Below the pieces are notes generated by a model. It was not told the DNA's origin and ran no database searches. It saw only the letters and a list, made by a program, of their open reading frames with translations. A DNA stretch of 64,000 bases from Octopus vulgaris (Eukaryota): the NCBI GenBank assembly GCA_951406725.2, contig OX597819.1, positions 69,564,001-69,628,000 on the forward strand, read 5' to 3'. Made by a program: the position numbers and the translations under genes. Below are positions 1-64,000 of this stretch, piece by piece (positions within the stretch are counted from its first letter, which is position 1; each line of letters starts with the position of its first letter).

Positions 1-105
1 CCGCCCGCAAACATCTTCGACTGTATATATATTTAGCGTCGTATATTATCGACTGCTATTTCCAGTAAATATTGGTGCATTGTTGGACCACTATTCTATA
101 TTTAT
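1..105 (+). mobile_element. Fragment of the ~416-bp hammerhead-bearing repeat family also at 38314-38968
   Basis: gcccgcaaacatct...agcgtcgtatattatcgactgctatttccagtaaatattggtgcattgttggaccac closely matches 38537-38660. Confidence 0.8.
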
Positions 106-654
106 ACAGACACATGCACGCACGCGAGTGCAGAAATGCATTTAACGCTGATTTTCGGAAGAGTGAGTACTCAATACAACATTAGAGATTAATATTTTTT
201 GTGAGATTGAGTCAGTTTGTTACTACTCAAGCAATTCGTTTTGCATTCACAGCGTTATCAGGTAAGTTATGTCATGAATTGTCTGACTCAGTCTAAATCG
301 TTATTTGAGTACGAAATGGAAAAGGAAATCGTTCCGAGTAAGCTACAGGCATACGCATATACTTTAACTCTGAATTCACTGCTTCCTATGACAGAAACAG
401 CTGCAAGCTAATGAAGTTGATTACGTTGTTCCAGTTCCCTTGTCCTGTGTTTAATTTCATATATATATATATATGTTTATGTACGTGAGAGAGAAAGGGA
501 GAGAGGAAGTGATAGAGAGAGTGTGTGTGTGTGTGTGTTCGTGTGTGTGCTTATATGTACGACTTTCCTCGTCTGTACTCCTGTCGTAAGGCTTCACTTT
601 CACACATGCCAGCTTAAGTTAATTCGTCCTTAGTCGAAAGACACTTGTTGTTAA

Positions 655-1310
655 TGTCTTGTTTGCATTTGTAATTGTGTACCACTTCTCCGTTTTTTTT
701 TACGTTCTTGTTTTCGTATACATTCACTTGCTTTCTTCAAAAGAATCTAGTGCTCTTAGCTTAGATTTTCTTGGGGTTAGCCAAATTGGAACAGTCTCGA
801 ATGTAACCGGCCGAAACTGCAAAGACAACCTGGAACTCGAGTGAGGATAGGAAACTCCGAATAACCCGACCTTGTTTTTTCCTGTTTTTTTTGTATCGAC
901 TAATTGTCCGGATGTTTTGTTGTCGCCTGTTACGTTCTTTATATGTATATGTGTGTGTGTATGTGAGTGTTTAGAACCCGTTACTAGTCTACCGTTTTTT
1001 CGTACTTGTTTTCGTATGCATTCGCTTGTCTTCTTCCAAAGAATCTAGTGCTCTTAGCTTAGATTTTCTTGGGACCGGGTGGATTGGAGCAGTCTTGAGT
1101 GTAACCAGCCGAAATTGCAAAGACGATCTGGAACTCGACTGAGGATAGGAAGCTCCGAATGACCCGTCCTTGTCTTTTCCTGTCCTTTCCTGTACCGTCT
1201 AACTGTCCGGATGTTTTGGTGCCTGTTACGTTCTTGTTCCATTTATTGTTTTCTGTATGTGTATATATATATTTGTGTGTGTGTGTGTGTTTAGAACCCG
1301 TTAATAGTCT
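655..1310 (+). repeat. Two tandem copies (~298-bp period) of a dispersed structured repeat
   Basis: aatctagtgctcttagcttag at 744 and 1042; gtttagaacccgtta at the end of both; third copy on the minus strand at ~17148-17475. Confidence 0.8.
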
Positions 1311-1667
1311 CTCTACCGACAGCAGTCACGTCCTTTACAGCAATGGTCAGTTGAAACACGCTATCACAGATCACTGATGTTAAACCGCTTTGCAAACAAA
1401 CTGAATTAACCAGCAACATTAACATCAAGGACGACCACTGTCAGCTTAATTAACACTCACAATTAACGAACAGTGAAAGAATTATGCTTCATCGATGACA
1501 TCGGCAATCATTATCAACTTCAAAGGCAACACCAATAACCGAAGCAGAGTTAATTACTCAAATACTAATCCATAATCCACGACTAAAAGCTTTGGTGTAT
1601 GGTTAACAACACTTCTTCTAATCAATGTATTCTGAAATTCCTACTAAGTCCTGTAAGAGCTATAACT

Positions 1668-1827
1668 ACAGGAGTTGCTGTGTGGTAAGAAGCTTGCTTC
1701 CAAAACTCATAGTCCTAGATTCAGTCCCACTGTGTGACACATTGAGCAAGTATCTCTACTATAGCCTCAGGCCGACCAAAGCCTTGTGAGTGGATTTGGT
1801 AGACGGAAACTGAAAGAAGTTCGTCGT
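1668..1827 (+). mobile_element. SINE family B, 5' head
   Basis: gctgtgtggtaagaagcttgcttc (A-box-like), ttcagtcccactg (B-box-like), ccttgtgagtggatttggtagacggaaactgaaagaag; many copies in window. Confidence 0.8.
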
Positions 1828-1933
1828 AAACGCGGAGTAGATAAAACAGGGGGCAAATGATGATGGGAATATTCTTTATGTTGCATGTCTTGCATATATA
1901 TATATACATAATTATATATAAACATATGTATGT

Positions 1934-2388
1934 AGGCGCCAACATGGTCGCATGGTAAGAGGCTTGCTCCCAATCACATGGTCCCGGGTTCAGTTCCACA
2001 GCGTGACACCTTGGCCAAGTGTCTCCTACTATAGCATCGGGCTAATCAATGACCAATGCCTTGTGAGTGGATTTGGTAGACGAAAACTGAAAGAAGCCCG
2101 TCATATATATATATATATATATATATATGCGTGTGTGTGTGTGTGTGTGTTTATGTATGTATGTATGTATGTATTAGTGTGTCTCTGCTTCTCCCCCCTC
2201 ACCATCGTATGACAACCGATGTTGGTGTGTTTACATCACCATAGCTTAGCGGTTCGGCCAAAGAGACTGGTAGAATAAATTCTAGGCTTACAAGGAATAA
2301 GTTCTGAGGTCGATCTATTCAACTGAAAGGTGGTGCTCTAGCATGGCCGCAGACATGTGACTGAAACAAATGAAAGAGTAAAAGAGTA
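1934..2388 (+). mobile_element. SINE family B, full length with internal (TA)n/(TG)n
   Basis: tRNA-like head with ggttcagttcc, internal microsatellite, tail ...gactgaaacaaatgaaagagtaaaagag; matches 23727-24135. Confidence 0.85.
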
Positions 2389-2389
2389 G

Positions 2390-2672
2390 ATGTGGTTTCG
2401 TGATTACAATATTCGTCCCCACGATCGAGTTGTGACTTTGCGCAAGTCGCTCTATTTCCCGTTGCTCCAGTCCACTGGTAAAATTGAGCTCTAACTGCAA
2501 TTTCAAGGGCCAGCCTTTTCACGTTTTTCCTTACGGTGAATCTCCATGCGAACGACATTAAGGGTATGCGTGCCTGTGGAGTACTCACCACTTGTATATT
2601 AATTTGGCGACCAAGCCCTCCCGCTGATCGGATCAACTAGAACCCGCGTCGTCGTAACAGACGGAGTATCAG
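2390..2672 (+). mobile_element. SINE family C (Meta-domain-like), diverged
   Basis: tttcccgttgctccagtccact...caagggccagcc...gatcggatcaac; related to 12592-12860 and 10100-10330. Confidence 0.6.
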
Positions 2673-2709
2673 TTGTGTGTGTGTGTGTGTGCATACATAT
2701 GTAGAAGTT

Positions 2710-3365
2710 GGACATAATAATGGATACATCCAATTAAATGAAAATTCATTATTTAATATACTTTGATTTTGGCATCTTTCACATTTTTAATACATCGAAG
2801 AATTGACTTGTACTAGTTCTGAACTATTGTTGGGAGAATTTTGAATCATTTTTCTATAGCTGACGGCAGTGGATCCTCTCTTGCTCTTCCAAAGCATGCA
2901 ATATGTGTTCGATTATTTTGAATAGATCTAGTAGCTGCCAAGAGTCACTTTAAACGGTATATTTCACTTTTGGGCACTTCGTATTAATTTCAAATAGCAT
3001 TACAGTCCTGGAAGATTACTCTATGAACAGGGGATAATGTTTCTACAAAAGATTGACGTGAGCGTCGAAACATACTCAGACAACGTTTGACGTTAACTCT
3101 GCCATGTAGAGTAGTTAAAAGCCAAGAATATTCTTTGATGTTTTACCCAAATCATCACAGAGCCACTTCAATGCAATGCGGTAGGGGCAAACCGTCAGAG
3201 TCGCCCCTATGTGTAATAAAATGGTGTGCAGTGATTCATCAGAGAATATTACATTGTGCCAGTGAACCAGTGACCACTTCTAAGAGCCTTCACACCATAT
3301 GGTCTGCTTATCTATGCGGATAGAGAACAGGAGAGATTTAGTAATACCAAGCCAGCCATGGCGTT
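2710..3365 (-). mobile_element. Possible heavily decayed Tc1/mariner remnant
   Basis: Non-repetitive block; minus strand weakly resembles the SPDLNPIE region; many stops. Confidence 0.3.
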
Positions 3366-3774
3366 CTTCTTTATATATATTTATAAAGGAGAAATAAACA
3401 TCGGAGATGAAGGAGTTATTCAGGGTCACAAGCGTTTCGCCTCTTCGCTTGTACGCTTCACTTGAGTAGAGCAGCGAGAATTGAGCTTGCCTTAATCATT
3501 ACAACCTTGATTTGTACGTGTACATATACATAAATATATATATATGTTTTTTAACGAAATATTGGCGCAAAGCAGTGTTTAAGTATGAGCAGAATTTAAG
3601 TTAGTTGAAATATGTGGCAAACATATTTCAGGTAACTGAAATTCGGCTCATATGTTTGTCACATATTTCACCTGCTAAAGGCAAGTACACTGCAGTTACC
3701 GCGGAGAAAAAATCTCTCTTATAGTAAAAATGTGTTAAAACACCCAGTTCATTCACTGTTGCCATATCTTAGAA

Positions 3775-3821
3775 ACCTCAGACATCGATGTTTCGAGTTT
3801 GTTGACTCCTGTCAGTGAGAT
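3775..3821 (-). ncRNA. Type I hammerhead-like motif, degenerate core
   Basis: minus: atctca CTGACAG gagt-caacaa-actc GAAA catcgatg TC tgaggt; three stems form, stem III ACATCGATGT is a perfect palindrome, but positions 8/9 are AG rather than GA. Confidence 0.6.
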
Positions 3822-3869
3822 GTATCTACGAGAGACAATTCTGAACGTACTTAATAAAGATGTAGCTTT

Positions 3870-4729
3870 ATATATAATTTGCGTTTTTGTTCGTTTGTTT
3901 CGCCACCAAAATGAAAGTAAATGGTTCAAGGGAAGCTATTACGCGTTTTCTATACCTACTATTAATGCCTAATTTGACTCAACAAAAATTATGCAAAAGT
4001 ACAACGCTAATTGTACACAAACCTATGAGGAAGTGCATTAAGGCAAATATTATCACTGGTTGTGGAAAATATGATACCGTCTTTGTTCCACGCATACCAG
4101 TTATTCCATCAAATGTCCCAATCCAATTTAAGCCGTTACAGTTTCCTATCCCAATTTTTTTTGCCATGAGCATGAAAATATCTCAGGGCCAAACACTAAA
4201 AGTTGCTGGATTGCAGCTTCAAGAACAAACAGAAGTTCGTATATGAAATCCATCTTTTTTCTACTTCAATTATTACATATTTTTCTTTCATATAATACGC
4301 GCATACAGGACAAGTAAACCCAAATCTGTAGTTGCAGTCTCACTCTCGTTCACATTCGAAACTGAATCCTTCAATTTTCCTTGAACATATGGCCTATTCA
4401 AATGTCAAAAGAAACCCCGACAAACGGGTGTCCCACTTCAATTGTGGTGTCTTCAGTTCCATCGCACAATCTATATGTTATAGCTATACTTCAGACTTCA
4501 TTCACGTTCAGAATGAATCTTTCAATTCTCCTTCGGCATACCACCTATTCAAACGTCAAAAAGAACAGTAAAAAATGGATGTTCCACTTGACCTGTAGCC
4601 TTTTCAGTGCCATCGCAGTCAGCAGGATTCCGTAAAGCTATTCTTCTATATGATACACCCATTTTTCTAGTTTCTCGGCTCGAGAAACACTAGAAGTAAT
4701 TTCCCAATCAACGACAGGTATTACTGCTA

Positions 4730-4730
<1 letters not shown>
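3870..4730 (+). mobile_element. Non-autonomous Helitron-like element with PIF1-helicase fragment
   Basis: Starts after TA run, ends caacgacaggtattactgCTAG before (TA)n (same end type as 62583); contains the helicase fragment below. Confidence 0.7.
3950..4225 (+). pseudogene. Helitron RepHel PIF1-like helicase C-terminal fragment
   Basis: KLCKSTTLIV...IITGCGKYDTVFVPRIPVIPSNVPIQFKPLQFPI..FAMSMKISQGQTLKVAGL matches the family pattern LCNGTRL...PRIP...FKRLQFP..FAMTINKSQGQ. Confidence 0.85.
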
Positions 4731-4777
<47 letters not shown>

Positions 4778-5299
4778 ATTACAATGAATGTAAGCAAACT
4801 AGGTTTGGTTTAGAAGCGTTGAGATGTATTGAAAGATACAGATAAGGAAATAATTTATTCTCAAACGCAGGGTAATGCTAATATAATAGAATGAACAGGA
4901 TAAATTATCCATGTTTTGCAAAAAAATCTGTCAGCAGCCAGCCTTATGCATATATATATATACACAGAAGTACAGAGAGAAGAGTGGAGTTAAAGAGACT
5001 GACATAAGCAATTATGGGAGCTGCTACACTGGATGCAACATGTCCTCACACTGGGTAGTGTAACATACTTCCACAAAGAACTACTCCAATGTGCAGTTTA
5101 ATGTCGTATATACTGCTGAGGAGACGCCACTTGTTTACACATGACATACGGCCAAATATATATAAGTATGTGTGTGCATCAAAACGAAAGGAAATTTTCC
5201 CCTTATATCAAATGAAGGTCTAGGGAAGGCATAGAATCCAAGTACAGATATTTACATAATAGTATCTATGCTCATGTTAGATTGCGTAAGTTTACTTAA

Positions 5300-8855
<3,556 letters not shown>

Positions 8856-10424
8856 ACCTATAATCAGTGGTAGGTTAGTACGATCTGAAGCGATCTGGTT
8901 ATAGGAACTTAGTAATCATCAAGCATGGCATGGCTTCTGTAGCTGACATAAAATGGAGGATATTTGATGAGCGAAGTTTATTAATGAAGGTAGTAGCTAA
9001 GTTTAGAAGCTAATCTGAACACATTTTATGTAACTCAAAGATGTAACGCATACATCAACAGCTTAGCTTTTCTTCGGGTTGGATTACCAGTGGTTATATG
9101 TCATTGTAGCAAGGAGAGAAGAGAAGAATTCACTAATATTGACTACCACAGTAGAACGATGGTTGGAAACAGCTGGGTCAATCCTTTAATACATTTATGT
9201 GAGTATGTGTGTTTGTGTGAGTAAATGTGTATACATTTGGTCGCAGTTGGTCTACAACATTTTCCGCTACGTTCATCAAACTTCAAAGCTGCTATTAAAA
9301 TCTTTATACCTGTAATACTGCTATCAACGAATTAATTCATATTATCAGTGGAATTGATTAGCAAATGCTGATATCAATCGTTTCAATGCGGCAGTTACTG
9401 ATTTCGATTCTACGCGTTATCAATGAGATCATTTCCTTATCTATAATTGATTTCTAACATAAAAAAAAAAAAATAATAATGGCTCAATCGTGCTGTCGGT
9501 TACATTTGACTATTTACCCCAGTATTTCAGTGTTTTGTCATTTATTCGGCGTAGGAAATCTACCTGCGATTAATAGGTGGGAAGTGTTTGTCAGAGATCA
9601 GATACTTGGCATTAATGCTTGATGTGGAATAAATTTTCCCTGTAACAAGCGACATTGCAATAAAAAAAAAGTATCTACTTGCGCCATCTAGAGTTATTTT
9701 AATAAATAATTGATCGATAGTATCATTATCAAATAATGGACATTATTGTTTGAAAGGTTAGAACTCATAGTGCTGGTCACCCAGTTACTATGGCGTATGA
9801 ACGACTGAACGACCGAGATCATAAAACGTCCCCTGAACACGACGCCAGAGACCAGGTGCAACGTGAAACGAAATATTTTCCTTATGAACAGAAAGCACCA
9901 TCTCATCCGGTTCGCCAACCGATACCACGATCACGTGTATAACAGCCTACCCACAAGGCAATGCGCTTTCACGTTCACTTGTATTTTGATCCTAGTTTCC
10001 GACCTCGAAACGATAAAAAGTGAAGTTGACATCAGGAGGATCCGAACTCATATCGTAAGTGGATGCAACATAATTCCGGGATATTTTCTCGGATTCATTC
10101 TCCATTTCTTCCACATCCCGATCGTGAGTTCCACAGCAGGTGGTACGTTGTGTCTGTCCTAAAGCGTTTCAATCCACTGAGTTGATAAAAACGAGCAGAA
10201 CCTGTATTTCAAAAGAGCCATCTTTGTCACATTCAGTGTCACGCTAAATCTCTCTGAGAACTCATGAGTAGGTTGTCACGTTGATCGGATCACCTTTAAC
10301 CCGCGTTGTTATAACCGACAGAGTACCAGTCTTTACATTTCCACTAAGTGACACATTTTGAGATGAAGAATGCATAATCGAGTATGAGAACAGCTTTACT
10401 TGTTAAAGTAAGCCCAGGCTCTTT

Positions 10425-10670
10425 GAGTTCTAGGATTCATACGGTCAGTTATCCTGTTTCTATGGCGTATAATTGAACGGGATCTCAAGCTGCCCTCACA
10501 AGGAGGGAGACGGCGGTCCGGTGCAGGGATATTAACTTACAGCTCGGTTAACTGGACCAAGGTAAAATGAAGTGTGTTGCAAAAAGTCACAATATACAAC
10601 CCAGTCTTGTAATCGAAACCACGTTCAAGCGCCGTGGGTGTAACACTTTAACCACTAGCTCACGTCCCTT
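10425..10670 (-). mobile_element. SINE family C-like, diverged
   Basis: aatgaagtgtgttgcaaaaagtcacaa...aatcgaaaccac...taaccactag; reverse of the family C head; similar to 14400-14660. Confidence 0.55.
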
Positions 10671-10692
10671 TACTCAATACTTATTGGTATAA

Positions 10693-11256
10693 AGGCGGCG
10701 AGCTGGCAGAAACGTTAGCACGCCGGGCGAAATGCTGAGCGGTATTTCGTCCGCCGTTACGTTGTGAATTCAAATTCCGCCGAGGTCGATTTTGCCTTTC
10801 ATCCTTTCGGGGTCGACAAATTAAGTACCAGTTACGCACTGAGATCGATATAATCGACTTAATCCGTCTGTCTGTCCTTGTTTGTCTCCTCTGTGTTTAG
10901 CCCCTTGTAGGCAGTAAAGAAATAGGTATTTTGTCTGCCGTTAGCTTCTGAATTCAAATTCCGCCGAAGTCGACTTTCATCCTTTCGGTTTCGAAAAATT
11001 AAGTACCAGTTACTTACTGGGTTCGATATAATCGACTTAATCCGTTTGTCTGTCCTTATTTGTCCTCTCTGTGTTTAGCCCCTTCTGGGTAGTAAAGAAA
11101 TGGGTATTTCGTCTGTCATTACGTTCTGAGTTCAAATTCCGCCGAGGTCGACTTTGCCCTTCATTCGAAAAAGTAAATACTAGTTGCATACAGGGATTGA
11201 TCTAATTAACTGGTCCCCTCAGAAATTTCTGGCCTTGTTCCTAGAGTACAAAAGAA
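10693..11256 (+). mobile_element. SINE family A (Deu/Nin-domain-like), trimeric
   Basis: Head ggcggcgagctggcagaaacgttagc; three successive ttcaaattccgccgaRgtcgaYtt...aagtaccagtt modules; tail cctagagtacaaaagaat. Confidence 0.9.
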
Positions 11257-11378
11257 TAAGTACGTAAACACATATCACAAGGCGTCTTCTCCAATGTATC
11301 ACCAGTTTTTCAACGTAAGTTGGAGACTAAAATATATTTCTGATACATTAACTGATCGAATAAGACAAATATTATATA

Positions 11379-11431
<53 letters not shown>

Positions 11432-12353
11432 GAGACATCTTATTTTGCCGAACTCTCAAAAAATTAAAGAGGCTATAAATATGATGTTAATATTGTGTGG
11501 TACTCGGATACGTTTTGTAAAAGTCTGGGGAGGCCATACCAGCATCGAACAAAAATACAAAGAATTATTGCTAAAATACAGCAGGGCAGCGAATGTTTTA
11601 AGATTTTTCTGATTTGTCACCCTGCAGTCAAAGATCACCCATCTGCTCCATGTATATTCACAACAGGACCGATTTCTTAGAATAAAAATTCTGTAAAAGA
11701 CGTCTCGCTTGACCATTAACTCTGGAGGAAACAGCATAATATCGGTTGCCATGACGAAAGATTTCGTAAGAGTTCACACGTTACTGAGATATAATAGCGC
11801 TCGTCTGAATTCGAATTAGTTTTTCTACTGCATTGCTCTGAGAACATATTCGTTTCTTCTTGATCTTTTAATTTCTTAATTATATTCTTCTCGCTGCTTT
11901 AAGCGACGATTGGTAATTTTTTAAGTTCAGTAATAATAATTTGTATCCGAAATATCCATATATCTGCATATATCCGCATATATCTACACTTACAGCGATG
12001 AAAGATATAATTACGTGCAGGCTTTTTACTAAACACATACCTTTAGCTTTGCTTTGAAAGGTAAACTGCTGCAGAGGCCACATAACACACATGTAATTAT
12101 CTCCATGTAATTATTCCCATGTATTTCCCCATGGAGTCCAGAAACATCCATATTCTTTCTCTGTCTACTTCTGTTGAAAAGCCAACATATATTGTTTTGT
12201 TGTTGAAAAAAAACTCAAATACAGTAATAAAGTTCATGTATTTTTGATGGTGTGTCAGCGCATTTGTTTACATTAAATACCCGCCTGTGTGCTTAAGTAA
12301 TGTTTATAATTTTCCCAACGCTCACGACTCTTGTATTAATTAATCGACAATAA

Positions 12354-12545
12354 GGTAGCGAGCTGGCAGAATGGTTAGCACGCTGGGCAGAATGCTTAGC
12401 GTCATTTCACCCATCTTTACGTTCTGAGTTCAAATTCCACGAAGGTCGACTTTGCCTTTCATCCATTCGCGGTCGATAAATTAAGTACTAGTAAAACACT
12501 AGAGTCGATGAAATTGACAATCCCCACCCCCCAAAAAAAAATTTC
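12354..12545 (+). mobile_element. SINE family A
   Basis: Same head and gtcgactttgcctttcatcc module. Confidence 0.85.
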
Positions 12546-12591
12546 TAATCGACAATAATAGTACTTCATTCGTGTGTGTGTGTGTGTAACA

Positions 12592-12860
12592 GCGTGTGGC
12601 TCATTAGTTGGAGTAACCCGCTAACGATCATAAGGTGGTTAGTCTAATTCCAGGTAGCACGTTATATCCTTAAGCAAGACACTTTATTTCACGCTGCTGC
12701 AGTCCACTCTGCTTGCAAAACTTATTTGTCATGCGTAACTCAAAGGGCCAACCATGTCTCATTCAGTGTCACGGTGAACCTCCCTGAGACCTACATTAAG
12801 GGTATGCATGTCTGCGAAGTGCTCAGCCACTTGAACGTTGACTTGACAAGTAGGCTGTGT
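12592..12860 (+). mobile_element. SINE family C
   Basis: gcgtgtggctca...tccttaagcaagacactttatttcacgctgctgcagtccac...caaagggcca. Confidence 0.7.
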
Positions 12861-14399
12861 GTGTGCGTAAAATAATGTAGTTATGATATATCCTGTTGAG
12901 AACGTAGTAGAGTACAGTACAATACTCGTCCACCTTCAGATTTTACCCTGTGCTCTCCAGTAGTAGTATATGTACGTCCAGGTTTGCGTTTGGGCTTCTG
13001 TCATGTGTGAACGTATAATTGAAAACAATTGGAGTTAAGAAGGTGTACAGTTCGAGATTTATTTTTAAGTACTAGAATTGCTTCTATGCAACGTAGTTCT
13101 CCAGGTGTTTCCCTGCATTATGAGATCTAGTTGTGTTTCCTCAGGGAATATATGAATGTTGTTCCCCTAAGTTCAAATTCTCGGCTTCAAGAGCATTCTC
13201 TCTGTATGTCGTGGCCTGAAGATAGTAGCAAACACTGAATTTATCAATGATTATTTTTGCTGAAGGACCGTTTTTCAATTATATATAATTACATATAAGT
13301 CGACAAGACGAATTTAACCCAAGGCGCCAGGGAGAGAAACTGACAAACGTAAATTTAAACGCGAAATCACGAATGATCTGGCTATGCCTGGTGCTTAGGG
13401 AGCTCAGCTCCCTTGTCAGTAAATAAGACGGAGAATTATTGTAGCTATGAGACGTTTTGACTCTTATTTCTAGCAATACAGGTGCTGAATAGCGCCCTCA
13501 GTTACTGTAGTGACGTATATACATTTGCCTTTTGATTGAAAAATCGCTAACAAGCCATCCTTATTATTTATATACACATGTATTATATACATATACACAT
13601 ATATGTGTGTGTGTGTGTGTGTGATGTTAGTGTTTGTGTGTGTGTGTGTGTGTGTTTGTATAGAAGGTTGAAAAGGAATAGACGAGTTGATATGTATAAG
13701 GAAAATAAGACAAGGTAGAAAATGCTAAAATAATTTGATCATTTTAGAACCGGTTTCAGTCTTTGCGACTTTTCCCGCTATGAGTAAAGCATGAAAAACA
13801 ATTAAATTGCGGAAAAATTATATGAAATGCGTTTTTTTTTTAATATTTCCCTAGTTTTCAAATACATGAGACATTTTCCTTTTTCTATCTGTCTGTCTGT
13901 GTGTCTGTCTCTCTCTCTCTCTCTTAATTTTGTGATGGCTCGATAGCTAGGTAGCTTGGTAGGTAGATAGGTAGGTGGGTGGGTAGGTAGGTAGGTAGGT
14001 AGGTAGGTAGGTAGGTAGCAGCAGATCTGAAGGAATATTTAATATGAGGGGTGTGGTTTTCTTGGTTTTGATTGTTTAGGCAGCTGTAGCCGAGGAAGGA
14101 GACGGTGGAGAAGAAGATGAAAAAGAAGACTATGTATATATGCGTGTGTATGCGTAAGTGTGTGCGTGCGTGAGTGTGTGTGCGTGAGTGAGTGTGTGTG
14201 TGTGTGTCTGTGTGTGTGTGTGTACGTGCGTGCGTGCGTGCGTGTGTGTGTGTACAACTATAAATATCCATCCATCCATCCATCCATCCAGTCTGATGAA
14301 GGAGAGCACACCTAAACTTAAAAGTCACTACGAACAAGAATCTGATGAAAGCAAGCAAACTTCACCTTCGAGGTTACTGTCAACTTTTCCCATGTAAAT

Positions 14400-14660
14400 A
14401 ATGTAACACCCAATACGAGGGTAGGCCTAAGGCCCGTCAGCCTAGACGTCCCACTCTGTTTTTTGGGTTTTTTAGGTAGTTCATCAATATATTACTGACT
14501 TTCCAAGCCTCTCACGACTTTACCATAGTCTTTATTTCCGCTAGCTGAATGCAAACGAAGTGTTTCGCTCAAGAACACAACACATTGGCCGTGTCAGGTA
14601 TCGAAACCGCAGTCTTAAGATCTTGAATCCAGTATCCTAACCACAAAGGCACGTGTCTCC
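14400..14660 (-). mobile_element. SINE family C-like, diverged
   Basis: gaagtgtttcgctcaagaacacaac...tcgaaacc...taaccac. Confidence 0.55.
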
Positions 14661-15587
14661 ACCCTGGAAATAATAGAATATTTACTCAACTAAAATGCCA
14701 AAACTACTGAATAATCCTTCCGATCAATGTTAAATTGTCAAAAATGTCATTTGACACAATAAACATTGCCATATACGTATATAATGTGTGTGTATGTGTA
14801 AGTGTGCGTGTGTATACATCTATGAATATATGTATATATGAAGAGAGAGAGAGAGAGATGTGTTTGTGTGTGTATGTTATTGATATGTCTGTGAAGGTCT
14901 GCGCGTGTGTATGAATACTTAGGTCTGTAGATTTTAAAGGCCAGTAAAAATTTAAATAAATATGTATAAACACTTCATGTGTATTGTTCCAGTTTTGTAG
15001 GTGTGGACATGTTGCGCATGTGTGCGTGCGTGCGTTTGTGCGCGCGCACGACCGTGTATATATGTGTGTGTGTGAGTTTGTGAGTCATGGGTATACGCTA
15101 CATGTTTGCGAATTTTATTTGATAGTTATGGATGTTTTTCAGTATATATTTTATGAATTATATATGAAGAAACATGATCTTCTATGAATAACTTTGGGGA
15201 GATTCAAAAGATGTTTTCTTAAAACTGTGAATATGTGCTTAGCAAACTCATAAATTTATCATTCACACAAACACATACGAACACATAAATATTCAAACAC
15301 ACACACACGCACACACACATATACATACATGCATATAAGCCTACATACATAAATATAAACATATGTTTGCAAATAACGACAAAAGAACAGAACTTACGTA
15401 ATCACTTTCACTAGCTTACAGCTGTTTCCAATATAAGTAGGCAAGAACCCAGAGGTAAAGGCCAGTGCGACATTTTACAGTTTCCCCGGAGTCATTTAAA
15501 TTCAATGTTACTATATTGCGTAAAGCATTTAAGAATATAAAGTTGGGTATCGCCACACTCACACATGATGTATAATCAAGTTAGATC

Positions 15588-15900
15588 GGAGTGGCTATGT
15601 GGTAAGAAGCTTGCTCCCCAACCACATCGTTCTGGGTTCAGTCCCACTGCGTGGCACCTTGGGTAAGTGTCTTCTACTGTCCCCTCGAGCGGACCAAAGC
15701 CTTGTGAGTGGATTTAGTAGACGGAATCTGAAAGAAGCTCGACGTCAAATGAAGCGATACTAGTATTTTTTTATAAGTCTTGTATTATTCTTTCGGAGTC
15801 CTTTTGGAGATCCGCTAAGTTACGGGGAAGGAAACATATCAACAACGGTTGTCAAGTTGTGATGGTGGTCATGGTGGGAAAACACAGACACAAAGACATA
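15588..15900. mobile_element. SINE family B head (+, 15588-15743) next to a family B tail (-, ~15770-15900)
   Basis: ggagtggctatgtggtaagaagcttgc...; ccgctaagttacgggga...caacggttgtcaag. Confidence 0.75.
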
Positions 15901-16164
15901 CGCATACACACGCACACACATGCACACACGCACACACGCATGCACGCACGCACACATAAACACACACGTACACATAAATATGATAGATATACATATATAT
16001 ACATATACATATACATATATCCGTATATATATATGTGTATATATATACACAGACACATATATATGCGGTTACGAAGCATGCTTCTTACCACATCCATTCC
16101 CGCACATTACAAATATATATGTGAGGGGAGGGGTATGAAATCATTTTGATAGAAAATTGATTCC

Positions 16165-16372
16165 AATTTGTAGCACAAGGCCAGCAATTTCTGAATGAGG
16201 TGTGTAAGTCGATCACATCGACCGCAGTGTCTAACTGGTACTTAATTTATCGACTCGAAAAGATCCAATGCCAAGTCGACCTCGGCGGAATTTCAAATTA
16301 GAACGTCAAGACGGTTGAGATACCTCTCAAACATTTGGTTCGGCGCCGTAACAATTCTCCAAGCTCACCGCC
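16165..16372 (-). mobile_element. SINE family A
   Basis: ctggtacttaatttatcgac...gtcgacctcggcggaattt...agctcaccgcc. Confidence 0.85.
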
Positions 16373-16899
16373 TTATTTTGGTAAAATATTGACTTAAAAG
16401 TTTGAGAGCATCGGTTCTCTTTTTACAGATATTTCCAAGCATTAAAATAAAAGTGGTTCAACTGTCTAAGACTTAACTGTCTTTTTTTTTTAAGTAAGTC
16501 ACTCATGAAGACAAGCTAGAAAGCATTCAAGTCGGGGTGTCTGTTTGTGTAAAGGTGAGCAGAATTGCGTACTGAACAATGGACCATTTTAACTTTGCTT
16601 TAGGCTGAAATATATTTTATCTTCTATTGGTTAATTTATGTTTGTAATGCATTAAAAGTTGGATTTGCTTTTTTTACAGTGTTATGCGAATTGTTGCGTA
16701 CTTTAGTTTAAATTTATTTTTTAGCGTAGAGGTTGCAGCAAGAAAAGGCTCAGACTCACCATTGTTCTTACAAGTTTCAACAACTGATGGCCGTTGTTCA
16801 ACGGTCCAAACTAGGATGTATGTATGTTTTTTTAATCTTTTACATGTTTCAATCATCAGTCTGCGGCCATGCGGAAGCACCACCTTGAGGAATTTTATG

Positions 16900-17099
16900 T
16901 CGAATGAATCGATCTCAAGGCTTAATTTTTCAAAGCCTGGTAATTACTTTATTTGTTCTTTTGCCGAAACGCTAGGTTACAATGATATAACAACACCATC
17001 ACCAATTGTCAAGAGGTAGTGGTGAACAGACAAAGACACAAAGACACACACAGACACATACATACACATACACACACATACGCACACACTTACACACTT

Positions 17100-17135
<36 letters not shown>

Positions 17136-17470
17136 GCATATATAAATACAAAATGGGACAAGAACGCAAAACATTCAAATAGACGATACAAAAACACGGA
17201 CGGGTCTTTCGAAGCCTCTAATCTTAAGTCAAGAACCAGATCATCCTCGCAATTTCGGCTGATTAATCTTGAGATTGCTCACAATCTGGCCAGCTCCAAG
17301 GAAAAACTAAGCCACGAGCATTAGATTTCTTGGAAAAAGGATCGAATGTATACGAAACAAGGATAGAAAAACGGACGATGTTACACGAATATAAATACAA
17401 AAAAAAAACAAAAATAATACGAATATAAATACAGGGACAGTGAAGTGCAAAGTAAGAAAGACAAAGCAAT

Positions 17471-17515
<45 letters not shown>

Positions 17516-17665
17516 GATGTTTCCATCTACCAAATCTATTCACACGGTTTTGGACCGTCCGAGGGTATGGTACAAGCCCCCTTGTCAAGGTGCCAAGCTT
17601 GTGAGGCTGAACCCGGAACCATGTGGTTGGGAGTAAAACTGTTAACAAACAGCCACGCCCTGCAA
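16900..17665 (-). mobile_element. SINE family B split by the 17148-17475 repeat lying in its internal microsatellite
   Basis: Tail at ~16900-17050 and head at ~17515-17665 in the same orientation. Confidence 0.65.
17148..17475 (-). repeat. Third copy of the 655-1310 structured repeat
   Basis: minus: aatctaatgctcgtggcttag...cagccgaaattgcgaggatgatctgg...gacccgtcc. Confidence 0.75.
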
Positions 17666-18344
17666 AGAAAAAAGAGAAATAAGAAAACAAAAAAACGCTA
17701 AATCATTAGCTCCATGGAGATACCGTTGCCTCGTTCCTCACTTCACTAGCGGCAAGGTGCGGCAAAAAAAACTTGGGAAGTTATCTTGTATTTCAGAATT
17801 TATTTTCTTTGTTTTTATAAATCGGTTTGCGAACTCATTCCCCGATGAGAAATATTTAATTTTGAAATGTATTTTAGAAAGTTGTGTTGATTACTCCATA
17901 AAATGTGAAAACATGATTATCGAAAGATACTTTCTGAATTTCATCAAAATCCAATTTCCGTGTACATAAAGTTAATTCTCAAAAGATAAGTTCTCAAAAT
18001 ATAAACGTGTACTGGAAGGGTAAAATAGAATATATTCGGATCAGATAAAATAATTGTTTTTAATCCCCCCCACCCTAAAACATCCGCTAAAATATTTTAG
18101 AGAAATTATTGCCTCTCTGCTTTCACATAAATATTCAGTTTTATTAAAGCCACAGCGAAACCCATACTCGGACACGATAAGCAGATTGACCACAACACAT
18201 TACCATAATATCTACATCAAAAATATGTTTCTAAAATAGAATAGTATGTAAAATACGGGTCAAAAGTGATTATACCTAGAAACTATTGGACATTTAAAGG
18301 ATAGGAAACCAGTTTTGATATTCCTCTAATACTTTGTCTATTGA

Positions 18345-19082
18345 CGTAAAGTATACTATACATCTCAATATGGCTAACCTCTAGTGTTACAGTAGCTTTT
18401 TAGCCCCAGGAGATCATCGTCTCCAGCTGGCTTTAGACACAATTTCTGTGCACTTATGATATTTGCAAAGGGAGGTCATCCTGCAGTTTCGAGATTATTG
18501 TCTCTCGTCAACACACGCTAATCACCGGTTTTCGATGAGGAGAGACCTGTTTGCGAATATCTATTTAATGTTTTTCCCAGTAACCACTGTCACTGATTTC
18601 GAAAAATGGTCTGAAAGCTACAGTAACACCCACCCCTAGTGGTTAGCCATATTTAGATGGCTAGTATACTTTACGTTGTTGAGCGCTTACTGTTTACATC
18701 ACATTCAGAGATTTATTATTGCTTTCAGACTGTTTTTCGAAATAAGTGACAGTGGATACTGGGAAAAACATTAAATAGATATTCGCAAACAGGTCTCTCC
18801 TTATCGAAAACCGGTGATTAGCGTGTGTTGACAAGAGACAGTAATCTCGAAACTGCAGTCCATGCGTATCACTTAGGTTTTCGAGAGGGGATGACCTCCC
18901 TTTGCAAATATCATAAGCGCACAGAAATTGTGTCTAAAGCCAGCTGGAGACGATAAACTCCTGGGGCTAAAAAGCTACAGTAACACCCACCCCTAGTGGT
19001 TAGCCATATTGAGATAGCTAGTATACTTTACGTTGTCGAGCGCTTACTGTTTACATCTCATTCAGAGATTTATTATTGCTTT
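18345..19082. mobile_element. Retrozyme-like element, 357-bp unit: + arm of ~1.3 units (18614-19082) joined head-to-head with an inverted arm (18345-18618)
   Basis: aaagctacagtaacaccc at 18614 and 18971; long inverted identity; flanking ctttgtctattga (18332-18344) / ctttgcctattga (19079-19091) look like a TSD. Confidence 0.85.
18821..18867 (+). ncRNA. Type I hammerhead, U3-A8 core variant
   Basis: gcgtgtg TTGACAA gaga-cagtaa-tctc GAAA ctgcag TC catgcgt; 7-bp stem I with G-U pairs, palindromic stem III ACTGCAGT, GUC site. Confidence 0.8.
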
Positions 19083-19235
19083 GCCTATTGAGTTTGAATG
19101 CTATTTAAATCAGCTCTGACTTTCATCTATCAATGGTCGATCAAATGAAGTAACAAGGACGTACTTGTGTCGTTGTAATCAGCTACAGCCCTCCACGCAA
19201 AACCACTGGCCTTGTTTAAAACAGAGTCTGTTATT

Positions 19236-19622
19236 CATTTTTACTCTAGGCGCAAGGCCCGAAATTTTGGAGGAGGGACCAGTAGATTAGATCGGCCCCA
19301 GTAGGCAACTGGTACTTAATTTATCGACCCCGAAAGGATGAAAGGCAAAGTCGACCTCGGCGGAATTTGAACTCACAACGTAAAGACAGACGAAATACCT
19401 ATTTCTTTATTACCCACAAGGGGCTAAACACAGAGGGGACAAACAAGGGCAGACATAGGTATTAAGTCGATTACATCGACCCCAGTGCGTAACTGGTACT
19501 TAATTTATCGACCCCGAAAGGATGAAAGTCAAAGTCGACCTCGGCGGAATTTGAACTCACAACGTAACGACAGACGAAATACTGCTAAGCATTTCGCCCG
19601 GCGTGCTAACGTTTCTGCCAGC
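19236..19622 (-). mobile_element. SINE family A dimer with 18-bp TSD
   Basis: Two modules; aaaacagagtctgttatt (19218-19235) and aaaacagaatctgttatt (19625-19642). Confidence 0.9.
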
Positions 19623-20211
19623 ACAAAACAGAATCTGTTATTAGATCGGTAGGAATGTGTTGTTCAACGCACGTACCACACGCGACGCACACGCGCATTC
19701 ACAGCTATACAGGCACATTGACACATACATCCATACTAACAGACACATATGCACACGGGTATAATTATGTGTATATGGATGTATGTACAACTGTAGATAT
19801 GTGTGTGAGTGTGTATGTTTGTGTGTGTATTTGTCTTCCTATATGCACATAGATACATGTATGTATACACACACATATAGACACACACACACACACACAT
19901 TTATTTATGTATGAATGTATACACACCAGCTTTCCATCAATTTTATTTGTACTTACATATGTAATAAGGAATAAAGTGCAGATGTATATGCCCGTTACTC
20001 ATATATATATATACATTCACACACACATACATATAAACACACACATATGTATAAAGTGATCGTGTGATTGGCAAAAATAGAGGACGTTGTTATACATCGC
20101 TGGCCACAATGCCTTTTGCATCGTTTTACACTTCGAATGATGGCACCCCGCTGGCTATGCGATATATGTGTGTGTATGTGTGTACATATATACACACAGA
20201 CACGCAGTTAA

Positions 20212-20212
<1 letters not shown>

Positions 20213-20304
<92 letters not shown>

Positions 20305-20305
20305 C
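20213..20305. repeat. (TAGA)n microsatellite
   Basis: Directly visible. Confidence 0.98.
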
Positions 20306-20710
20306 GTGTCTTCTATACTCATCTCTATACGCAACTTTTCACAATCGCCACAGATACTGTTATGTAAATGATATTATTCACATGCAGTCTTCTAAACAAC
20401 TGAATTATGCATCTTTCCATGTGTTTTTATGCATGCATGTTTGTGTAGGTGGCTGCCTCGGTGGATGTGCATTTCGCCGTTTCCATCTTCTTTTTCCATC
20501 GTTACCTTTGTCTATTATGATAGCTCACACTGGATATGTTATGAATCTTATGAATTATATATGCGCTAACACATCTATGTATGAATAGCTTCGCCTAAAA
20601 TCAATACTTTGCGATATTCACCTTATCTTACTGGATTAAAACGCGTGCGCTCATTGACAGGCGCCTATGCCGGGAGAGAAATATAGATAGATCTATACGT
20701 ATACATACAA

Positions 20711-20787
<77 letters not shown>

Positions 20788-20829
20788 TGTATATGTATTT
20801 ATACCGATAAAGTCATGCATCTATGTACA

Positions 20830-20909
<80 letters not shown>

Positions 20910-20955
20910 TGTATATGTATTTATACCGATAAAGTCATGCATCTATGTACATATA

Positions 20956-21040
<85 letters not shown>

Positions 21041-22174
21041 ATATGTATGTATGTATGTATGTATTATGTATGTATGTATGTATGTATGTATGTGTGTGAG
21101 TGTGTGTATATGAATGTTTCTATTTGTGTGGTGTGTGTGTGTGTCTGTATATGTATATATGAGTGTCTTTGCGTCCATGTGCGGTTCGTATCATGTATGT
21201 GTATTTGTATTTGTGTACGGCTGCGTGTGTGTGTGTGTATGCTTGTATGTGTGTGCCTTTGTGTATATGGTATATATGTTAGTATGTGCAGGGATATACA
21301 TTCTTTCTGTGGCCGGACGAACGCACAGGTCTACCACAGAAGAGGCATGATTTGGTTCCACATCAATACCACACAGTGTTCTGCATACTTAGCAACTTCG
21401 GGTGATAGTTGCCTTCTTGAAGTTCCGAGAAACTAAAAACAAATCACAATAATGTTATTGGAAAGGAAGATTAATTTGGACGAATCTGTAATTCTTGTAA
21501 TTATCTCAAATTGCTTTACTGAAAGAAAATCTATACAGATTTCGATATTTTGGTTTCATATTTTATATCAATTTTGTCGTAGTAGAATATAAAGTAATGT
21601 TTCTGTAACACGGCGGATTTACTGGCGCCGCTATTAATATGTAATATGATTTACTAATCTCGGTTTGAAATGTTGCAGGAATTGATCTCTCTTTGGAACT
21701 TCCCTGAAATTATTCTTGCTTTCTAAATATCCTTTGTTTTGATTTACTAGTTTTCTACATGCCTATACGCTGCGCAGCGATGCTTCAATATACATGAATA
21801 AAGTAATATTTTGTCATAACTACACACGTCGCCCGTTGCTAAAACGTAGTTTCTCAGTATGGGTGTCTCTGTACGGTCGTTTGACCTGCTGCAAAGAGCA
21901 GTGAAATTTTCCTCAAAATATACAATACTATCTTAAAATGAATAGGATTGTCTAAATCAAGGCAAATGGCGCTTCACAAATAAAAGTCAAGATGGCCGAA
22001 GCAAGTTAATCTGTAATCATAGGTCACCCAGGTCAAAGCCTAGATTTCACTGGGCTAAACTGAAAAAAGATTAGGAGACAGTGTCTTAAGTAGATTTAAA
22101 CTGTAAGAACCCAATATAAGCTTCGAGTAGTATTATCGGGTGAATTTTATGGTCTTTATTCTTTCGAAACTGTT

Positions 22175-22615
22175 ATGGCTGTGTGCCTAAGAATCTAGCT
22201 TTGCATTCACATGGTTTCTGGTTCGGTCCTACAACGCGGCAGCTTCTACAACTGTCTCGACTCTGGCCCCGGCTTGACGCATGTTTCTGTCATTTTGGTG
22301 ATCGAAAAGTGTGAGGAAGCTCCTCATACATATATATGCATGAGTGTGTGTGTGTGTGTGTTTGTGTCTATGTGTGTATGTATAAATATGTATATCTTAA
22401 TGTGTATGTTTATATTCAGTTGTAACAAAAATAATTTTACATTAATCTGATGCTTTCCTCTACACTTTTGTAGGGTACAAATTTATTAATCTTAATCAAG
22501 TTGTTGACAGTCACTTCGAAGTTTCGGCCAGCTAAGCTATCATCGTACATATATAGGTATATATATATATATGCGTGTGTGCGTGTGTGCGTTTGTGTGT
22601 GGGATGTGTGTGTGA

Positions 22616-22660
<45 letters not shown>

Positions 22661-22880
22661 TGTGTGTGTGTCTTTGTGTTTATGTTTTTCCTCACTACAC
22701 CTTCATAACTGATGCTGGTCTGTTTTCATACCCGTAACTTAATGGTTTTAGCAAAAGAGATCGATAGAATAATTAGGCAGCCTTAAAAAATGTGCTAGAT
22801 TCGATTAGTTCAGGTACACACTTCAAGCAGTGCGCAAAAATGGTCACGGTTCAATGATTAAAACAAATAAAAGATAAAGG
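22175..22880 (+). mobile_element. Diverged SINE family B with inserts in its internal microsatellite
   Basis: Head at ~22175-22325 and tail at ~22660-22880. Confidence 0.6.
22506..22545 (-). ncRNA. 5'-truncated hammerhead-like motif, same family as 60548-60677
   Basis: minus: CGATGA tagc-ttagct-ggcc GAAA cttcgaag TG actgtc, then AATAAA; palindromic ACTTCGAAGT; position 17 is G (non-cleavable). Confidence 0.55.
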
Positions 22881-23007
22881 ATGTTGTAGCTTAAAATTTA
22901 AAAAAAACGAAAAATTAATTTGAATTTGAAAGCTCAAGGTTTCTAAATTTGACCGAAACATCTCCGTAAATGTCCGGTGTATAAATTCCACGATATGTTT
23001 TCAATCG

Positions 23008-23452
23008 ACGGCGACGAACTAGCAGAAGCGTTAGCACACCGGACGAAATGCTTTGCGGTATTTCGTTTGTTTTTACGTTCTGAGTTCAAATTCCGCCGAG
23101 CTTGACTTTGCCCTTCATCCTTTCTGGGTCAATAAATTAAGTACCAGTTGCATACTGGGATCGATGCAATCGACTTTCCCCCGTTCCCCCAAAAATATTC
23201 GGGCATTGTGCCTAGAGCAGAAAAGAATATGTTTTCAGTCGAGTAGGGCAGACATTTTAAGGGTTGTTAGTGACATAACTGCTGTTTAAACAGTAAGGTA
23301 GTTTGGAAATGAAAAATAGATCGAGGGTTTGAGTCAGAAGATCTGTTAATATTTTTTTTCTGAAAGGCGGCGAGCTGGCAGAAGCGTTAGCACACCGGGC
23401 GAAATGCTTGGCGGTATTTCGTCTGTCTTTACCTTTTGAGTTCAAATTCCGC
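23008..23452 (+). mobile_element. SINE family A copy (23008-23228) plus a partial head (23365-23452)
   Basis: Head and module matches. Confidence 0.85.
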
Positions 23453-23726
23453 ACTGAGAGCGCTGACATCAACTTTGGACTCAGTTCAGCTGAGCATTTG
23501 TATTATTTAGGGTTAATGTCTTCCTGTTTGTGAAGCAGTCCTTCATGTTCGGATTATCTTACATAAGAGAAATATAAAAATAAAAAAAGGGAAATCACTT
23601 CTCACAGTTGGAACTTTCATGATAAGAAGAGCAAAGCATGTTTTCTGATAAATGAGACGTCATAAACGTCCATGAAATCAACCTGGCCTATCGTTAAAAA
23701 GGAACTGAAGAAAAGAAATGAAAATA

Positions 23727-23879
23727 CAGGAGCGGCTGAGTGGTAAGTAGCTTGCTTACCAACCACATTTTTTCCGGTTCAGTCCCACTGCGTGGCACCT
23801 CCGGCAAGTGTCTTATAGTTGACTTTGCCCTTCATCCTTGTGAGTGGATTTGGCAGATGGAAACTGAAAGAAGCCCATC

Positions 23880-23921
<42 letters not shown>

Positions 23922-24135
23922 TTGCGTGTCTGTGTTTGTTCCCCCACCCAACATCGCTTGACAACCGATGCTGGTGTGTTTACGTCCCCGTAACATAGTG
24001 GTTCGGCGAAAGAGACCGATAGAATAAGTACTAGGCTTACAAAGAATAAGTCCTGGGGTCGATTTGCTCGACTAAAAGCGGTACTCTAGCATAGCCGCAG
24101 TCAAATGACTGGATCAAATAAAGGTATAAAAGAAT
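23727..24135 (+). mobile_element. SINE family B, full length
   Basis: ggagcggctgagtggtaagtagcttgc...(TA)n...gcttgacaaccgatgctggtgtg...gccgcagtcaaatgactg. Confidence 0.9.
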
Positions 24136-24794
24136 ACATACAGCCTCTAACAAAACACAAACATGCAAAAAGTGAAAACTTGTTTTAAGTTCATTGAAGC
24201 GAAAAAAAATATGAACGCAACAAAGCTGCCATATTGATTTGAGAAATGACATCACACGCTTGTTAAATATTTGGTCTGGTACTGCTAATGAGGGTTTTAC
24301 TATCCAGTGATAAAGATAAATGCAATAATAGTAATAAACGATCATTACTAGGCGAGATTTATATCAGCATATATGTAATTAGGGAATGAGTACAGGAAAA
24401 TTGTCAAAGAAACTGAGTCTAGAAAAGAAGGTAACAAAAACTACCCAATATAATTAACGAAACCGGCATGTGAAGATGTTCTATATTTTTTTTTAGCTCT
24501 TAATTATGTAATGTTTCTTTTATATACTCTCATCTCACGTCATGCGGACGCACACAGTCACACACATGCATATACCTATGTATGCATCTACGCCTATTTA
24601 ATAAGAGTTTGACTCAGCTCCACATGTTTTAAAGTTTCGTGAGAGGTAGGACAGGTCTATCTCATCAGACGGTAGAAGAGTGACAGATTTGAGACAAAGT
24701 AGATACAGTTTCTAGTTGCTTTGCGCTATTTTGGTCAACTCAGGTCACGTAGTATTAATGATGTGAAATTTACACCAGCTATTTATTTTACTAA

Positions 24795-25195
24795 TTAGGC
24801 CCACGCGTCCGAACAAGTTGGTGACAAAATACTGGCGCCTCTTAAACGATGGCTGCATGGTACGGTATTCACGAACGTAAGGCTAAATGGGCCTATTCTG
24901 AGTATGTTTCCAAAGTATAAGGAAAAAAACTGGAAGAAAACACGGTAGAGTAATCCGGCACATTTTGTGGTTTTCTCTGACTTACCCAAAGTGAACTGCC
25001 CCTCAATTGGGGGGCGGGTCTATTTATTATTTTTTTATTTGACTTTGTATATATCTTGTAATATCTTTATTGCTGCTGTTTTCATATTGGTTGCCGTATG
25101 TCCCATCCTTTTGTGTATAGTATTTTGCCTTTTGGTATTGAACTCAATGTTTTATGCCCTTGTGGCCAATAAAAGAAATTATCATTATTACTATT
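24795..25195 (+). mobile_element. Possible 3' end of a LINE, clade unresolved
   Basis: Short coding-like stretch (KRWLHGTVFTNVRLNGPILSMF), T-rich UTR, gccAATAAAagaa, then (ATT)-like tail. Confidence 0.35.
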
Positions 25196-25490
25196 ATCAT
25201 TTTTATAGTTTTTAAAGCAGCGATCTGTCAGAATTGTTACCGCCCCGGGAAAAATGTTTAGCGGCTTTTTCTTTTCCGACTTTTACATTCTGAGTTCAAA
25301 TGCTGCTGGCGTTTGCTTTTCGTCCTTCCAGGGCCCATAAATGAAGTATCAGTTGAACACTGGTGTCGGCATTATCAACTTACCTTTTCCCCGAAACTGC
25401 TGTTCGTATACAAAAAGTTGAAGCCATTTTTATTATTGAAAGTGTTGATGGTGTTGTTGGTGTTGTTGCTATTGGTGGTGGTGGTGGGTG

Positions 25491-25558
<68 letters not shown>

Positions 25559-25560
<2 letters not shown>

Positions 25561-26640
25561 TAGTTTTATTTTTATAGCGTGCTTTCACTTCACTACCGAG
25601 CGCAGCTCTGTGTGCCTTGGGTATGTGCTGTGATTTGTTGTGATGCTCTGATGGTTATTGTATGGAAAGTGTTCTGCGTAGGATGTGTGCAGTGCCTAGT
25701 AGTGCAATTTTCTTTATGTTATATGTATTTGTAAGTCCTGGTGTTTTTGTTATGTATTTGTCTGAATATTTTTAATCATGCCTAATGCACCTACTATGAT
25801 AGGAATTGTTTCTGTTTTCAGATTCCACATTCTAGTTACCTCTATTTCCAGGTCTTTGTATTTTGAATGTTTCTCCATTTCTTTTAGAGACACGTTGTCA
25901 TCTGCCGGTATTGATACATCAATTAGAAAGCATTTTTTTCTTCATGATCTCTGACAACTATATCTGGTCTGTTGGCCTTAATTTCTCTATCTGTGTGCAT
26001 CGGCATATCCCTGAGTATGGTTGCTTTCTCGTTTTCTGTGACCTTTTCTGGTGTGTGCCTATACCATCTTTTTTCTGTTGTTATTCCATAATGTTGGCAT
26101 AGCTTCCAATGTATGTAGGTTCCAACTCTGTCATGTCTGTGAATATATTCCTTCTTAGCCAGGACTGGGCAGCTAGAGATAATATGATTTATTGTTTCTT
26201 GTCCATCTCCACATATTCTGCAGTTACTTGTAATATTTCTTTTCATTACATGTTTTTGGTAATTTCTGGTGGGGAGGCTTTGGTCTTGTGCTGCAATTAA
26301 AAATTCTTCTGTTTCTGCTTTGAGTCCTGAGCTTCTCAACCATTGCTGGGATTTTTCTTTGTCTATTTCTTTTGCGTTTAGTTTAGTCCAGTATTTACCA
26401 TGAAGGGGCTTTTCTTGCCATCGTTTTATCATGGTTCGTTGCTGTTCTATTTTTAGTTTGGATTTCATTTGTTTTATAGCTTTTGTTGTTTCTTCATCTT
26501 CTTCTTCTTCTTCATGTTTATTAGGTGGTATGATTTCTTGTTTGTATTTGTCAGCTTCCTTAAATACTGAGAACAGTTTTTTGTTTTGCTCGTGTTTTGC
26601 CGCTATCTGGATCAGTTTTCCTTCCTTCTGAAGTAGATAT
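25559..26640 (-). mobile_element. R4/Dong-like RLE non-LTR retrotransposon, 5'-truncated, in (TAA)n
   Basis: ORF 25923-26468: KPLHGKY...WL...LKAETE.FLIAAQDQSLPTRNY...CRICGDGQETINHIISSC (CCHC), RHD, NRPDIVV; flanked by (ATT)n. Confidence 0.9.
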
Positions 26641-26686
26641 TTTTGCAGTCCTATGGTGGTTATTTTATAGTAGTTTTCCAGCTGTA

Positions 26687-26797
<111 letters not shown>

Positions 26798-26839
26798 CAT
26801 CATCATCATCATCATCTTCATTATTATCATTATTATTAC

Positions 26840-27720
26840 TGAGTGAAAGAGCATACTGGGTATGATGGAAAGTTTCAGCTGTCTACAACCAGCAAACTAA
26901 GCTGACACCTGTTTACTGGTCATGCTTCAAGAACTCTGCGAAGAATTCTTGCAGTTCCAAGCAATGCTGATTTTTGTAGGTGTTCTACCTTCACAATTGC
27001 ACCAATCTTTCTCTACTATGTTGGTAGTTGAATGCTGATACTTCCAGCTTCACCAATTGCTATTGGCATCATGTCTACTCTCTACATTGATTAGAACCTT
27101 CGTATTTCCCACTTTGAATCGTCAAAGTCGTTAATTTTTCTTCTTTCACGTTGATCCTTTTGTCACTGAGGCATTCTATGTCGATTATCATACCTGTTCT
27201 TTGTTTTTTCTTCACCATAACAATGTACGGTTTCTGATGTATGGGCAGGTAATCGCACTGGATCATTGCATCCCATAGGATTTTACAATTCTTATTTTCG
27301 GTGACTTCTACTGGGGTTTACTGATACAACGTCTTTCCTCATCGTAGGCCGTGATTTCCACACAGTTCCCAATGGATCATTCTTTCCACATTGTCACGGT
27401 GTCTTTCGTATTCGCGTTTTGCCAATTTCGGGCATTCGCTAACGATGTGCCATTCGGTTTCACCCCTCTCACCACACATTCTGCATTCGTTGCTATCCGT
27501 AGTGTTGTCTATTCTGTACTTCATATAACTGGTCCTTAACACTAGTTCCTGAGCTGCGCACATGAGTGCTTCTGTCTCTATCTTCAGGTCATTCCTCCTC
27601 ATCCATAGCCACCGGTCCTCTGCATCTGTCTTGGCGTTCACATCTCTTGCAAGCTGACCATATATTTTCTTTTCTTTGTTCATTTGCTCTTTAAGTTTTT
27701 CGTTTGTTACACAATTTGTT
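26840..27720 (-). mobile_element. Second R4/Dong-like family 3' fragment in (TAA)n
   Basis: WLW...LKIETEALMCAAQE...CRMCGERGETEWHIVSECPKLAKREY..RDNV; frameshifted KPYIV..IIDI; flanked by (ATT)n. Confidence 0.88.
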
Positions 27721-27729
27721 TAAATTAAT

Positions 27730-27744
27730 CTTTATTATTACTAC

Positions 27745-27796
<52 letters not shown>

Positions 27797-28492
27797 ATTA
27801 TTATTATTATTATTATTATTATCATTATTATTATTATTATTATTATCATTATTATTATTATTATTATCATAACAATTATTAAGTTAATTCCACTAGTTAT
27901 GTATTTATTAAATGAATTTTATGAATTTCATTTGCTTGAAATCAAAAATCCTGCTTGATCTCTTCTGCTTGAAAACTCGATGTGCATAGAAAACAAACTC
28001 GCTTCCATTATTGCTCAGTTTTACAAAGCATTATCGTTCATATGCGGAAAAACAACAAAATAACAAAAAAAAACCCGAAAAAATACAAGTTTTTGAATGA
28101 TGTATCGTGGATTGAATTAAAAAACATCAAAATTAAAAACAAAAAAAAACAACCTGTAATATTTGTATCAAACGAAATAAGATAATGTCTGGCAAGTGAT
28201 TTCCTGTTTTTCACAAATGTTATTCACCCCTTAGGCAACACAAGTAAAGCATCATGGGACGACCATTTGGCTTCAATAGCCTGTGATCTTTGGTGAGAAA
28301 GCAGACAGTCTTTTGAAATGTTGCTTGTGTAAACCGCCATTTTAAAAGATTTTTTTCTTTTCTATTCACAATGCGATTTGCTCGCGTTTACTCAGATTTC
28401 GTGTTGCAGCATCTTCAAAGCTATTTCTGCTTCTAATGATGCGTTTAACACTTTTCCTCATTGTTACAATTATTATATTCCGCTGTTGTCAC

Positions 28493-28563
<71 letters not shown>

Positions 28564-29536
28564 GCTGATGTTGTTTTCGTTGCTGTTATTGTCGTTGTTG
28601 ATCCTGTTCTTATAATAATAATTATTATTATCATTATTCTCATTCTCATTATTATTATTATTATTATCATTATTATTGTTGTTGTTGTTGTTACTATTAA
28701 TACTACTACTACAGCTCTTGTTGTTGCTGTTATGATTGTTTTTATCATTACTACGTGTTATTATTATTATGACTGAGATTATTATTATTATTATTACTAC
28801 TACTACTACTACTACTAATACTACTACTACTACTAATACTAATACTAATACGAATACTACTACTACTACTACTACTACAATCTTATTACATTTATTTTTT
28901 AATTGCAATATCTATAATGAAAATTATATTGATGTTCTTATTCTTGTCCTACTCATTATCATTATTTCTCCTTCTGCTTCTCCTTTCTCCCCTACTTCTT
29001 CTTCTTCTTCTTCTCCTTCTTCTTCTTCTTCTCCTTCTTCTTCCACTGCTTCCTTCTTCTTCTTCTTCTTCTTCTTCTTCGTCTTCTTCTTCTTCTTCTT
29101 CTTCTACTGCTGCTGCTTCCTCTTCCCCTTCTTCCCCTTCTTCTTCCTTTTCTACTTCTACTTCTTTCTTCTTTCTTCTCCTTCTTCTTCTTCTTCTTCT
29201 TCTTCTTCTTCTTCTCCTTCCACCTCTTCTTCTTCTTCTTCTTCTTCTTCTTCTTCTTCTTCTCCTCCTCCTCCTTATTCCCCTCCTCCTTGACGCTAGT
29301 AGTATCTCTTCTTGTTCATTGCAAGCAGCAGCGATTATGTTCGTGTGATCTCTGCTGTCGTCGTCGTCGATGCTTTTCTGCTTCTTCTCAAAAACTTGTA
29401 CTTCCATTTATTCTGCTCGCAACTAGGTGGCGATTCTGTTTCCTATTTTCATTTTGCTCTATTGATATTTATGTCCATGATTTCTGTCGCAATAAATATC
29501 ATCACGAACATGAAGACGCTTACGATCCAATGTTGG

Positions 29537-29591
<55 letters not shown>

Positions 29592-29654
29592 GCTGTATCA
29601 TTATTATTATTGTTGTTGTTATTGTTACTGTATTATTATTATTATTGTTATTAC

Positions 29655-29753
<99 letters not shown>

Positions 29754-29960
29754 TATTAATATTATTATTATTATTGCTGTTGTTGTTATTGTTGTTGCTG
29801 TTATTATTTACCAATTCTTATAAATTCTATGATCATGGTGGTGGTGGTGCTGGTGGTTGCGGTGATGGCAGTGGTGGTGATGGCGATGGCGCAGGTGGCG
29901 GTGGTGGCAGCGTTGGCGCAAGTGGTGGTGGTGGTGGTGGTGTTACCGATGACGATAACG
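27730..29960. repeat. Trinucleotide block (ATT)n,(ACT)n,(TCT)n,(GTT)n,(GGT)n
   Basis: Directly visible; source of the poly-I/L/N/R/S/G ORFs. Confidence 0.95.
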
Positions 29961-30287
29961 ATGATGATAGGTGTTCCTTTTCAACTTCTTCCTGTTGGTG
30001 TTCTTACTGTTTTAATGTTGTAGCTGTTCTCATGCTTTCATCTATTCTGCATTTCGTTTCCATATTCTTCTTCCTGCACGAAATCTGTTTACTTCCTTCG
30101 TCACAAGCTGATTCTTCGTCTACAACCATTTCCACTTATCTCATATGGAAAGAACCTATAACATACAGAGGGGCATGAAGAAACACGCGCTTACACAAAC
30201 ACACATGCAGACACGATCCCAAACACACACGGACACAAAAGAAAGACACATAGACATATATATATTTATAGAAAGAAAACCACATGG

Positions 30288-30342
<55 letters not shown>

Positions 30343-30466
30343 TCGCCATACTTAGAGAGACTTAGTAATTTTAATATTTCTATTACATATATATATATAT
30401 ATATATATATATGTTATGTATATATATATATATGTATGTGCATGTATATTTATATATGGTATGTGC

Positions 30467-30496
<30 letters not shown>

Positions 30497-30497
<1 letters not shown>

Positions 30498-31340
30498 AAT
30501 TAAAATTTAAATGAGGGTGAAAAATTGGATAATAATTTGATAACATCAATTTTAACAGCAGTGGTCTAACATATAAAAAAACTGAGGTTCAGTAAATAGT
30601 ATTACATATATATAAGAGGGAATTTACCACCATGTGGAAACCCCTATGCTAGAAGAAGATCCGCTATGGTCTTACCACTAGGAATTGTTCTCTAGAAAAT
30701 TTAGCAAACATAGAAACGTAAGCGAGCAAGACAAATGAAAAGTAACAATTCTTAGTGGTAAGACCATAGCGGATCCTCTTGTAGCATAAGGGTTTCCACA
30801 TAGTGGTAAATCCCCTCTTATATGAATGTTATACCATTTACTGAACCTCAGCTTTTTTTTTATATGCTAGACCACTGCTGTTAAAATTGATGTTATCAAA
30901 TTATTATCCAATTTTTCACCCTCATTTTAATTTTGATTTAAAATTAATACGTTCTCAAACCGGCAAAGACTACTGCAGTGAATTATTTTATGCAGTATTA
31001 TTTCTGGAAAATTTAGCGCGCCAAAACGAAGACTTTTGAAAAATAACCACAAGTGTAATAGGTAGAACTGCATACATTTTCGACCTCGTGTTGATGTCTG
31101 GCGTGTAGTTCTGCAAATTATATTTGTATAGACGATCATACTGAACACCTACAGATAAATTATGTAAGTAAAATTGCGTAATTTGTTGATAGGGAAACAT
31201 TTGTTTATGATTCATCTATATTGTTGTTAATTTCATTTGTCTTGCTCGCTTACGTTTCTGGCGTTTGCTAAATTTACTAGAAAACAATTCTCAGTGGTAA
31301 GACAATAGCGGATTTTCTTCTAGCATAAGGGTTTCCTTCT
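30497..31340. mobile_element. Retrozyme-like element, 539-bp unit: + arm of ~1.1 units (30744-31336) joined head-to-head with an inverted arm (30497-30748), within (TA)n
   Basis: aacaattctYagtggtaagac at 30744 and 31283; ~240-bp inverted copy; hammerhead-like motif on the + arm. Confidence 0.85.
31135..31211 (+). ncRNA. Type I hammerhead-like motif, long stem II, G8C
   Basis: atcata CTGAACA ccta...(aaattatgtaa/ttgcgtaattt)...tagg GAAA catttg TT tatgat. Confidence 0.7.
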
Positions 31341-31346
31341 TATATG

Positions 31347-31473
<127 letters not shown>

Positions 31474-31593
31474 ACAATCAAGGAACGGCCATAATAGGCC
31501 ATTCACCCACTAGAAATAACAGCCAAAGCTTCAACCGCAAATAAAAGTTAATTCTGTAAACCAGGAGAAAATTTAAAAAACATTTACCCTGTA

Positions 31594-31700
31594 ATTTCTT
31601 ATACGATATACCGTTTCATCTGCTGATTAATGGTAAACTAACCTGATTAAATTAAATCAAGCCAATCTTCCACAGGCCCTCAGATTCATCAGTAAGAAAT
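31594..31700 (-). ncRNA. Intact type I hammerhead ribozyme with extended stem II
   Basis: minus: atttctta CTGATGA atctg-[58 nt]-cagat GAAA cggtatatcg TA taagaaat; 8-bp stem I, consensus core, near-palindromic stem III, GUA site, predicted cut between 31602 and 31601. Confidence 0.92.
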
Positions 31701-32191
31701 AGCCCAAGTCGGAACAGATATTTTCACGAGGCATTTCCGACCTTGCCAAGTTTATATCTGACCTAAAATTTTCAAATCGTCGCACTCGCGCCAAATTTAT
31801 CGGCAGCAAATAAATATAAGCCGTCGATTCCATTACGGAATTAACCAGAAAATTCATAATTAATCAATATAGGGTGGCAAAAAAATTTTGTAGAATTCTT
31901 TTGCCACCAGCGGCCTAGTAGGAAAAAATTAAATAGTCATAGACCATTTTTAAGTTTAACATCAACAATCAAGGAACGGCCATAATAGGTCATTCACCCA
32001 CTAGAAATAACAGCCAAAGCTTCAACCGCAAATAAAAGTTAATTCTGTAAACCAGGAGAAAATTTAAAAAACATTTACCCTGTAATTTCTTATAAATTTG
32101 GCGCGAGTGCGACGATTTGAAAATTTTAGGTCAGATATAAACTTGGCAAGGTCGGAAATGCCTCGTGAAAATATCTGTTCCGACTTGGGCT

Positions 32192-32298
32192 ATTTCTTAC
32201 TGATGAATCTGAGGGCCTGTGGAAGATTGGCTTGATTTAATTTAATCAGGTTAGTTTACCATTAATCAGCAGATGAAACGGTATATCTTATAAGAAAT
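32192..32298 (+). ncRNA. Second copy of the same hammerhead with one stem III substitution
   Basis: As above but ...tatatcTTA instead of tatatcGTA. Confidence 0.85.
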
Positions 32299-32520
32299 TA
32301 CAGGGTAAATGTTTTTTAAATTTTCTCCTGGTTTACAGAATTAACTTTTATTTGCGGTTGAAGCTTTGGCTGTTATTTCTAGTGGGTGAATGGCCTATTA
32401 TGGCCGTTCCTTGATTGTTGATGCTAAACTTAAAAATGGTCTATGACTATTTAATTTTTTCCTACTAGGCCGCTGGTGGCAAAAGAATTCTACAAAATTT
32501 TTTTGCCACCCTATATTGAT

Positions 32521-32607
<87 letters not shown>

Positions 32608-32608
32608 T

Positions 32609-32655
<47 letters not shown>

Positions 32656-32863
32656 AATAGATACGCACATAATATATTTATACGAATATATATATGTATG
32701 TATGCATGTATATATGTATACATATAGACACACACACTCACGCATACACATAAGCATATGCGAACATCATTTTGTTTACAGTATGTCATTTCCTTACATG
32801 CATGCAGAGTTATACCGCTATATTCATGCAACCTCAGTCAGGTTTACGAAACGTTCTTGTTTA

Positions 32864-33245
32864 CTGCTCTAGGCACAAGGCCCGAACGTTTTGGAGAGGG
32901 TCCGTCGATTAGACCCCAGTTCGCAACTGGTACTTAATTTATCGACCCCGAAAGGATGAAAGGCAAAGTCGACCTCGGCGAAATTTGAACTCATAACGTA
33001 ACGGCAGACGAAAAACCTATTTCTTTACTGCCCTCATGGGGCTACAAACAAAGGGGACAAACAGGGACAGACAAACGGATTAAGTCGATTATATCGACCC
33101 CAGTGTGTAACTGGTACTTACTTAATCGACCTCGAAAGGATGAAAGGCAAAGTCGAAATCGGCGGAATTTGAACTCAGAACGTAGCAGCAGACGAAATAC
33201 CGCGAAGCATTTCGCCTGGCGTGCTAAAGATTCTGCCAGCTCGCC
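32864..33245 (-). mobile_element. SINE family A dimer
   Basis: Matches 19236-19622. Confidence 0.9.
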
Positions 33246-33673
33246 GGTTTAGGAAGCGTAATTGTTAACCAATAGGCTATTATTTACGTCTTGAAGACAT
33301 GTAAGCATGAGGGTATATCGGCGTGTGTCTGCATGAGTGCATGCACACACATACACACACACACACACACAATACATGCGTGCGCACAGAAACACACACA
33401 CACACACACAAACCACGAGCGCGCAGACATACACAAACCACGAGTGCGCGCACACACATATATATATTAATATATTATGTATGTTTATGAATGTACGCGT
33501 GTGTATGTATGTGTGTGTGAAGGGTAAGATGGGAATTTACTTTTTCTGCCACCTGTAAATAATGAAGGAATTTGGTTAGAATACAAGAATTATAATTTAG
33601 CATTTATCGAAGAGCAAATGAAAGAGCATAGCACACAAATTAAATTACATCCTCGCATATACTCACCCACGAG

Positions 33674-33750
<77 letters not shown>

Positions 33751-34588
33751 AAACACACACACACACATATATATTTGTATATACATGCATAAATATGTAC
33801 ATACATACATGCGTAGAAACATAAAAACACATACGAACATACATATATATATACATATATACATGCATGCACGAATACATACATGCATACATGCATGCAT
33901 ACATACATGCAAACATACATACATGCATATATACATATATACATACATACATGCTTACATACATACATGCATGCATACAAACATACATACATGTATATAT
34001 ACATGCATACAAACATACATACATAAATGCATACATACATATCTGCATACATACATATCTGCATACATATATACATGCATGCATACATGCATATATACAT
34101 ATATACATGCATACGTACATACACACATGCATAGATACAACCAAAACATGAATACATACATACATACATACATACATACATACATACATACATACAAACA
34201 TATATACATACATACGTACATACATATATACATACACTTGTACATGCATACATGGAAAATGAAACACAAAAAGTCACGCGTTTGAATTTGTGTGTAGAGA
34301 GGCGAAGAGGAGGAAAAGAAAGAAGGAATGATAGAAACGCGAGAGTGGAAGCGAATTATCTGCGTCTCTGCTGAATTGAAAAGAATTTAATACGAAGAGC
34401 AGAGACTGTGTGAGGAACTAAAAAAAATATATTAAACCAAGATTGTGATAAGAGACTGACAGGCTGTGATTGTGCGAGAGAGTACATGTATGAGAGAGTG
34501 GCAGATAGAGATGAACGCTTAGAGAGAAACGAAAGGGAGATAGTTCGAGCAAGCGATCGATAGACAGATAGACTGAGTGACAGAGAAC

Positions 34589-34619
<31 letters not shown>

Positions 34620-34901
34620 GAGAGGGGGTGAAATAGAAGGAGAGAAAAGCGATATGCGGAGAGTCTGTGGGCGTGAATTATTGCGGTAAACATTCCTTTG
34701 ACATAAGAAGCTAACTGGCGAAGTGTAGGAAAGATTCAGGTCTTTGGTGTTTCTTGGAACTATGGTGGAAGCGGAAACTGACTTGTGATGCAGCGCGAAA
34801 ATAAAATAAAACAGTGGCTGTTCTTACAGAACCATGATCTAAAGTCTGACGTTTTTTTGTTTTATTTTTATATACATATATACATATATACATATACATA
34901 T

Positions 34902-34987
<86 letters not shown>

Positions 34988-35011
34988 GTATACATATGTA
35001 GGTATATATGT

Positions 35012-35045
<34 letters not shown>

Positions 35046-35084
35046 TTATATGTATATGTATATGTATATATATATATTTATATG

Positions 35085-35177
<93 letters not shown>

Positions 35178-36174
35178 TTGCTATTTGCAGTTCTTTCTTT
35201 GTGGCATGGTAAAATAAGACGCTACAAAGTTTCCATCGATGTGAACATTAACGATAGTCAGGGGAAAATAAAGTTAAACGAATTTTCAGAACTGGGAATA
35301 GAAATAGGATGGGAGTATGGATGGCATCAGGTGGAGAATTAAACGTTGAGCTTTGACTCTTGACGATCATCTACCATGAAGATGAACAATACTATCCAGG
35401 ACCGGAAGTCCTATATACAGGTAGGCATGATATTTGCACTATTGCACATAATTTGCACATAAGAGGGGACACTAAAATCGCTGACGTCAAATACTTGGCA
35501 CCAAATCGAGCTCATTATCCTAGGTGCGCTCCTTTGTTTTATGAAGCTATACAGTGACTGTAAAAGGGGTGTTTGAATAGCGTTTACGTTTTATTTTGCT
35601 TTATCCCAGGTTTTGGAATTCGACTGAGAACTATGAAAAATTTCCAACTATGAAATTCATTTAACATTTCTCATGAGAGCTTTATGTTTCTACAAAATAT
35701 ATGATCAAAAGAAAAGGAAGAGCATTCGTTAATAAAAAAACAACCTTTTTACCTGAGAGAAAAAAGGCAATTAGAACAAGATCGATAAAGTTTACGAAAG
35801 GACTAACGATAGAAAAACCTAGATTAGAGGGAGAATTACATATAAACTTAGATGTGTTTGGGAAAGGTGTCACATTTGACGTGTTCATGATGAGATTAGT
35901 CTTCAATCAATTCGTCAATATGAAGTATGAAAGGTGCATTGCCTGGGCTAAGGCAAGAGACGATGGAGGGGGACAATGAAATTGATAGTGTCGCTGGCTG
36001 AGTGAAGGCGATATCAGAGAATTCATTTTAATCTCTGTGTATTTTGGGCTCGACCTCAACTGCAGCAGATTTTGTATGATTCATCCAGAAGTTTAAGTAA
36101 TAGTGGCAGCGGTGGTGGTTGTACGTGCAGCGGTTGTGCGAGCTGTCTAGATAGCATCGGAAGTTGTCCTGTGG

Positions 36175-36378
36175 CTGGCAGAATCGTTAGCAAGCCGGCC
36201 GAGATGTTTAGCGGTACTTCGTTTATCTTTACGTTCTGAGTTCAAAATCAGCTGGGGTTAACTTTGCCTTTCATCATTTCAGAATCGATAAATTAAGTAC
36301 CAGTTGCGTACTGTGGTTGACGTAATTGACTGGCCCCTTCCAAAAAATTTCGAGCCTTGCTCTTAGAGTAGAAAAGAA
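36175..36378 (+). mobile_element. SINE family A
   Basis: gctggcagaatcgttagc...aagtaccagtt...tagagtagaaaagaat. Confidence 0.85.
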
Positions 36379-37022
36379 TATTTCTGTTTTCAGAAATGCC
36401 CCATTGCTCTGCTAATATTTCTGCTTTCAAAAATGCCCTGAGGCTCTGCTAATATTTCTGTTTTCAGAAATGTCCTGTTGCTCTGTTAATATTTCTGTTT
36501 TCAGAAATGCACCGTAGCTCTGTTTATATTTCTGTTTTCAGAAATGCCCTGTCGCTCTGCTAATATTTCTGCTTTCAGAAATGCCCTGTTGCTCTGCTAA
36601 TATTTCTGTTTTCAGAAATGCCCCGTTGCTCTGTTAATATTTCTGTTTTCAGAAATGCCCCATTGCTCTGCTAATATTTCTGCTTTCAAAAATGCCCTGA
36701 GGCTCTGCTAATATTTCTGTTTTCATAAATGCCCTGTTGCTCTGTTAACATTTCTGTTTTCAGAAATGCACCGTTGCTTTGTTAATATTTCTGTTTTCAG
36801 AAATGTCCTGTTGCTCTGCTAATATTTCTGTTTTTAGAAATGCCCTAATGCTGTGCTAATATTTCTGTTTTCAGAAATGCCCTGTTGCTCTGCTAATATT
36901 TCTGTTTTCAGAAATGCCCTGCTGCTCTGCTAATATTTCTGTTTTCAGAAATGCTCCGTTGCTCTGCTATTATTTCTGTTTTCAGAAATGCCCCATTGCT
37001 CTGCTAATATTTCTGTTTTCAG
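36377..37022. repeat. 37-bp minisatellite, ~17.5 units
   Basis: Unit aatatttctgttttcagaaatgccc(c/t)(a/g)ttgctctg(c/t)t, starting at 36377, 36414, 36451. Confidence 0.95.
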
Positions 37023-37800
37023 CGTTCTTGCTATCAATGTACTTTTTGGTTGTTATTGTTGTTGCCGATTATTTTTTTCACATTTATTGACGCCACCGTC
37101 ATTTCTGTTTCAGTTGACGCTGCCATTTATTGCAAGGTGGCGATGGCAGTTCTGGTTGTGGTCCTATCGCTCTGCCTTCTTTTGTTTACCTTGCCATTGT
37201 TTTAGGCATCATTTTCGCTGTCGCATTCCGCTCTCCATATGCATTCCCGTTCGTCTTATTATACTCCAATAATTTTGTATGAATTCAAATTGCGTTATGT
37301 GTGTGTGTATGTGTGTGCATATGTGTCTGCGTCTGTGTCTGTGTGAGAGACAGAGATAGAGAGAGTGTTTGTGTAAATTTGGCGCGCGTGTGAATGTGTT
37401 ATCGATCCAATAGTTATTAGATAATATTATCAGAAGGGAGTCTTTGACCTCTTACTGGTGTCTAGTAATTCTTGTGAACGTCGATGCGCTCCCATAGGGT
37501 ATCATTTGCTACAGTGCCTGTCTGAAGATAAAGTGATGTTTCTGACATAGACAGACATTTGTTTTCAAAACAGGAGACGCAGAATCGATCATTTACGTTC
37601 CAGGTACAATTTTGCAAGACATGATACGAAACAGTGATCTAATTATCATTGAATCTAGTCATTATGAAAATCGCACACCTTACACAGACAAAAGTATATA
37701 CACAGCGTTACAGAAGTTAATTACCTCAACTTTTACTACATATGTTACGTATATTTTTACACACACAAACACTCACAAACGCACACAAACATTCATACAC

Positions 37801-37843
<43 letters not shown>

Positions 37844-37854
37844 ATTGATACACA

Positions 37855-37903
<49 letters not shown>

Positions 37904-37972
37904 AGCGCGTTACAGAGAGAGAGAGAGAAGTAGTGATGAAGATAACACAATTAGGCTCTAAATATATCTACC

Positions 37973-38024
<52 letters not shown>

Positions 38025-38313
38025 TAAGATATAACTATCGACAAGAAGGTTAAAACGTACTCAATACCTAAACAACTGTGTCTCTTATGAATATGACAGC
38101 TGTCACTTCATATCTAATTATTTGTATTTCACGTTAGCGCCCCTCACACTAGTCATATCTATCTATCTGTCTGTCAATCTATCTGTCTGTTATCTATCTA
38201 TCTATCTATCTATCTATTTGTTTCTATTTATCTATCTATCTATCTATCTATTTATCTATCTATCTATGTATCTATCTATCTAACTATCTATCTATCTATC
38301 TATCTATCTATCT

Positions 38314-38968
38314 CGGTTCTGTTAATGGCTAGGCGTTCAGGCGAGTATACTGGCACTGATGTAGCAACATTCAAAATTTTGTCCCGGCGTATCTAGCTGA
38401 GGATGACTAAAGAAATTTATGTTAACAAACGTAATTTGGAGAGTTCTAAAGCTAGGTCCTAGATGATCCACATCTGGAATGTACATTTATCTAATGTTCT
38501 TCCTACAGGTAATATGAATATTTTTAATGTTCGCAGCCCGCAAACATCTTTGCGAGTATATATATATATATATACAGTCAGGCTTTACTACAGCGTCATA
38601 TATTATCGACTGTTATTTTCAGTAAAGATTGGTGCATTGTTGTACCACAATTCTAGATTTGTACCCTAAACTTATGGTGCTTTGTTTTATTGAAAAGCAG
38701 TACTATCGTATTGCACTATTTAAAAATTTTTTCACTGTTCTCGGTTATGTTAAAAGAGAGCATATTGGCACTGATGTAGCAGTGTCCAAAACTTTGCCTC
38801 CGATAAATCTAGCTGAGTGGAGCTAACCAAATTTACGTTAAAAAACGTATCTTGGAGAGCTTTAATACTAGGTCCTAGATTATCCACATCTGGGGTGTAC
38901 ATTTATCTAATGTTCTTCCTACAGGTAAAATTATTTTTCCATGTTCGCCGACCGGAAACATCTTTGCC
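38314..38968 (+). mobile_element. Retrozyme-like partial tandem, 416-bp unit, ~1.5 copies, with decayed hammerheads at 38391-38464 and 38807-38880
   Basis: atctag CTGAGGA ... long hairpin ... TAAA gctagg TC ctagat in copy 1; same layout in copy 2; another family member at 1-105. Confidence 0.72.
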
Positions 38969-38969
38969 A

Positions 38970-39039
<70 letters not shown>

Positions 39040-39042
<3 letters not shown>

Positions 39043-40341
39043 AGCAGAGATACCCGGCGTTGCCCGCTTACATTCAATTGAAGAATTAGACTTTTCTGTT
39101 ATATCTTCTGTAATGAACTGGAATATCTATGTTTCGAATTTCATCAAAATTGTAGATGAGGGTTATGTCCCCCTTTATACACCCTAAAAAAATTGTAATC
39201 GTGCTACATGTATCCCATACAACTGATTTTTATGCGCATATTCCAAAATTCCAGTCTTATTGAACCTGTTAAAAAGATTTTGCTCCTGAAAAATGAACGT
39301 CATGGAGCTCTAAAATGTGAGTATTAAGGCCCCTGTTGGGGTGGGCATCTTAATGTCAACCAGAGGAGTTGAATTGTTGAAAAGGTTTTAACTTGGGTCT
39401 TATCTATTGTTTGAATTTCTTTGAAATAGGAAATATATGTTCACTGGGATTGTAAAAGAGAGCAAAGCTACAGGAAACTAAAAGACGAATGATCACAATA
39501 AGCAGTCAGTTACCCTACCCTAGTCGTTACCACACCCAATGTAGGATTCCTCACCATCTAGGTGACAGGCACAGCCGTAAGATGCATTACGAATCTATAG
39601 CAATTGGAAGGGCGTGACCCAACTGAAATCAACATTAACAACTGTGTGACATGAGGGCTAAGAAGAAATTAAAGTGACACTTCTGGAGTTTGCAGATGAC
39701 CACTATGCTGATACGTAACTGGACAGAATAAATTTAAAATCTATAAATGTCTTTGAATAACCAGTCACTCATCTGGCAAGGCCTTGAAATCAATGTTACC
39801 ATCTGGGAACTATGTATGACCGAGTGATAATAAAAAGACTGAAAGGAAGTCTGCAATCAAATAACTTTACTCAACACATTGCAACTGAATCAGTGGAGGC
39901 AAAGATGCCTCGCATTTTTTTGACAATTTATGCAACACATTGCAGAAATCACAATGTAAGTGTATGTAAAAGCAAACTGTTACACTGTTGTACCATTGAA
40001 TTAGAAATAATGCCCAACTTTTATGCTTGGGTAACCCTACAGCTTCCAAGAGCACAACTGTATTCGTGTTTGCTTAAATAAAATGACAAAATTGTGCGTG
40101 TTAAGTCCCCATGTCGGGGTCTTTCTAACTTTGTAAGAAGATGAAATGTTATAAATATTACTTCATTTGTGTCTAATATCTCTGGTTAAAATTTCAGCAA
40201 AAATATATGAATTTTCATGGGGGCCCTTATGCATAGAAAATAATTTCCAAATTTCATAAAGATACATTCAGTACTTTTGACCTAGTTTGGATCATAAAAG
40301 AAATGACTAAAATTTGGGAGTTAAGGCTCCCATTAGAGTGT

Positions 40342-40345
<4 letters not shown>
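39040..40345 (-). mobile_element. Helitron-like non-autonomous element; right boundary uncertain
   Basis: actagcagagatacccggcgttgcccg is the reverse of the cggg-caacgc-cggg...gCTAG terminus seen at 62555-62583. Confidence 0.55.
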
Positions 40346-40413
<68 letters not shown>

Positions 40414-40416
40414 AAG

Positions 40417-40481
<65 letters not shown>

Positions 40482-40764
40482 CACACACACATACAAAGAT
40501 AAATTGATAGATACAACTGAGTGGGCAAACAAAAGTATGAGACACAGCCTACTGCTTTTTTTATGTTGATAAGCCTAGTACTTATTCTGTTAGTTTGTTC
40601 TAGTGAAACCAGTAAGTTATGTGGATGTAAATAAATGAACAGCAGTTGCGAAACAGTGATGAGGGTGAAACACAAAGACAAAGACACACACATACACTTA
40701 CATTTATACATACATATATATACGATTGATTTGTTTCAATTCCTGTCTACGAAATCCATATATA

Positions 40765-43457
40765 TTGTTGTTGACATCCTTGTTGTCTCGGGAGACAATG
40801 GAGTTGCGCATAAAATAATCTAGTCCAGCTTTTACATTTCATGCCCTAATACATCTCCTGCTGTGGCTATGTAGTCCTATCATGGACGAACATTCCCTCT
40901 GGCAGGTGCCGCAAATGTAGCGAAGACATTGCCTGGCTGGTTGTAATGTCATAGTTTCTTGTTGACGTCTTTTCTTGTCTTTCCATTTCTCCTTTCTCTC
41001 TATGTAACTTCTTTGTGTTCCCTCTTTTACGGTACGTCGCCAATCTCCACGGTTGCTGGCAAATGCTTCCCAGTTGGTAATATTGATGTTCCAGGCATTC
41101 ATGTCCCTTTTGCAAACGTCCTTGTATCGTAAGAACGGTCTTCCCACAGACCTAGTGCCCCTAGCAAGCTCTCCGTTGAGTATGTCCTTGGGGATTCTGC
41201 CATCTTCCATACGGCTAACATGTCCAAGTCATCTCATACGTCTCTGTGTGAGGAGTGCAAACATGCTTGGTATTCCTGCTTGCTTGAGGACATCTTTGTT
41301 GGGGACATGATTCTGCGATTTGATGCGAAGGATTTTCTGGAGGCAGCGCAGGTGAAAGATATTTAGGCGACGTATGGCGTCGTATGGCGTGTGTATGGCG
41401 TCCAAGTCTCACTTCCATACAGTAGAGTACTAAGTACACATGCCTGGTAAATCTTCATTTTTGTGGTCTTGGTCAGCTTATTGTTGTCCCATGTCCGTTT
41501 GGAGAGTTGGGCCATCACAGCAGCTGCCTTGCCAAGCGTATATTGAGCTCAGCATCAAGGGATAGGTTGTAGGTGACGGTAGAGCCAAGATAGGTAAACC
41601 TCTCCACCTCCTGTAGTCTGTGGTCTCCAATATGTATGTTTGGGATGTCCGATGTAACCTGACCCATGATGTTGGTCTTCTTGAGGCTGATAACCAAGCC
41701 AAAGTTGCCACATGCTTGCTCAAAACAGTTGATGAGCCTTTGTAGGGCTTCTTCTGTGTGTGATACCAGAGCGGCAACATCAGCAAATAGCATCTCCTTG
41801 ATCAGGACACTTCTGATTTTGGTCTTGGCACGCAGACGCGAGAGATTGAACAGTCTCCCATCACTTCTACTGTGCAGAAACAACCCATGATCTGATGTCT
41901 CAAAGGCATGTGACGGCAGCAGCGAGAAGATGACAAATAATGTAGGAGCAAGGACACAACCTTGCTTTATCCCGATTTTTATTTGGAAGCCGGCTGATGT
42001 TGAACCATTGTGTTGTATGGTGCCTTGCATATCATCATTGAAAGATTTGATGATCCTCAGCAGCTTTGGTGGACATCCGATTTTTTGGAGCAGGATGAAG
42101 AGGCATTTTCTACTTACCAAGTCAAAGGCCTTTGTCAGATCAATGAAGGCCATATATAATGGCATTTTCGGCTCTCTGGACTTCTCTTGAAGTTGGTGTA
42201 TGGAGAATATCATGTCAATAGTTGATCTGCTTCTTCTAAAGCGACAGTGCGATTCAAGATAAATTCGAGAAGCAAGCAGTTGTAGCCTGGACAGGATAAT
42301 GCCAGCAGAGGCCTTTCCAACAGTGCTTAGAAGAGATATTCCACGGTAATTGTTACGATCACCACGGTCACCTTTGATTTGTAAAGCGTAATGATGCTAG
42401 CATCCCGCATATCCTGAGGGACTGTACCCTCTTCCCAGCACTGACACAGAAGCTCATGAATGTGCCGAAGCAGGATGGTGTTTTTGCCGGTTTTGATGAT
42501 CTCTAAGGGTATGCCGTTTTTTCCCGGAGCCTTGTAACTCGCTAGGGAGTCAATAGACTTGGTGAGCTCTGCTATAGATGGCAGACTGTCAAGTTTACAC
42601 ATGACTTGCAAGATCTTGACACCCTCGATTGCAGCCTCAGCTACCGTGGTCTCTCGTCAGTACAGATCCTGGTTGTACTCTACCCATGTATCCATTTTCT
42701 TGCTTTGGTCCTTGATGAGATCCCCAGTAGTTGATTTCAGAGGGGCTGGCTTGGTTCCGGATGGACCGAGGGCCTTCTTTAAACCGGCATACATCCCACG
42801 GGTGTCGCCACTGTCAGCAGCTGACTGGATACTCTGACAGATTTCCTGTCAATAACTATTTGCACAGCGTCTGGCCGTCAGTTGGGTTTCATTTCTTGCC
42901 TTTCTGAGTTCTTCGTGTGACCTTGTTGAAGAATCACTCTTGTATTGCATCGGAGCTGCACGTTTTGCTTCGATAATTGTTTCCATCTCTGAGAGCCCAG
43001 CACTGAACAAAATCTGAGTTTTGCCTTTCTCTCATGCCGAAAGTATCAATTGATGTGGTATACAAAGCTTACCTGATATAATTCCACCTACTTTCAGCAG
43101 AGGAGGTTGGGCAGCTACTGAGGGCACCGTGATAGAAACAGCAAAACATTGTCGCAGTGTAGGGTCCGAGGTTCTGCCAGTGTGAATGCGTATTTGACCC
43201 ATTTTCTTGGAGTGATGGACATTTATAGGCAGAATCCTCACCCTGCTTCTTATTAGTGAATATGTATCACAATCCACGCTGTGGTAACTACGGATCAGAT
43301 GAGATCCAGCTGATGCCAGTGATGGGATCTTGGATGTCTCCAAAATGTCTTGTGGGATGTTTTGTTGGCAAAGAATGTGTTGGTGATGCGCGGGTTATGG
43401 TATGTGCAAAATTCAAGTAGTCTGTGACCATTGTCATTCATGTTGCCAATGCCAAAA
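40765..43457 (-). mobile_element. RTE-clade LINE, 5'-truncated, frameshifted (APE endonuclease end + RT + C-terminus)
   Basis: GNMNDNGHRLLEFC...NTFF..K..HKTFWRHPRSHHWHQLDLI; KAPG.NGIP.E; YMAFIDLTKAFDLVSR; GIKQGCVLAPTLF; EMLFAD; MEDGRIPKDILNGEL..G.RSVGRP.LRYKD; CxxC..HSR; 3' ccattgtctcccgagac..(caa)n. Confidence 0.95.
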
Positions 43458-43485
43458 CACATACACTTACATATATACATACATC

Positions 43486-43525
<40 letters not shown>

Positions 43526-43658
43526 TGAGAAAGTTGGTTTGTGAAAGCACGTGGTTGTAAGAAAACAATTTATAATATTCTTCAGACATATTGACTCAAA
43601 TATATATTTTTTAACCTTTTAAAACAAGCCTTCTGTAGTTTTTTCACTTTTTACTATT

Positions 43659-43689
<31 letters not shown>

Positions 43690-43694
<5 letters not shown>

Positions 43695-43738
43695 GATTGA
43701 TTGTTTCAGTTCCTGTCCACGAAATTCACACACGCACA

Positions 43739-43787
<49 letters not shown>

Positions 43788-44140
43788 GTATACACACATA
43801 CACACAAAGATAAATTGATAGATACAACTGAGTGGGCAAACAAAAATATGAGACACTGCATAGTGCTTTTTTATATTTTGATAAGCCTGGTACTTATTCT
43901 ATCAGTTCCTTCTTGTGAAACCAGTAAGTTATGGAGAGGAGATGTAAATAAACGAACACCAGTTGTGAAGCAGTGATAAGTGAGAAACACAAAGACACAC
44001 ACATAGACTTACATATATTCATACATATACTGACAAGGCTATAGCAGAAGACACATGCCAAGTTACCACACAGTGGGACTGAACTGAGGACCATGTGTTT
44101 TTGGAACCAAGTTTGTTACCACACAGCCACACCTGCACCT
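43690..44140 (-). mobile_element. SINE family B pieces, partly duplicated at 40495-40760
   Basis: caaagataaattgatagatacaactgagtgggcaaacaaaa at ~40494 and ~43805; head cacagtgggactgaac...accacacagccac. Confidence 0.75.
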
Positions 44141-44330
44141 ATGTATGTGTGGGGAGTGGATTGGTGTGTTTGTGTGTGTGTATGGGTGTATATATGTATG
44201 CTTGTATATATATATGTATATATATGTGTGTACATATTACATGTACATCTATATATACATCTAGACATACATGTTTATATATACATGTATACATATACAT
44301 CTATATACATGTATACATATACATCTATAT

Positions 44331-44383
<53 letters not shown>

Positions 44384-44399
44384 CATCCATATACATACA

Positions 44400-45090
44400 A
44401 TAGAGAGATAATTTTGTTTCACTTTTAACACGTAATACTGAAATAGTGGAGAAGATATGATATTGCTGTGGGCTCGCCCTAGACAAGAAGTTAAACATTT
44501 TTTTTGCCCAGACACTACAAGGACCCTAAGTAAGGCATCTGTAAAATTTGAATGAAATTGGTGGTATAGTGCTCAAGTTTTAGGGATTCACACAGACAGA
44601 CACACATTCTCAGTTATATATATATATATATATATATACTAGCAGTATTGTCCGGCTCGTGCGCTCGTGCGCTCGTGCGTTCTATGCACGCGTGAATTAA
44701 GCCATACTTGGATGAAGTTCAATCAAAATTCAATTATTTGGGTTTTAAAATCAAGCATTTAATGCCCTCTATTTTTGCACTTATGTGTTCCATTTCCTCA
44801 ATAGGAAGTACGTAGAAGCGTTTCATAAATTTTTGTTGATCAAATAATTGCATTGTTGAATTATTCTTTTAGATCAGTATTTCTCAACGGGGATTTCAGG
44901 GGAGAGTTTCAGGGAGTCGCTGGCGATGTACCGTGATGATCAAAAACCCGGCCTGCTAAAATATGGTTCAAGTGATTCAAACTGCAGACTCAACGTAAAA
45001 TGGTAACATTTAATTCAAAGCGTTAAAAATGTTATGAAAGACACACACACAGATACACACACAGACACACAAGTTTAGTTTTATATATAT
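44400..45090 (-). mobile_element. Two adjacent Helitron-like non-autonomous remnants
   Basis: actagcagtattgtccggc terminus at ~44638; acacac...agttttatata-type ends at ~44615 and ~45085, the reverse of the 62085 start. Confidence 0.5.
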
Positions 45091-45861
45091 ATATATATTC
45101 TGTTACGTTATTACTGCGTTCAAGAAGATGACTGCTCCAACCAGTGTGAGTAATAAATACCATTTAATGGACACCGTGATGTATATATGAGCTACTATTA
45201 GTTACATCCTCAGACAGTCGACTGAACCTATTCATCATAGCGTGAACCATCTTACAACCTTTCAGGCTCAAGGTAATTATGATTTAAAATCATAATATGG
45301 CGTCTTAAAGGTTGCAGTACTGCATACGTCACGCTATATACAACCTCGCCAAGTTATTGTATCATCATAGCATGAAACCTATACATATAAGCGTACACAC
45401 GCGCACATACACACTCGCATGCATATATATATATAGGCAAATATAAACGTGTGCACATTCTTACCGTCTTAAATGAGGAAAGTACACATTAGCCGATGAT
45501 GTCGTAGAGACATCTAAAAGACGATGTGGGCGATGACGATCTTTGATCATATGTCGGTCTATGAGGGTTGACAGCAATAACAAGAACCACAGCGATAACG
45601 ACAACGACCAAGACATAATTGATTTATCGCAGAGAAATATTTATTTGTCTTATACAATAACGGAGTAAGCAGTCGTAATAGAAACACCATTCCCTCTTTC
45701 TTTCAGAGACATTTCTTATTCGCAGTATATTCTTATGCCAACTCAATATTTCTTACAAAGAGGCTGAGGCAAAGTCATACACCTTATACCCGAAATCTCA
45801 GCAAATGTATACTTGTTTCGTTTTGCTTTGGTTCTTTTCCCCCATTAATGTAGGCAGAAGC

Positions 45862-46020
45862 AAAGCTGTTGCTTAGAAGTTTGCTTTCCACACAACCACA
45901 TTTTTTTCAGCCTTAGTCCCAAAGTGTGGCACCTAAGGTAAGTGGCCTTTAGCATAACACTGAGCAGAACATAGCCTCATGAATTCATTTGGTTAATGAA
46001 AACTATGTAGAAGCCCGTCA
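45862..46020 (+). mobile_element. Diverged SINE family B head
   Basis: agaagtttgctttcc..aaccaca...agtccc..gtggcacc...agaagcccgtc. Confidence 0.6.
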
Positions 46021-46067
46021 CATATATATATGCATATATATGTGTGTGTATATATATGTATATATAA

Positions 46068-46123
<56 letters not shown>

Positions 46124-46168
46124 GTATGTATCTGTAAATATAATATATGACAACTGCTCGGTAGCCAT

Positions 46169-46229
46169 GATAAAACTCCGAGTTTCGGTTGTCGGGGTGG
46201 AAATCCACGCCGCCATCTCTTCAGTTATC
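46169..46229 (-). ncRNA. Type I hammerhead, consensus core, imperfect extended stem II
   Basis: minus: gataa CTGAAGA gatggcgg-c-gtgga-tt-tccac-c-ccgacaacc GAAA ctcggag TT ttatc. Confidence 0.7.
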
Positions 46230-46501
46230 CGGCCATCGGTAAAAACGCTATGAAAATGACCGTTAAACAAAGGGAAATTACTGTGTGATTCACCGTTATT
46301 AAGACAAAGGAGCTTTTAGAATGACTGCGAAGTGAGGGGAGGGAGTAAAAGTAAGGTGGTAAAAATATTCATATATTCGCGTAAGCACGCATGTCCATAC
46401 CTACACATGCGCGCCCGAAACACCCGTGTACATGCGCCTATAAGTATACACTCATCCACCCTTGCTTGAAACATACACATTCACACCTACACCATTCGCC
46501 A

Positions 46502-46544
<43 letters not shown>

Positions 46545-46722
46545 CCTACACACACACGCGCACCAAAAAGGTTCCTACACACGTCTATATACGTACAAGC
46601 ACATGAAAGAACAGGGCTAACGGCAACAATACAGATAAAAAGTGTAAAGTATAAAAAAAATAAGCAATACGAGTAAAACACAAAGAAGTGTATTACTTTA
46701 ACGCTCGGGAAGGTAAGAAAGT

Positions 46723-46758
46723 TTTTTACGTTTCGAGCCTACGTTCTTCAACAGAAAG
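46723..46758 (-). ncRNA. Minimal hammerhead-like motif, A6U core plus an extra A
   Basis: minus: cttt CTGTTGAA gaac-gtag-gctc GAAA cg TA aaaa; same family as 52706-52741. Confidence 0.55.
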
Positions 46759-46837
46759 GAACACGAGAAAATAAAGAGTGAGAATAAAAAGAGAATATAC
46801 ATATTAATATAGAAAAACACGCACACATAAATATATA

Positions 46838-47596
46838 TAATTAAGGGTATAGAAAAATGCTTGCCTATTTGCCGATAGGAGAGGCTAAATCGTTGAATCA
46901 CATTAACTACCATCACTATTAATGTTACATGCGTGCCGGAAATCGAGGGAGCAAGCTAACGGAAATTGATGAAATTAAGTTATCTGCGAATTTCTGGATT
47001 AACACAAAGGGTTTTACCTTTGTCACCAGAGAATACTGAAGAAATACTTATACACACGCACAGATAAGCAGACGCCATGTCATAAATGCATATAAGTACC
47101 CCTGATATATCCACCGCGAATTCCAAAGCAGGCCCCGACACATGTGTAGCCGGTCAAGAATAGCACATAAGTGGCTAGACTGTGCCGAAGTTAATGGGAA
47201 TCAGCTTAATTACAATATTAGTGGCCAGCATATATAAAGATAGAACTAATAAGGTGAAATCATAAACACAATTGCAATTAAAGGCAAAAAAAAAATTTCT
47301 TGACTATATACTGAAGGGAGGCGCTATGGGTATGTATAAGTATTTCATTTATTTCGGAAGTATTCACTGCTGACGAAGGTAAAACCTTTACGATAATCCT
47401 GAAATTGATCGATCCAGAAATAGCTCACGTTTATGAATCTACGTTAGCTTGCCCCCTCGGATATTTAATATTGTTCGACGATTTAGCGTATCCTTTCAGC
47501 ATATAGGCAAGTGTATCTGCTATGCCCTTCATTATAATTTTATTTATGACTTCACCTTAATAGTTCTATTTTTTTATATGCTGGCCACTGATAAAA
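46838..47596. mobile_element. Older retrozyme-like element, ~438-bp unit: - arm (47285 to 46838) head-to-head with + arm (~47290-47596)
   Basis: aattaagggtatag (~46839) / aattaaaggca (~47277); diverged inverted matches (gcaagctaacg/cgttagcttgc, gtggccagcata/tatgctggccac). Confidence 0.7.
47367..47417 (+). ncRNA. Type I hammerhead, consensus core
   Basis: ctg CTGACGA agg-[18 nt]-cct GAAA ttgatcga TC cag; near-palindromic ATTGATCGAT, AUC site; stems I and II are short. Confidence 0.72.
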
Positions 47597-47615
47597 ATTC
47601 TTAACAATTTTATTG

Positions 47616-47671
<56 letters not shown>

Positions 47672-47849
47672 CAAGATTCTTTATGTGAGCTTGTGTGTTG
47701 AAACATATTCTGCTGTGTCTGGGGAGAGTCATTCTCTTTTTGTGCCTTATAATTTAACACACTCACCGGTAAAACTTTCACATATTTCCTTCTTAAGTTT
47801 CCTAAAGTTGTCGTTGCGTCTTGCAACCTTTTCAATAATTTTGACACTT

Positions 47850-48992
47850 CGAATTCCAGTTTCGAACAAGTGATGGACTATTCAATCATTAGCTTTTCAA
47901 AGCCAGAACACTGCTACACACCAAGTATCATTCGTGATTTACTTTTTGCAGATGATGCTACACTAGTGGCGATCTCTTTAGAGGAAGCTCAGGAATTTTA
48001 GACTAGTTTTCTGTGTATGCAAACCCTTTGGTTTGACCATCAGCATAAAGAAGACAAAAGTAATCCACCTACGCTGCCCTACTCCTAAACAAATTTGAGG
48101 TGTCAAGCAGAGGCCACTGCTTCACAGTTTTCCTGACACTCCTATACAGGTTGAAGGGGAAAGCCTAAACTATGCTAAGTTATTAACATATCTTGATAGT
48201 AAAGTGAATTTGAGCGCTTCCCTTGATGATAAAATCGCCAACCGCCTTGCAAAGGCAACCAACACATTTGGCAAACTCAGTCATCACCTATGGCATGAAT
48301 GAAGCATCAAACATGACACTAAAGTACATGTCTATAAAGCAATCGTTCTTCCTACTCTCTTGTATGGCTCAGAATCGTGGATACACTAGAGACGCCACAT
48401 TAACCAACTAGATACCTTCCACAAAGACACTCTGAGGACAATCTGCGGTTATCCACTAAAAGACAAATATTCTAATGACGACTTGTTTAGCAAGTGTAAA
48501 ATTGGTGGAATCGAGAGATTTCTTATGCAATCACAATTGCGCTGGGCTGGCCATGTTGACAGAATGAGTGACGAAAGAATACCCAAAATCCTCGTGTACA
48601 GCCCGCTTTAGAATGGGCACAGCAATGTTGGTCGACCATGGCTCAGATATAAAGACAAGCTAAGAGTAACCATTTAGTGATGAAGATAGCTTACAACACG
48701 TTGTGGTGAACAGCCTTGGTACGAACAAAATGGAGATCGTTGTGTCAAAATGGTATTAAAACATTTCTTGCAACCAGCATTAACAGGGTTCAGGATGCAA
48801 GGCAAAGGTGAAGAGCGACGGAAAATAGACCACCTGCACTGATCTGTAATCCTCAAACTCACAACATTTGTGGCCTCCTTTGCAAATCGTTGGTGGGACT
48901 TAAATATCACATTTGACATAAGCATTATGACTGATAAAGAAAAAGTACGTTGTCGGAGCCTGATATGTAAAAACCAACAGGAGAGTCCATCA
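47850..48992 (+). mobile_element. RTE-clade LINE 3' fragment, decayed
   Basis: QFRTSDGLFN; IRDLLFADDATLVA; FGLTISIKKTKV; QLRWAGHVDRMSDERIPKILVY; GRPWLRYKD. Confidence 0.9.
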
Positions 48993-49018
48993 TATATGTG
49001 TGTGTGTGTGTGTGTGTG

Positions 49019-49075
<57 letters not shown>

Positions 49076-49124
49076 GTATGTATGCATGTATGTATGTATG
49101 TATGTATGTATACTTGATACTTGA

Positions 49125-49510
49125 CATCGGTTCTGATTTATTTACGTCCAGGTATCATTGAAGTTCAGCAAATGAATACGCACCAGAATTAAATGAAAGA
49201 AAAAGTATTAAGGTCAATTTGTTCGACTGAAGCCCCTAAAGGCGATAACCCGGAATGGTCGCAGTCCAATGAGTGAAACAATTTAAAGATACAAGGCGGT
49301 GAGCTGGTAGAAATGTTAGCACGCCGGGCGAAATGCTTAGCGGTACTTCGTATATCTTAACGTTCTGAGTTCAAATTCCGCCGAGGTCGAATTTTCCAGT
49401 CATCCTTTCGGAGTCGATTAAATAAGTGACAGTGAAGCACTGGGTTCGATGTAATCGACATAACTCCTTTGTTTGTCCCCTCTATGTTTACCCCCTGTTC
49501 GCAATATAGA
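49125..49510 (+). mobile_element. SINE family B tail (49125-49290) followed by SINE family A (49294-49510)
   Basis: Family matches; atttaaagatacaa on both sides of the A copy (~49281 and ~49516) looks like a TSD. Confidence 0.8.
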
Positions 49511-49892
49511 AATATATTTAAAGATACAAACTACAATCCACCAATGTTTATTATAAAACATGTCAGACACTAAACGATTAAAGACCTTCTGTACTAAACG
49601 ACTGCACGATCATATCTAAATACCAACATTTAAAATAATACCATATAATTTACTTGTGCATGTGTAAAGGAGGACATTTTTATATAAAACACTTTAGTTC
49701 GCTGTGGCAGGAGATTCTGTTCTATGTTTATATTTTTGACTAAGGTATTTCTTTGGTTGCTGAAAGATTTTATCCTCGTTGCTTTCGTTTTAGTGTAGGC
49801 GACCTATTTGAAGCATCTTTTACTAATTATATCTTGAAAAGACGGGGCTAACAGAAAACTGGCCACCATTTTCGCTAATTAGTGGTTATCAT

Positions 49893-50483
49893 TTGTTGTT
49901 GTTTTTTTTTAGTTAAAAGAGAATGCTAAAATATTTTTTTGACCCCTTAAATCTTCAAAGCTCTTTCAAACAGGAATTGATATTTGAAGAAGAAAAATAT
50001 GATGAAAGCAAGTATTTAATATTAAATAAAAAAAAAGTAGGGATTGTTTAGTTTTAAATTGTTTTCTACTCGTGTCTGCTATGAACGCAGTCTGTTCTAA
50101 TGACGGCTAGTAGATGTGGTTGGAACTACACACACACCTACATACATACACACACACACATACACAAATATAAGTGTGTGTATGTGTGTGTGTGTGTCTG
50201 TATGTATGTATGTGTGTGTGTAGTTCCAACCACATCTACTAGCCGTCATTAGAACAGACTGCGTTCATAGCAGACACGAGTAGAAAACAATTTAAAACTA
50301 AACAATCCCTATCTTTTTTTTTTTTTTTTTTCATTTAATATCAAATACTTGGTTTCATCATATTTTTTTTCTTCAAATATCAATTCCTGTTTGAAAGAGC
50401 TTTGAAGATTTAAGAAGTCAAAAAAATATTTTAGCATTCTCTTTTAAGTAAAAAAAAACAACAACAACAACATACACAAATAT

Positions 50484-50490
<7 letters not shown>
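49893..50490. repeat. ~270-bp-arm inverted duplication with duplicated spacer
   Basis: 49893-50167 is the reverse complement of 50174-50470; catacacaaatataagtgtgtg at the centre (~50160) and again at 50471. Confidence 0.92.
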
Positions 50491-50536
<46 letters not shown>

Positions 50537-50729
50537 CATGTGCTTATGTGTATGCGGTTCCAGACACATCTACTTATGTTGATTGGAAAGAGAAAGAAAG
50601 GCAAACATGAAGAGCGAGGTGCGTTTTCCAAGCCAACAACATTAATACACGTGGGGTGCGGAAATGTACCTGACATTGGATAAAAGAAAATACAGTAGGA
50701 TCACTTACTTAAGATCCCCCCCTCCTCCA

Positions 50730-50872
50730 CCAACATATTCCCCTCGCAGATTCACACTGTTATTGCAGCGTTCTTTCAGAGTTTTTAAGTGCTGCAATTG
50801 AACTCGGAAGGCTTGGCCTCCAACCAGGCCTTTCGCCATACTTTTAAAGACAGAAACTTTGCAGCACCCGAT
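50730..50872 (-). mobile_element. Mariner-derived short remnant
   Basis: LKERCNNSVNLRGEYV resembles the mariner C-terminal L..RW.KCV...GEYVE. Confidence 0.5.
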
Positions 50873-50890
50873 CATATATGTATATACATT

Positions 50891-50927
<37 letters not shown>

Positions 50928-51025
50928 GAGATGCATAGTTATATACAAGATATACACCTGCAAAAATACACATTGAAAAAGACGCATCTACTCGCATACG
51001 CACACACAACCATACACACACACAG

Positions 51026-51105
<80 letters not shown>

Positions 51106-51307
51106 ATATATTCTTAATTCCATTATACACTGCCAAATACAACGGTTGATTTTTATAACTTTTTATGTTTAAAGATCTACATTCCATTAAATGGTTAATT
51201 TGTTTTCTAGTGAAGTATAATTATATATATATGTGTGTGTGTGTGTGTCTGTATACATGTATATATGTATAGATATAGAAATATAAGTGTATATATGCAT
51301 ATGTATG

Positions 51308-51410
<103 letters not shown>

Positions 51411-51773
51411 TTACATATACATATACATACATTCCTTAAGTAGGCGTTTGTGTTTATTGTGTTGGCCTAGATGTATCCTGGCTAATTATTTCTAATGATT
51501 ACATCGATGTTACAATATCATCCTCAACGACATTCAAGAAGCCAGCTGTTCGATGTCGGAAATTTTATGATAAGCATGGGAATTTTTTTTTTTTGTTTCC
51601 AGTGTTATTTATTTTATTTCTTTTATATGTATATTTGTTATTATTCCAACAATGAGATATTCTATTCTGCATTGTGTTGTTTTGTTTTACATTCCACTCA
51701 ACTAACTAAGTATTTATTTTAATTTCATTTCTCTTTGATTGTTTACATCGGAGTATAGTTCATATGAAAATAA

Positions 51774-51869
<96 letters not shown>

Positions 51870-52705
51870 CAAACTATACCTATAAAGAACAGAAGAAATA
51901 GCAAGCTCTCTGAGTGGTTTTTCGCTATTATAGATCTTTGATGTCAAACCATTTAAATCAAATATCATTCGGAGACCGACCTTTTCAAAATAGATTTGGC
52001 TACGAAAAATAAAAGATAAACGCTTAGAAAAAAATAAAAAAAGAATGTACCGTGAATCGAAATGCACGGATTAATATCTGCTTTGATTCTGTGATGAAAT
52101 ATTTGTTTATTATTTTTAATTTTTAATTTTATATTTCTAGCACTAACAAGGTAACATGAGGCGTTATCTACAACTTGTGTTGTGGTTTCAAACGCACAGC
52201 AGATTTTACGGAAAAAGAATTCAATTAAACATTTGAAATAAGAGAAACAAACACTTTAACGAGAAAAAAACACGATTTAACCAAAACATATCTCTATAGA
52301 TATACAATGTTTCTCTATACTGAATGCATAGTTATATAGATTACATACACACACACATATATGTATACACACCTATACATATGTGTGTGTGAGAGAGTGT
52401 GTGTTTGTGAGCAGTTGTGTGTGTGAGCAGGTGTGTGTGTGAGCATGTTTGCGTGTTTGGGTGTATATATATATATATACACACATATATAAATTACAGA
52501 AGGACCACCATATTATATATTGTGAAATTTGACTTAGTATTACTAAATTGAATTTTTCTCTGAAAGTTTGGAATCATATTCCCTAATATGATTATAATAT
52601 AAATATACATATATGGGGAGAATTCACGAAAGAGACAAAAGACGAAGACAAGTGCAGTAGACAACAAACAGATGTATTAGTTTAAGGCTTGGGAATTGAA
52701 AAAGT

Positions 52706-52741
52706 CTTTAACGTTTCGTTCCTACGCTCTTCCACAGAAAG
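52706..52741 (-). ncRNA. Minimal hammerhead-like motif, A6U core plus an extra A, within a repeat at ~52612-52790
   Basis: minus: cttt CTGTGGAA gagc-gtag-gaac GAAA cg TT aaag. Confidence 0.55.
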
Positions 52742-52794
52742 AAACAAGGAGAGAAAAAATGTGTGTAGTGGCTAGCGATCTATCATGGCGAATC

Positions 52795-52829
<35 letters not shown>

Positions 52830-52957
52830 TGTATGTATGTATGTATGTATGTATGTATGTATGTATGTATGTATGTATGTACGTATGTATGTATGTATGT
52901 ATGTATGTATGTATGTATACGCTTTATTATATATATACATACGCTATTATATATATA

Positions 52958-53196
52958 TACGCTTTATTAAAAATCATCAAAAACATCACAAAAACTGTCA
53001 CTCATAGTTTCACGTTCCTGTTCGTCGGACAGTCTTGTTTAGAATTCTAAATAAAACTGTCCGACGAACGGGAACATGAAATTCTGAGTAACAGTTTTTG
53101 TGATATGTTTGCTGCTTTCTAATAAAGAATATTACTATACCTTTAGTTTTTGCGAACTATTGTTACCTCCTGGTTTCACATTTATGTGCTTACTCT

Positions 53197-53198
<2 letters not shown>
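52958..53198. mobile_element. Head-to-head palindromic element centred on GAATTC (53042-53047), in (TA)n, with a hammerhead and AATAAA on each arm
   Basis: Inverted arms; hammerheads at 52991-53036 (-) and 53053-53098 (+). Confidence 0.85.
53053..53098 (+). ncRNA. Type I hammerhead, U4C core variant
   Basis: aaaactgt CCGACGA acg-ggaa-cat GAAA ttctgag TA acagtttt; two-arm consensus gives stem II ACG-GGAA-CGT and stem III ACTC-T-GAGT. Confidence 0.75.
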
Positions 53199-53258
<60 letters not shown>

Positions 53259-53306
53259 TGTGCGTGTGTGTGTGTGTCTGTGACTGTGCGTGTGTGTGTA
53301 TGTATG

Positions 53307-53343
<37 letters not shown>

Positions 53344-53414
53344 CAAAAACCGTATCTAGAAAGATAATGATAAAAATCGCCAGCAAACATAATTCAAAGA
53401 AGCAAAATATATTT

Positions 53415-53627
53415 TTTTCTACTCTAGGCACAAGGCTCGAAATATTGAGGGAAGGGTGCCAGACGATTATATCGACCTCAGTACGCAACTGGTACTTAAT
53501 TTATCGAACCCGAAAGGCTGAAAGGCAAAATCGACCTCGGTGGAATCGGAACTCAAAACGTGCAGACAGACGACATAGCGCTAAGCATTTCGCCTGTCGT
53601 GCTAGCGTTTCTGCCAGCTCGCCGCCT
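53415..53627 (-). mobile_element. SINE family A
   Basis: actctaggcacaagg...ctggtacttaatttatcg...ctgccagctcgccgcc. Confidence 0.88.
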
Positions 53628-53955
53628 TCATGGGCAAAATATATAGTAAAAATCAGGTTACATTATTTACCCGTTTGCATGAAACCCTGCAAAACCACGC
53701 ATCTCTTACTATTTGATGACCTTTGAGCGTTGGTTCGACACAGAAAGCGAAATCAAATTGATAATAAGACGTCTGTGATCTTAATCGTATTTTACTAAAT
53801 GTATATTACAAGTGAGAAGACTGTTTCGGAGAAATACATTTACTATATTCCCTGTGCGTGTTTATATATAGCGAGAGACGCGTGGTTTTGGAGTGTCTTA
53901 ACTCCTCTTTCTAGCAAACAGGTATATATTGTACGCTGACTTTTTATTCTATATA

Positions 53956-54316
53956 GAGGGTGAATCAAAAGTCGCCATACATAGGAACAAGTTCTCTTTT
54001 ATAAGAAACAGTTTATAAGAAGTTTCTTTTTTATTTAACAGGCTCTATATGGTTACCATTGTTTTGAATACACATTGCAATACGTTTACCCCACTCATTG
54101 TGAACTTGTAATAGCACATCTGGTGATACGTGTGCAAATGAGTTGGTGATGCGTTCCTTCAAATGATTTGTGTCTTTTATCTTTCTGCCATACACCATGC
54201 CTTTCAAATGCCCCCAAACATAGAAATCAAGAGGGGCCAGATTAGGGGATCTAGGAACTGTTTCTTATAAAAGAAAGTAAATTTTTCCTATGTATGGAGT
54301 ATTTTGAATCACTCTG
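53956..54316 (-). mobile_element. Mariner/Tc1 internal-deletion derivative with ~60-bp TIRs
   Basis: gagggtgaatcaaaa..ccatacatagga..cttttataagaaacagtt / aactgtttcttataaaag..tcctatgtatgg..ttttgaatcactctg; internal PRSPNLAPLDFYVWGHLKGMVY...EWGKRIAMCIQNNGNHIE. Confidence 0.88.
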
Positions 54317-54748
54317 TCTATATGCATATATGTATACGTTTGTGTGTGTGTGTTTGTGGTTATGTGCATGTGTAGTGTGTGTATGATATATGTATATATT
54401 TGAAATTATACGCAAACGTTGTTGGAGCTTCAAATTTATTAATTAATCTTTCACTGGGAGTGTAATATGTAATATTGTACAATTTATTTCTGCCCAAATT
54501 GTTTGCTATAAAATGATATAAGGAAATGTTGCCATAATGGAAATAAAATGAGCAGTCTTACATACATGCATACATACATACATACATACATACATACATA
54601 CATACATACATACATACATACATACATACATACATACACACACTCATACATATATACATACATGCACACACACATACATACATGGACACATACATACATA
54701 CATACATACATACATACATACATACATACATACATACATACATACATG

Positions 54749-55942
54749 CAGAGTGTTTCAAACACTATATAGATACATTAAATATTGTAAAATCAGCTTT
54801 TATAAGAATACATTTTATTTTCAAAAAATTAAGAGAATCTACAGAAAAGAAAATGAATTTTATGTAAACTTCTTAACAAAGTCCTGATCGTTCTGCTCCA
54901 GGCACTTGTGATAATGTTAACTACTGAAATTACAAAACACATCTCGTTCGGTGCATTTTTCTTCAATGGCTGTCCTCAATTCATCGATTGTTACCAGTTT
55001 TTTATCGTAAATTTATCTTTTAAGCATAGTCTGGTGTCGTGAAGTCCGGTGAATGCACAAGGTTTTCGACTGAACCTGTTCGTCCAGTCAAATTTTCTGG
55101 CAGAATCTCATGAAAGCAGACCCTTGCCTTACAATGGTAGTGTGAAGGTTGCCATCCTGTTCGAAACAAAACTCCATATCTTCAAAGTGTTCTTGAATGC
55201 CTGGCATAAAATATTATCATAGCAAGTTCAAGTAAATAAGACTAGTTATTGAACTGTCGAAAAAAGGTGTGATCCCGTTAATCCCTTCGATAATATGTTG
55301 CACCGTACTGTACCCACTGCTCATTGACATGGTGTGACTTGGTAGGGTGCGGATTCTCAATGCGTCATGCGGTGCAATTATGGTGGTTAATTGAGCCATC
55401 TAATTTAAATGTAGCTTCATTTCTCCAAACAATCATTGATAGAACGTGTTCTCTTTTATATACACTGCCAAGTACCACTTGTAAAATTACACATATATGT
55501 CTCAATCATATTTATTGAGATCCACAGCAATTCTTAAAATGTAACTTTTCCAACGATAGTATCTGAAAACGCGATGAAATTCCAGTCTGACGACTCTCTT
55601 GATGGATAGATTTTTCTTGGATAACGGCAATACTTTTCCAGTATTCTTTCTTGATTTGTGTGTCCCGTCGATATCAGCGATCTCCTGAAACCTTTCTTCT
55701 GGACATTATAAACAGGTGAATCTGTTTCAAACTTGTTTCTAATTCGACGAATGGTACATTGCGTTTGTTTATCTCCCTTCGGTCGTGTTTTCAAACTTCT
55801 AACGGCACCTTAGAAAACAATTCCTTCGTTCAAAAGTTAGTCTGGCTCCCTTTATTATTACTAATGGATTAAATCACAAGAAATAGAAACTAAGTTATCG
55901 GTTATTAAAATGTGTATATATGTTTTGTGGGGTCGCACTGTA
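54749..55942 (-). mobile_element. Decayed near-full-length mariner/Tc1 element
   Basis: TIRRIRNKFETDSPVYNV (HTH), FEQDG, HSPDFTTPD, TIDELRTAIEE; imperfect TIR-like ends. Confidence 0.72.
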
Positions 55943-56571
55943 CGTAGTAAATAGCATACACGAATATAAATATTTGAAACACATAATGCATACGTTTAGA
56001 TAGCATTTAAATGCAGTAAACACATACGCACGAAGATAAATAGAAAACTGATTACTTCAATGCCATCAGTAAAGAAAATGATAATGAGCAGGAATTACAT
56101 ATAACCAAAAACAAAGAATTTAATACAAAATCTTGGAGCACGAAAAACATGGCCGATTGATACATGTCACCAAAGAAATATATAAATATTATTAAGCACA
56201 TGAAACTTGCAAACTACATACTGTTATGTATTTAACTAGACATACGTCAATGTATTTGTCAAGACGAATTATTATACATTTGCCATAGGGATTTGTATGA
56301 GAAAATTTGTAAAAGAAAAATGCAGTATATAGAAAAATAATACACTAACATTACTGAAATTACAACAGTCCCAAAATTACGACAAAAATAAATCGAGAGA
56401 TTTTAAAATAAATTGGGATCCTTCAAAACGTAAAATTGTTTGGAGATTAAAATGGATGACTCTAATATATATTTGCCACGAGAAAAGAAAACGCAAGCAG
56501 GAATTTTTTGGTTTTGTGTTTCTGTGACGCACTTCTGTAGTCACGTAAGAGAATTTTACAGAAAATGAAAT

Positions 56572-56610
<39 letters not shown>

Positions 56611-56839
56611 ATATACATATATACACACATATATACACACACACAGATATATATATATATATATATATATATGCATATGTATATGTATATATATACATAT
56701 ATACTTTCATGCATATGTACGTAAATATATACATACGTACATACACACATACATACACATATAGAAGCACGGGGACAAACACCCACACATATGTGCGTTC
56801 TTCTCTAAGACAGACAGCCAGCGAGACAGACAGACACAT

Positions 56840-56890
<51 letters not shown>

Positions 56891-57264
56891 ATGACAGATA
56901 CAGAATCAGAGAGGCAGAGAGATGGATGAAGGGATGGATGGAGGTTAGAGCGGTATCCTTTCTGAGATAACATCTAATTGGGACGTGCAGGTTTAAAAAC
57001 ATAATATATATAAGATGGAGGCGAAGATTCGTTCCAGCAGTAGCAAGTGAACGTATTAACTGGTATATCAATAGTGCGTACATGTGATGTAGGATACTAT
57101 GGAATATAGAATGGCAGTATGATATATAGAGTATGTTTTATTGTTTAGATTTGAAAGAATGTAAGGTCGAGTTTTACTTCGCTTTGTTCATGAATATATT
57201 TCTTCGAAGAAACATTTTAAAATTGTCTTCTAACTCATCCTCTCAATAATTTTGGATTGATACG

Positions 57265-57620
57265 GTGGCGAGCTGGCAGAAACGTTAGCACGCCGGGTAA
57301 AATGCGTAGCCGTCTGTCGTCACGTTGTGAGTTCAAATTCCGCTGAGGTCTACTTTGCGTTTCATCCTTTCGGGGTCGATAAATTAAGTACCAGTTACGC
57401 ACTGGGGTCGATGTAATCGACTTAATACCTATATCTGTGGGTAGTAAAGAAAGAGGTATTTCGTCCGTCTTTACGTTCTGAGTTCAAATTCCGCCGAGGT
57501 CGACTTTCATCCTTTCGGGATCGATAAATTAAGTACATGTTGCGTACTGGCGCCGATCCAATCGACTGGACCCCTCGCCAAAAATGTTTGGCCTTGTGCC
57601 TAGAGTAGAAAAGAATTATT
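57265..57620 (+). mobile_element. SINE family A dimer
   Basis: Head plus two modules plus cctagagtagaaaagaat. Confidence 0.88.
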
Positions 57621-57764
57621 TTTAGATCGGTATTCATATTCTTCAAGATTTTTATCTGCCAAAATTCTCTGAAAATGTTTAATGGACAGTTTTTCCGTTT
57701 AAGCTTGTGGGTGTGTGTGTATCCCTTTCCATCTTCATCATATGCAGTTTCATCATTTAGCTTT

Positions 57765-57950
57765 AACATGATTCAATCATTTGTCTGTGGCTACGCTGGA
57801 GCAGCGCCTTGAAGAATTTTAGTCGAATAAATCAACGCCAGTACTTGTAGTTTTAAGCTTGTTATTTATTCTATAGGTCCCGTTTCTAGGACGTAAACAC
57901 ACCAACACTGGTTATCAAGCGGTGACAGGGTACAAATAGACACAAAGATA
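57765..57950 (-). mobile_element. SINE family B tail
   Basis: gctggagcagcgccttgaag...gacgtaaacacaccaacactggttatcaagcgg. Confidence 0.7.
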
Positions 57951-57978
57951 CACATACACACACACGCACGCACGCACG

Positions 57979-58022
<44 letters not shown>

Positions 58023-58296
58023 ATACACATATACATACATGCACGATGTCCTAAATTTAAGCAAACCACGTCATATATCTAACGTTAATCAAATTTTCTT
58101 ATTTAGCTCATCCTCCAAAGCGAGTTAGTCTCTGACATTAATGCCATCTATTCTAAATGTTCATGCTTGTAAACACATTTGAATAATACCTGTTCCAACC
58201 ATTACTTTAAACAATCTGATAGTTGTATCGCGGAGAATTACATTCTCTTGAACGCCGCTCGTAGTTCCGATCCTTAGCGTATATTCCTCATTCCTA

Positions 58297-58755
58297 ATAT
58301 TTTCCAATGCATTAAAGCGGTGAACAGGCAGAATGCTTTGCGATATTCTGTCCGTCTTTACTTACAGGTCAAATACCGCCGAAGTCTACTTTGCCTTTCC
58401 TCCTTTCGGGGGGTCGATAAATGAGTGCCAGTTAAGTACTGGGGTCGTTGTAATCGTCTTACCCCCTCCCCTTAAATTGCTAGCCTTGTGATAAAATTTG
58501 AAAGCTATATTTTCCAATGCATTAAAGCGGCGTGCAGGCAGAAACGTGAACACACAATGCAAAATGCTTTGCGGTATTTCGTCCGTCTTTATTTTCTGAG
58601 TTCAAATACCACCAAGGTCGACTTTGCTTTTCATCTTCTCGGGGTCGATAAAATAAGTACCAATTCAATGCTGGGGTCGATGTAATCGTCTTAACCTCTG
58701 CCCCTATATTGCTGGCCTGGGACCGAAATTTGAAATCAATATTCACCAATGCATT
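58297..58755 (+). mobile_element. Two head-to-tail SINE family A copies separated and flanked by a 17-bp repeat
   Basis: atattttccaatgcatt at ~58298 and ~58508; atattcaccaatgcatt at ~58739. Confidence 0.8.
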
Positions 58756-59584
58756 CTTTATCATAAACTTCTAATCATGAACTAAGTTTTCCTTCCTTTA
58801 TTTGTTAACAGTTTCGGCAACATTATCCTCAACAACACTGTTCTGCCAACATTCTTACTTTATTTATAACTACAGACACAGTCATCAAGAACCGATTTTC
58901 AATTCATTGAGATACCTGCCTGACACGTACACTTTGCACTAACATTCTTAACTTATGGATTCCAGTTAGGATTTTAAACCAGTTATCTATCCAGAATATA
59001 TCTAATTAATATCTCATCGGTTTCATTTCCTCCTTGACAATTTCATTCGACTGTAGAAAAAACTACTGTTATCCTTTATTTTGATACTCTGTCGATTTAA
59101 AAGAACGTAATTTTAATTCCGCCATCTTTTTACAGTTATCAAAGTACGTTCCGTTTCAATCAACTCAGTGATGAACCTAGAGTGGTGTCACCTATTTTTG
59201 GTGCAGCATCGTCTTCTGTGGAATATTAAGCATTGATGATCCACAGATACTTAATTTTTTTTAAGTTTCAGATTATTTAAACGTTTGTAGCAAAGGTTTT
59301 ATTTTTGCTACTTTAAATAAATTTTTTTCATCACTTCCTCTTGCAGCAGCATACTCTTGTTCCCAATTCTTGATGATAAACTGTGAACTTGAAAAGAAAG
59401 TTTCCCAAATTAGGTCCATTTAGAAATATATATTTTCAACAAATCCAAGAAAAAATTTTTCAAATTTTGTATTTGTTATATCGGTTTCTTTTTCCGAACC
59501 GCCAAACAAGAAAGATGCAAACAAAACAACAATGGTTGTCAAAGCCCCCCCCCACACACATACATACATATATAAATATATATA

Positions 59585-59618
<34 letters not shown>

Positions 59619-59619
59619 C

Positions 59620-59775
59620 CAATGAAATGCTGCACTGTTTCTGCCTACCATATTCACTTACAAAACATTGCATGGCCTGGAGCCATGGTGGAGGAACATG
59701 CCCAAGACGCCGGGCATTTGGGCAAAACCCAAAAGTATGTTGTTGCGGAGTGTGCTTTTTAGCCATGACTGCGCC
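59620..59775 (-). mobile_element. Diverged SINE family B head
   Basis: gtttctgcctacca.attcact.acaa...tgcccaag...tagccatgactgcgcc. Confidence 0.6.
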
Positions 59776-60385
59776 TACACACACCGACACACATGCACAG
59801 AATACACGCTTATATATGTGTTTATACATACGTGTATACATAGCATGCATGTATATATATATATACATACATGTTTGTACGTATTTATGTATACAAGTAT
59901 ATATGCAGGTATGTATGCATGTATGTATGTATTGTATGTACTGAGCTGCGTTTCTTTTCTCTTCCTTTCATAAGTCTCCCACTCGGTAATTGTCCCACCA
60001 GATCTAATCCATATCTGTATCGATTGATTCGATATATTATATCTGACTGGAAACTAATTCTTTCCCATAATAGTTAAATATCCAATATCGAACGCGGATG
60101 TAGTTGTTATTGTTGTTGCTGTTGTTGTTGTTGTTAATTCTGATGCTGCTGCCTTCATGCTTTTTTTATATCTTTTTTTTTTACTCTCTTATTTAATCTG
60201 CAGCAATTCTATTTTCTTAATATAGTCTCATGAATGAGATAAACTGAACACGATAAAAAAAAAAGGAAGGCAATATTTGTTGGCTTCGTTTAAACAGTCG
60301 CACATTACACAGTCACACAAACAACCACACACGCCAACATACACACACCTACATACACACAGAAATATACATTCACACATATACA

Positions 60386-60416
<31 letters not shown>

Positions 60417-60547
60417 GTGTGTGTGTGTTTACTTGCGTGTGTATCTGTATGTATAAGTTTACGCTTATGTTTGTTTTTCTGTTGAGTTATAATAAAAACA
60501 ATTTTACATTAACCTGATGGGTTGCTTTCTACTTTTGAAGAGTGCAA

Positions 60548-60677
60548 ATATAATGTTCTTAAGCAAGAAGGTTGGTGACAGTGACTTCGAAATTTCGACC
60601 AGTTAAGCCATCGTCGGTTGGCTTAACTCGCTGAAACATCGAAGTCACTGTCATAATCCTGTTTAAGAATATTTTGT
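60548..60677. mobile_element. Small head-to-head element of two 5'-truncated hammerheads
   Basis: - arm: CCGACGA tggc-ttaact-ggtc GAAA tttcgaag TC actgtc; + arm: tggc-ttaact-cgct GAAA catcgaag TC actgtc. Confidence 0.72.
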
Positions 60678-60679
60678 GC

Positions 60680-61395
60680 GCAGCATAAGAACAGGTATTA
60701 CGAACTAATAATGTTAAGTGCAGAATCAACAACACTACAGACAGCTATGAATGCAGGGTATGTGGTGAGAGATGTGAAACGGTATGGCACATCGTTAACA
60801 AATTCCCGAAATTGGCACAACGCGAATACGAAAGACGTGACAATGTGTCAAAAATGACCTATTGGAGGCTCTGTTTAAATCACGGCCTAAAAAGAGCAAG
60901 GACGTGATATGAACAAACTCCAGAAAAGTCACCGAGAACGAAGATTGCAAACTCCTCTGGGACGCAATGATTCAGTACGAAAACCTGACCTGACATCAGA
61001 AACCAGACGTTGTTGTGGTGAATAAAAAAGAAAGGACATGTATGATAAAAGACATAGCATGCTGCGGTGACAATATCAAACAGAAAAAGAAGAAACTGAA
61101 CAGCTGCGAGGATTTGAAGTGGAAAATACGAAGGCTGTGGTCAATGAGGGGAGTAGACGTGATAGCAATAATAATTGGTGCACTTGGTGGAATCAGTACT
61201 CAACTACCAACATGCCTGAAAAAGATTGGTGCAAGTGTGAAAGTAGAACACCTACAAATATCAGTGTTGCTTGGAACTGCAAAAATTCTTTGCAGGGTTC
61301 TTCAAGAATGACCAGTAAACAAAGCTTACCTTAGTCTGCTGGCTGTGGATAGCCAAGACTTTCCAGAAAAGTAAGCAGTGATTATTTTTATGAAC
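60680..61395 (+). mobile_element. R4/Dong-like LINE 3' fragment (family of 26840-27720) ending in (TAA)n
   Basis: EQVLRTN...ECRVCGERCETVWHIV; HQKPDVVVVNKKERTCMIKDIAC; IIIGALGGI..QISVLLGTAKIL; (TAA)n at 61397-61545. Confidence 0.85.
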
Positions 61396-61424
61396 TAATA
61401 ATAATAATAATAATAATAATAATG

Positions 61425-61536
<112 letters not shown>

Positions 61537-61675
61537 TAGTAACAAAAAAGTTTAACTAGTAGCCATAGACTTTTACCTATTCTTCACAACAAACCGAGGT
61601 AATCTGGTTTACAGGGAATTCCATTCACACACAAGCCGATACACGTGCACTGACACACACACACGCACACACACA

Positions 61676-61712
<37 letters not shown>

Positions 61713-61962
61713 ACACACACACTCACTCAAATGCACACAAATGTACAGATACCCTTACGCATATACTAGAGGTGTACAGAAATACTGGAGGAGCGTACAA
61801 TATCGCACACGATAACTACGTTGTATGCGAACCAACCAATGAATTTGTTTTGTTTCTTAAAATTGTGAAATAATATTGGAAGTTTATAAAATTCCTCTCT
61901 TCCCTTCTCTCTCTCTTCAGCTGTCTCTCTCCCTCTGTAACTATCTGTCTCTATCTCTTCCC

Positions 61963-62007
<45 letters not shown>

Positions 62008-62053
62008 TATATATATATACATATATGTGTGTGTGTGTACATTGACAAACGTA

Positions 62054-62084
<31 letters not shown>

Positions 62085-62093
<9 letters not shown>

Positions 62094-62583
62094 TCTAGTT
62101 GTGTGAGTGTCTGTCCCCTTCGATTTAGATTCCTAACTCCTCCCACATTTTGCGGTGCAGTTTAACCAAAACCGGGTATCTTATAGTCGTGATTCATATC
62201 GAGCCCGTCTGACTATTAGCGCGCGTCAACGATGAGTCTACAATTTTAAAAATAATTTAACATCATTTTTTATTCCATTTTAATGCATAAAATGCATCGT
62301 GTGTCGATGGCGGCGGAGTTGGCGTCCACGCTCACAGCTGCACCTGTTTGCTTCTTCCCCTTCCCTCCCTCGTGAAGCTGTGGGGAAGGGAGTGTAAAGA
62401 AATCAACGTCGTAATGCGTTGTGAAGGAAACCAGCGTTCTTTTAGAACAACGACTTCATGGCTTGAAGATACCAAAACAAAAATGGCTAAGAAAGCCTGA
62501 ATTTATAAGGGAAGTAACTCTCTAAAAATGCTTATATAGTTATTTCCCTTACAAACCCGAGCAACGCCGGGCGATACTGCTAG
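62085..62583 (+). mobile_element. Helitron-like non-autonomous element in (TA)n
   Basis: 3' hairpin cccg-agcaacgc-cggg then CTAG terminus, no TIRs. Confidence 0.7.
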
Positions 62584-62963
62584 TATATATATATATATGT
62601 ATATGTATGTGAGTATAGATATATATAGACGTGCATATATATATTTGTGTGTGTGTGTGTGAGCGTATATGTATATATATATAAGATATATATATATAAT
62701 ACATATATAATATATATATGTATTTAAAAATGTATATATCTACATATATATAAGCATAATCTTACATCTATATAAATGTATGTATATATACATATGTGTG
62801 TGAGTGTATGTGTGAGACTGTGTGTATGTGTGTATGTGTGTGTGTGCATGTACATGTGTGTGTGTCTATATGACAGTACATATTTTGTGAACATTATATT
62901 TGTTTTCCTCCCTACTATTGAGTTTCCTGGTAAACACCAGCAAACAAGCGACATAGGGAGTCA

Positions 62964-63020
62964 TAGATGCTGAAGATTATGTAACGTGTTTCAACATGGT
63001 TCGAAACATATGTTTGTTTA
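62964..63020 (+). ncRNA. Type I hammerhead-like motif, consensus core, decayed stems
   Basis: tagatg CTGAAGA ttatgt...acatggttc GAAA catatg TT tgttta; perfect palindrome ACATATGT; stem I mostly G-U. Confidence 0.55.
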
Positions 63021-63350
63021 CCTGCACACATCTTCGCACGCATACACGCATATATACACATATATATACGCACATACATATACACACACAATCACAAGCT
63101 CTCACTCGTACTGACAGACTGAGAGATAGTGTCCAGCCAGTACATATACATGCTTGAATATATATGAGTGTGTCTGCTTCTGTTTTCAAATATGAAGGCA
63201 GGTATGTATATAGGAATATACATATGAACATGCATATGAACAGGCATATATGAACAAGCATATATACGTGTGTGTATAGGTACACACTTTTATGTATATA
63301 TATATATGTATATATATTATATACATTTATTATATATACATATGTATGTG

Positions 63351-63385
<35 letters not shown>

Positions 63386-64000
63386 TGTTTGTATGTATAC
63401 ATGTATGTATATATACAATTTATAACTTCAAACACACATTTACATTTAAAATATTATACATATATATATACACACATATGTACATTATATATATATATAT
63501 ATATAGATACATATATATATATATATATATATATACCTCCGTACATATAATATATATATATATATGTGTGTGTACATATATATATATATACACACACACA
63601 CGCATGTATATGCATATATATATATACACACACACATACAGACACACAAGCAGAGTACAACCACTATTGAAATGCTATGACATAGGACGTTCTTGCCTGC
63701 AGAAGACGGCTTTCGCATGTTTATCTCTAAATTCAATAAACAAAGAAATAAAAAGCCATCGAAAATTCGTGTTGCGCATGCGTATATGATTACCATTAAA
63801 AGTTTTGTTTTGCATTTAATGTTATTACTGTATTATTTTTTGTTTTTTGTATTGTATATTTTTCCTACCTGATTTTTGTTTTGCGATCATATCACTCCCC
63901 TCTCTCTCTCTCTCTCTCTCTGTTCTGTTTTGGTTCTGTGCATGAAAAAAGAAAATAGTTATTTTTATATATTTTTTAATTATATATATTTATTCTTCTG

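Follow-up and report, generated by a model that had tools for sequence, protein, structure and literature searches.

Positions 18332 to 19091 of a 64-kb window of Octopus vulgaris DNA (the whole stretch that was analysed, 64,000 nucleotides of contig OX597819.1) hold an inverted composite of a short non-coding repeat. One of its two arms lacks a stretch of 31 nt beginning almost exactly where a hammerhead ribozyme, as predicted in the other arm, would cut its RNA. Two questions follow: what machinery put such a repeat in place, and does the missing stretch record cleavage of the RNA from which the repeat was copied? A Penelope-type layout is the main explanation of the locus. Taken as a whole, the best account is probably a single insertion of a non-coding hammerhead repeat, likely made in trans by the reverse transcriptase-endonuclease of a Penelope-like element (PLE).

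Layout of the insertion

Two 13-mers, CTTTGTCTATTGA (18332-18344) and CTTTGCCTATTGA (19079-19091), bound the composite as a direct repeat with 12 of 13 positions matching, just as a sequence-only reading of this DNA had reported (13 bp, one mismatch, around the whole inverted composite). Such a match is reached by 3 of 12,916 random pairs of sites in the window when low-complexity sequence is set aside and a slip of up to 5 nt is allowed at each end, and by 90 of 19,961 when simple repeats are included. The first four letters of the 13-mer (CTTT) also continue the element, whose internal copy reads ...ATTGCTTT-CAGAC, and its final A is common to the duplication and the left arm. The target-site duplication is therefore 8-13 bp long with microhomology at both junctions, and its unambiguous part is 8 bp; the left copy (18332..18344, plus strand) shares its last base with the left arm, and the right copy (19079..19091, plus strand) shares its first four bases with the end of the tail.

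Between these copies lie two arms of unequal length. The short inverted arm (18344..18618, minus strand) is one unit without its tail; it corresponds to unit positions 18721-19033, carries gaps of 31 nt and 7 nt, and differs from the right unit by 15 substitutions in 275 aligned columns. It meets the long arm at a head-to-head junction (18614..18618) marked by a 5-nt microhomology, AAAGC on the plus strand and GCTTT on the minus strand. The long arm (plus strand, 18614-19082) consists of 1.31 tandem units: a pseudo-LTR-like partial upstream unit of 112 nt (18614..18725), then a full unit of 357 nt (18726..19082, 41.5% G+C). With this period, 18614-18725 and 18971-19082 are identical at 108 of 112 positions. 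The tail (19034..19082, plus strand; 45-49 nt) is present at the right end only. The smaller of the two gaps, at 18986..18992 on the plus strand, removes 7 nt of a C-rich short repeat from the left arm and looks like slippage. The 357-nt unit is structured, whether folded as a linear (z -4.3) or as a circular (z -3.4) molecule. The earlier description of a "357-bp element" thus holds for the unit and its period and not for the insertion, which measures ~740 bp overall. The accompanying proposal of a single insertion event is borne out by the target duplication, the single junction and the similar divergence of the copies (15/275, 4/112).

The ends of the two arms are related to one another. 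The 5' end of the short arm (unit position 18721-18725) coincides with the 3' end of the long arm (19078-19082), and both arms, when laid on a head-to-tail multimer, form one contiguous stretch of 777 nt (2.18 units); two such 5-nt arm-end intervals would overlap by chance with a probability of ~0.025. In the 63 columns that are covered three times, the left arm has four private substitutions and a gap, and the other copies have one substitution each. This excess of private changes would fit a different template molecule for the left arm, with numbers too small to decide.

A Penelope-type insertion that yields this layout would begin with staggered nicks 8-13 bp apart in the target. Each target strand would prime a cDNA, one at unit position 19033 and the other 45-49 nt further 3' (19078-19082), and two start sites this far apart would leave a tail at one end only. 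The first cDNA would extend for just under one unit and stop where the second had been primed on the preceding unit. The template would be a multimeric or circular RNA, along which the second cDNA would run for 1.31 units. Annealing of the two cDNA ends across 5 nt would then produce the head-to-head junction, and gap filling would create the target duplication. We observe the junctions themselves; the steps that would connect them we infer.

The element encodes nothing recognisable. Its longest stop-free frame is 79 aa, none of its frames matches a Pfam family, and it contains no ORF for a PLE-type reverse transcriptase (RT) or a GIY-YIG domain. Neither domain was found among 131 scanned frames of the 64-kb window, in which the sole RT match has named relatives of LINE type. 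No further copy of the element occurs within the window, where the only other match is one of 25 nt at chance level (E 0.15). Its degenerate ribozyme pattern has no match in bacterial or archaeal genomes, the element has none in phages and plasmids, and four short motifs have none in one supplementary file of PMC8557442.

Other repeats are plentiful in the window. The RT match lies in a 293-aa frame at 41518-42396 (minus strand; PF00078, E 1e-25, LINE-type), with relatives in animals at 53-69% identity, those with names coming from fish, snail, lamprey and sea cucumber at 58-66%. Fragments of zf-RVT (PF13966), together with an 879-nt repeat pair at 79% identity, occur at 25926-27719 and 60675-61545, and are likely to be the 3' parts of a LINE. 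An interspersed repeat that is abundant in the window, and within which 184 nt are duplicated, occupies 19232-19625, with copies near 10700-11260, 12350, 16200, 23010, 32860, 36170, 49300, 53410, 57260 and 58330; it may resemble an octopus SINE. Degenerate sequence at 4000-4220 may, by eye, resemble a Helitron at its helicase end, and 3878-4243 has no Pfam match. Two-copy direct repeats are found at 38343-38988 (234 nt, 82% identity) and 697-1310 (~300 nt, 78%).

The predicted hammerhead and its core

The right unit contains a predicted type I hammerhead (18821..18867, plus strand) with its cut predicted after C18860. The boxes of the type (CUGANGA, GAAA, NUH), the three helices and the open helix I are all present. 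Helix I has 7 bp and helix II 4 bp with a 6-nt loop; GAAA lies at 18849-18852; helix III has 2 bp with the palindromic 8-mer ACUGCAGU; and GUC occupies 18858-18860. The core, U3-U4-G5-A6-C7-A8-A9 at 18828-18834, departs from the canonical boxes at two positions, with U3 for C3 and A8 for G8. An extended helix I of 45 pairs is predicted across 18778..18912 (plus strand), and would keep the two cleavage products together. The region 18785-18905 folds better than its shuffles (z -6.4, 0/200), and the self-duplex of helix III has a computed energy of -11.1 kcal/mol. The monomer is predicted to reach its lowest energy (-59.3 kcal/mol) in a fold other than the active one, which, when imposed as a constraint, lies 6.8 kcal/mol higher at -52.5 kcal/mol. 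Hammerhead motifs of this kind are reported to need dimers (PMC4209133), and a predicted active fold above the monomer minimum is as expected for them. Modelled anatomy and folding together support a type I hammerhead in the right unit. In the left arm the motif is broken (18481..18518, minus strand): its core is U3-G8 (TTGACGA) and helices II and III are present; the deletion, with its junction at 18481, has removed U16.1, C17 and, from the 3' strand of helix I, the first 29 nt.

Pattern scans recovered the right-unit hammerhead, and one such scan also gave one match on 2 of 6 shuffled strands; a stricter helix I rule missed it because helix I carries G-U pairs. Rfam hammerhead models have no match at gathering score anywhere in the window, and 18200-19700 searched at E up to 10 gave five Rfam matches, none of them a hammerhead. 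Rfam matches to MIR6217 and bicoid score far under the gathering threshold and are artefacts of hairpins formed by the inverted repeat.

Both arms have U at core position 3, as first read: TTGACAA at 18828-18834 on the plus strand (right arm, U3-A8) and TTGACGA at 18511-18505 on the minus strand (left arm, U3-G8). U3 was therefore most likely present in the template. The accompanying suggestion of covariation between positions 3 and 8 is not supported: U3-G8, in the second arm, is not a Watson-Crick covariation. A third suggestion, that A8 could be simple CpG decay, finds a somewhat enriched set of CpG-type changes in its favour and, set against it, an inherited A8 that is about as likely; whether the template had A or G at position 8 is about even. 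With the site under test left out, CpG-type changes make up 4 of the 18 other substitutions between the copies, a number that simulation with no CpG effect reaches with P 0.024-0.095 (~0.02-0.10). The raw excess of 11-fold is inflated by the classing of sites and becomes 4.3-fold (P 0.10) when one site is removed. Decay of G8 is favoured by this enrichment and by two decayed motifs elsewhere in the window that have A8 without U3. Inherited A8 is favoured by the Watson-Crick match of U3 with A8, by the more numerous private changes of the left arm, and by a CpG excess of only ~1.9-fold in the window's other repeat pairs. Repeats of the window may resemble those of octopus, and if they do, the reported absence of methylation from octopus transposons (PMC9476566) argues against CpG decay of G8.

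Even if inherited, the core variant is not new, since U3-A8 is already published in PLEs: it is a natural hammerhead core variant, reported active in vitro (PMC3088659), and such cores account for ~1,300 matches in Schistosoma PLEs (PMC4209133). The right unit shares U3 with A8 both with the Schistosoma Cercyon PLEs (PMC4209133) and with the other natural U3-A8 cores (PMC3088659). Schistosoma hammerheads also occur, as here, in opposite-strand pairs, 100-700 bp apart (PMC4209133). The likeness to Cercyon is one of description, and the second copy here differs in having G8, so the U3-A8 pair may be a product of decay. Our literature search found no publication that combines "C3U" with "G8A".

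Companion elements and breaks beside the predicted cut

With the insertion at 18332-19091 counted as element 1, the window contains further elements of related design. Element 2 (31470-32527) is inverted and partly tandem with a period of 491, and lies between (TA)n tracts. It is young (~1% diverged) and has a predicted type I hammerhead of the C3-G8 kind, with cores at 32200 on the plus strand and 31692 on the minus strand. In its short arm 55 nt of the unit are missing, and its long arm has its 5' end at the predicted cut, within a microhomology of 3 nt (32092-32094). A 29-nt stretch of this element has no match in bacterial or archaeal genomes. Element 3 (30498-31345) has a layout like that of element 2, is older, and has a period of 539; it carries a decayed hammerhead (core at 31141 on the plus strand, cut predicted after 31205) and a 5-nt junction microhomology, and its nearest arm end is 15 nt from the cut. 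In sequence, elements 1-3 have unrelated units, whose alignments score no higher than the shuffle means and which are consequently unusable as a consensus. Elements 2 and 3 do not repeat the contiguity of arms found in element 1, and this counts against the proposed mechanism; each of their long arms has a (TA)n tract at its end and may be truncated, in which case it would offer no fair test of contiguity. Element 4 (46860-47593) is an old inverted structure of three pieces, 73-80% identical, in which a weak motif of hammerhead-like form (C3-G8) occupies 47370-47414 on the plus strand. Its inverted copy has A at position 8 without U at position 3, a precedent for the decay of G8 to A, and ~8 nt are missing near the cut in an ambiguous alignment. 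An isolated, decayed hammerhead-like motif at 3773-3823 (minus strand) combines C3 with A8 and has a helix III that is a perfect palindrome.

The gap in the left arm of element 1 corresponds to 18859..18889 on the plus strand (or 18858-18888, one G being shared). It comprises 31 nt, starts 2-3 nt before the predicted cut, and has a single nucleotide of microhomology at its bounds. Alignment of the arms bears out the original observation, a left arm lacking 31 nt from a point 2 nt before the cut after C18860. That the deletion is anchored at the cut agrees with its proximal end, 2 nt away, and with the element 2 arm that starts on the cut, but not with its distal end, which is 28 nt away, inside predicted helix I and at no landmark. 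A gap equal to the whole 3' strand of helix I, as from a stall at the base of the helix, was considered and rejected: with the helix predicted to extend as far as 18912, the distal break falls within it.

The sequence-only reading had proposed the frequency of deletions at the cut as a check. Across elements 1-3, two of nine breakpoints lie within 3 nt of a predicted cut, which stands as an excess only post hoc (P ~0.02; 0.023). In the independent part of the data (elements 2 and 3) the figure is one of four (P ~0.09; 0.088), and in element 1 by itself at least one of five (chance P ~0.14). These counts leave out four gaps of element 3, one of 18 nt and three of 1-3 nt, the addition of which would weaken P, and they exclude element 4, whose alignment (73-80% identity) shifts with gap costs. 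The link between breakpoints and cut is suggestive only. Modest support comes from the arm of element 2, an element of another family that had no part in framing the idea.

If the gap arose during insertion, the template would have been a self-cleaved RNA whose pieces were held together by the long helix I, and the enzyme would have left the 3' cleavage product in a jump to the 5' one, landing on its free 3' end. We take such a jump across already cleaved RNA as the likeliest origin, at slightly short of an even chance; a later deletion in the DNA is a plausible origin that we rate somewhat below even, and inheritance of the gap from the donor copy is unlikely. A rival account of the locus, which in our judgement also comes close to an even chance, accepts the same Penelope-type insertion, makes the 31-nt gap a later DNA deletion (or one already in the donor), and ascribes its closeness to the cut to chance. 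This reading gains from the state of the left arm, which has the slippage-like 7-nt gap and more private changes as well, from the single nucleotide of microhomology that bounds the 31-nt gap, and from the within-element figure of one breakpoint in five. Long inverted repeats are, moreover, unstable, and microhomology-mediated deletions are described in many Penelope copies (PMC3846280). The counts that draw on other families, two of nine and one of four, speak against closeness by chance. In vitro evidence points away from a role of the cut: hammerhead mutants left PLE insertion unaffected, and RNA-seq reads ending there were absent (PMC11167929). We found no published account of insertion breakpoints at a hammerhead cut, in a literature that was mostly non-subscription and is weak evidence of absence.

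Penelope-like elements, retrozymes and the RNA template

PLEs are described as acting in trans and as leaving, on insertion, two direct pLTRs and one inverted pLTR, a target-site duplication of 8-10 bp, an overlap at the inverted junction and, on one side only, a tail of 31 bp (PMC3846280, PMC8557442); published tails measure 30-40 bp. Purified PLE protein is reported to nick and extend both target strands, and to start at two RNA sites, which delimit the tail (PMC11167929). With the endonuclease-bearing (EN+) PLEs of these accounts (Penelope/Poseidon, Neptune, Naiad; PMC3846280, PMC8557442, PMC11167929) the locus shares the partial tandem with an inverted head-to-head copy, the short junction overlap, a one-sided, tail-like extension 3' of the hammerhead and the target duplication (8-13 bp here). 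It differs from them in having no RT/GIY-YIG frame, in its tail of 45-49 nt rather than the 30-40 published, and in a ribozyme of canonical rather than minimal form (the PLE form as described in PMC4209133).

In its unit, the locus resembles a different class. For mollusc (mussel) retrozymes, a unit size of 350-390 bp is reported and mobilisation by PLEs has been proposed (PMC7229834), and metazoan non-LTR retrozymes in general are proposed to be non-autonomous PLE derivatives (PMC7229834; bioRxiv 10.64898/2026.07.22.740005). Common to those retrozymes, as described in the same two sources, and to the locus are a non-coding unit (357 nt here) with G+C below 45%, a canonical type I hammerhead, a short palindromic helix III, a self-structured unit and a duplication of more than 4 bp. 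The unit, at 357 nt and 41.5% G+C, lies within the range used for non-LTR retrozymes (non-coding, ~150-450 nt, low G+C, type I hammerhead). The rule for an active retrozyme also asks for at least two consecutive units, each with a complete hammerhead, and the locus has 1.31 units and one intact ribozyme. Its inverted arm and tail are a further difference, both being absent from the main texts of the retrozyme papers (PMC7229834; bioRxiv 10.64898/2026.07.22.740005). In the mostly non-subscription literature searched, which is weak evidence of absence, no paper describes a unit of retrozyme type that carries both the tail and the inversion of a PLE; supplements to the retrozyme and PLE-hammerhead papers may already show inverted copies or U3 cores. 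The locus works like a PLE-mobilised copy of retrozyme type, being neither an "active retrozyme" by the rule of two complete units nor an autonomous PLE.

The template need not have been a multimer or circle. A possible, rather doubtful alternative has it as a short linear transcript from the pseudo-LTR of an autonomous PLE, starting near 18726. On the same tentative footing, both cDNAs would have reached the 5' end of the RNA, and the partial tandem would result from a switch to another RNA molecule. A common start at 18721-18726 for the short arm and the full unit favours this account, as do the single intact ribozyme and the reported start of PLE transcription in the pLTR, with partial tandems typical (PMC8557442). 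A helix II of 4 bp with a helix III of 2 bp is, however, the tandem-repeat (retrozyme) form and not the minimal PLE one (PMC4209133), and the size and G+C of the unit likewise fit retrozymes. A single locus cannot separate a linear pLTR transcript from a multimeric or circular template.

A DNA transposon of foldback or MITE type, carrying long inverted repeats at its termini and flanked by a target duplication of 8 bp, is a very improbable source of the locus: the 275-bp inverted arms and the 8 bp of unambiguous duplication would suit it, but 45-49 nt of non-inverted tail separate the end of the right arm from the duplication, so that the arms are not both terminal, and an internal direct period of 357 nt and a hammerhead are present besides. 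The chance that the structure is an assembly or library chimera (a fold-back read) is negligible, long inverted repeats being a known class of artefact but the arms here differing at 15 of 275 columns and by two gaps, with a target duplication flanking the whole. The Penelope-type insertion also has a parallel in LINE-1 twin priming, in which two primers on one RNA produce an inverted segment with junction microhomology from a contiguous template. All four features would be shared by the octopus locus; it differs in having no poly(A) end, in its internal priming sites and in the use of a repeat unit as template.

Taken alone, the locus is a repeat of ordinary kind in decay, and the U3 core is either known or decayed; only the breaks beside the predicted cut are possibly new. 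What the locus presents is a retrozyme-type unit with a full Penelope insertion footprint, one of three or four such elements in 64 kb, and it touches two open questions, by which machinery the retrozymes of animals are moved and what part the hammerhead plays in the cycle of Penelope elements. The link between PLEs and retrozymes has so far rested on co-occurrence and pLTR phylogeny (bioRxiv 10.64898/2026.07.22.740005; PMC7229834), and the sole in vitro study found cleavage dispensable (PMC11167929). We raise, tentatively and as something that may well prove wrong, the idea that repeats of retrozyme type are inserted in vivo by Penelope machinery from hammerhead-cleaved RNA, with arm ends and deletions marking the cut. 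If this is true, the gap at 18859-18889 would be a jump over a nicked RNA held together by its helix, and the arm of element 2 a cDNA that ran off at a cleaved 5' end. The two would then be evidence, at the level of junctions, for a partnership of PLEs and retrozymes and for a role of cleavage that was not seen in vitro.
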